From Pecten maximus (taxonomy: Eukaryota): 64,000 nucleotides of DNA. Location: positions 43,586,001 to 43,650,000 of the forward strand of contig NC_047020.1 of NCBI RefSeq assembly GCF_902652985.1, in the 5' to 3' direction. The translations under genes and the position numbers were made by a program. Under the pieces are notes generated by a model. The model did not search any database. It saw nothing but the letters and a program-made list of their open reading frames with translations, and was not told the DNA's origin. Below are positions 1-64,000 of the stretch, in pieces (position 1 is the stretch's first letter; each line of letters opens with the position of its first letter).

Positions 1-929
1 GTTATATCAATCAAAATCCTAAATAACCCCCAAGCATGTGTCAGACGTGACCGGCCTAACTCCAACTCTTACATGCAGTTTGTTCAATGTTAAGTTATCT
101 GATGTGCGATTCAGTTAAAATTCGGCGTCTGCGTAGAGAACAGCTTGGCCTGTTACCTTGCCACTAGAATTATTTATGTCCAATGCTATTGAAACATATG
201 CAATGTACATTTTGGAACACAGCTTATACGGCATAACAAACGAGTGCCGATACTTCAGATTTTTTTTTTAAAAACAAAGCCTAAAAAATGAAATTGATAA
301 TTACTAATACTTATAAAATTTTATATTCAAAATTACACCAGACAGTGCAAGTTAATTTCATATTCCATCACAAATTTTATTTTAATTACTTTTTTTTAAT
401 TAATAGAATCATATTATCGTCAATTTTGAATGAAAATTACCAAGTTAGATAAACATTACTTGTTATATGTCTGAAATACTTTATACACAAAATTCCTGTT
501 TCTCATCTACGAACACAATCCTTTTGCGAAAATGAAGCTGTTGAAGTAATCTCTGATGTCAACTTTCTTTTTAAAGGAGAATCAACTGAAGACTGCTGGA
601 GTTATTTCCCTTCCTCTGACTAATGTATGGTCGACCTACAGGGTTTGTATTGGTTGTACTCGCGTTACCAGAATTGAACCAGTTTGCGTGGTTTGTCTTC
701 AAAGTCACTTGGATCAAAGAAGGCAGAAGTCATTCATTTATTTTGCAAATGTCCTTCTTTGTTCAAATTCATTTGCTTATTGAATTGTATAAATTGCATA
801 CATGAATATTGACAACACTTCAGGAATTTATCTTACTTCTGTTACATACCGGTAATTAAAATGCAAAATAATATATTTTTATGTTTGAAGCATGTACCAA
901 GTATTTTGTAGGGATGGCAACTACCATTG

Positions 930-1030
930 TATAACTGAACGCATGATCGAACCTGGGACCTCTGGTTTACTAGTCTTGCATTCAACCGATCAAACGAAAG
1001 AGAAGTTGTCTCTAGCTAAGCAGATAAACT
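930..1030 (-). mobile_element. tRNA-like (A/B-box) segment of a tRNA-carrying solo-LTR/SINE-like element whose 5' part was amplified into the 45-bp array
   Basis: The minus strand reads GCTAGAGACAACTTCTCTTTCGTTTGATCGGTTGAATGCAAGACTAGTAAACCAGAGGTCCCAGGTTCGATC (B-box GGTTCGATC) and resembles the outer element at 18192-18863. Confidence 0.55.
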
Positions 1031-2105
1031 GTGGCTAAACTAATGAGAATTTGTCTCTAGCTGAGCAGATATATTGTGGCTAAACAAAAGAGAATTTGTC
1101 TCTAGCTGAGCAGATATATTGTGGCTAAACAAAAGAGAATTTGTCTATAGCTGAGCAGAAATATTGTGGCTAAACTAATGAGAAGTCGTCTCTAGCTGAG
1201 CAGACAAACTGTGGCTAAACAAAAGAGAATTTGTCTCTAGCTGAGCAGATATATTGTGGCTAAACAAAAGAGAATTTGTCTATAGCTGAGCAGATATATT
1301 GTGGCTAAACAAAAGAGAATTTGTCTCTAGCTGAGCAGATAAACTGTGGCTAAACAAAAGAGAATTTGTCTCTAGCTGAGCAGATATATTGTGGCTAAAC
1401 AAAAGATAATTTGTCTATAGCTGAGCAGATATATTGTGGCTAAACAAAAGAGAATTTGTCTCTAGCTGAGCAGATATATTGTGGCTAAACAAAAGATAAT
1501 TTGTCTATAGCTGAGCAGATATATTGTGGCTAAACAAAAGAGAATTTGTCTCTAGCTGAGCAGATAAACTGTGGCTAAACAAAAGAGAATTTGTCTCTAG
1601 CTGAGCAGATATATTGTGGCTAAACAAAAGAGAATTTGTCTATAGCTGAGCAGATATATTGTGGCTAAACAAAAGAGAATTTGTCTCTAGCTGAGCAGAT
1701 AAACTGTGGCTAAACAAAAGAGAATTTGTCTCTAGCTGAGCAGATATATTGTGGCTAAACAAAAGAGAATTTGTCTCTAGCTGAGCAGATATATTGTGGC
1801 TAAACAAAAGAGAATTTGTCTCTAGCTGAGCAGATAAACTGTGGCTAAACAAAAGAGAATTTGTCTATAGCTGAGCAGATATATTGTGGCTAAACAAAAG
1901 AGAATTTGTCTCTAGCTGAGCAGATAAACTGTGGCTAAACAAAAGAGAATTTGTCTCTAGCTGAGCAGATAAACTGTGGCTAAACAAATGAGAATTTGTC
2001 TCTAGCTGAGCAGATAAACTGTGGCTAAACAAAAGAGAATTTGTCTCTAGCTGAGCAGATAAACTGTGGCTAAACAAAAGAGAATTTGTCTATAGCTGAG
2101 CAGAC
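1010..2105. repeat. 45-bp minisatellite, ~24 copies (TTGTCTCTAGCTGAGCAGATATATTGTGGCTAAACAAAAGAGAAT)
   Basis: Directly visible tandem array with two main variants (ATATT/AAACT). Confidence 0.97.
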
Positions 2106-2747
2106 ATACTGGCTAGTATTTACTTGTTTAAAACGGCAACTCGCTTGAGAGTTTATATTTGTAACATTATAAGGTAAAACTGGTACAGACTCGATTAAGG
2201 AACACACAGCCGATGTGCTCTCATATATAGGTGAAAATGACAGCTTCATCATTTTCATACCCTGGAGAAATTTATACAGCATTCAATTAAGTACCACAAG
2301 TAAAAACTCCAGGATAGATATTTCTATGTAGACTTTCCAGTAAAAACAACAAGATCCAGTTGTATGCTGATGGAGTAGTGAACTGGTCGCCCATTACATT
2401 TATTTACATTTCATAAAAAGACAACCAGCCTCACGCTCGCTACACTAGCGATACTAAATACATAACTAAAATAGACTGGGTTAGTAGGCCGGGGTCAAGC
2501 ACATCCTCCGATCCGAAATCTCACGCACACCATCAGCCCTAATGACAACATTCATCCGGCCTCTGGTCAGCTATACAACAGATGTCCGCACTGACCATAC
2601 TGGTGATGTCAGGACATTGCACCACAAGGCCAATACACAAGGTCAAGGTCAGATGTAACAATGTTATGACATCACACATGGTCAGATAATCAAGAAACTT
2701 GACAAATTTATTCAATGTTGTGACATTACATCACAAGTTCACAAACT

Positions 2748-3310
2748 GTCATAACACTGTACCACTCCACAGTAATACCATGTCATAACACTGTACCACT
2801 CCACAGTAATACCATGTCATAACACTGTACCACTCCACAGTAATACCATGTCATAACACTGTACCACTCCACAGTAATACCATGTCATAACACTGTACCA
2901 CTCCACAGTAATACCATGTCATAACACTGTACCACTCCACAGTAATACCATGTCATATCACTGTACCACTCCACAGTAATACCATGTCATAACACTGTAC
3001 CACTCCACAGTAATGCCATGTCATAACACTGTACCACTCCACAGTAATGCCATGTCATAACACTGTACCACTCCACAGTAATACCATGTCATAACACTGT
3101 ACCACTCCACAGTAATACCATGTCATAACACTGTACCACTCCACAGTAATACCATGTCATAACACTGTACCACTCCACAGTAATACCATGTCATAACACT
3201 GTACCACTCCACAGTAATACCATGTCATAACACTGTACCACTCCACAGTAATACCATGTCATAACACTGTACCACTCCACAGTAATACCATGTCATAACA
3301 CTGTACCACT
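2748..3310. repeat. 34-bp minisatellite, ~16 near-identical copies (TGTCATAACACTGTACCACTCCACAGTAATACCA)
   Basis: Directly visible tandem array. Confidence 0.97.
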
Positions 3311-3477
3311 TGTGAAGCATCTAATGACTAAATGTAATGGGAAGTGATCCCGACACATTTCAAGACTTTTTAAAAAGATATCTGAACTATTTTATGCATT
3401 CCATTTGAATTAAAATCCTGGCTAATAATAATGGTGAATAATTTAGTAAATATCTCTGACAATCATAGGTGAAGTCA

Positions 3478-3865
3478 CGGCTGACCGCAGATACAGGTGT
3501 ACCCACGGCTGACCACAGATACAGTACCCTTGGCTGACAACAGATACAAGTGTACTTACAGCTGATACAGCTGACCACAGTTACAGGTATATCCATAGCT
3601 GACCAAAGGTGTATGGTCTCTAACCAGATACAGGTGTCTGGAAGCTGACCACAGATACAGGTTTACCCTTGGCTGACCACAGATACAGGTTTACCCTTGG
3701 CTGACCACAGGTACAGGTATATCAATGGCTGACCACAGATACAGGTGTATCCACAGCTGACCGCAACAGGTGTATCCATAGGTGACCAAGGTGTATGGTC
3801 TCTAATCAGATACAGGTGTCTGGAAGCTGACCACAGATACAGGCGTACAGACACTGACCATAGGC
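3478..3865. repeat. Degenerate ~30-bp tandem repeat (GCTGACCACAGATACAGGT core)
   Basis: About 12 diverged units. Confidence 0.85.
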
Positions 3866-6800
3866 TCTCATGCACACCACAAACTCACAGTAGGGATACC
3901 TGGTGCTCCCTGGTCAGTAATGATAGCACACCCATAGGTTTGGTGCTAATTTCACTCCTCAATTAAAAAGTAGTTATCACAATTAATAAATCTGGAGCCA
4001 ATTCCTTTTGAAATATCCAAAACATTATTTGGTACCTTAACTTCAAAATTTTATAGTATTTCCTATCAAATGCCCATCTACTGTACAATAGTGTCAATTC
4101 TAAGGGATAGGCAATTTTCCACTCTAGATCTTCTTTAGTTGTAAAATATCCTTAATGGCCAAGATTTAGTAAGTAAGAAGCACGGGGGGGTTGGAAAAAT
4201 ATCGGTGATTGCCAAAAAAATGGAACTTTACAGAATTTGAAGACAAGTCAAATAAAATTGGAATATTTCTTTTCGTAATTAGCAGTCATCCTGTACTACC
4301 TAAATTTCTGATAAATGTTTGGATATTGAGATGTTTCCGTTCTTCCACAAAGCTCATCATCCAACTTGAAGACTACCTCAAGGAAATCCAGTGTTAATTG
4401 TGCTCCAACTACACATCCAAATATTAAAACACCAAACAGTTCGTTAACAACCTCTAAAAAAAATTTAAGCATTCTCTTTTCTTTCTTCGAGATATTATAT
4501 CTACTTGCCAACTAGTTTAACAGTTTGAGGACTAGAAAACCAGGCCTAACTATTTTATCACACAAATTCGGTGCGGCCATTGAACCACATTGTCAGAAAA
4601 ATCTGCCGTAACTAGAATAAAGCATTCTCACAGATATGAGACAAGCAATACACAAATCAACATTTTCCCTTCTGCCCAGAATTTGGACAGAAACCTTTAA
4701 CATGTTGGGAAAACAGCACAGTAAATCACTTAAATTTTCACAAACTGCTTTTTAATGATTAAATTATGAGGCGTTTATGAACGAAAAGGTCTTCCAACAG
4801 TTACAAGTGTCTCTGAACATCTTTGAATTTGTAACTATTTTCATGAATGAATGTGAAAATATATATGTTGAGAAATCTTAAGTGATTTGCTGCATGGTAT
4901 AAGATGCTGCCTTATAATGTTTACACAACAAAGTCATCACAGTCGTTCTTCCAGGCGGCTACACATCTGCAGCCCATCTCACATAAAAACATCTCAATAT
5001 TTACTATAATAATGATTCAATGAATTCTGGAATAAAAAAACAAAATGATTTCACAAAATTATGGTTAAAAAACTTAATTCTCGGCAAAAATTGAAATTAA
5101 GACATTAATATTATTGATTGATACAGGTAATTTTTACTACTTCATTAAAAACATTTTTTTTCTTCTGAATTTCAATTTGAATGATGTTCACACACATCTT
5201 CCAAAACTTGAAAGCCCTCAGGGTTCAACATACACCATCCTGACCCATAAACTCGCACAATATCCATACGTAAAACAACTCTCACAACATACACACCAAG
5301 GGAGATAACTCAGTATCTATTAACAAAGCACTTTTCCTGGCCGAGTTAACGCCCTCTCTATTGTCAAGAGGCTGATGATGGCAAGATACAGACCATGCCT
5401 GATAAAAATACGACAAATATTCTGGAGGAAAGCAAGAGATTCATTATGTGGTACAGAAATATATATTTTGTTACAGAAGTTAGCATATACCAGTTTTTAA
5501 TAGACATTTTTATTTTTGTGATTTGTGGACAAGACTACTTGACAGTCAAATGCACATGCAAGTCAAAAATGCGTAATGACAAAAAAAATAATGTTATAAT
5601 TAATTTCTAATCGAGATCAGTCACAAAGACTCTTGCTTTTCTCCTTTTTAATTTACAAAATGCATAAAAGTATACATAATCTTATTGTATCTTTGGTGAA
5701 GAGGCAAATGAAATATATGTATTAAACAAGTATTAAGCAGCAGACCGTTGTATAAACAACACCATGTTACGACAGATAATATCTTCATATGTACAGAAAA
5801 GCTAAAACATTAAACTGGCCTCACTCAAAAATACAATACAATTTTGCAAAATGAGAAAATGAAAATGAATGTCACCCAATACCTTCACTGTCAATTCTTC
5901 ATATAGGTACACTCAGAATTGGACCCTTCATACAATATAAATGCGACAAACAAGGGAAAAAAATATCACAAAATCCTCTATAAATCCATCATTAGTTTGA
6001 GTTAATTAAGAGTGAATTAAAAATATTAAACACATCTGAAGTCTAAAATATTACACTATCCAGCATGGTGTTATAAATACAACAAAAACACAATTCCACA
6101 TGTAAAATGTCTCACTTGATTATTATTCTAAAATTCCAAATGCTTAGTTCATAGCAGACACTAGAATACAAAGTGTTTAAAATCAAGATGCGGAAATTAA
6201 AAGGAATAACATCATGGCACAATCTTCAGAAAAATATATGAAGTTAAAGATAAATGCCCTTTGTCCAGATCATCCATTGTTTTAAAATTCTTACATCATC
6301 TTCAGCACGGACGAAAAATAAATTCCTGTTTTATCAGTAGTACGAGTAATAAGCTGTCAGGCAAACAATGGCGTAGGAATGATGGATTCAATCTGCCATC
6401 AAGATCAACAGATATTGGATCGGTTACTAACTGAGGGTCCAAGATTATTCTTGTCACACAATAAACTTCAAGCTGGGAAGGGTTTGTAATACGACTCCAT
6501 TCCGACATGGATAGGAATGAGTTTAAACTATCAAAGGATTAAGAGAGCTAGGATTACACAAGAATGTAACATCAGACTCAATACACCCCGGTAGTCGGGC
6601 AGCCCTCACAGGGCACCGATACATATGTCCCCTAAATGACCCATGCAGTCATAAATAAAGTAGCCGATATTGCACCAGTGTTTGAAGTGTCATATACATC
6701 TAAACTGGACAACATCTAAATTTCGACCAATCAGAGGCCATGGTCCATCTGATTGGTCAGATGAATGATCGAAAAACTAAAATACGCTTTGCACTGCTGG

Positions 6801-9242
6801 TCATAGACAAACACACATGTAAAGTGTAGTTGAATTCCGCCCAGCGGTTTTCGAGAAAACATTTCGAAAACCTTGTTGGCGGAAGAAATCAGAACAATAA
6901 TAATCAGAAGAAATGGAGCAAAAATTAATTCAGGGACATAATTACAAATAGATGGGCAAGCGCTTCAGGTTTTTGACCTGAACAATAAATATACAAACAT
7001 TTCAGTGATCTGGATCATAAAATGGACAGAGGGCATCTACTCTATACCGATCACAGTCATACACAGACAGGATTTAACAAAAAGATTGCAAAATACATAT
7101 TCATGGAGGTCAAAGGTCAAATACTGCCAATGTCAACAATCTCGATTGCCCTCAATATTCTCCTAGGGCTCTCAGCATTATCAGTACGGCAGAGAATATT
7201 TAGCAGATTTACAACATTTTTGAGACGAAACTGCAAAATAATTTTGACAGATGACCTCCATGAAATTGACAATAGCAAAGTGACTATCACAATCGAAGTG
7301 TATACATCGAAATTAAAAACCATCCCACCTGCTCAAAGAAACTGAAGAAAGTTAAAAGGAAAACAATGGTCAAGTTACATAATCCCTTTAAATCTCGAGA
7401 TTTTGGGGAATGGACCAATTAAACTGCATTCTTACATTATTGCACATCCACTAAAGTTCATTTAAAGTACAAAAATCTCTCCAAAGAACACCAGGTTCAT
7501 AAAAGATATCACAGGAAAAAAAGTACTCAAAAACCGTTTTTCTTTTGTCTTGATAAAGTGATATAGGTTTACCATAAAACACTGTGGGTCACGGATATTG
7601 AACTTTTATCAAAATTCCTATGTATCTTTTTTGTGATTTTATTTAAAATATGTTCAGGTAAATACTTTACAGAGTAATTGCAATTTGCGTATCATGTTTT
7701 CACGTTTTAGAGAATTTTAAAAGAAAGAAGAATAAAACAAAATAACATATTTTCAGTTGGAATTTTAGAACAATAAAAGCTAGAAATCAAATTGAAATCA
7801 AATCCAAAAATAATACTGATGATTGAAAATGAAATTTGTAGGCAATTTAAGCTCCAAATTTTGACTTAAAATCATTGTGTTTTAGTAATGAGCAATACTG
7901 CCGTTTTTCTTGCAGAGGAAAGTTACTAACAGTAAGAGCTATAGTAAAACTCTACTGAACACTGGGAAATATTTGTCAGTTTTTAACTTCTACATTTTTT
8001 CTTTGAAGTGTAGGGAGAATCAATAATATTGACATAAATCGGTATAATGCATTCTATACATACTATTTTCAGTGTTAACGGAAAAATCTACACTAGAAGC
8101 CAACGCCAGAGTATGCAGTGTTTTTTACACGTTTTGTATTAATAGGTTAAAATCTTCGTTCATAAAACAATAATCGCAAAGTATGCACACAGCATACTTC
8201 AGCAAAATATTAGCAAAAATCTAGGCAACATTTGCTCCATATTCTACACTTGTATACTACCACTTCAAATATGGTGACTACACCAACTGTTGTCATGGTA
8301 ACTTAAACTAATCCTCAGATCTCTGAAATATCCTTTATATTTTTGGTAAATGCTAAGGAATTTCAAGACATGAAATCTGAAAGAAAAAAGTTTGGTTACC
8401 GCGTTACATGAGGCAGTTTTTGAAATGGTAGGATGCCTGTGCAGAATATTTTCAGGTGGACAAATGAATTTCTAGGATTATGTGAATGACCCCGACAAAG
8501 TGTAAATGGTGAGTCCCATGCCTAATTACAAAATTACATTTCAATGATTCATGAGTGAAATTACTACAGTGATGAATCGTTTAGCAGCAAAAGTCTATCT
8601 TCAAGGTACTGTGAATTTTTTTTTGTTATAGTATTACAATGCATAAGAAATCCAAAATGAAAAAAAACTTTACAATCAAAATCATTAGAGTTGGAGTACA
8701 AAGTTATGTACAGATGAAAATTTTAAATATTTAAATGCAAAACGTTTAGCTGTAGCACTTGGCACCTGTCCAAGTACAGTTAAGTGACTAAAGCCCTTGT
8801 AAAAAGATTTTTGCTGCTAAGCATGAGCAACATTTTGGAACGTCAGCAATGAAAGTTTCCTTCCCCTCGACTAGTCACGTGAATGGTCAATACGAGAACG
8901 GGCGTCATGGAGAAATCATGACAAGTTGATCCTATATAAACTTTCTCTCTGGCACCGACCAGCAAACTATCATGATAAAACCCTGGTGATGTCAGCAGGA
9001 GCTGGAGTTATGTTATAAGCATGAGATTGAAGTAATGTCCCTGTTTCAAATTAATATCACAGTAAGAAAGTGACTGGCTATGAGACACAGCCTCCCCTCG
9101 TCGGACAATCGTCCGCATGTCACGCAGGTCCAAATCGTTTAGCTGCCATGGCAAATCCGTGACTCGTCAGTTCTACCAACCACTCCTCGTCTCCATGGTG
9201 ATATTCCAAAATGCTGCCGACAGTTATATCTATCATCATGTC

Positions 9243-12200
9243 CTATGAGTTCGTCGTCGTGGAGTTAGTTTCTTCTGACCCTGTTGCTGCCACACTAGTA
9301 TGATTTTGATGGAGCAAACTAATGCTATCATAGCCAGCACCATTCTGTACATACGAGGTCCCAAGTCCATACAGATGGCCACAATACTTTACATCGTCTA
9401 TGTTATCTTCAAAGAACATCTAAAACAAATCAAAACTCACCATTAACAAAACTTATCCAAATACATATTTAGAATCTTACATGTGTCAGATCTGTGGACC
9501 TGAGTGGAAGTATTTGGCTGGCAAGCAGAACTTTTACATGAGGGTTGTGATATCCTTGTCCATGGAAAAGACCCTTGTTTAAGTTTAACTATTACTTACA
9601 AATAAACAAGACAGAAGACAACATAGCTCAACAAGTGGGTTGAAATTCAGAATTCTTTTTTTTTTAAGTAGGTTTAAGTTCAAAGTCAAGGTCAGCAGGT
9701 CCACTAATGTACCAACAGAAAGGTCACAAGGAACACAAGTCAAATATGAAAGCCCTATCTCATGGTTAACATACTGTGGCCAAGACTCCAGTAGGTCAAA
9801 GGTCGCTGTCAAGGTCAAGAGGTCCACAATGGAGTACCAATGGAAAGGCTTTGTCACAATGAACACACATCAAATATGAAAGCCCCATAAGTTAACAAAA
9901 TGTGGCTAAAGTTATATTTTTTTTTAAGTAGGTCAAAGATCACAGTCAAGGTCAGCCAGGTTAACACTAATGGAAACATCTTGTCACAAGGTCACATATG
10001 TCAAATAATCTCTATCTATCCACATTAACATTGACACAACACTGTTTAAGCTTTAACATAGCTGTCTACGGAGGATGTTGACACCTCATGTTTAGCAATA
10101 GTTCCCCTGGAGTTGTCACGGCGAGGTAACAAATGGCGTCCATTGACAAATCATTATAATTACATCATGACACCAGCTGTTTTTCCCTACCCCATGCGAA
10201 ATAGAATTATCTCCCCTAGCAAAACACTTTCTCTACCACAACAACACAGAAATTTCATACCACTTTTACTTTAAATTTTCGGATTTCTCAGACACTCGTT
10301 GTCAGCAGTGTTAACAGGATTACACCTGGGCCCAGTTGTTCAAAACGTGATTCGCTTTATCACTTGATTAGTGAAAATTTCATTTCTCATTTGTGGGTAT
10401 ATCGTCTTGAAATTATGCCAGTTGGAAGAGAATTAAGAATTACAGAATTTCACAAAGTTTTGTCGAGTAAGTTCTACCAGAAATTTTTATATCAGGATTT
10501 GAAAAATGTTGTTAAAATGTGATTAGCCTAATCACCTTTTGAACAACTGGACCCTGATTGGTGTATAAATCGCAAGGCAGTGGAACTGGCTGTGTAACAG
10601 GCTTTGTACAAACGTCATATGCCAGACCTAGCAGGATAAAAATTACTTTATCCAAAGTTAGATGTCTATTATTTATATTTTTCATAATTGTCCCCCGACA
10701 ACATCAAATTTAAGCTATTTACCTCTCTCATTTTGAAGAAAGCTGCTCCCGTTAATAAACTATCACTTCCAGCTTGGTGCTGCGGTCCTATCCTTTCAAT
10801 CTGAAATTACAACAATTATCTCAAATGTTAAACAGCAGCCAATAGTAAGAACACCATTATTTTAAATGTATAGACAGGGTACCATTTTCTTAATCTCAAA
10901 CAACATCCAAATATCAAGCTGCGTACCTTTAAACTTCCCAAATTTTCTTTGAACTATGTATGAATTTAATTACTTGTCTGTAATATTTGTTTTTGCAATG
11001 TTTTGCAGTCAAAAACAGACTTTGCCCAAAGTTTAAATGTTAGCAAAAACATGAGTAAGCTGTCTGTTATCAAATTTCACAGAAAATCTATATTACTCGG
11101 TTTTTAATGAAAGGGGAATAACTCTCTTCCTCCACTGGATAAACAGAACTCCAAATTGTTTATCTATATTCCTTAATTCATATTTTAAATCACATATTCT
11201 GCTTATGAAATGTATCTTGTTTTTTTAGGGTTCAAGAAATGAAAATACAGCATAATTCTTTTTCCAGGTAACAAAACAGTATCTCTGCCTGTAGGATTTT
11301 GTAGAGTTAAAAAAAAAAAAAAGGTAAAATAAGTAGATTCATTTCTAAATTCCAAAAACAATGACTGATTTGTAAAGCATTAGAAGACTGGTGTGGTAAT
11401 CTATGTTGGGTTTATTCAGTCAAACCTGACTTATGTGACCTTCCAATGGAGGTCATATATGACAGGTGGTCTCTTAATCCAGGTTCTGGTCACTATTGTA
11501 AATAACATTGGGAGGGAAAAATACGGTCACTTATGAGAGGGGGGGGGGGCTTAATTCATGTGGTCACAAGGCAGGTTTGACTGTATTTGTTTAGGTGCTC
11601 TGAGAGATTAAGGAGCGATACTTCAGACAACTTCTAGACAGATAGATGGACACCCTAGTTCCACTGTACAACTATTTTCTTGTCAGGTCTATGGGTATTA
11701 AAATGAAAATATTATTGGCATACAGCTAGGCTTATGTGAAAAAAAACTGACTTGTAAGAATTCCACTTCCATTCGAAATCTTTTTCAACTTCTGAAACTT
11801 TATTGAAGAAATTCAACTCAGCATTTTAGCTCATTACAAATTCAACACAACAAAATTCCACTTCCATTCCAAAATCTTTCTCAACTTCTGAAACATTTTA
11901 GCTCATCCAATAACCTCTTCAATGGAAGCAGTAGGCGAGTCATATTGGATTTATGATACCATACAAATCTAAGCTTAATGATATCACTCAGATTTTGTTA
12001 ATGACGAAATGAAACAAATGGGGCAAGTGACAAAGTAATTAAGTATTGAAATTGAAAATATCTACACAAACTATTCTGTCTGAACTCTCTAACACAAGTA
12101 ATTACTTAATTACACTCCTCACCTCTAGCTGTTCAGCAACCTCCTGGAGACCTCCCTTGAGATTTTTACAGCTCTTCATCAGATATTTGACGTCGTAAAT

Positions 12201-15200
12201 ATTTGGGAAGTATATACGTAGCATCTCGAAAAAGTCCGACTCTTCCCTTGGCAACTTTGAGTCTGTCAACATCTTCAGCAGATAACCGAAGTCATACCCA
12301 CTGAAATTCAAATCACGATTTTCAGAATATAGTTAAATAACATCTTGATGTCACACCAATTCAATATCATTTTTCATTTTTCATTGCGGTCCCCTGTCAA
12401 CGGCTCACAAATGTACGCCAAATCATGACATTATATATATTCTATCTACCTATAAGCAACTCTTTAATTTTCCCCATTGTCATTTGTAAGCAGTTTACTG
12501 ATTGGTCAAAAGTGGAAAAGATCACTTTTATAGAATGAATAATTTTCGATATTTCACTGGTAAAACTGTAATAAAAGGTAATACATGTACTGTATTATTT
12601 TCCTTTACCTGTGGAAAGATAACCATTTAATTTCCTCATTCAAAACAATTCCAGACGTCATTAAAAGCTCTGCAAAGTCGTTGACATCGATTCCGTCATT
12701 TATGTGCTTTTCAAATTGGATTCCCGAGTTCTGTAGCAGATCTATGGATTCCTGGGCATACATGTCCTCTCTGACGGCCAAAAATCAATCATAAGTTACA
12801 AAAATCTCCCAAATGGGACAAAGCTAATCCCAAAATTACCAAACAGTTTAAGGGTCAATATCGTAAAAGAAACCCACTATAATTGTAGAGATACCTAAAT
12901 TTCAGCTTGGCATTGGAAACACGATATTTGGAGAATCTCCTGTTTGATAAATTTCTTTGAATTACTGAGGTATTCAATACATGGTCACACAAGTTCAACA
13001 GATATGCTTGGTCCAATTATGAATATTTCACATGATTTTTTTTATTAAACTAAACCAGGGATTTCCCTACAATTTTTTGTCTGAGTCCAGGGTCCATTGA
13101 ATTGGCTTTTTTACACAACAAAATGTGAAATTGGGAAAACAAAGGAAAGTTTAATTCAAACAAATTCATGTTCTTAATAGATATTACCTTTATTTTTTTT
13201 TTATTTCATTTTGTATTTGCATCTGTTATTTATTCAAAATTGCCCGAGGTCTTTTCACATCAAGCATATTTAATCTTGAAAAATTGGCCTTTATTTCAGG
13301 AATTCTCAGTGGCAAATTGGGAATTTTCAAAAGATTTTTTCTTTAGGGGGATGGGTCCTTCTAATGGACCCAGATTCTTTTGTAGGAAAATCCCTGCTAA
13401 ACAAAATAAATATATCTCAATGGAAGAAAAAACAACAAGAGTTACATATGTCCCTCTTTGTCAATGTAGTAAGTTTTAAGAAAACTCAAAAATTCACTAT
13501 AATTTCAGTAATTTTTCCAAATACAACCAAGAAACCTCCACATAATCACATGGAAGCACCTTGTATACATTACAGACATGTGTAAATATTGGTACATTGC
13601 AAACCAAAATCAATAATAGAATTCATGTAATCTGTAGGGTGGCCAGCGATGTCCATATTACAATACAACTACACTCCAGGTTTTTGATGAAATAACATTC
13701 TTTTGAGGAACTGAAACTGAGCTAAATACAGAAATTTTCATTCCATAATCCCAACACCCCTAATTTCCAGAGTAACTGAATAGTAAGCAAGGTTTTTTTT
13801 TCTTACTTTAGTATCATTACAAAATAAGTTAGTTCAATCAAATTACAATCTATATGCAATTTCCAAAGGGTTTACAAAATCTAATTTTCAATTTGCAACT
13901 TATTGTTTGGCAATAAAACTATGTTTTCTAAATAAGACATCTCAGAGAGATTTTTTTTTTCAGTGCCCACCATTGGATGTTCTTAATTGGTTCTTTGTAA
14001 GATTGATCTTTTCTCTTCTTTCCTCTCTTCCCCATTATTTTCTGAGAAGTAACGAGGATTGTTTACAGACATACAGCCACGCCCAAAAGGATGGACAACG
14101 GGCAATCTGATCAACTCACCATCTGATGAGTGAGCTTAAACTTTGTAAAACTAAATAAAGACACTTTCATGTTTAAGTGATTAATAGATTGTGCCAAACC
14201 TTACGTCAGATTATATTTGAAGTTGAACTGCCATGTCGATACTGGTTCTGGAGTTTCACCCAATTCGTTTTGAAATGTGACTCCAACTTGAATGATCTTT
14301 AGCAGATCCACGTTACAGCGGAGTAACTGGTAGGAGTAATCTGCAGTGCTCCGGAACTCTCCAATAGGTCGAGCAACCACACCTGGAAACTCGGTGTCCT
14401 GAAAATGAAGGATAAGTACTTAAGCTACAGGATAACAAATAAAGGATATCACCAGTGTTTCCTTCTGTATTACATTTTATCTTTCAAACAGATGCGAGGA
14501 AGGTCTTGCAATAACCTCATTAATTAATGAACACTATTTAACAAATATTTGACCTTGATATGAACATTACGCAAATATTTATTCTCTGGCAGAAAATTCA
14601 GCATCTCTGGTCCTTTAGGCAAGTTTGGGTTTATAAACAAGTGAAACATAGTGGTCCAATTACTGATTTAGTAGTATCTTACATTACTCTAAGGGAAACG
14701 TAAAGATTACAAGAAATTTTGCATTTGCCAATTGGGCAAGTTGTCACCAATATTTACTTGCCCACAGACCAAATAAACTGGCCCTGAGTTTTTTGCTTGC
14801 CCTTATGCTCAAAATTTGTAAAACCTCAAAAAAATATTGAAAAATGTGTTTGTTTGGTTTCTATATCAACAGGTCATAGAAAGAGGAGTCATATCAGATC
14901 TGGATGAAGGGGCAAAGCAACGACTATTTGCACCTAACAGAGATATCCTTAATAGTTAATTTAACACACAACACATGTACACAGGTGTTCCTTTAGTTTA
15001 AGATTAGAACCTGAACACAATTACTCTCAAGATCAGACTTAATTTATCATGAATAACATATTCCAAATATCAACTAGTCTTATTTTTACCATTGCGACAT
15101 ATCTGTATTTGGTGACAACTAGTCTTATTTTTACCATTGCGACATATCTGTATTTGGTGACAACTAGTCTTATTTTTACCATTGCGACATATCTGTATTT

Positions 15201-15293
15201 GGTGACGACATGTCTGATTTTTCTGAACTCTTCTTCTAGATTGTTTTGCCACACATCCTTGATACCATACTCTGTTTGTGCTATTGATGGCAT
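9243..15293 (-). CDS. CNOT7: CCR4-NOT deadenylase subunit CAF1 (CNOT7/8 family), 300 aa; coding exons (minus) 15293-15180, 14398-14205, 12770-12609, 12300-12123, 10800-10723, 9419-9243
   Basis: Spliced translation gives VAM|[90 protein letters not shown] and KYCGHLYGLG, all hallmark CAF1 DEDD motifs. All introns are GT-AG, phases are consistent, and the total is 903 nt ending in TAG at 9245-9243. The ATG exon has an acceptor at 15385-15384, so a non-coding first exon exists (candidate donor GTAGGT at 17540). Confidence 0.96.
10330..10552. mobile_element. MITE, PIF/Harbinger-like
   Basis: Terminal inverted repeats GGCCCAGTTGTTCAAAA...TTTTGAACAACTGGACC, with CTG on both sides (3-bp TSD-like). 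Confidence 0.7.
11417..11583. mobile_element. MITE, Tc1/mariner-pogo type
   Basis: TIRs CAGTCAAACCTG...CAGGTTTGACTG followed by TA; internal GTGGTC repeats. Confidence 0.7.
13056..13396. mobile_element. Non-autonomous TIR DNA element
   Basis: TIRs CAGGGATTTCCCTACAA...TTGTAGGAAAATCCCTG with direct repeat CTAAAC on both sides; related copy at ~54627-55008. Confidence 0.65.
15071..15208 (-). repeat. 45-bp x3 tandem repeat spanning the CNOT7 first-coding-exon 3' end and splice donor
   Basis: Unit GTTGTCACCAAATACAGATATGTCGCAATG|GTAAAAATAAGACTA; donors at 15179, 15134 and 15089. Confidence 0.95.
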
Positions 15294-17540
15294 GCTCGCA
15301 GCATATCTGGCAACACAACCAAGCCCTCAGACAGCCCTTTTCTTGATACCAGCTGCAGTCTAATCTACTGTTGATGTTGTGTCCTGGAACAAAAATTTAC
15401 ATAATTGTATATTTAGTCACCAGAAAGTGCTGAAAATAACATGCATGTAAATTTGCAGACCTAGCACCTGTTGTAATATATTGACCCAAGGATGAGAAGA
15501 CATCAAACTTGTCTCTTACAATACAAAGTCCAGGAACTAAAATTGACTGGACACAGGTTCTATTTGAAAACTGCATGAGGTTCATTTCACATGGCAAATC
15601 AGTAGTTTATAATTCTTAACAATGTCACTATACTCACTAATCATCTGATTTGAAGATGAATTTCACTTGAGCAGGAACAAACAAAGGCGACTACATTACA
15701 TTATTCACTAGAACAACCAATTCTAAAAAATTTGTGTAACTCCATTATCGCATTTGACCTCTTTAACTTTTGAAAGTACATTAAGGTCATTCATTTGAAC
15801 ATCTTTTATCCCCCCAGGAAACTGGCTCAATATCTTTGACTCTGGGTCTCTTGGTTGATGAGAAGAAGCTGTTTAAAGATTTTAACACATTTGACCCGAG
15901 ACCTTGAAAGTAGGTCAAGTCATTCATTTGAACAAATTCTGGTTAATTTAAGTAGAGTACTGCAAGAACATGTTCCAAGTAATTCTCACCCAAATGAAGA
16001 GAACATGACTCAGAAAAACAAGACTTCATCATATGGCCTGTTCATTTATGCAGACAAACTGGTTCATCCGTTTCCAAATGTAACATTTATGGCATATATC
16101 TTTATGATTCTGCAAATTCAGGCTATGAAAATCCTTTTCAAGGCTTTTCTGAAAACAATTTGATCACCAGGTCCCTCCTTATATCATAAACAAAAAAACT
16201 TTGATCTAACCAATCATAAACCAAAATGACCACGACTGTGCATGGATGGTCATCTTCATTCTTCAATAATACTTAATGTGTAGCGTGAAATTTTATTCTG
16301 GGAATAGGTTCTGGGTCAATGTACTTTGTGTTTGGGGGAACGTTTCACTCCATGTACGATAATCATGTGTCCGAAATATATAATCTTGCCAAATGATGTC
16401 TGATATTTTTCTTCTCTCAACCCAAACCGGAAGTTTATCAACCACTAAACCAGATAGAAATCTTCAGTATTCAGGTTATTACAATATTTTTTGCAAAACA
16501 ACATATAGAAGAGATCAATTGGAGTATAACATGTTAGGAAAAATTGAATTATATCACAAACAGCGTTTGTTTTTATCTTATAACTATTAACAATGACCAC
16601 TTGAACAATATGCCTTCAGTCCTTTTGCTTTGTCTTATATTACTCGTTGCAAAAGACCAGTACATTGGCTCATTGAAGCCATATAGATGAGAGCATTAAA
16701 ATGAAACAGTACAAAACACAAGTATTTTCAAATGAACTACATGCAATCTATTCAGAATTTGAATTATTATTTAACATTTATACTGATTCGTAACTATACA
16801 ACCAATTTATAAATAATCTTTGAAACAGCCTTTCTTAGAAAATCAGGGCTTAAATGAATAAGCATTTCATTGTGGTCATTTGCAGGCATTGCCCATTTCA
16901 TTATTGCTCTCCGCTTTTACACAAACATCCAGTTATGAAGCCAAGCAATCGCTTTGAATCAAATAAGATAATCAACTCTCATGACCACGAGTTACTCAAA
17001 GATTTTTTTAAAACAGTAAGCATCCCGACAGCTGTACATTTTAATATCTTTACCAACCACAAATTTGACCCTGTGAAGCTAAAATTCTGTTAGATGCATA
17101 CATGACAGTCAATGTTTACTATTCCGTATATTCATAGCACATTGATCAGTCTGTTATGCAGTGAAATTAATATAAATCCCTGTGACACCATAACTAATGC
17201 GTCTGTCTTCTTTGACGGCGTCCAGGATAGTACAGCAAATATTCATCAAAACTGCTATGTAAGCCATCTAATTTTACTGCTCCCTTTGTGTCGTTTAAGT
17301 AAACATTAAATGCTTCGACTGCTATATAGATAAAAGTAATAAGTTACATCTGCATAAATGGCTAAAATCTTATTGACCGAAAGAGGTTCTGAAAGCTGTG
17401 CGATTATATTTTTACAACTTCGTAATATCATGAGTGTCGCGTGCGTCCATTAGAAAGTGTGCTCCAGTTACACTGAAAGGAAGAAAGACATGAAAGAAAC
17501 AAAATACTTTCAAACTATGGAATTATTTCAAAATACCTAC

Positions 17541-17710
17541 CACAACTAAACTAAATTAATAAGCATGAAGAACTGTTTTTTATGAGGGCTACATGTCTTT
17601 GTGATATTCTTGACCGCGATCGCCGACTGCGCATCTGAACAGGAAGTTAATTTCAGCCCAATAATCGATGACGTAGAGCGACTTCCGGATAATAATATCA
17701 CATAACGAAA
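17541..17710. promoter_or_regulatory. Compact bidirectional promoter region for CNOT7/VPS37A
   Basis: Locally CpG-rich. Opposed ETS-type cores CAGGAAGT (~17640) and ACTTCCGG (17681-17688) and a TGACGT (~17668) lie between a candidate CNOT7 non-coding exon-1 donor and the VPS37A ATG. Confidence 0.6.
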
Positions 17711-20700
17711 ATGAACTGGTTTGGCAGTAAACCTAAAACGAATGTTCCGTCACAGACTAATCTACAGGCTCACAGAGCAAAACAAATTGATTCCTTAAAA
17801 AAGAACAACTTAAGGTAAGTATTTTTTGTCAACATGATGTAATTTCGTGTCAATTCAATCTTTTTACTGTAAAATATATCCAGTATCAAGTTTATGTTAG
17901 AAGGAAAGAAAATGTACCAATTGTCTATTTTTAGTTATTACGATATACGTATAGTCGTATATCCAACTTAATAACACGTGGATAAATATATACTGATATA
18001 TATAAATATAGCATATGCAACACTTGTAAAGAGCAAGACTTTTATAGAAGGTTTTGACACATACATTTGAGGTTGTAAATCTTGTTGATAATTATAAGTG
18101 ACCAACTATCTTTCTGTTCATTAGCTGTTTTGATTTGCTAACGTTATGCTGACTACAGTTTTGTGGTTGGCATACATTTTCCTAATGAATATGTTACCCT
18201 GGTAAATACTGCCTGCAATATATATACTGTTCGGCTAGAGAGATCTTCACTTCAGCTTTGTGGTAAAATAAGGCAGCGTTAGACCCTCATGGTAAAATTA
18301 GGCAGCGTTAGGCCCTCGTGGTAAAATTGGGCAGTGTTAGGTGCTCGTAGAAAAATTAGGCAGCGTCAAAGCCCTCGAGCCTAACGTCTGGACGTTTGGC
18401 TCAATGGTTAGAATGCTCGCCTACCTAGCAGGAGGTCCCGGGTTTGATTCCCGGTCCGATCACAACAATGGTGTCTTAGACAAACAGATTTGTCCGCCCC
18501 ATCTGGTCATGACTTTCCTTGCCCTATGCATGGATCCCTGTCAGAAATCACATGCGGTAGCTACCGTAAGTCCAAACGGGTATTATCTCAGAAAGATAAA
18601 AAGGACCTCAAAATTAGGATGGGGAGCTCGAGGAATGTGGAAAAATTAGGAAGCGTTAGGGCCCTCGAGTCTAACGTCCGGACTTTTGGGTCGATGGTTA
18701 AAACACTCGCCTATCAAGCGGGAGGTCCCGGGTTTGATTCCCGGTCCAGTCACAACAGCTTGATGGGTTACGTGTAAGTGTAAGGCAAGTAAGTCAGAGG
18801 TCCTGAGTTCAATCCTAAGCAGAGGCAGTATTTTATATTTAATTTATCATGCGGTCTGTTACAAATATACATATTGAAAATTTCTATTCCATGGATTTGT
18901 CGAATTGTACATTTTTTAAGTACTTATATATTAGTAATACATACTACCTGAAGTTTGCACACAAGTCACATAGGGGCATGATTTGATGGGTTGATCAAGC
19001 AATATGATCATAATGCATATAATGTTATTCAAAATTATCTTAATTTCAGCCCAATAGAATCTATACCAAACACAGAATACAGAGTAACATGTCAATGTGG
19101 AGGAAACAACATCATCCTTATAATGTAAGTACATGACTGTTAAAACTTTTACAAATTAATGCTTATAATTAATAAGTGGAGATGGTCTACACAATGTTAA
19201 ATTGACTAAGTGGTTAGATTTTGATCTTTTTCTCCAGGCATTTGCATTTATACAACTGTACCTGGAATTAGACTAGTTGTTTGAAAAAAAAAATGTAAGC
19301 ATAATTATTTCACCTGTGTAATTTCATTGTTTACACTTTTCCAATATTCACTCTTACACTTATTCTGATCAATACGAGTGTTGGGTCGTATATTAAAAAA
19401 AAAGGTTTCTTTTTTAAGTTTTGAATTTTCAGAAATTGTTTGTACTAATTTCCAAATCTCATCCTGAACAGAAAATGCATAGTTTTTACTTCCAAATGTT
19501 TTTAAATTCTTTTTATCAGTTATGAAATGGCAATCTGATCATTGAATGAATTCTCAGTACCATATTATATGTATATATATATATCTGTAGATTCTCTGAA
19601 GTTTCTTATAAAACTGTTATATTGTATACCAGAATATGTTTTCAGTCTTAACTATTATATTAATGACCAGGTAATACCTTCTATTTATACTACAGATCCC
19701 TGCCCCCACAGTTCCCACAGGACCCACCTACAGTGACCATCACTCCCCCTGTGGTTCATCCCTGGGTAGACCCAACTCAGAAGATCGTTGGCTGTCAAAA
19801 TCTTAACTCTGTAAGTAATATTTCTTCAGGACATCTGGAAACATAGCTGTTATCCGCGAGTCACCTCTTACTTAAACGTACGTCTAAACATGTAATTACA
19901 ATACAATAATGTATGCCTGTCTATGTGGACTTGTTGTGCTTTAGAATTGCACTGATTTCCTGGCCAACCTGGCATCCTGAAGAGTGAAATCAACTTACTT
20001 TTCCTTCAAAACACTACTAGTAATGAATGGCTGAAAATATTTTGATTAAATTTGATTTGGGGCCCAGTCTTATAATATAAAGATAAAATCTTGTATATTA
20101 CTAAATGTTTGTTGGTATGAGAATCTGTATTGTACATCAGACAGAAAATTATTTTTATCAACTAGGAATATTTTCTAAGATTTATTAAGAAACTTTCAAT
20201 TTGATAAATAATGACTTTCATCTTTCAGTTTTCCATGCACTCCAGTCTTGGCCATGCAATACAGTCTGTCGTGGAAGAGTTCAAGAAAAATCCACCCCAG
20301 ATACGATCACAGCCTTAGTAAGTGAACCAGAAGAAAAAATTTGGTAACATCGGTACTAAACATGAATCTTCATTAGTGGTTAACAACATGAATATTCATT
20401 ATTGTTTATTAAAATAGATTAATATCCATTTATATTTGTCAACATGAATATTCATTAATAAGCATTTAGCTATGTCATTTAATATGATATGCTTGTTTCC
20501 CTCTGACTTTAAGAAAGATAGCTACAGCCAATGATTTATCAGATGTACTCTCATTGAAATTAATTTAATTTCACAGATCTCACTGTCTTCATCTGATGAA
20601 GTGTGTATGATTGATTTTGTGCAATAAGAATTTCTAACGTTTTCCTCGAACCACCTTGGATAAAAGTTAAATGCAGTAGAAAGTTGTATCTAGGAAAACT

Positions 20701-23700
20701 TTTCAGATCTAGTCTAATAATAGTTAAACTACTGAACCATTTAAATAATATGGGGATCTCTACTTCATCACTAGATCTGACACTGTGGTTTTTGTTACAG
20801 TGGACCTCAACTTGGATACCCACCAGTTCCACCTCCAAACGCCCAGTTTTCTGGATTCAACCCCGGGGGGATGGCAGCAGGGTATCCGTCGCCTCCCACC
20901 CTACCTCCCTCCATTCCTGGGGGTAGCAGGGTATCACCAGTACTAGACAGTAGACGTCAGGTACAGTATACATAAAAATTAATTCCGATTCATTAATGAT
21001 CATATTCTTATTCTTGAATTTTGTGTTGTACCCAATAAAACAGTGTACTGAGACTCACAATAACAGGGTTTGCGTTGAAGCCGTCCCAATAGCCTTTTAA
21101 GCATAAAAAATTAAAAATACTCCATTTTTTCTGGAAGATGATTCAAATTATTCGTAAGGGCCCCATTTTATCTGAAAAGGACCCCATTTATGAAATGTCC
21201 AGTGCAAACCCCGAATAAACTCTTGTATATCAAGTGTAGTTCAGATGTGCTGCAACATCATCTTTACACATCAAATTCACATATCACAGCCAGAAGAAAT
21301 TTTGTTATTCTTCTACCCAGTTATCTACTACACCATATGATTAAAGCAGAATGTACACATGTCTAAGAAGTGAAGCTCTCAAAATGAAGACCAAGGTCTA
21401 AAATTTTCCCCTGTGAACATGTTACGCTAAAAACATAATTTATTTGTATCTGCTAACCTGCCAGGAAAAATAGGGTAGGTGGGATGGGAAATCTTTTTAT
21501 TCTTTGAATTATTTTTATTAAGGTTATAAAAATAGGGAATCTTGACTTTTAAAGTCCTTCCTTTGAAATGGCCAAAAAAACTTGATGGTATACACAAAAA
21601 TATAGAGGAAGTGGGGTTAGCGGAAACAGTTTTTTTTTTTTTTTTTACCTTCTTAAAGATTGAAATGTCATCATTAAAGACGAAGTGAAATTAGAAGTGG
21701 TGCAACTGATCTTTGATCTGTTTAGACCACTAAACTACAATATTTTATTCTGCTTATCACATATTATTGAAAATATATCTGTGGTATCAAAACAATGTGA
21801 CAAATAAGATAGTGAGCATTATATGAAGTTTTAACTGTATTACTTTAATACTCTTTAGGCTGAACAATCAGAAAGCACTGTGACACAAAATGGAGGCATC
21901 CCCAATGTAAAAGTCGCCTTTCCAGAGCTGAAGAAAAAAAGGTAATGAAACAACTATCATCTGTCTGGGTAAAATGTGGAAGGGTATAGGGTTTTTAGCC
22001 CCAGGATTTCTGATCTCTGTGGAGTTGTCTCCCTTTTTCCTAAACTATCCGTTCTTGAAGTCCATCAATAAGATGATATGATTTCTGTGTGAAGTGTTTC
22101 CGAAGATTTTCAACTCATCTGGACACATATATGGTACAGTAGAAAGCACAAGTCTGATCTTTCAGTTACTTAAATTTCTGCTATTTCCCCCACACAACAA
22201 GCTTTAATACCTGTTGTTACTGCTGTGTAAGAATTGTACCTAAAGAATTTTACCAGCTGCCTCCATTCCATGATCCATGAAAGCAAACTAAATTTGAAAT
22301 ATTTTTCTTCTTCGGTATGCCTCCCTTGATACTGCCTATCTTTTAGACTTTAGTTGATCGTTCACCCTGTGAGGAAGGGTTTTGGTTCTGTCCCGCGGCC
22401 GAGACATACAAGAGTCTTTAAAAATAGTTATCACTACTCCTGCTTGACACTCAGCATTTTTGGAGTGGGATACCTGGTTTTGCCCTTATCAGTATAATGT
22501 GTCCGGGTGGTGTGTCCTGCTGGATGTCTTTGGCAATATGCTTCAGTGAGGTAGCACTATAAAGTCAGCATCTAGACCAGCCTCCCAAAACATAAATGAT
22601 GTCTTTAGCCAAGTGTTCTATTGCGACTAGCAGTTACCAGGGTTACATATGTTTTACTTTCGAAGGAACTGCAGTGTCAATATTATCCTCGATATTCCAG
22701 GGGTTACGACCACTTTCATTCTCTACAACCCTGGAATCTGTCCATCCTTGACACTCCGGGGGTAACAACCACTTTCATTCTCTACAACCCTGGAATTCAT
22801 TCTCTACAACCCTGGAATCTGTCTATCCTCGATACTCCAGGGGTTACAACCAATTTCATTCTCTACAACCCTGGAATCTGTCCATCCTCAATACTCCAGG
22901 GGTGACGACCACTTTCATTCTCTACAACCCTGGAATCTGTCCATCCTCAATACTCCAGGGGTGACGACCACTTTCATTCTCTAGAACCCTGGAATCTGTC
23001 CATCCTCGATACTCCAGGGGTTACAACCACTTTCCTTCTCTACAACCCTGGAATCTGTCCATCCTCGATACTCCGGGGGTAACGACCACTTTCATTCTCT
23101 ACAACCCTGGAATCTGTCCATCCTCGATACTCCAGGGGTTACAACCACTTTCCTTCTCTACAACCCTGGAATCTGTCCATCCTCGATACTCCGGGGGTAA
23201 TGACCACTTTCATTCTCTAGAACCCTGGAATCTGTCCATCCTCGATACTCCAGGGGTTACAACCACTTTCCTTCTCTACAACCCTGGAATCTGTCCATCC
23301 TCGATACTCCTGAGGGTAACGACCACTTTCATTCTCTACAACCCTGGAATCTGTCCATCATCGATAATGGATTATGTCCACATTAACTCTCTGCGCCCAT
23401 AGAATTTATCATTTGAATGATTACCCAAGAAATAAGCAAAAATATCATCCCCACAAAAATAACAGGTTGTACAGTATCACAATTGAAGTGTACTCCGTAG
23501 TTATGCTGAAAAAATTCTAATTGAAAAGTTTATGTAAGATATATAGCGGACGGAGAGTATTGAATGATGTATTAATGGTTAGGATCTATTTGATATTAAA
23601 TATGAACATATGTCCGATTGTTGTATTTTCCAGCCTGTCTGAGCTCAACTCTATATTGCATGAGGAAGAAAAAGTTCTCGAGATGATTCAGAACCTACCA

Positions 23701-26700
23701 GACGTGGCCAAACTAGCCGAGGACAGGGAAAAGCTTTCAAACGAATGTATAGGCTTAGCAAGTAGGTATCTTTACAAGATGTCTTCAAACTCACAGGAGA
23801 CAGAGAAAAGTTGTTGAACGCATACATGTATATGTATAGATGTAGGTAGTGGTGTAGTGCTGATCGGTTGAAGTCGATTAACTAAACGGAAAGGCCTTCT
23901 GATTCTGATCATCGATGGTAAAATTTATAATCGATTAATCGGCTGGAGATTGTTCTCTTATATATCAGGAGAAATTGACACAAATGTCACTGTCAATGGT
24001 CATACATATCAGTGACGATAATCCATTTTGGTGTTTTAGCCTATTATACATCACTAGATGTAGAAGGTAGGTATTTTTACACGATGTCTTGAAACTAACA
24101 GAGGACAAAAGAAACTTCCAAACGAATGTACAGTGGTCCCCCTATTTACGACCACTCTCAAGAACGACCACTCCCTGTATGCGACCAAGTTTCGCGTTCA
24201 CCGACGTTTTCCAACGATAAATTACCCCTTCTTAACGACCACCCCGCTAACCCGACCAACGACCGCTTAATCATGTCCAAAAACGTGAAATGTACGTTGG
24301 TATCCCTCTCGTGAACGACCAAGATTTTTGCAACATTTCATTAAGACATTCAAATTATAGAATAATCAATAATAAAAACGTGTAACGTCCAGCTCATTGA
24401 AATTCATGGACCCAGGTAAAATTTGACACATTGGATTGACAAGTTGTTTACACTGCGATAGCCAGCTAGTGAGCTGTTTTGTCCACCGATGTTTTTACAA
24501 ACAAGATAATTACTCCTACCTTTTGTAGACAAATGGTTTGTTGTGATGATTACAGTGTTTTTGTTTGGCCTGTTTTACCCCTGAATATCAGCTGTTTCCC
24601 CTAGGCAAAAAATTTTGTATTTTCCCAAAATTTCAATGAAGTTTCCCAATTATTAAAGCTGGAAAAAAAAATTTGAAATTTTCTTTTACCTATTCTGACA
24701 TTTTGTAAATGATATATAACATCGTGATTTCCGAAGCCATGAAGTATTTTCCTAACCTAGCTAATATGAACGTTATCACTTTCAAACATGTAACATCATC
24801 ACGTAGGCCTAGAGGCGTGCGATCTTTGTTGTTTTAGATCTTGATCATTAAAACGATGTAATAGATGTCATTGATTTTAAGCACTCAAATGATGCAGACA
24901 TCGTAAAACCAAATACATGTACTACACAAATGAACATGAAGGTCTGGTTAGAATAAGTGATACATTAATTAGGATACTGATAGTAATTATCCAAATCATT
25001 TCTTTATATACATGTAAATTCTACTAAAAAAATATGTGTACATACAACAGCCCTGTGCGGGGCTTGCTACATTGTCGGCTGTAGACTGTCAGGGATCAAG
25101 ACAGGATTTGGGGAAGTATACCCTTTTTACTGTGGTGGGGAAAAATAGGAGGCCGAAGGACTTCATAAGCCAGGGGGAGAGCACGAGAGGGGGGTGGAGC
25201 ATTTTTGGAAAATTTTGCATTCTTAGATGCAAGGAGATGGCTTTTCAGCACTTTTAAGTGATCCAAACCTTCAAAATTTATATATATATATATAAAGGGG
25301 AGTTTTAAAAATAAATTCAGAGGTTAGGAGGTCATGAGAAGGGGACTTTTTAATGTGATTTGGGGAACTTTTAACAAGCTTTTTGGGGAATTTTAGGGGA
25401 AAGGAGAATTTATATCTCTAGGGGAAATTTACCGATAAACGGTAAAAAAATATGGCTGGATTGATCCCTGACTGAGTAGAGTATATGAGGGATTTCTTGT
25501 ACTCTGACAGAGTGCAGTGCATGCAGGGTATGAATACTCATTCTTACCGGGATTTGACACCTGAACAAGGAGCTTTTGTTGACTGATTAAGAGGAACTTG
25601 TTGATCTTTTCAAAGGATTAAAACAACGAATTCAGAACTTCAATAGCAACAAGTCATATCTCACCATGCTGGCATATTATGGGCACAAGATGATTATAAA
25701 CAACTTACAATGTGTTTTTTTTTTGTAGGAAGTGATGTTTACTTTAATTATGCTGAAAACATGGTGAACTATATATTAATAAATTTATTTGACAAAATCA
25801 GTACTTTATTTTTGCAATTTGGTATTTTCCCAAATTTCTCAAAATGTCGATGAATTTTCCCAACTCAAAAGCCCAACTCAAAAGCCACGGGAGGCTGAAA
25901 AATAATGGGAACAAAAACACTGGATTATGTCCACATTAACTCTCTGCGCCCATAGAATTTATCATTTGAATGATTACCCAAGAAATAAGCGAAAATATCA
26001 TCCCCACAAAAATATCAGGTTGTACAGTATCACAATTGAAGTGTACTCCGTAGTTATGCTGAAAAAATTCTAATTGAAAAGTTTATGTAAGATATATAGC
26101 GGACGGAGAGTATTGAATGATGTATTAATGGTTAGGATCTATTTGATATTAAATATGAACATATGTCCGATTGTTGTATTTTCCAGCCTGTCTGAGCTCA
26201 ACTCTATATTGCATGAGGAAGAAAAAGTTCTCGAGATGATTCAGAACCTACCAGACGTGGCCAAACTAGCCGAGGACAGGGAAAAGCTTTCAAACGAATG
26301 TATAGGCTTAGCAAGTAGGTATCTTTGCAAGATGTCTTCAAACTCACAGGAGACAGAGAAAAGTTGTCAAATGAACGCATATATGTATAGATGTAGGTAG
26401 TGGTGTAGTGCTGATCGGTAGGAGTCGATTAACTAAACGGAAAGGCCTTCCGATTCTGATCATCGATGGTAAAATTTATAATCGATTAATCGGCGGGAGA
26501 TTGTTCTCTGTTATATATCAGGAGAAATTGACACAAATGTCACTGTCAATGGTCATACATATCAGTGACGATCATCCATTTTGGTGTTTTAGCCTATTAT
26601 ACATCACTAGATGTAGAAGGTAGGTATTTTTACACGATGTCTTGAAACTAACAGAGGACAAAAGAAACTTCCAAACGAATGTATAAGTCTTGAAGTAGGT

Positions 26701-29700
26701 GTCTTAATAAGGTGTCTCCAAACTCACAGGGGACAAAGAAAGCCTGTCAAATGAAGCTTAGGAAGAACTTATTTAATCAGACTAGTGGTAGATTTACAGT
26801 CGCCTTTACAGAACTGAAGAATAAGTGAAATAAAACGTCTTCAGACGGACAAACCGGTTAGTCAGTTTTTAGCCCACCATCATCAGATGGTGGGCTATTC
26901 AAATCGCCCTGCGTCCGTGGTCCGTCGTCCGTCCGTCTGTCCGTCCGTAAACAATTCTTGTTATCGCTATTTCTCAGAAAGTACTGAAGGGATCTTTCTC
27001 AAATTCCTTATGTAGGTTCCCCTTGGTGCCTAGTTATGCATATCGCATTTTGAGACCTATCGGAAAACAACATGGCCGACAGACAGCCATCTGGTATTTT
27101 TAGCCCACCATCATCAGATGGTGGGCTGTTCAAATCGCCCTGCGTCCGTCGTCCGTCCGTCCCTCCGTCCGTAAACAATTCTTGTTATCGCTATTTCTCA
27201 GAAAGTGCTGAAGGGATCTTTCTCAAATTTCATATGAAGGTTCCCCTTGGTGCCTAGTTATGCATATTGCGTTTTGAGACCATTCGGAAAACAACATGGC
27301 CGACAGGCAGCCATCTTGGATTTTGACAATTGAAGTTTGTTATCGCTATTTCTCAGAAAGTACTGAAGGGATCTTGCTCAAATTTCATATGTATGTTCCC
27401 CTTGGTGCCTAGTTATGCATATCGCATTTTGAGACCTATCGGAAAACAACATGGCCGACAGGCAGCCATCTTGGATTTTGACAATTGAAGTTTGTTATCG
27501 CTATTTATCAGAAATTGCTGAAGGGATCTTTCTCAAATTTCATATGTAGGTTCCCCTTGGTGCCTAGTTATGCATATCACATTTTGAGACCTATCGGAAT
27601 ACAACATGGCCGACAGGCAGCCATCTTGGATTTTGACAATTGAAGTTTGTTATCGCTATTTCTCAGAAAGTACTGAAGGGATCTTGCTCAAATTTCATAT
27701 GTATGTTCCCCTTGGTGCCTAGTTATGCATATCGCATTTTGAGACCTATCGGAAAACAACATGGCCGACAGGCAGCCATCTTGGATTTTGACAATTGAAG
27801 TTTGTTATCGCTATTTCTCAGAAAGTACTGAAGGGATCTTTCTCAAATTTCATATGTAGGTTCCCCTTGGTCCCTGGTGTTGCATTTTGGGACCAATCCG
27901 AAAACAACATGGCCGACAGACAGCCATTATCGCTAAATCTTAAATTTTATATATAGGTTCCCCTTGTTTGAAAAGTACTAGAGGGCTGTTTCTGAATTTA
28001 CACAGATTAGTAAGACTTAGAGGAAGGGAAAAGTAGAGAAAAGATCAATCTGACATGTAACCTATAAAGATCATTCAATGGTGGGCGCCAAGATCCCTCT
28101 GGGATCTCTTGTTTAATGTAATATTTCAAACATATATCCTGACGGACCTGCAAATGTTAATACAGGCCTTGGAAGTCTTTGTCAAGGCTCGTCTGAAAAC
28201 AATATAAAATCACCAGGTCTGTCTTTATTTCATAAACAAACAACACGAACTGTTTGGAGTGCAAAAAAACGAAAACAGCCCAGTTCTCTGTGTGAAGATT
28301 GTTCCAGGCTCTATCTCTACCCATCAATTATATAAGATGAATTTAAAATTTCTTCTTTGAGAATATGTATTGTCTCAGTCATTAAATATGTTGGCACTCT
28401 GCTCAAATGACATTTTAACTTATTGCTTAAAGCTCTCAGATGAAAGCCAGACATGTAAATTTGAATGAAATATTCCTCATAAATCACCATATTCATCAGC
28501 TTAGTGATTTTCATTGATGGTCATTACATGATCTTGGTAGGTCTAAATTTTGAGGAGCTGGAATTTCCTTAAATTTAATTCATATGAAATTTCCTGTTTC
28601 CAGGGGAGAATTTGTCCAAAAAGCCCACAATCTTACAGATGAAGCAATGGGTGGCTGACAAGGTAAGCCTCATTCTTTATCTCACTTTAATCTTGTAATC
28701 ATCATCATAGAGCAGTTAGCTTGTCAATATCAATACAACATGGAGTTTATAAAAAAAAAAAATTAACATGCCTCTGGCAAGATGTCTTCATGTCAATTGA
28801 ATTTGACCTGAAATTAACCTGAATTTGAATTTCATGTCAATTTAAAGTAAATTTCAGGTCAATATTTTTTTCAGGTCGAATTTACCACCAGATATTTTGC
28901 CTCTATATACATTTAGAATTACTGAGGGGTTAAGAATTGTGCCTTTTGGAGGTTAACTACAGTACCCACAATCAACAGGATATAAAACTAAAGTGATGTT
29001 TCAATTTACTTTGTTCTTAATAAAAATTTAGGTACCATGACAAATTATTTTCAAATTTATATTATTAAACAAATCTGGTCTTAAAAATATGTCCTTGCTG
29101 AAATTTTGTTGCTTCAAAAATGAATATATTCAAAGTTTACTGCACCTGCTGTATCAACAATAACAAGAGTATCATTTATTTACAGAACAGCCTGTTTGAG
29201 AGTATGATTTATTTACAGAACAGCCTGTTTGAGAGTATGCGGGAGGAGTTCGAGAGTAACCAGGTACAATTGATGTCCGAGTCTGACAAGTTCCAGCCGA
29301 CGAACATCCAGACATGTTTGAAGGTGTCGCTGATGGAGGCTGAGGAGGAGGCGGAGAACATAGTAGGAGAATTGATGGATAGTAAGTATTTTTAGACGCC
29401 CGTCATACCTGGTACTCATTTTCTACTCGGATTGACAGTGAGTACTGGAGTATATTAGATACTCATAGTCTGATTAGGTTAATGGGCACTCAAAACGGCC
29501 TTTATCCTTTGTGACGAGTCCTGGAGGGATATTGGAATCTGCACTTTCAGAAATGTGTTTTACTTTAGGGAAGGGAATGTTCCCCACAAATTATACCAAG
29601 AGGGTTAAAATGGCCCAGTACGATTCCTCATAATTCATCTTCCTCGTAAACAAGTTACATTTTAGAAGTGTGTTTATATTTTCGGGGAAGGGGAATATTC

Positions 29701-31311
29701 CCCAGGGAAAATACCAAGAGGGTTAAAATGGCCCAAAAGGTGCCTTTCCCTGATTGGACCTGACAGGGGTGACCTGCCGGACCACGTGGGTTTTCTCGGG
29801 GTACTCCCGTGTCGTCCAACATTAGATCCTTAACTCGCTTCCATCTAGGCCAACTTTTCTGGGTTTGTCTCGCCGTGAACAGCCAGGGTAATTTTGAGGT
29901 TCAGTCTCCTTGTAGTAGTTGGTGACTACCTTACATAACAACATACGGGAGACCCATCACATCCCATCCAGAACAATTAGGATAAAGTGATTTGCCCAAG
30001 GACACAACCACGAAAACACAGACAGGTCCATTTCTCAGCCACCACAGCCAAAAGTGGTAAAATAAAATAAAGTCACATTTAGGAGTATTTTAAACCACAA
30101 AGTAGGTCACTGTGACTGATATATTGAGATCTGATGATAATATTTTTTTGTTAAATGAAGCCATTTATTTGTATGTTTATTTCGCTTACTATTGTCATTG
30201 CTATCTCAAAGACATTGAATTATGATCTTGTTTTCGAATGTTAATGAGAGCATTTTCCTTGTTTTTATTTGCAGAGAAAATCAACATCGATGAGTTTATG
30301 CAGAAGTTTATACAAACAAGGATGGTAAGTGTCACAAATTCTACAAAATTCTAATTTTACGTACGATATATCTTGGTTGTCTCCCTTAAACTAATACATT
30401 TCTATATTATTCACATGACTACTGATGTTATTAATATTGCTGTCCTCCACCGCATCACATGTCAATCTCGGACTTGTCCTGTCTTAGTGTATTAAAAGAT
30501 TTAGTACACTGGTACCGACAACTATCTCAATATAAATTAATATTAAGTTAAAGGTTTAGTACACTAATACCGACAACTATCTCAATATAAATTAATATTG
30601 TGTTAAAGGTTTAGTACACTGGTACCGACAATTATCTCAATATAAATTAATATTGTGTTAGAGGTTTGGTACACTAATACCAACAACTATCTCGAAATAA
30701 ATTAAAGTAACACATAACATCGGAGTATTCTTGATGAGCGAAGATGTGGTTTGATGGAGTGTACAGGTCAATTGGGGAATGCCTTGTTTCTCTTAAATTT
30801 GATTTACTCAGCGTTGTAGCTTTAATCTAGCACGAGTCTTGGCAGTCGCTTTGAATCAATGTACTGTTCTATATATGTTTTTGTAATGTACATTTTGTTT
30901 GTCAATAAACGAAAAAAGAAAAAAAAAAGATTTGTAATCATTACATACGATTAAGATTCACTGGCCTAAATTTTCATCAGTATAAGTGAGAATACACCAA
31001 GGTATGCAATTTCTCTGCTGTCACCTTTAACTTTAGATTATGGACAATAATTAAATTATTGATTTCAACAACTAGGTTGATTACTTTCACAGGATTTTGA
31101 TGACTGAACAAAAATGCATGTAATGATTCTAAATGCTATGTCATGTGTTTCATGTTTTTATGCATGTTGCCCACTTTAATTTGGTGTAATACAATATTTG
31201 CATAGGCAGGGGATCTTGACGACTATGTCCTTGTTCTTTTTGTAGTTGTGTCACACACGGCGTGCCAAAGAGGAGAAGCTACACCAAATCATAATGCAAC
31301 AAGGCTATTGA
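17711..31311 (+). CDS. VPS37A: ESCRT-I subunit VPS37A (UEV-like N-terminus, Pro-rich linker, Mod(r) C-terminus), 363 aa; exons 17711-17814, 19050-19124, 19696-19810, 20229-20317, 20801-20960, 21859-21941, 23634-23761 OR 26187-26314, 28604-28662, 29219(alt 29186)-29381, 30275-30324, 31246-31311
   Basis: The translation MNWFGSK..LQAHRAKQIDSLKK..EYRV..LPPQFPQDPPTVTITPPVVHPWVD..FSMHSSLGHAIQSVVEEFKKNPP..AFPELKKKSLSEL..EAEEEAENIVGELMDKKINIDEFMQKFIQTRMLCHTRRAKEEKL matches VPS37A motifs. Junctions are GT-AG and phase-consistent (1092 nt with one copy of exon 7). Confidence 0.93.
18192..18863 (+). mobile_element. Host solo-LTR-like tRNA-carrying element interrupted by the TRIM
   Basis: Begins TGTTAC and ends TGTTACA, with AATA on both sides. 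Removing the insert joins GCTAGAGAGATCTTCACTTCAGCT to a decayed tRNA-like body with B-box GAGTTCAATCC. Confidence 0.55.
18259..18755 (+). mobile_element. Complete TRIM (non-autonomous mini LTR retrotransposon) with a tRNA-like cassette in each LTR (Ajax-like)
   Basis: LTR1 18259-18464 and LTR2 18636-18754 (TGTGG...TCACA). PBS-like TGGTG at 18469, purine tract 18611-18635, flanking direct repeat CAGCT(T). Each LTR has an A-box (TGGCTCAATGG) and B-box (GGTTTGATTCC) like motif. Confidence 0.8.
22340..22590 (+). mobile_element. Decayed tRNA-derived SINE of Meta/Deu(Nin)-domain type
   Basis: Contains the TCAGTATAATGTGTCCGGGTGGTGTGTC and CTTCAGTGAGGTAGCACTATAAA blocks typical of this SINE superfamily; recognised by pattern only. 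Confidence 0.55.
22684..23365. repeat. 59-bp minisatellite, ~11 copies, in VPS37A intron 6
   Basis: Unit CCATCCTCGATACTCCAGGGGTTACAACCACTTTCATTCTCTACAACCCTGGAATCTGT with internal inverted TCCAGGG/CCCTGGA. Confidence 0.95.
24131..25922. mobile_element. Composite of DNA-transposon remnants: pogo/Tigger-like left end (TA|CAGTGGTCCCC at 24131), TIR element 24553-25922 (CAGTGTTTTTGTT...AACAAAAACACTG), nested TIR element ~25090-25470 (CAGGGATCAA...TTGATCCCTG)
   Basis: Inverted terminal repeats are visible, and the same CAGTGGTCCC end occurs inverted at ~42920-42929. Confidence 0.6.
26187..26314 (+). CDS. VPS37A: Second, nucleotide-identical copy of VPS37A exon 7 (first copy 23634-23761)
   Basis: 128-nt exon with the same acceptor (ttttccag) and donor (GTAGGT), lying inside a ~763-bp segmental duplication 23368-24130 / 25921-26683. 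Confidence 0.85.
26868..28113 (+). mobile_element. Helentron-associated non-autonomous element (HINE/DNAREP1/pearl-like) with internal 156-bp satellite array
   Basis: T-run insertion site, 5' palindrome AGCCCACCATCATCAGATGGTGGGCT, (GTCC)n microsatellite, ~5 tandem 156-bp cores, 3' subTIR TGGTGGGC and terminal hairpin GATCCCTCTGGGATC. The 5' end is duplicated at ~27097 and a truncated relative lies at 34875-35090. Confidence 0.85.
29167..29238 (+). repeat. 33-bp tandem duplication of the VPS37A exon-9 splice acceptor
   Basis: GAGTAT(C/G)ATTTATTTACAG|AACAGCCTGTTTGA occurs twice; AG at 29184-85 and 29217-18. Confidence 0.93.
29860..30035 (-). mobile_element. CORE-type SINE fragment
   Basis: The minus strand has a GTGTCCTTGGGCAAATCACTTTATCCTAATTG core; homologous to 39880-40140 and 50050-50250. 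Confidence 0.65.
30500..30705. repeat. ~55-bp tandem repeat, 3-4 copies
   Basis: TTTAGTACACTGGTACCGACAACTATCTCAATATAAATTAATATT units. Confidence 0.85.
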
Positions 31312-34300
31312 GGATGAAAAATGGATGAAAAATTTAGAGTCCAGAAATATGTAAACATTGTTTCACTGTGCCTCATCATCATGCAAGAAGGCTACCGAGG
31401 ATGAAACGTCTGAACACGTAAACTTGTGTTCATCGCGCCTCATCATCGTGCTGCTGATCATGATTGTGGGAACGGATAATGAATTTCATCATTCACTGGC
31501 CTAAATTTTCATCATGATAAGTGAGAATACGCCAAGCTTTACTGAGGATATGCCATTTCTCTGCTTTCGCCTTTTATTTTAGATTATGGACAATAATTAA
31601 GTTATTGATTATCAATTGATTTGGTATGGAGTATTAATCGACACAGGGAATTCAGTGTTGAATGATGAAGGGGCAGGTCCCCCTTTTAAGAGTAGTAGAT
31701 GAGGAAATCTAGTAGTCACCCAGAATGTCTTGAATCATTGGTAAATTTGATTTTAAGCCACAAGCAAATATCAGAAATAAGGTCATTTTTATAAAACGAT
31801 TATTCTGGTTACTTGGGTTTGCGGGTGCTTGTGGCAGATTTGATAAAAAAAAATCCGTGAAAAATATGACCTTGGTATAAGGTTGTTTTCAAACAATATG
31901 TAATTTCAGAGAGTCCTAATACCTGTGCTATGAGGAAGAGTGATTTAGTAAGTCGAAGACATGATTAAACTTACGACCCTTGTTAGACATTTTTGAATCA
32001 CAATGCTTGCCTGCGGAGTCGTCCAGTCTGTATGCTGTTGAGTGGAAGAGTGCTTTTCTTGGCTAAACGTACCAGTAGAGGAGTTTGAGTGTTTGTTGCT
32101 TCTACGCGTAAGAAGGAGAGTTTGATTAATTACTGGTTTACCGCCTACATGACTCCACCTATTGCTAACTTTCATCTCGTCAAATAGAGTCGGCATTCTA
32201 TCAACATTTTAATTATTTCGTAAGTTTATCCAATTGAGAAAAAGAGTCTGTTTTTACTTCACTTCATTTGCAAGTTGAAAGTTTGTATTTCCATGAATTT
32301 TTTTGATTATCGGAGCTTCATTCTATATATTAAATCTGAAGAAGTATATATGGCTGTGATTGTAGAGACAAGATGTCAGATGAACATTCATAAAGTATCT
32401 TGTAGCTGATTTTAAATGCTGATTTTTGTGATGTGTTCAGTAGCAATTTTCATCAATACAATGTCATATTTTGAGGAATATTTGTAGTCATGGCTTTTTC
32501 TCACTGGTTTGGGACGGGGCTTTTTGTTTCTCATTTTGGGAAGAAAATTGGTGAATAGGGAAAGATTTTGTCATGAGTAAACTGCAAATTTTGGGAATTT
32601 GGTTTAAATATGAACTAATTTCTAACTAATTAACGGCCCTAAAAAGCCCTCAAGAAAACCCCCGGGAGTTCATAGTGTTTGTAATTTTCATTAATCCGAA
32701 TCCGTCACCGAACACTGGGACTATCCTATGTATCTCACATTCCAAACACTGCAAATGTATGATTGTACTAGACAACAATTGTTTAACCAAACTTTTATAT
32801 ACATGTATATATATACTGTCTTGTATCAACTAGTCAGGTTTGTAAATGTTGTTTTTTCCTCCAATAGTTTCAATAATTTTCCGTTTTACCAAAGATTTCA
32901 TTATCAAAAGTAAAAGTATTTTGCTGTGGAAATAATGAAACTAACTGTAATTTTTTCTGTAAATTTTATTTCCAATGTTTATATTTTTAGCTAGGAGTGA
33001 AAAATGAAAACTCTTGAAATTTCCAACATTTATAGTATATTTTCATGTAGACGTTTTCTAGCCACACAATTCGACTTTATTTTCAGGAAAGAAGAACAGA
33101 AGATAAATTAAACATAATTTTTCATCGTTTTTTTTAAGTAACTTCCCTAAGATGTCCCTTTGTTTTATTTTCATCTCGTGTACAAAAAATCAGAACAAAT
33201 GTATCATAATGTTGTACATATACCTGTAGCTGGCTTCCTCTGGCCTAACACTAGAAATCTGTCCGTCAAAATGTCTATTGTGTTGTTGTAGGGGCCAGAG
33301 GAAACTCGGGCTAAGTAAAGTAATACAGGAAGAGAGAGAAGCTCAAAGTGTATTTATTTAACATAAGGAATGGAAACTAGCTAAAGGTTGTATTACACTT
33401 TTTTAACAGATTAGCAGATCATTATCATTTGCTATATAAATGGTACGTTAAAAGTGTAATTAGCATAATTTAGCACAATGCCTATAGCATGAAAAGTGCT
33501 AAAATCAGATAACCACTAAAATATGTATGCTAACAGTAACTTTGCAAGAGATAAAAATCACCACAATCATCACAATTATAAAGGTTACCTCAGTAAATCG
33601 AGTTAGTTTTCAATTTGGACTTATGTTGGGGATCGAAAATGAAATCGTTTAAAAAGATTCAAAAATATTCATTGATATGACAAGAGAATGAATAATTTTA
33701 TTCCAAATATGACCTTGTTAAAAGTCTGGTTAAATTACACATACAAAGTCGGGTTAAATTACACATACTATTCAGATGTTTACCAAACATTACTAGAAGA
33801 TTTCTGGTTTCATGAATGGTAAAGGGGTTTCACAAGCTTTCCAACTTACATATCTCTGTTGTCCCACTGGGCGAGTAGGACAATGTGTGTGAACTTTGTT
33901 ATTATTTATTTTTAAAGGTGTATTGACACACCTGGAGCTAATTGTAATAAGTTGATGGACAGAATTGTCTGAAAATGTATCAATATATTAATTATTGTTA
34001 ATTGTTGGTTTTTCTTTATTTTCATTTCTGCAAATGGTGCTTAATTTCAGAGACGTGTGATGAAATGCAATCAAACCTAATCATTAAATATATGCAAGTC
34101 ATACAGATTTTAAATTATCACCAAACTAATTATGAAATTTCAGTTGATTCCCACCGTTGAATGGTTTTCACCAAATCAGAACCTAAAATTATGCTTTTGA
34201 AAATATTTTCTTTTAGCTCACCTACCGTAATAATGATAAAATACGTACCTGTGATTCATTCTGTAATTCACAGAACTTTATTGCTTTATTAACTGTCAAC

Positions 34301-34764
34301 CTTGCTACTAAATTGATCATTTGTGTTTTTGACATTGCTTCTAATTTATATCACTATTGACTAAACGTGTACATCTTGTTTCATGTTTTACTGCGTACTA
34401 TTTTTTCATGTTGTACAATGTTGGATAAATTATGTTTTTCTATACATTTTTTGTTTTAGTTTTTATTTGTAACCAGAGGTTCAAGTGGCATAATCTCTCA
34501 AAGTCAATGGTTGTCAAATATATATACCCCCAACCACATTTTGTAAGGCAGTGCGTCTTTTGTTGGTGTGTATGCATGTAGTAATCACCTATGCCTCTGT
34601 GACTGTGGGGGGGGGGGGGGGGGGGGGGGTTAATCAATAATCTATATGCCTGCGACCATGCAGTGTGGTTCAGCATAACATCATATCAATCAAAGTTCTA
34701 TTAGATTTCCATGATCATTGGTCGACGTTGCATTTCAAATGCTGTCCTTGACTCAATGGTTAAA

Positions 34765-34872
34765 TGTAGTAAATGTAGAGACTGGGCTGAATGCCAGTTA
34801 GCTCAAATGGTTAAAGCGTCCATCATGCCAGAATTTGGAGGTTCCAGGTTCGAGTCCCGGTGTGGTCATTGC
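34765..34872 (+). mobile_element. tRNA-like cassette (SINE head or tRNA-carrying solo LTR) abutting a HINE fragment
   Basis: A-box TAGCTCAAATGG and B-box GGTTCGAGTCC; no intact acceptor stem. Confidence 0.55.
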
Positions 34873-37800
34873 ATTTTTAGCCAACCATCCTCAGATGGTG
34901 GGCTATTCAAATCGACCTGTGTCCGTGGACCGTCTGTCCCTCTGTAAACGATTCTTGTTATCGCTATTTCTCAGAAAGTTTTGAAGGGATCTTTCTCAAA
35001 TTTCACATGCAAGTTCCCCCTTGGTACCTTACTGTACATAATGCATTTTGGGACCAATCAGAAAAGCAGCCATCTTGGATTTTGAAAATTGCAGGTTGCT
35101 CCTGCTATATCGTGTTGCATAAAGTAACCAAACCAAATGACAATTTTCTGATGAAACCGAATGAAGTTCAAATTTAAGATTGTCCCTAAATTTAAATTTC
35201 ACTTAACACTGGGTTTCAAAATAGTAATTACATCAATACAGATGAAAATCCCTTTCTAATCAAACTTGACACTTTTCAATTCAAGCTGTAGGGATGACCA
35301 CCTTTAATCTCTTCTGAAACATTGAAAAGAAAAGCGGTACATGGATATTATTCAATTACCACTTTTACAAAACTCTACACAGAATTGTTTTAGTAATGAC
35401 ACATTTGATTCAAAAGTAAAAAACAAGAAGTCTCATTTCTCCGGAATAAATTATTTATTAGGATAAAACAATGTAATATATATATATATCAATAAATTTT
35501 AAATAGACAAGTATAACAACAATTAAAAGGCTTCCAATAAAACCAACTACATTATCAAGTTTACTGTTTGGAAACAACCATAATACCAGGAAAGAAAAGC
35601 CATTGTGGGTAATCTATGTAATAAGATTACCATGGGTTACCGACAATACTGGAAAGCCATTCAGGGTATCCCATGTAATAAGACTACCATGGGTTACCGA
35701 CAATACAGGAAAGCAATATTTGTTGTATGATTGCACACAAGAGGAAATCTCAGTGAAACGTTACATCACAACACAATTTTATTTAAATTATTGTAACGGC
35801 TCTTGTGACTGACGAAACCGGTCGGCAAGAAATAAAAGTTTATTCACCTACTTAAGTATTGAAGCTGCTGAATGTTGAGTTCACTCCTTCCTGATGTCTT
35901 CATAAACTTATAAAATTTTGATAATTTGAAATTAACACATTCCAGAAAAAGTAGTAATTGTAAATTGAATATAACCTCTGACCTTCAAGTATGACCTCTA
36001 ACAAAATTAAGATAAAATCTGTGACCTCAACTGTAACAGTGACCTTGAATATTGCTCAGATTTGAATTTTCTGAAATGTTTCATTAGATTATTTGACGTG
36101 TAAATATGTCGCAATCATATAAACATCCCAACAAAACCATGCTGAATCAAACTATGTCATGGATTAACGATATCGGACAACGACAAACACATCCTAAAGA
36201 TTTAAGCAATAATATTCATCTTATATGAGTGACCCCTTGTATATTGATATTAGAATACATTTGTAGTCATATTTACTAAATTTTTAAATCAAGTTATTTT
36301 TTATGCTTTCTTTTATTCTAACCTGGGTCCTGTTCATTTATCTGAATGTAACATTTCAGGAATAAATCTTAAGAGACCTTCAGATATTGACACAGGCTTA
36401 AGATTCGTCTGAGTAACAGACCTTCAGATATATTGTCACAGGTTTTAAGACTTGTCTGAAAGCAACATAAAAACACTTTGATTTGTCCTGAAATGAACAA
36501 CTCTGGTCCAACCGTTTGGACTGTCACAAGTGAAAATGGCCCAAATTCACACATTGACATGAATTCTTCATCAATAATCATGAAATAAATAAGTAAATAT
36601 TTGCCATTATTAGATCACTCAATTTAATCCAGCCCTTGAATGGTATTTAGTCTGCCCATGTTTATTATACTTTAGTTAAATATTAGAAAATGCCATTTTA
36701 TTATCTTGCAACAAGCCGACTGCCTAATTTATGTCGAAGTAGGAGTGTTCACCCACGAGGCCAACTCGATTTGCACTCCTCTCGGAAGAGATAGTTAATA
36801 ATAAACATGTGCATGTATGTGTCATAAATCCTTATTTAGTGAAACTCATCACTCACACACTTAAACATGGTCGCCACCATCTTGGAAGATAAATCTTCCA
36901 GCTTCGAGTCGGAAGAGGTAGAAGATCTTCCAGAAGCAGAAGAGCTACAAATCAAGTGACTGGAAGTTACATTCTAGAAGGAGAGTGCAATCGAGTTGGG
37001 CTCTGGGCTTGCTACAGGATAAATACGTATGAGCAACTGTAAGTTTACCAAACTAGACAAAGATACAAACTTAATATGCAATTTCAAGTACTGAATAAAA
37101 ATGAAAATACCTGAGGAACAAAATAGTTTTGATACCACGGAATTTGGTGAAAAAATACTGTGGTACAAAAACTTGGTAAAATCAGGACCATTACAAACAT
37201 TTTGGCCTTAAATTCAAGCTTAAATTTACCGTAAATCAGGAAATCAATTCAGAAATAAAGACAAGCGTTCACTAAATACTACACCCTGATCATCTTTCAT
37301 CCACTTCTTTATATACACGTATATCATCACACTTATAACTGAAATATCTCTGGACATTACATTTTACATTTTTTTTTTTTTTGGTAATTGAAATTTTTTC
37401 AATTCATTTCCAGTTTAAAAATTGAAATATAGGATGTACATCTAGTATTTCATGTCATGCACTCTCAATCTCTTAAATTCAATGACAATCACAAGATTCT
37501 CCTTGGGCATATAACCAAGTTATTTTAATTATGGCCAATTCTATGTTGAATAATGCATAACAACTTCATCAATTCAACCAGTACTAGGGTTCCATTTATG
37601 CTACTGCCAGGACGCATCCACAGATATATCTGTGACACAGTTAGCATGCATTACGGATACTAGTCATGGCCTCGGAGTTGCATACGTTCATGGTCCTATC
37701 GGGAGAGACTAGAGGCAGGACGGTGAGGTCACACAAAGCTTGGTCGGAAGACTCACAGACCACAGTTTATTCAGTGACGGCATCCCAAAGCCTATCGGGG

Positions 37801-37888
37801 GAGGCTAGATGCAGAGCGGTAAGCTTCCCCGAAGCTTGGTAAGGAGAGACCATTGTATTCAGTACAGGAAAGACGTCCCACAGTCCAG

Positions 37889-40800
37889 TCAGGAGAGACT
37901 ACACGACGTCTTGTTCTGACCGGTCCGCTGCTATAACAGAAAACAAGATTTCATTGATCCTCACGCTGTCATCTTCAAAGCCTGTCAGACAAAAAAGGAA
38001 AAATTTAATATGAAGCCATGTAAATATTTATATATTAGATCTTAATGCCACAATGTGATGTTTGTGAGAGGTGAATGATTATGCCAGCTTTTTTGTAATG
38101 CTGTTAAATATTTGTTAGCCAGGCAATACCATGCATACTAACAAAGAACTGTAGCTCTGTATAGTATTGGCCAGGACAATTTTCGTAAATTCCACTCCCT
38201 CAAAGAGGTACTTGTATACAATTACTGTAGGTTGCATTGACATATGGTCAGAAGGACAAACAAAGGCATACAGTCAGAAGGAGAAACAAAGACATACGAA
38301 CAGAAGAACAAATAAAGGAATGCGGACAGAAGAACAGGCATACCAACAGAAGAACAAACAAAGGCATACGCACAGAAGAACAAACAAAGACATATGGACA
38401 GAAGAACAAACAATAACACCAGACAGAAGGACAAACAAAGGTATACGGACAGAAGAACAAACAGGCATACGGACAGAAGAACAAACAATAATACACGGAC
38501 AGAAGGACAAAGGCATACGGACAGAAGAACAAACAAAGGTGTACAGACAGAAGAACAAACAAAGGCGTACGGACAGAAGGACAACAAAAGTATATGGACA
38601 GAAGGACAAACAAAGGTATACAGACAGAAGGACAAACAAAGGTATACGGACAGAAGGACAAACAAAAGTATATGGACAGAAGGTCAAACAAAGTTATACG
38701 GACAGAAGGACAAACAAAGGCATATGGACAGAAGGACAAACAAAGGCATACGGACAGAAGGACAAACAAAGGTATACGGACAGAAGGACAAATAAAGGTA
38801 TATGGACAGAAGGACAAACAAAGGTATACGGACAGAAGAACAAACAGGCATACGGACAGAAGGACAAACAATAACATACAGACAGAAGAACAAAGGCATA
38901 CAGACAGAAGAACAAACAAAGGCATACGGACAGAAGAACAAACAAAGGCATACGCACAGAAGGACAAACAAAGGCATACGCACAGAAGGGCAAACAAAGG
39001 CATATGCACAGAAGAACAAAGGAATACGGACAGAAGAATAAACACAAACTTTTGACACCTACCCTTCTACGCTGCTGATCCCTATTGGCCTCTTCTTGGC
39101 TGGCGGCAATTGCCTGGGCCAGTAAAAGGTCATCCTGCTCCTGCTGGGTCATCCTAAAGGGCAAAGGTCAAAAGGTCAATAGACGATAACGCTTTTAAAT
39201 TTAGCAATGACTTTAAATTTTTACACTTTAAAAAGGAAGACACTTTGTGTACTATGGGAATCATGGTGAATACTTCACATGGAAAAGACCAAGGTACATA
39301 ATGGTAATGTCTGAAATCTGCCCTAATATCTATCATGTAACAGGTGGGTAGACCTGGTACTTAAAACATTGTACAGTCAGAAATAATTGTACACACAAAA
39401 TGACAGTTCTATATACAGACTACCACAACATGGTACATCAAATGGATAACTTGTGAGCTACATAAATTAACAGCTAAATATGTGCCTTATATAATGTACA
39501 TGGGAAACTGCTACATGTCTGTTGGATATATAGCTTTATATAACATTTACTTTATCACAGATATGGGTAATAGGTCTTGGGATGGGGTTGGATACTTACG
39601 TCCTGTTAGAGGTATTTGTGTTGGAAGGTGCTTGTGACTCTGACATGGACATCTGAATAGCTCTCGCTAAAGCTTCTTCCTCTGTCTACAAAACACATTA
39701 CAGGCAATAATTAGTAATCTTACTGAGTTATTGAAGTTAAATCTTCCACAATATTTTCCAGTATTTTATTAATAACATTTGTCAACTGATTTCCATTACT
39801 GTCTATCTTCTGGTTATAAACTTTAAAAAGAAATCTTTCCTAAATAAAGTAGACCTACTTATACATAGCTGTAAAAGTTTGCTGTGTTAATCACCCCTTG
39901 GACAGCCAGGGTCATTTTGAGACGGGGTCTCCTTGTAGTAGCTTGTGGCTACCTAACTGAACAACATACGGGAGGCCCATCGCATGTCTTCCTGAGTAAT
40001 TAGGGTAAAATATCTTGCCCAAGGACACAATCACGTTAGAACAGACTGATCCGTTTCTCAGCTTCCTGAGAAACACTACCCAATACGGGTAGGGAGCAAC
40101 GAACCACACACCTCGGAACTTTACTCGAGGTTATGTAGGCCAACATATCCCTTTAAAACAAATGTATCCAATAATACTCACCATGTTCCCTTGTACAGAC
40201 TGCCTGCCTGTCTGTCCCATCTGTCTTTCTCTTCGCTCCCTACAAAAAACAAAATGTACCACAAGATATAATTAAACTTCATTGAAACTGAGACGGAATA
40301 TGAGTAGCATACAGTACATTTATTCTTAAAAAATTATTGAAGTTTTTAATTCAGGACCAAAAAATTTCTATACGTGTACATTTACTGATGTTTATACTGT
40401 AAATTTGAATATTTGGCAGACATCAAAATATGAACCATCAAAATATCATAAATTGTCACCATATCAGAATGAACAGATTATTTTCATCCAATCCTGTTCT
40501 ATATAAGGAACATAAATTCTGATGTAAACTGAAATTTTAGTTACTCTCTGTGGATACCTTTCAAGTTCTCGGCCAAAGTTGCGCTGTGTGAGTGTCGTCT
40601 GCTGCGGTTTGGACTTGGCCGTCCCTGGACCTTTGTTTCCGGATGGTTTAGAGGGCTGTGGCTGATTTCTAAAATAGCTGCGGCTCTGGAAGTATAAATC
40701 ATCACAATATTTTATGTTCTTTGTTCAAATATCTTTTCACAATCAATTCAACAAGAGTGGCGAGGAATGAATTCTATCACTTGTAGAATTCATCAAACAA

Positions 40801-43800
40801 CTGTTTGGTTCTTTCTGAAAAAGACTTGCAAACAAATCTCTTATTTGACCTTTGACCTTAAAGTATCTCATTAACCTAATTGCAAAACCTTACACACCAT
40901 CTGTGGGCATTATAGAGGTTCAACAAGTTTCATTTTATACAAAATCAAAAAATATTTTACTGGCATATGGAAAGATAATAATTTATTTGTTTTTTAAATT
41001 GAAAAACAATTTATTTTAAGGGAGAAACAGTTGAACCTACCCTGTCTTGGAAATTCCTCGGCCTGAATTCTCAAAGCCTTCACAATCATGGTCCATTTCA
41101 TTTCTGTGTTTCAAGCAAAAATTCTTTTGGCATTTATCACAAGTGACAGGAATGAGCTAAAACAAAGAAAAAATCAAAAGCATAAATTACTTCAGTGTAA
41201 ACTTTATTTGACAACAATTGCGAAACAAATTTTACCATCATATATCAACCACTCTTGTTGGCCCAGATGGAAGCGTGCGAGGAGTTTTATTGTGGGAGAA
41301 AAACTGTAGCACCCAAAGAGAATCTACGTGGTCAGATAAGCCCCCCACACCTTTTCACATCTGATCGGGGAATTGAACCCCTGGCCACCTTTGTGAAAGG
41401 CAAGTGTGTTAACTCTGTGCCACCTGACCACCCAAATTCAAAGTTAAGATGCTTTTTCTAAAGTGGAAAAAATGTTTTTTTGGTAGAAAAGAGGAACAAT
41501 AATTTAGTTTTATATATTAGAAAAGATCTGATGAATAATAATTTCATTTTGTATCTTAGAAAAGAGGAAAGATCATTTTATTTTGTATATTTGAAAAGAG
41601 GAATAATAATTTCATTTTGTATCTTAGAAAAGAGGAAAGATCATTTTATTTTGTATATCAGAAAAGAGGAATAATAATTTCATTTTGTATATTAGAAAAG
41701 ACGAATAATAATTTAATTTTGTGTACAATGAGGAGTAAATAAACACACTTACTTCCTTTTGTTTGCACCCTTTGTGTGAACATCTATTTGTATAAATCTG
41801 AAAATTGAAACAATAAAATTTACAATAAAAAGGCTTAAGGTGATATGTGTACAATTTCGTATACCAACTTCTAGCTGCAGACAGGTTTAGCCAAAAATCT
41901 TATACCGGGTATATGTTAAACGTATATATACCAAATAAGACTGCCCCTCACGAGATAACGGTCTGTTTTCTGTGTACAACCTTACACATCAAAAGCTTTA
42001 TTTTCTCTTTACCTAAGATAATATTTATGAGACTATTGCTAATAAAATAATCTTTCTGAATGTTTCCTTAAAATTCTTTATAAAATTATCCATTTCTGAG
42101 AATTATTTAAGTCTTGATTGTATACTGGTCTTTTGACACCCATTGATATTTGAGTTCTGGACTCAAGGTTTTCTTTTGATTTTTCAAACTACGTGTACTG
42201 TATATTTTTATAGACACTTGTACACATATAAATGGGAAATTGACAAAAGAAGACTTACATTTTTCACTTAAATTTTTTCAATTTTACTTGCAATTCTTCG
42301 TATTGTATTTATATCTTATAAACAAATCAGTGAAGTGGAGTAAAGTTGATTTGACACCAACCTTGCGCCGTTTTCTTGCTGGGTCCGATTGACAATCATT
42401 GTCAATATGTTGTCCAACTACCGCATCTGGCACCTCGTCTTTCTTGATAGGCACTGGCTTGTTACACAGGGGACATACAGGAACCTGATTATCCTATAAA
42501 AAAGTCATATACATTATAAAGCATCATTCCTTACTATATATATATATATATATATAGCTACATTCTGGCAGCTATTTGAAGGATTCTTTTAAGTTAAAAT
42601 TAAAATTGCAAGTAACTTCTCATGCTGTATCCCCTCAGTGTGTAGTGCAAGTTTAGTTTTGTAAACATTTTCATTTTGTGAAATAATTTACACATACAAG
42701 TAAACTAAATTCATAACATTACTTATAGTAAACAAAGGAGAACATTGAAAAACACATTTTAACTTAACATGATAAATTGTCTTTGTATATAATGTAACAT
42801 GTACTAGCTTGTGTGATCATTGACCACATTGACATCACTCAGATGACAAAACTCTCAACAAAGACCACCCCCATTATAAGACCATATGATGCCTGTCCCA
42901 TGGGTGGTCTCATAAGAGAGGGACCACTGTATAAAAATTTGAGGACTTATTTGAGAACCACTTCTATCTTACTATCTAATCTCTGTACATTGACAGCAGT
43001 ACTAGTTGTACCCACCTTTTTATAAGACTCTGTACACTGACAACAGTTGTACTCACCTTTTTATAAAACTCTGTACACTGACAGCAGTACTAGTTGTACC
43101 CACCTTTTTATAAGACTCTGTACACTGACAGCAGTTGTACTCACCTTTTTATAAGACTCTGTACACTGACAGCAGTTGTACTCACCTTTTTATAAGACTC
43201 TGTACATTGACAGCAGTTGTACTCACCTTTTTATAAGACTCTGTACATTGACAACAGTTGTACCCACCTTTTTATAAAACTCTGTACACTGACAACAGTT
43301 GTACTCACCTTTTTATAAGACTCTGTACATTGACAGCAGTTGTACCCACCTTTTTATAAAACTCTGTACACTGACAACAGTTGTACCCACCTTTTTATAA
43401 GACTCTGTACACTGACAGCAGTTGTACCCACCTTTTTATAAAACTCTGTACATTGACAGCAGTTGTACCCACCTTTTTATAAAACTCTGTACATTGACAG
43501 TAGTTGTACATGTACTCACTTTTTTATAAGACTCTGCACATTGATGGCAGTTGTACATTATGTGTTCTCCACTGAAAAAGTAAATACGTCATTTTCATTA
43601 CAAAACTACATATACATGTACTTATACTGGCATTTATCATAGAATGTTTCAGACCAATAAATGATGACCATCCGCATGCAGTGGGATGTCCAACTGACCT
43701 CTCCATTAACATTTAGCATCATATATATTATCCAATGTAATCGGTAACCAATCATCGGTTGTTTTACTCTTCTAATTCATAGTGATGTATAATCGGCTTA

Positions 43801-44602
43801 AAATCAGAATTGAAGATTGGTTTGAATCTGCATGCAGGGCAAACCGATCCAATAATTGGTTTTCTAAATCAGTTTGACAGTACTTTCAGGTAATTGGTTA
43901 TTGTGTTATTGGTAAAAGATTGTTCACAGCCCAAAATGTTCATGTTAACAGCACAGCAATAATACTTACCAAAAGATCTGTGAACAGGCATCACACTTCA
44001 TTGGCAGAAAATCTGGAAAAAAAAGTGATGACAAATTAACATTACCAAAGATCCAAGGTACATGGTTTGACGCTCCCTACTTACCGTGTCGGTTTGTTCT
44101 CGCGATCGGAAGCTGATAAAAGAGAGTCATGTGTTCATGGGCTTCCTGTATTGTTCAGTGAAATAGTCACCAACTACTACATAGTGACCTCAAAATGACA
44201 AGTTTATGCAGTTTATGGGGCGATAAACCCAGCAAACAAACAAACAAAATCGAAGTCTGGGCTTTTCAAAATCATGTGATAGCAAAACAATAACAAACCC
44301 ATAATTGAATTACCACGAAGCTGATTTGTTTCAGTTTCGCCAGTTCGTGTTTTATTAAATTTTGTCAATTTGATATCAACTACGTTACTGCTTGCTACTC
44401 TGTCCTGTATTAGACGATTATTTGGAAATGTTATGGTGATCAGCTCATGTTTTGAATGGAGGACTGATCACTGACAATCATACAGTAAAAGGGTGTTTGT
44501 CAATGTTGTATGTTAATGACTCGTCCGACGTCGTCTAAAAGACTTACCGAGTTGTTTACAAGACTTGTTTGAACAATGGTCTCCTAAATGTGGTAATTCC
44601 AT
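37889..44602 (-). CDS. ZFAND2B: AN1-type zinc finger protein 2 (AIRAPL/ZFAND2B-like: 2 AN1 fingers, 2 UIMs, C-terminal CAAX 'CSLS'), ~282 aa; exons (minus) 44602-44548, 44012-43970, 43571-43520, 42493-42362, 41797-41753, 41156-41041, 40685-40558, 40239-40182, 39685-39600, 39153-39063, 37930-37889; apparent -1 frameshift in exon 7
   Basis: Translation includes MELPHLGDHCSNKSCKQLDFLPMKCDACSQIFCGEH, DNQVPVCPLCNKPVP, HIDNDCQSDPA, IYTNRCSHKGCKQKELIPVTCDKCQKNFCLKHR, the UIMs TEEEALARAIQMS and QEQDDLLLAQAIAAS, and ends KTSCSLS-stop. Junctions are GT-AG. Exon 7 is 128 nt but phase continuity needs 129. Confidence 0.9.
38245..39047. repeat. Degenerate ~26-bp minisatellite (ACAGAAGGACAAACAAAGGCATACGG), ~30 copies, in the last intron of ZFAND2
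   Basis: Visible array starting ~15 nt inside the exon-10 donor; it produces the many spurious ORFs in this interval. Confidence 0.93.
39880..40140 (-). mobile_element. CORE-type tRNA SINE
   Basis: Homologous to 29860-30035 and 50050-50250; GTGTCCTTGGGCAAGATATTTTACCCTAATT core. Confidence 0.7.
41265..41433 (-). mobile_element. V-domain type tRNA SINE (decayed)
   Basis: The minus strand starts GGGTGGTCAGGTGGCACAGAGTTAACACACTTGCCTTTCAC with B-box GGTTCAATTCC; homologous to 52120-52277. Confidence 0.7.
42981..43556 (-). repeat. 41-bp tandem array built from the ZFAND2 exon-3 3' end plus splice donor (12 extra donors)
   Basis: Unit GTG(A/G)GTACAACTGCTGTCAATGTACAGAGTCTTATAAAAAG copies the exonic TACAACTGCCATCAATGTGCAGAGTCTTATAAAAAA|GTGAGT. 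Confidence 0.95.
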
Positions 44603-44659
44603 TTTGGTATAATATATAAAAGCTAGAACAACGTGTTTTCACTCCTTCTTCACCTTCGA

Positions 44660-44730
44660 CTGTGCAGTGACAGAGCAAATCTCTGCTATATAACACGGAT
44701 ATTGCGTCACTTCCGTTTTCATCCGGAACT
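44660..44730. promoter_or_regulatory. ZFAND2 proximal promoter with ARE (GTGACAGAGCA, 44667-44677) and ETS cores
   Basis: Exact RTGACnnnGCA match about 65 bp upstream of the ATG; CACTTCCG and CCGGAAC at ~44708-44728. Confidence 0.5.
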
Positions 44731-46059
44731 CCTTTTTAAATCACTATTCCAATGAAAATCTCCGATGAGTTCAGGATGTTCCGTTTCAGGTACTTTCCCG
44801 AAAAATCTGGGGTGTTAGTCAGATAGGGGACGTGATTAGGTCAAAAACGGGATTGACTGCTACTGGAAGAGAATACCAATGTTCTCGTTCTGTTTTCCAT
44901 TCTGTTCACATAACTAATCACTATTCACTATCCGACGTTTAATTGTTTTCTTTTTTTTAACGTGTAGCTTTACTATTTTTTGATACCATTTTTTTTCATA
45001 TCAAGAAGTTAAATTTTTTATGTAAATTATCGAATTCTTGATAAAAAAAATAGGCACTGTTTCACTATTGGACTATTCATTATGGCTGCGCATCCAATTC
45101 CTGGAATGGTAGCTGTATTTTATCGCGTAGATATTAATTTAATTCAAGTAAAAAAAGTTTTATATATTTTTCATTACACTTAATTATTTTATCAATGAAA
45201 ACAGACGATGTTGTGCGAGGAAATGTTGTAGATTCTACATGTGTTTGGTACAATAAATATGATAAAAAGTTTTTGATACCGAGGGTTATTGTCCAGCTCT
45301 TTCTAATTTTCCGGGGAGGTGCAAATAAACCATCCATCTATGACGTTTCTGCAACGTATGTCTGCTAGCTGGGAACGATCGAGTTACACAAACAACACAC
45401 TAACCAACGCCTACCAAATTACAAGCCTGTTATATTACAACTACATGTACTTCTAAAAAGTTGACAATATGAGAACAAAGCAACACACACACAAAATTAA
45501 GAGATAAGTTAAACAATATAATCTCAATTAGGATAAATCATTGAAAAATCTGCACACGTTTATATTCATAGAAAATATAGATACTCTAAACACAACTCTA
45601 CAATTTACTTGTCCGTACTTATTACCTAATGCAAGAAAGCCATAGTTCAACAACTGATTATAAAAAGAGTCTATCGATTTGAGACGTTACACCAGTAATT
45701 CTGGCTCTATCGTTATATCCTATCCGACCTGGCGATAAAAAGTCAGAAACTTTCCGCTGTCGGGCGAATAGTCAGTTTCCTGTACCCGACTGCTTGGCGT
45801 GTAGTGAAATTGTTTTCCGTTACCCGACAGAATAGTCAAACACGTTCCGGTGCCCGACTGATTGGCGAATGAGTGAAACTGGTTCCTGGCACAGGGACTT
45901 GAGAATTACGGTTACAGTCTACATGCATGTCACATTTGTCGTCGATACCGATGTTAGCTATTCGCTAATGATGGCGCTTCTTCATAATCATTACTATATA
46001 TGTACAGTTTGCGCATACAATGTAGTTTAAAAAACTTGGATAAAATTTGAAGGGAACAT

Positions 46060-47190
46060 TACGCCAATGGCTGTTTAATAGAGACTCGAAACAATTCAGA
46101 GTGGGATGCTAGAACCACGTGATCAGGTAGGACATTCCAGTGGTCAATTACCCTCCTGGCAAAGGGTCCCTGTTTCTTGAACAATTTGCAAGAGTTTCTT
46201 CTGATTTTATTTGAATCTACAGGAGTAAAAAGCATATCCTTGACTAGAATATCTATGTTGTTTATAATTGTATCCAGTTTCTACCATGTCGTTCCTTAAT
46301 TTTCTGTATTCAAGTGTTGCCAAGTTTGAGTAATCTTTCAGGATAGGAAAGACTTTCTAAACTTAAAACTCTTTTGGTAGCTCTTCGCTGGACATTCACA
46401 ACTGCGATTTGGTCATTTTTAAGCACTGGATACCAAACTTGGATGGCGTACTCTAACATTGGTCTAACAAGGCTTTTATAGAGGCACTGGAACATATTTT
46501 CATCCATAAAGGTGAAGGTCCTAAATATAAGGCCTAAATTTCTATTCGTTTTTTTGACACACTGATTCACGTGTTCATTAAATGTAAGCTTGTTGTCAAA
46601 TATTACACCTAGATCTTTCTCGTTTTCAACTTTTTTTTATCTCAATTTGGTCATGACTTGATTTCAGGAACAGGGTTGGATTCTGTTTCAAATTACCAAT
46701 GTTCATGTGTTTACATTTAGCAATACTTAATTTCATTTTCCATTTTATAGTCCAATCTACAATTTTGTCTAGATCGTTCTGGAGTTCTGCTACTTGACTA
46801 CCTCTCCTAAATAGTTTAGAATCATCTGCAAAGAGTTTTACCATGCTAGACAAATAAGAAACAGGACAGGACCTAAGACACTTCCCTGAGGAACTCCACT
46901 TGTGACATTGACTTAACCAGACCTTTATCCGTTTACTTTAACACATTGTCTTAATTCCGACAGGAAATCTTTAATCCAATCTAGAGTATTTCCCTCCATT
47001 CCATAACCTCTTAGTTAGGATAGTAGATGTTGATGAGGAACCTTATCAAATGCTTTACTGAAGTATAAATATACTGCATTCATATTTTGTCCGTCGCCAA
47101 TGATTGTTGCCCAGTACTCCTAGTAGTTTTGTTGTACAGGATTTACTAGCACGGAATCCATGTTGATGTTCCGAAATCAAATTGTTGTCA
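46060..47190 (-). pseudogene. 5'-truncated, frameshifted CR1/L2-clade LINE reverse transcriptase fragment
   Basis: Minus-strand motifs: YFSKAFDKVPHQ, SGVPQGSVLGP, KLFADDSKLF, LYKSLVRPMLEYA, VQRRATK, LSYPERL. Confidence 0.88.
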
Positions 47191-47223
<33 letters not shown>

Positions 47224-47414
47224 CCCCCCACGGACCGCGGACACCGGGCAGGAGGATGGGACGTTGTGGTTATGAAAATGTGTTATAACAAAGAATACAA
47301 AATTTACTAATGATTTAAATTCATATTTGTTTCCAAATTGACAACAGTCTGCTCATAAAAAAATTGTGTATGTTATGCACATCATTCAGTCTAACGACAT
47401 AATGTACACAAACA

Positions 47415-48870
47415 TGTAAGTCGTAATAACGACATAGCTTGAACCAAAATAACGAGATAACTTAACTCGTAATAACGAGATAACGTAACTCGTAATAACG
47501 AGATAACGTAACTCGAAATAACGACATAGCTTGAACCAAAATAACGAGATAACTTAACTCGTAATAACGAGATAACGTAACTCGTAATAACGAGATAACG
47601 TAACTTTGGTTTGTTTTTGTTTAACGTCCTATTAACAGCCAGGGTCATTTAAAGACGTGCCAGGTTTGGAGGTGGAGGAAAGCCGGAGTACCCGGAGAAA
47701 AACCACCGGTCTACGGTCAGTACCTGGCAACTGCCCCACGTAGGTTTCGAACTCGCAACCCAGAGGTGGAGGGCTTGTGATAAAGTGTCGGGACACCTTA
47801 ACTACTCGGCCACCGCGACCCCGTAACTCGTAATAACGAGATAACGAAACTCGGAATAACGAGACAACGTAACTCGGAATAACGAGATAACGTAACTCGA
47901 AATTACGAGATACACTAAATCGTAATAACGATAGCTTGAATCGTAATAACGAGATAACGTAACTCGTAATAACGATATAACGTAACTCGTAATAACGAGA
48001 TAACGTAACTCGGAATAACGAGATAACGAAACTCGTAATAACGAGATAACGTAACTCGGAATAACGAGATAATGTAACTCGTAATAACGAGATAACGTAA
48101 CTCGGAATAACGAGATAACGAAACTCGTAATAACGAGATAACGAAACTCGTAATAACGAGATAACGTAACTCGAAATAACGAGATAACGTAACTCGAAAT
48201 AACGAGATAACGTAACTCGAAATTACGAGATAGACTAAATCGTAATAACGAGATCACGTAATTCGTAATAACGAGATATATTTCAATTTCTACTCAAGTT
48301 GGACTCGATGAAACTACCAAACTTAATCTGTTTCATTTGCTCATGAATTTGACCAGATTAACACTGATCAGTGCGTATGAATACATGGTTAAAATCCTTC
48401 CGCGGAACGATTTCACTTTTTCTACATTGTTGTTATAAACATGGATTAATTATCAAAATTATCAAATTTATAATGTATTCTTGTATTTTATGAAAGACCA
48501 GATATGCTGGATACTTCTATTTTGACAAAATAATGCTGTTTTTAATCCTAAAATTGCGGACTATTTTACTCGACCGACTAGACAAGCACAATCCGGAACT
48601 CCTCGGGCTTTTCCGCATTTGGACTTGCACAAGCTTCGAGACATTAATATCTAGACCGCCTTTTTTATTCGAAAAAAAACCCCAATTGAAATATAAGGAT
48701 TGAATCTTGATTTGGTCGATTTCATGGGGTCATGAATTGAGTTGCTCTTGAGACAAATTCAACATGAACTGCGAAACTCGTAATAACGAGATAACGTAAC
48801 TCGTAATATTGAGATCACGTTACTCGTAATAACGAGATTTTTTTTTCACGTGGTTATATGGCTTTCGTAC
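47415..48870. repeat. 23-bp minisatellite (AATAACGAGATAACGTAACTCGT), main block 47415-48277 and a short block 48775-48838, probably subterminal repeats of a DNA transposon ending GGCTTTCGTA
   Basis: Visible array; each unit contains the hairpin CTCGT-AATA-ACGAG. Confidence 0.85.
47606..47822 (-). mobile_element. Full-length, young V-domain tRNA SINE inserted in the 23-bp array
   Basis: Minus strand: GGGGTCGCGGTGGCCGAGTAGTTAAGG head, B-box GAGTTCGAAACC, V-type GGTTTTTCTCCGGGTACTCCGGCTTTCCTCCA, and a GGACGTTAAACAAAAACAAACCAA tail; GTAACT on both sides. Confidence 0.85.
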
Positions 48871-50049
48871 ATATGGGATATCCCGTTTTAATATTTACAT
48901 TTGTCGTTGTTATCTCTTACGGTTGATCAGGTGGCCGGGTTCTCCTAGTCCACGATATTACGTTGATCAGTCCCCTTAGCTCGGGGCTCGACATCTGGTA
49001 AATACGAATTAAAACCTACGACAGATCCTGACTAATCAGTGTGTCCTAAGTGTGGAGGTGGCGAGTGATCTATCAACTAAATCATTTATTTAGACATATC
49101 ACAGGTGAGTGGTCAGCCACTGGACACTGGTCAGATCCCTGGACACTGCGGACATGGAGAGGCGCGGCCCAGGTTAAGTCACAAGTCAGGTAGGTCAATA
49201 TAGATTCGATACAATTTTTAGATATTGTTGCTGAATAGGCTGTATTTTTCTTTTCACGTAAAATTGAACGGAAAACTAAGATAACTTAAGGGATGGGAAG
49301 GGGACGGCGAAGAAGAAAAAACTACTTCGCATTTAACGAAGTCCATCATAATTGCAAAACTAGTCTTGGTCAATCTAAACACGCATTTTTTTTTCTCATG
49401 AAAAAAATATTTTCCGTTCATTCAATTTCAACTCGTCATGGTGATGAAACCCCGCCCCTCCTTATAAAGCGGTATTTTTAATATTTTAAGCGCAGTGTAA
49501 GTGCAGTACCGCTCAATGCTCACATTCTCAGTTTTTTGTTGTTGTTTTTATGCATTTTTTAAGTAACGCATATCCCAAAGTATGTAACGGATGGATGTGA
49601 CACGTTGAAAGTATTCTCGTCAGTCATCATCAATACTTGGCTGATGAGAATTTAACTAATACAAATATATGTACATGTATATATATAGGTCTCTGGCCGA
49701 CTCCGATTCGACCCTGACTCCCTCGATCCACGCGTAAAATGCGACGATGTAGACCAGTATTGAAGGAAACAAAAACAAATCTATCATATTGACTGGTATT
49801 TGGTATTATCCGAGATCATTTATTTCATCTTTTCGTGTATGATGTTTGGTCTTTTCTTCTTTTCGGGGCGAAAAGACGAAATTTAAGTTTTGTTAATTTT
49901 CGTCTTTTCGCAAAGGACGAGAATTAAGATATTTGATTTCCGTCTTTTCGGGGCGAAAAGAACGAAAGGACGAGCATTAAGATATTTGATTTCTATCTTT
50001 TCGGGGCGAAAAGACGAAAGGATGAAATGGCACTAATCAGCCGCCGTAC

Positions 50050-50250
50050 GTGTCGGTTTTGTGTTTCTCGAGAAGCTGAGAAAAGGATCGGTCTGTGTTG
50101 CCGTGGTTGTATCTTTGGGCAAGACACGTTTCCCTAATTGCCCCGGACGGCATGCGACCGACTTCCCGTATGTTGTTCAGTGAGGTGGTCACCAACTACT
50201 ACAAGTAGACCCTGTCTCAAAAAAGCTCTTGCTGTTCACGGGGCGATAAA
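50050..50250 (+). mobile_element. CORE-type SINE fragment
   Basis: GTATCTTTGGGCAAGACACGTTTCCCTAATTGC core and GGGCGATAAACC tail. Confidence 0.65.
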
Positions 50251-50401
50251 CCTAGTACCTAGATTTACCTATCTGCAAATGTTGACTTATCAAATGTTGA
50301 AAATGAACATATTCTAATGTTCTTGTGACCGATTTTAAATACATATTCGTGTGAACAGTTATAACTCTCGACTCATTCATGTTAACAAAATCTCCTGTCC
50401 T

Positions 50402-50550
50402 TACGGTGGCTGATTTGTGCTATTTTGTCCTTTCGTTAATTTTCGTCTTTTCAGGGCGAAAAGACGAAAGGACGAGAATTAAGATATTTGATTTTCGCCT
50501 TTTCGGGGCGAAAAGAGGAAAGGACGAAATGGCACAAATCAGCCACAGTA
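50402..50550. mobile_element. Foldback-like MITE with CGAAAAGACGAAA sub-repeats; relative at ~49820-50048
   Basis: TIRs TACGGTGGCTGATTTGTGC...GCACAAATCAGCCACAGTA. Confidence 0.7.
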
Positions 50551-50615
50551 TATCTCTCTAACCTTTCATCTTGCTCTGTATGTCTTTAGTACGTTAATAG
50601 TGTTACTGGTGCAGC

Positions 50616-50679
50616 TAGCCCGAGTTTCCTCTGACCCTGACACCAGACATGGTGTCAGGATCAGATGAAACTCGTGCTA
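50616..50679. mobile_element. 64-bp palindromic mini-transposon (same family as 63858-63943 and 33227-33313)
   Basis: TAGCCCGAGTTTCCTCTGACCCTGACACCA...TGGTGTCAGGATCAGATGAAACTCGTGCTA; flanks GGTGCAGC/GGTTCAGC. Confidence 0.75.
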
Positions 50680-51180
50680 GGTTCAGCAGACTGATAATTG
50701 TTCAATTGAAATTAATTCTTTTGCATAACATGCATAAGATTTCTTGAAGGAATTGAAGTCGCTAGAGGGATGATTTACCGAATGTGCATTTTAAGGACAG
50801 TTGAACGAATGGCGTGAATTAAATGTGTAGCCAGTGCTTGCAAGCTATGTAGTATTTTATGTCGAACTAGTTTAAAATTTTACATTCCTTGAATGAAACT
50901 TTTACATCATTCGAAGTACACTTCATCAATCTATATTTACATTTACACTGCAGCCCCACTATATAACTTTACCAAGCTCACTTGGAAGTTATGAGTCCAT
51001 AACTTCCAAATCTTTACGATGATGTCATTAATATAGTGACATCATAATTGTCACGTCGGCGATAACGAAAGATGGCTGTTGAAAAGGCTGCTCCGTCTTT
51101 GACGACAATAATTTGTTCATTCATCGTCGGAGCAAAATTCCTGGATATAGTCTTTAAAAAATCGTTGTCAAATGTAAATA

Positions 51181-51319
51181 TAAGCATTGAACTGCTTTCA
51201 GTTGGAGGTTATCGGCTGATGAATGCCAACTGGACAAAGGCAAATTCAACATGAATTTGCCTTTGTCCAGTTGGCATTCATCAGCCCATAACCTCCAACT
51301 GAAAGCAGTTCAATGCTTA
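51181..51319. repeat. ~139-bp near-perfect palindrome
   Basis: Arms of ~68 bp (TAAGCATTGAACTGC...GGCAAATTCA / TGAATTTGCC...GCAGTTCAATGCTTA), 3-nt loop, one mismatch. Confidence 0.92.
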
Positions 51320-52119
51320 AATAATCATCTCTTCTGTCTTTCAAAATTATCTTTTCTTACTTTCGCTCTGTCCATTGTTTTCTTTATACAAACATGTCGC
51401 TATCACTAGAATTGTAATACAACACTTGAGGAGAGAGATTTTATAAGTTGTTATAACTTGTGCCCAGTCCATTTGTTTATTCCAATAAAACACGCTTAAT
51501 TTAATCAATATTTGGTACACTCCTACAAATTGCCAATATTTATTTCGAAATTCATTTTTCCGGCTAACCAAAATAGCACCCATCTGGAACTTCATAGAAC
51601 GTGCACTAGAGTTCAAGTTTGTCAAAAGTTCGAGTTGTCCTATATACTTTGTACTTGTAAACCAACGTCGGACGCATAATTCACCTTTGAGATGATTAGT
51701 TTTCGAACTGACCAACATGGCGTCGTCAACATCCCAGTACCACACACGCACACACGCAATTTCTAATTAGTTTCTAAGTAATTTTCCTAGTTTTGTAAGA
51801 ATTATACCACTTTCTTAAGTAGTCGAATATTGCAAACTGAACATTCCTTTCATTTTTCTTTCCTCAAAAATAACGACTTTGGTTTTTTGTGTATTGACAA
51901 TCAGTTTCCATTGTTCGTAGTATTTTCGAAAATAATTCAGAGCATTTTGTTTCAGCCATTAGCACACTCTCTTCAGCAAACAATTTAATGAACAACGAAT
52001 GATTTCAAATATACACAGGGACTAGCGTTCCTGATATACTCATAATATAAAATACCATTAATACCATTCGCTTTATTATTGTATTTTTATTGATCAATGC
52101 AACAGCAATTAGAATTGCG

Positions 52120-52277
52120 CGAGGGGTCTTAGTGTGGGGGGAAACCGGAGTACCCGGGGAAAACCCACGTGGTCGGGGCTGGTGACCCCATACCTTTTCA
52201 CATCCGATCGGGGTATCAAACCCCAGTCGTCTTGGTGAAAGGCAAGTGTGTTACCACTGTGCCACCCGACCACCCCA
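52120..52277 (-). mobile_element. V-domain type tRNA SINE
   Basis: Minus strand GGGGTGGTCGGGTGGCACAGTGGTAACACACTTGCCTTTCACC...GGGTTTTCCCCGGGTACTCCGGTTTCCCCCCAC. Confidence 0.75.
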
Positions 52278-53689
52278 TGGCTTGGATCTGTAATTGAAAC
52301 AAAAGTTTGTAAGTCATTAAAAAAGGGGGGGGGGGGGGGGATGTTATCATCATTGATGAATTGATATATGTAAATCTACAAGCGAAACATGAATTTTGTC
52401 CTGTCCTGTCCTGTGCCCTTTCCTTCATTCCGCAACCCCACCCCCAAGACTACATCACAAGATGTCTTATTGTCCTTGTCCATTGTCCACGTATACAATG
52501 TAGATATGTAGATGACATCGAAAATATAAATTATTTTACTTTTCAACCTTTACAAAATAAATCATCATCATCATCATCATCACTCCTACGTACCTAGCGA
52601 GGGACGGGGAACCAGTTGTTAATCTGGCGTTGGATGCATCGTGGGAAAAGAACCATGTGCTCTTCCTCAAAATGGCCGCACACCTTCCTCTTCCAGTAAA
52701 GGTCGTCTTGGGGTAGTTCCTTGGTCAAAACTACGGACAACTCCAGTCCATAGTTAAACAACAGCATTGCCTTCGATCTCTCTGAAAAATTTGTTTTGCT
52801 CCTTTTCCGAGATCCGGACGGCTGCCACAAGGTTTTCCTTTTCCTGGCATGGGACAGTTCCACAGCTGTGAGAGCGGGAAGGACCTGAACAATCATATGA
52901 TATATATTATATATTTATAACCATATCTTTGGAATACAAGGGTTCCGCCCAGACACATTTAATTTCTCATCTGAATTGAATAAACGTGAATGATATGTAA
53001 AACGTCTGAATTGCATTGTCAGATAAAAAACAGTTTTGTGAATTGATGAACACTACATACGGGCTCTCCATTCCTGGAACATGGAAACCATGGATTTCCA
53101 TTTCCTTTTGGCGCTGTTTCCAATCGACGACGCATAAACAAACAGCATGGTCATAAGAACGCACAGGAGGCTACAGAATACCTCAGTTCCAATTCCCTGA
53201 AATTAATTAATTGTTTCATGATCACATTATTTCATTAAACAAAAAAATAATGAGTTTACACAGGAAAAACGGAATTTTGAAATGCATACGCACTTAAAAA
53301 ACTGTAAGCTACTAAATTATATTTATTTATTTATCTATCCATCTATTTATTTCGTACAATACTTGCCCACAATACATCGGCTGGCGCTGGGCAAATGTTC
53401 TCCGCCTCTGTTCCCGTAAGATAATTCAGCATCCCTGAGACGTAACCTGGCTCGGGCTCCACACTTCACATATATATACAAAGTTACGAAGTTAAGTAAT
53501 TTTTTTTAAACACTCTTGATATTCAAAACCTCAGAAACGCCATATTTGGCGTTAACCTGAGTATACATGTACCGTAATATGCATTTGTAATCGAGGATAA
53601 ATTAGATTGAATTAAAGGTATAAATTCTCAAATCAGATTTTATATTGGAATAATAGCTTCCAGGGGAACTGAATGCGAAGGGTAGCCAT

Positions 53690-55990
53690 ACACGGAGAAA
53701 ATTCCAAATGGACAAGTGTGTCATCAGGTTTACCACAAGGATCTGTTCTAGGACCAATTCTCTTTAAACGTTTATAAACGATCTACCGGACTCATTTAAA
53801 TCGAGTATGTTTCTATTTGCGGATGATACAAACGTATCTAAAATCATTAAAAAAAAGCTAAGACAGTTCTCAAAAAGAACCTGGAAAGATTGTAAGAATG
53901 GAGCAAAAAATGACTCCTGCAAGTGTACCTTCAAAAATGTAAACATATGCATTATAGGAAAGGTGGATAAGGGAGGACCCATATCCATAAATAACCAGAT
54001 ATTGACACAAACGGACAAGAAGAAAGATATATGCTTAACATATTAGACTCAAAACTCACATTTGAAGATGAAATGGAAAAGTAAATAAGGCAAACTCCAT
54101 GTTCAATCACCATGCTCAAGAGAAATTTTCAACATATGGACGGACGGACATGTATACCTCTATATAAAACATTGGTGAGGACCCTTTTGGATTTTACAAG
54201 CTCTGTTTGGTTGCCGAAGACATAGAAAAGGTTGAAGGTGTCCGACGAAGGTCAGCAAAATGGTTGCAGGGAAAAGTGGATCTTACATACACAGAACTAT
54301 CAGTTAAATTGAACTTATCAACACTCGCATATAGACGTATAAGGACGTATAAGAGGAGATATGATCGAAACATATTATACGATTATGACGTATACGATAT
54401 GAATATAGAATATAATAATGAATAAATGCTAGCGCACAATATGACGTTTGTTTACAAAGCTCTGGCATCAATATCGACAATAGACACAAAATCCTTAAAT
54501 ACCAATAATATTCTGAAACCATGGGATAGTGTAACATGTGTCGGCCATGAAATAGCGCGGTAGAGGAAACTAAAAAAAATACACATAGAGCTAAACGAAA
54601 CGTAATTTCGCACACTTTCGGTATACATGGATTTTCCTACAATTTAAAAACAGGGTCCGTTTAAAGGACCCACTCCCCTAAAAAATCTTCTGAAAATTCC
54701 CAATTTGCCACCAATTTTGAAGTCACTTTTGAATGATTAAGTACGTTTTATATATATACAAAGACCTATATTAAGGATATTGTTGTTTTGTTTTGTTTTG
54801 TTTTTTTTTGGGGGGGGGGGGGGGGGGGGGGGGGGGAGGGTTAAAAAAGCTACAGATAACAAAATGAATTCAAAAATAATATAAAGGTAATATTTATAAA
54901 ATAAACTGAAATTTGTATGAATTTTACTATTTTTTGTTTTTCCAAATGCCCTTATGTCGCGTAAAAATTCCCAATTTAATGGACCCTGGACCCAGTTGAA
55001 AAAATCCCTGTATATATGGCGCGGGAAGGATGTCATAATTAAATATTTTTGCCTAGGCAGAAATCGAATTTTGCCTAGGCAAAAATAAAATATTGCCTAG
55101 GCAAAATTCGATTTTTGCCTAGGCAAAAATATTTCTGCCTAAGCAAAAATAATTTTGCCTAACATGTTAGGCAAAATTCGATTTTTGCCTACTAGGCAGA
55201 AATAATTTTGCCTAGGAAAAATACTTAATTATGACATCCTTCCCGCGCCAAATGTATATATTTAAATACATTTCCATCAAATTAATTTCAAATCAAGAAA
55301 GAATTCCTCACATTGTTAGATGAACAAATGCTTCGTAACATACAAGTGTGTAACCCGATATGCGCACACGTATTACTGCGCATGGGAGTTGTTGTCAAGT
55401 TGTGATTATTCCTAGTTTTGAAGACGATCGGGATCGCACACCCATCTAACTTCTTTGATTTTGTTGGTAAAAATAGTTTTCAACCATTTTGTAGACAAAC
55501 ATCATCCCAAACTTAGATCAAGCCACGATAAAAATAATCTTTAAAAACAAAAACAATTGCAAAATTGAAAAAGTTAATTTACCGCCATTTTTTGCTTTAA
55601 ATAATGACCCTGTGTCTGCAGGTCAACCACAGGGACACGTTACAATAGTAATGTATACATGTATAAAATAAATGGGGGGTCGATATAAACATCACTTTTT
55701 TTTCAAAACGAACTTAATCTGAAAAGATATATTAATTTTAAAATGGCAAAAGTCTGTCATCAGTCACCATGATATCATTATCAGAAACACAGTCCTCGAC
55801 CACTTGGAGGAAAACCGCAGAAAATCGTCATATGTGTGAAAAACGGATAGTGTGCGAAGGAAAATTCTCACAGCGAATAGTGAACGTTTGGAACACTTTA
55901 CCAGAGAGTGTAATGACAGCAACAAATTTAAACACACCTAGAATAGACTAGATGAAAATTGGGCTTAACAGGAACATCTATAAACTAAAT
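53690..55990 (+). pseudogene. Decayed CR1-clade LINE RT (53690-54400) with its 3' end displaced to ~55850-55990 by later insertions
   Basis: Motifs SGLPQGSVLGP, LFADDT, LYKTLVRTLLD, KVEGVRRRSAK, LSTLAYRR, then FSQRIVNVWNTLPESV downstream. Confidence 0.8.
55017..55250. mobile_element. MITE with internal TTTGCCTAGGCAAA palindromic repeats
   Basis: TIRs TGGCGCGGGAAGGATGTCATAATTAA...TTAATTATGACATCCTTCCCGCGCCA. Confidence 0.85.
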
Positions 55991-57351
55991 CCACAATTTT
56001 GTAATAAAGAAGTTGCTAATCGTAACCGAACGGATGAAACATGTCAAAAGTGAACTTAGTATATTTTCAGGGATAACTCTGGAGGGGCCATGGGGCAACT
56101 TGTCCCATATTTTCCAAAATGGCCCACCAAAAATTTACAAATTTCTTCAATTTTCTATGATTATGTTTTGGCCCATACGATTTCTGCAATCTTGTAAAAA
56201 TGGCCCATGATTTTTGGGTCCAGGGTGAACCCCGTATTTGTAAATGTCAAAACTTACCACGTAAAGTATTGGTAGACTGTGGGAAACTGGTGCATGACAC
56301 TCGTCAATGCCACAGACACCAGGAACATCCTGCTATCCATCGTGGTAATCCAAGATTTCAAACAAAATGTCAATCTTACGGGAGAGATTGCTAAACTCCG
56401 ACTTGACCGATTGCGTAGCAGCTTAGCAACAAGCATGTGACGTCACAAATGGGTCTGTGTAATTTCCGGATCATGACGTCATAATATTGTCTGTGTTATG
56501 CATAAGCAACCCACAGGAAGCAAGTTATTTTCGCAACATTTCACACAAGTGTATAAGAGATTAATTCAATCTAAATTTATTAATGAACATGTAGGCCTGT
56601 ACATCATACATCTGTTTCATCCTGATCTCATCGGGTATTGTCGCGAGGAGTTCCGGATTAGAGCTGGCACTTCCATCTTTGACCCAAGAAGCATCTTAGG
56701 CTACTATAATGAAAAGCCTCAAACGGTTTTCTCCCGCTTCAACAGTATGTAGTTCATAGCCAGTGTCAATATTCACACGAATTTAAACGTGTAACTCACA
56801 TTCACGACAAACGTCATGACTTTAAACCCAGCAATCTCAAATGATTGTTCAAAACAGGGACAAATGAACAGCACATTTAGATATATTTTCATCCTTTTTT
56901 GTGTTTAATGCCAATATTTATGCATTTTTTTTAATTTGATTTTTTGGAACTACCATTCGCGGAGAGGATAATGATAATTATGGGCTACATTATTTATTAG
57001 TTCATTAATAAATTAAGATATTAGAAATCACATAAATGTTACAACATTTTAAATGACCCGCATAGTATAAAGATAAGTAATTCGTAAGTAATTGGCAAAC
57101 AAACTTATTATCAATAATTGATGTTTCAATAGTCAGACTTTTTTCATATTTAAAACTTATTTGCAATGAAACTGAAATTATACATTTGTTTGATTCAATC
57201 GAACTTTGTATGGTTTTTACTCTTCGTGTTGTTTTTCCCTTTTCTTTTGGCGTTTTTATTCTCGTTTTGATTTCGTTCTTATTTTGCAATATAATGCTGA
57301 TATGATATATTCTTTTCATTTCCTCTCAGACAACGTCCTCTGGCGGGAGTC

Positions 57352-60300
57352 ATGTATACCACATATGCAGTGCTGGTAATATTGACCTTGACCTTCCATA
57401 GCGCCCTCTGTCAACAATATAGCGAGGCTGTCTTTCTGTCTGATGACGTCACATGTAAGTATGTTTTTGGCCGTCCGTCCATTACCCGGGAAATGTTGTC
57501 GTTTTCATTATATTATCGTATATTCAATATTACAGAGAGAAATATGTCTAAATTTTCAAACAAATAGTGAGAAAAAAACAACAGAATTTTCCTAGGAGAC
57601 CCTAAGGTAAAAATGAATTCGTATCATTCATTTTTTTTAAAATCTTCTTATGAACAATGATGCCTTAGTCCGTGTTATTTGACCAATAGCGAATTGAGAA
57701 AAGGACATATCAAGATGTGTATTAACTATCTCAGCAAACTTTCAAGGTCAAATCAGTGGCGACGGTCACAGTTCCAGGTGAAGTATGCCTCCTGGTATTC
57801 ATGGAGATTGATATAATGCTGTAACGTAGATGCTTTAAAGTATTGGAATGAAACCAGCCCACGGTTTTTTACCCACAGACAGCTGTTGCGGATTCGTGGA
57901 CCTGGTACTAGTCGTGGATGCTTCAGCCTTCACGCGCTTCACCACACCACGTGGTGTTCCAATATGGCACCCCGGCATCGCCGTGTTCGTCAACAACCTT
58001 CTGCGAGTTCTCCAAGTGGGCCCAGCATCGTTTCGAGTGGCCGCCATATTGTACAGCACAGGTATTGATGACATCATGCCTTTCAGTGTACATCAAGTCT
58101 ACACCCTCCACACTTTCGGATTTCTCCGTCCTGGGTTCGGTGTCTCGGCCACGGCTAAGGGTTTATCGGAGATGAGAAAGATGCTGTCATACTACGGTCG
58201 ACCGGACGCGGCCAAGCGTGCCATCCTTCTCAGTGCTTCCCATTCTAATGACCACCAGGCGGCGCTAGTAGAGGCTAACCTTGCTAGGTCCATGGGAATA
58301 GATATCCTCTCGGTAGGATTCGGACCTTTCCGGGACGTTGGTGAACTGAACGAAATTAGTCCCGGCTGGGTATTAGAAGTTCCTGATGCTGGCATGCTCT
58401 ATGCTCTTGTCGGGAGAATAGCCGCAAGGTTGTGTAAAGGTAATTTATATTAATATTATTCAGCCTTGACCATAACCCCTTAATGCTACAAGTTTCCTTA
58501 TTGCTAAAAGGTCTAATCACAGGACTCTGCATCTGGTTAATATTTATAGAAAACAAAATTAGTCCCTACTCTTACTACATCAAAAAATATAACACTTGAA
58601 AAGTCGGAAGTGGGGAGTGAGCTTCGATTCACTTTTAATTCAAGTTCAATCCGACTAAAATATCAAATGAACACAAACTTTAGTAATGTACCTTGGTTCA
58701 GAATCCTAAGATATCAACGTTTGTCGTGAGACAATAAAGTGGTCGTGCTAGCCGACGATGCATCGACTGTGGAACGGAAGTAGGCAGCATATTTTAGAGC
58801 GGTTTTGCAACTGGCAATCTGATTGGTCGACCGCTCTGTAAACAAAACTAACTATAATTGTTGACCAATCAGACTTGTGGTTTTAAAACAGTTCTAGATA
58901 ACCTACTTCCGTTCCACAGTCGATGCATCGTCTGATCTTCAAGTGTTGATATTGTAGGAGTAGGGGCTTTTATTTTTTCATAAATATTTACCACAAGCAG
59001 ACGCCTGCGGTCTAATCCTGATATAGACACACAACATAATGTACAATATATTATCTTGATTAATTGCTTTTTTTGAATGTTTGCTTGGGGCCATTGGTTT
59101 GGTTTACTGTTTGGTTTGCCGTTTGATCCTTCATTTTAATTTGCAGTTTCCAAATTTGTCCTCCTTTCTTTTTTTACCATTTTTGCTCAACACCTTTATT
59201 TAAATGTGCTAAAACCTTTTAACATTTTGTTAATTACAGAAGCGGTCAATGGAGGCTGGTCGCCATGGCTCAGCTGGACCCCCTGTTCAAAAAGTTGTGA
59301 TGGCGGTGTATCTAGGAGATTTCGTTTCTGTAATAACCCACTTCCGCAATATGGCGGCTCTTTCTGTACAGGAGTTCCCGACATAAGAATGGATTGTAAC
59401 ACACAACCTTGCTTAGGTAAGTTTGGACTTGTCTATAAGGCGGTAGGACTAAATATAAGCTTCTCTGATTGACCCAGAACTTTCCGCATATGGTTTTCGA
59501 AAATTCCCCTTTTGCCAACACCAGGGTTCTACACGGTGTTATTGTGGTAGTCATAGTAGTTTTAGTTTAGCAAAACATTATTCTTCTACTTCCTGTCTAG
59601 CCATGGCAACAACAAAAAAAAACCAGATATTAGTATGTGGTACATGCCCAGTTGAGATTCAAATGTTGAATTGCGTTTTTCAGCGTTCTTCTCCGGAGGA
59701 GTTGATTGGTCAACTTGGGGCCCATGTTCTGCTACATGTGGATCCGGCACGCGCTCACGCTTTCGACCGTGTCTGTCTAGGTCTCAATGTAGGCCTGGAG
59801 CATCAGAGACAAGAACATCAACATGTAGGATGTCAGCTTGTCCAGGTAATGTAACTATATAACAGAACAGTTTTGATAATACAGTTCCCATTACGACTAC
59901 TATATTTATTATACCCTGCATGCACGCTACTCAATTTGGTCACCTCTCGTCGTCGACAATACACTGCATGCACGCTACTCAATTTGGTCGCCTCTCGTCG
60001 TCGACAATACACTGCACGCACGCTACTCAATTTGGTCGCCTCTCGTCGTCGACAATACACTGCACGCACGCTACTCAATTTGGTCGCCTCTCGTCGTCGA
60101 CAATACACTGCACGCACGCTACTCAATTTGGTCGCCTCTCGTCGTCGACAATACACTGCACGCACGCTACTCAATTTGGTCGCCTCTCGTCGTCGACAAT
60201 ACACTGCACGCACGCTACTCAATTTGGTCGCCTTCCGTCGTCGACAATACACTGCACGCACGCTACTCAATTTGGTCGCCTTCCGTCGTCGACAATACAC

Positions 60301-63300
60301 TGCACGCACGCTACTCAATTTGGTCGCCTTCCGTCGTCGACAATACACTGCACGCACGCTACTCAATTTGGTCGCCTTCCGTCGTCGACAATACACTGCA
60401 CGCACGCTACTCAATTTGGTCGCCTTCCGTCGTCGACAATACACTGCACGCACGCTACTCAATTTGGTCGCCTTCCGTCGTCGACAATACACTGCATGCA
60501 CGCTACTCAATTTGGTCGCCTCTCGTCGTCGACAATACACTGCATGCACGCTACTCAATTTGGTCGCCTTCCGTCGTCGACAATACACTGCATGCACGCT
60601 ACTCAATTTGGTCGCCTTCCGTCGTCGACAATACACTGCATGCACGCTACTCAACTTGGTCGCCTTCCGTCGTCGACAATACACTGCATGCACGCTACTC
60701 AACTTGGTCGCCTTCCGTCGTCGACAATACACTGCATGCACGCTACTCAATTTGGTCGCCTTCCGTCGTCGACAATACACTGCATGCACGCTACTCAATT
60801 TGGTCACCTCTCGTCGTCGACAATACACTGCATGCACGCTACTCAACTTGGTCGCCTCTCGTCGTCGACAATACACTGCATGCACGCTACTCAACTTGGT
60901 CGCCTCTCGTCGTCGACAATATTTTTTACATTACACTGCTGCACCGATACTCAAATTTAGTCGCCTCTCGTCGTCGACCTTTTTCTTGACAGTCCCCAAC
61001 AGTCTAAAGTGTATCCCATAGTGACATTGCGGCCCTCGTAAATTTTTGTTTGTGCAGTCCTGATAATTCTTTTCATATAACTTTGCTATCAGGGACGTTT
61101 GCCAATTTGACTCTTTACATGGTATTTTGAGAGTTCTTCGGACTTTATACACAATATTTTTATTATATCCATCATCATCTCATGGACGATAATGCATCAA
61201 GTATCTATACAATATCGTCCACCTGTTCCTTCCTTGTATCCATATAAAATCATTTTGGGACGAAACGTCCATTAACACTTCGCCAATTGCACACGCGGGA
61301 TATTTTCAAATGTCTTGGCCGTTGGTCACATAGCGTTCCATCATAGAACATGGCTTTGTACATGTCACGCTAGCCACCGCCTTCGGCCCACGCCAGCCGA
61401 AGGGTTCATGGTTATTTCAACTACTTCCAAAAATACTAGTCTTACTGTATGTTATTGTAATTTCTAGTACTGTTTATATATCATGTGATTGTATTTGTAT
61501 TATCTGTGTCTTAATAAAGGGGTGGATTGCCATTTGACATTGTTCATGTCCACACAATGTTAGAATTACTTCTTTGCCCCATATTATATATAAATATACA
61601 TGTATATATATCACAAACAACATTAGCAATATGGATATAAATATTTTTAGCTGTTGATCAATCATTAGTAGCTGGGTTAGAAGATTCCCAGCGTAACAAA
61701 ATATAAAAACGCAATTTACAGTAGACCTATACAGGGGCATTTTCACGACTGGATCATTTTCGCAATTTTCGCTGTATGATTCGACCGCAAATTCAGATAT
61801 GCAGTAATCGTTTCAATTTCCGAGCATTGCTGCAAACTTACGTTACAAGACGCTTAGCTTTCTTTACTAAGCATTTATAAACAAATAGCAGATCCGGGTC
61901 GCCAGTTCCAGCGAAATCTTGATGAAATCGCGAAAATAACTCTGAACTCAAATCTGTATACAGTAGTCTGTGTGGATAATACAATAGTCGTGAGGTGAAG
62001 GGCGTCACTCTATAAACATTGAAGCTCCATCTTTATATACATATGTTTACATTTGCACCACATTTTCCCATTGACACAATACTGAGAGGCAGTTGCCATC
62101 ATACACCTATAACACCCAGTAGGTCACGTGACGTTAAAAAGAGGCGGGGACTTTTTTGTTGGTTCATTTTTTTTCAAAATTGACGAAAATGGGAAGACAA
62201 TGTAAATATAAGTATTGATTATTGAACAGTGGTTTTAATGTTTAATGATGGGCAAATGTGGCATGGGAACCCTTTGGAACCTAACGGGTTCCGTGGCATT
62301 TGACGACCATACATCTTGCTGTCATATCGATCATAACAACATTAACATCATTGCTTAAATATATCCAGTTGAATCAACGTGGGGTACTTGGTTGTCATGG
62401 GAACCATGTTCTATGACGTGTGGGCGTGGCGTGAGACAGCGCCGCCGGAAGTGTACAGACACAAGCCCCGGAGTAGACGGACGCTGCCTCGGGCCAGGAA
62501 TGGACACGGAAATGTGTAACGCAGGAATTGCGTGTCAAGGTAATATTGGGTTATTCTTGTGATGTCATCAATTTAAACATTTTAATTCATTGTATCTTAA
62601 TGATTTCTTGACACTTTTTTGGCAAACTACCACATTAGGGGCTCACGGGATAGAATATGTATACTAGTAATTTATTATGTTGGATTTGAAAACCTCCAAA
62701 GACCAATCTTGAACATCCGCTCCTGAAAAAGCCTCTTCTAGCAAACATTTTCCCGCCCTTTGCACAATCGGAACACCTCGCCTCCGTCTGCGAACGTACG
62801 ATGGGTTCAGACTGGCCATTTGCACTGCCATTCGTCATTCCAAACATTCGGAACTCCTTCGTCCACTAGCTACGACCAAGTAACTATTAACGACTAGACG
62901 ACTAGTTAGTACTAAGGCTCAGATGGTCTCCAAACAGACTATTGGCATAACCACGGGAACAAAGTGTGACCCTTTCTTGACCTACTTTTGTGGTTGTCAT
63001 ACGATTATATTGAAGAGATTATCAAAACCGGCGATATAGACCTTGCAAAATTCTTTAATTTTATCAATAGATATCCTAAAATCAAAATTCTTGTCTTATT
63101 CTTCTTGCTTTTTGTCAAGGTTTTTCATGTAATTCTATATTTTCCTATTTATTTATTTATTTATTTATTTATTTTTGTTTATCTATTTTATCGATTTTAA
63201 TTTTTGATTGGAGTGTCGGTATCCTCTGCTGTATTTATCAAATTACATTCGTCCCTAGGTTAAAAACAATGTATGCTGTTTGTCTGCATTGATCAGAAAA

Positions 63301-63535
63301 CTTTTTATCACTATACAAATGAATGCATATCAACAACCAGCCCCTTTTCTTTTAGAATGTGAAAGATGTATTCTAGGCCCAGGAGGCCGACGGTATGTGG
63401 GATGTCCTCACGATTGTACGAGGTATGTTCAGTGCCCGGCTCCGGGCTATGAAGCTCTGCAGAAGATCTGTCCGCACGGACAACTCTGGAGTAACCGACA
63501 GCAGAAATGTGTCCAGCCGTCCGAATCGGAGTGTG
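57352..63535 (+). CDS. Secreted extracellular-matrix protein: signal peptide + VWA + 3x TSP1 + chitin-binding type-2 domain (3'-incomplete, continues beyond window); exons 57352-57454, 57879-58439, 59240-59416, 59684-59845, 62369-62539, 63356-63535
   Basis: Hydrophobic N-terminus MYTTYAVLVILTLTFHSALCQQ. VWA: DLVLVVDAS..RVAAILYS..GRPDAAKRAILLS..GIDILSVGFG..ELNEIS. TSP1 motifs WSPWLSWTPCSKSCDGGVSRRFR, WSTWGPCSATCGSGTRSRFR and WGTWLSWEPCSMTCGRGVRQRRR. ChtBD2-like CPHDCTRYVQC..CPHGQLWSNRQQKCV. All introns are phase 1 GT-AG. Confidence 0.88.
58755..58932. mobile_element. MITE in intron of the VWA gene
   Basis: ~31-bp TIRs GACGATGCATCGACTGTGGAACGGAAGTAGG...CCTACTTCCGTTCCACAGTCGATGCATCGTC. Confidence 0.85.
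59917..60978. repeat. 48-bp CpG-rich minisatellite, ~21 copies, intronic
   Basis: Unit CACGCTACTCAATTTGGTCGCCTCTCGTCGTCGACAATACACTGCATG; variants occur in contiguous blocks. Confidence 0.97.
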
Positions 63536-63857
63536 GTATGTTGTACAATAATATGTGTTGAATTCAAAAACATCTTTAACGCTGAACATCACTGAAAAAA
63601 TTACAGCCTTTAAATAAAACACCATACTTACTTCATGCTAATAATAAGCATGGAGCATAAGCATTCATAGCACTATTCGGTCAACCAGACATATTTGCCA
63701 AATTATACTGACATAATTATGATGTCACAGCACTATTTCAACATACAAAGATTTGTTACATTGTCGTGCATGGGACCGGAAGGTAGCTTTGTCGACGCCT
63801 GTCATAAAAAAATCTGTCGTCTTGAACTACGACATCGCAGCTAAGATCCGTGGCACC

Positions 63858-63943
63858 AAGCCCGAGTTTCCTCTGGCCCTGACACCAGACATGGTGTATT
63901 CCAAGCCCAGACATGGTGTCAGGGCCAGAGGAAACTCGGGCTA
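63858..63943. mobile_element. 86-bp palindromic mini-transposon with perfect 9-bp TSD (AcademH-like)
   Basis: AGCCCGAGTTTCCTCTGGCCCTGACACCA...TGGTGTCAGGGCCAGAGGAAACTCGGGCT, flanked by CGTGGCACC at 63849-63857 and 63944-63952. Confidence 0.85.
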
Positions 63944-64000
63944 CGTGGCACCTTGTTCGGTATTATCAAATCCCTTTCGTTAATTCCTGCTGTAAAATCG

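Follow-up and report, generated by a model that had tools for sequence, protein, structure and literature searches.

Gene structure at the locus

The window, that is, the whole 64-kb stretch of the Pecten maximus genome that was analysed, holds a ZFAND2/AIRAPL-like gene on its minus strand (Table 1). Its protein, P0002, bears the name AN1-type zinc finger protein 2A-like (Pecten maximus) and matches exon 4 with 100% identity; exon 4 has one match in the Pecten maximus genome. P0002 carries PF01428 and PF25403, i.e. the AN1 fingers plus the PF25403 finger of ZFAND2/AIRAP(L), and together with the P0002 match this bears out the gene identity given in the original prediction. A UIM and a C-terminal CaaX are features of AIRAPL, as stated in the part of the AIRAPL report cited here (PMC4626058). 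In the scallop gene, the segment EEEALARAIQMS looks UIM-like by eye, PF02809 being listed for several orthologues and absent from the P0002 listing, and the C-terminus reads CSLS when the acceptor at 37930 is used. Exons 6-11 were placed from the sequence and orthologue proteins only.

Table 1. Positions of the gene, the array and the donors in the window (a slash marks the exon-intron boundary)
Feature	Position	Strand	Remarks
ZFAND2/AIRAPL-like gene, whole coding span, 11 exons	37889..44602	-	single copy
Exon 1, coding part, 55 nt	44548..44602	-	RNA contig extends to 44685
Exon 2, 43 nt	43970..44012	-	joints 43571-43970 and 44012-44548 in X1, X4
Exon 3, 52 nt, phase 0 end, ...YKK	43520..43571	-	RNA contigs X1, X4; protein P0002
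Exon 4, 132 nt, DNQVPVCPLC...	42362..42493	-	RNA contigs; protein P0002
41-bp junction-spanning minisatellite: exon copy, 12 intronic copies and partial tail	42981..43556	-	TRF, motif positions
Real donor AAA/GTGAGT, first intron base 43519	43514..43522	-	joined to exon 4 in X1, X4, X16
Copies 1-4, all AAG/GTGGGT, first intron bases 43472, 43431, 43390, 43349	43344..43475	-	
Copies 5-12	43010..43311	-	AAG/GTGAGT or AAG/GTGGGT
First in-frame TAA, in copy 2	43436..43438	-	

A minisatellite across the end of exon 3

The end of exon 3 is the beginning of a tandem array, for which TRF gives a period of 41, 13.2 copies and 90% matches (43004-43556). It begins within exon 3, at 43556, and continues over 43520/43519, so that its first unit spans the exon-intron boundary. 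Each unit is the end of exon 3 plus the donor, and all 12 head-to-tail intronic units carry AAG/GTGRGT; the exon 3/intron 3 region thus has 13 donors on the minus strand, one real and 12 copies. Five copies read AAG/GTGAGT (first intron bases 43308, 43226, 43185, 43144 and 43056), while the seven AAG/GTGGGT copies comprise copies 1-4 and those at 43267, 43103 and 43015. Successive donors are spaced by 47, nine times 41, 47 and 41 bp. The original prediction had correctly counted 12 donor copies behind exon 3 and described the 41-bp unit with its first step of 47 bp; its AAG/GTGAGT positions were 2 nt off, and the second 47-bp step had been missed.

All 12 occurrences of AAGGTGRGT on both strands of the 64-kb window lie inside the array, hence they are not due to chance but to the repetition of one unit. 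Genome-wide, the array has a single matching place (one candidate). The assembly offers no second haplotype of it, and a search of metagenome contigs for other alleles or scallop DNA returned 0 hits. The array is a junction-spanning minisatellite (F7-type, or 'mirage') and is not classed as a VNTR.

Donor strength and outcome of exon extension

Duplex energies were computed with the U1 5' end from the scallop's own genome. This score overrates G-U pairs and ignores U6/U5; by it the real donor has -7.1 kcal/mol, the GTGAGT copies -12.1 and the GTGGGT copies -11.3, so that all 12 copies look stronger than the real donor. The prediction that AAG/GTGAGT pairs better with U1 than AAA/GTGAGT thus holds, and the number of copies that surpass the real donor rises from the five claimed to 12 of 12. 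Within ZFAND2, A at -1 is by sequence not unusual, since exon 5 ends in GAA/GTAAGT. RNA folding lends no support to masking of the copies, whose mean unpaired probability is 0.37-0.59 vs 0.40 at the real donor.

If exon 3 were extended to copies 1-4 it would measure 99-222 nt, and if extended to copies 5-12, 263-556 nt. Extension to copy 1 shifts the frame and leads to a stop in exon 4 (90 aa), whereas extension to any of copies 2-12 runs into TAA at 43438-43436 (77 aa), both as foreseen. Every extension therefore contains a premature stop, far upstream of later junctions. The broader claim that every decoy is unproductive is correct for exon extension; it does not cover the 7 of 12 units that could form an in-frame 21-nt exon. 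An in-frame stop before the donor, which is the criterion for latent 5' splice sites (SOS), is found for 11 of the 12 copies, copy 1 being the exception.

Donor use in RNA contigs

Contigs from six of 24 RNA runs (X1, X2, X3, X4, X15 and X16) were compared with the locus. Contigs can demonstrate only the presence of a form, rare forms being lost from them, and any leak would yield products that NMD depletes. In X1 and X4, exons 1, 2 and 3 are spliced together in contigs that cease to follow the window at 43519/43520; no spliced contig covers exons 1-3 in X3 or X15. Exon 4 is joined to the true end of exon 3 in three of four runs (X1, X4 and X16, from three studies), the fourth, X2, having no contig over exon 4. 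In each of the three there is one loose end at exon 4, which has A at -1 and the exon-specific GCCATC, and one X1 contig enters exon 4. Among the contigs of these three runs, none joins exon 4 to an array copy.

The main ZFAND2 RNA uses the donor at 43519, and the exon 4 joints confirm AAA/GTGAGT as the productive donor, as originally proposed. The diversion of transcripts to the copies, proposed at the same time, is not supported, as exon 4 is joined to a copy in no contig; a leak that is small or masked by NMD might nevertheless escape contigs. Likewise, no stop-containing isoform, of the kind made in regulated unproductive splicing (AS-NMD), occurs in the contigs, which lose rare forms.

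Origin and age of the array

The motif GTACA is present at 43556 in the exon and at 43515 in the intron, 41 bp apart. Compared with the expressed exon, the units show three fixed differences (-27, -26 and -1), and four transitions segregate among them: at -28 (4/12), -22 (7/12), -11 (5/12) and +4 (7/12). Since G at +4 segregates like the three variant sites outside the signal, it represents one mutation that spread rather than seven weakenings. As the GTGGGT copies still outpair the real donor with U1 (-11.3), the suggestion that selection had weakened the decoys through +4 G is unsupported. The four copies nearest to the real donor are all GTGGGT, for which p = 0.07 if their order is random, although the units are not independent.

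Among 56 metagenome loci, an intron is found at the same K/D position in 40, the sequence is contiguous in 13 and the motif is absent in 3. The intron position is common to 40 of 56 distant loci and therefore the intron is older than the array; on the same grounds we rejected the creation of the intron by the duplication. A dispersed satellite or transposon origin was also rejected, the array having one genomic locus in a search that skips very common words. None of the 27 distant animal loci with the donor in view, which represent few lineages and no scallop, has a tandem array at the donor. No scallop-like locus occurs among the metagenome loci, the best reaching 48% over its full length.

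In 26 of the same 27 loci the exon ends in AAG/GT. This pattern suggests that G at -1, as in the copies, is ancestral and that a silent change from AAG to AAA affected the real donor afterwards, so that its loss of -1 G may postdate the array. The reverse order of the two events is possible, because the array founder also changed at -27/-26. At 43537, the assembly has G (Ala), whereas A (Thr) is found in all 12 array units, in the RNA of three runs and in three further scallop proteins; the assembly G is either a rare allele or an error.

Donor-like arrays in the genome

As a base-rate sample we used 40 stretches (400 kb) of the Pecten maximus genome and counted arrays with a period of 15-150 and five or more copies. 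The sample contains 78 arrays (19.5 per 100 kb), of which 5 have GTRAGT in at least a third of their units, and 83 AG/GTRAG sites. Extrapolation to the whole genome gives about 180,000 arrays and roughly 190,000 AG/GTRAG-like sites. By a rough estimate, in which the number of donors is put at about 200,000 and the unit at 40 bp, chance could place the start of hundreds to over a thousand arrays on a donor. Five of six donor-motif arrays in the random sample were inspected by eye and none has an obvious exon at its start, so that the sample shows only that donor-like arrays are common. A 41-bp array in one stretch (L021, 6044-9074) has about 74 copies, with GTGAGT in 50 units and no obvious exon at its start.

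With some 190,000 similar sites genome-wide (83 AG/GTRAG per 400 kb in the sample), 12 additional U1 sites would be negligible, and the sequestration of U1 by the array, another part of the original prediction, is implausible.

Comparison with known systems

A literature search, which was not exhaustive, found no paper on the ZFAND2 array locus, and the comparisons made here refer to the cited portions of each source. Human F7 intron 7 has a 37-bp VNTR whose first unit spans the junction, and splicing there uses only the donor lying furthest upstream (Borensztajn et al. 2006, PMC1557585). In the cited portion of that work, improved copies with CV up to 91 do not compete and 1-12 units leave donor choice unchanged; a perfect downstream CAG/gtgagt took 70-90% of splicing, and TAG/gtgggt did not compete. 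The ZFAND2 array is similar in that the first unit lies over the exon-intron boundary, each unit has a donor and the upstream-most donor is used. However, the copies described for F7 equal the real donor and include 4 exon bases, whereas a ZFAND2 unit takes in some 36 exon bases, and every copy has a different base at -1 and exceeds the real donor in strength. There are 12 copies in ZFAND2 and 4-8 in F7, for which polymorphism has been shown. The same text lists minisatellites with reiterated donors in 10-25 copies in IFI6 (6-16) intron 2, CBS intron 13, LMNB2 and PDGF intron 4 (PMC1557585). By its account IFI6 and CBS also use two pseudo-sites, while at the contig level ZFAND2 uses none.

Tandem duplications of exon-intron boundaries with diverged units are also found in an invertebrate, namely the amphioxus 'mirages' of Adh3, BflGb6 and BflGb9, where splicing was undisturbed by RT-PCR according to the excerpt cited (PMC3087553). 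The units of mirages are 81-100% alike and 10-160 bp long, haplotype length differences have been shown for them (6 vs 3 units), and amphioxus belongs to a different phylum from scallop. Copies 2-12 furthermore resemble latent 5' splice sites, being unused intronic donors behind an in-frame stop. Such donors lie behind stops in most human introns, and about 11% of them rise with heat shock, as reported in the cited part of Nevo et al. 2012 (PMC3510495). Unlike latent sites, those of ZFAND2 come from one repeat, and copy 1 has no upstream stop. Finally, the array is an intronic repeat beside a junction, as are human splicing-associated tandem repeats. The length of the latter can alter splicing, mostly via protein binding, as shown by genotype-RNA association in the text cited (PMC10078293); the ZFAND2 array is known here from sequence and contigs.

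The ZFAND2 array is another natural donor-repeating minisatellite of a type known from human and lancelet, and it is likely harmless. Because its first donor is weaker than every copy, unlike in F7, it is useful as a test case for the reach of the 'first donor wins' rule in a mollusc. If a leak scaled with array length under stress, repeat length would have a direct path to gene dosage.

Possible explanations

We consider the array, with a probability of about 0.75, to be a locally born minisatellite over the exon 3/intron 3 boundary, in which the first donor is used and the 12 copies are likely silent passengers with no regulatory role. Its birth might be explained by slippage between the two GTACA motifs, followed by expansion into the intron, where length would cost nothing, and by the spread of the four point variants among units through slippage or conversion. 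The first donor would win through its leading position and because, paired with the acceptor at 43572, it defines an exon of 52 nt. The first of the five GTGAGT copies is copy 5, which lies 211 nt downstream of the real donor, so that the strongest copies would require exons of at least 263 nt, and NMD would remove any small leak. Several points argue against silent copies. All 12 outpair the real donor with U1, and five are AAG/GTGAGT; the four nearest are all GTGGGT and no fold hides the copies. By analogy, the downstream CAG/gtgagt that took most of the splicing in F7 and the two pseudo-sites used in IFI6 and CBS, as described in the cited portion of PMC1557585, might also speak against them.

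A different and rather unlikely explanation is that the copies do compete, that a sizeable part of the transcripts leaks and goes to NMD and that purifying selection keeps the weaker GTGGGT near the real donor. The GTGGGT run of copies 1-4 would agree with this, as would the premature stop in every extension and the finding in F7 that TAG/gtgggt did not compete whereas CAG/gtgagt did (PMC1557585, cited portion). However, neighbouring units share variants by descent, so that p = 0.07 is overstated, and the duplex energies of the GTGGGT copies remain better than that of the real donor. Moreover, A at -1 of the real donor in the assembly and in all three informative runs would be unexpected if competition were costly.

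The original prediction went further and saw in the array a possible VNTR-controlled rheostat; in the form considered here, array length and stress would set the share of ZFAND2 pre-mRNA sent to NMD or held unspliced. The combination of a weak real donor with 12 stronger copies speaks for this idea, and the AAG found at the donor in 26 of 27 distant loci would fit a real donor that weakened after the array arose. In addition, heat shock raises latent donors in human cells (508 of 4669 sites in the part of PMC3510495 cited). Nevertheless, we regard it as improbable. A contig spliced at a copy was not found, and the array is absent at the donor in the 27 distant loci. In F7, according to the excerpt of PMC1557585, the donor used was the same with 1-12 units. 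Latent donors with stops are present in most introns (PMC3510495, same part), and activation by stress would lower a proteostasis gene when it is needed. One specific version, in which the -1 G was lost after the array arose and heat or arsenite, by activating latent sites, directs much of the ZFAND2 pre-mRNA to the copies and so to NMD according to array length and the position of the first GTGAGT, is likewise given little credence. If true, it would constitute a heritable, length-tuned splice rheostat on a proteostasis gene of a farmed shellfish.

We think it very improbable that the units serve as a source of an in-frame microexon, a 21-nt exon between the first zinc finger and the next. 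A CAG acceptor lies 21 nt before the donor in 7 of 12 units (3, 4, 6, 9, 10, 11 and 12), and such an exon would add CTESYKK or CTEFYKK with phase 0 at both ends and no stop; under the mirage model, units of this kind are a proposed source of new exons (PMC3087553, in the excerpt cited). Yet the pyrimidine tract is weak, in three of three informative runs the sequence joined to exon 4 has A as its last letter and includes the exon-specific stretch, and the insertion is absent from 8 aligned scallop proteins. That the assembler created or inflated the array is hardly credible: there is a probable 1-nt assembly error in exon 7 and the mismatch with three RNA runs at 43537, but the units depart from the exon at fixed sites and four further sites vary from unit to unit, and run X3 contains an array-like contig at 43450-43507 (58 letters, 5 differences).

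Other features of the gene and window

The last exon can begin at either of two acceptors on the minus strand. The one at 37981 leads to a tail ...ALKMTA-stop, which has no CaaX, and the one at 37930, a TAGCAG tandem acceptor, to the CaaX-like ...SCSLS-stop. Both tails are present in other scallops (Mizuhopecten, Ylistrum, and Argopecten X1 and X2). Since AIRAPL requires its CAAX for ER location (PMC4626058, in the part cited), this conserved choice between 37981 and 37930 is more likely than the array to be a regulated splicing event of ZFAND2.

At a T run in exon 7, near 40671, the assembly departs by 1 nt from the frame of the orthologues. These have GAAAIFRNQPQP, whereas the RefSeq model reads GAAAILEISH and recovers later. 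The frame slip is likely an assembly error, so that about 55 residues of the RefSeq ZFAND2 protein are probably incorrect. Three scallop proteins derived from run assemblies begin at the exon-2 Met and are possibly incomplete.

Intron 1 contains a dispersed repeat (44065-44250) that is abundant in RNA contigs and has an acceptor-like and a donor-like site 28 nt apart (about 44110-44083). The 28-nt exon that this pair could delimit (near 44083-44110) was rejected, as it lies inside the dispersed repeat and is skipped by both spliced contigs.

U1 snRNA genes form tandem clusters at 22.10-22.19 Mb of C18 and 2.407-2.417 Mb of C7, with 42 matches scored in all.

ZFAND2 has two more minisatellites, of 34 bp (41484-41722) and 26 bp (38241-39044), which start about 30 bases behind the donor of exon 5 and about 20 bases behind that of exon 10, respectively, and do not include the donor. 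Further long minisatellites of the window are located at 992-2108 (45 bp), 2747-3310 (34 bp), 22685-23366 (59 bp), 26866-27927 (155/224 bp), 47416-48838 (23 bp) and 59911-60921 (48 bp).
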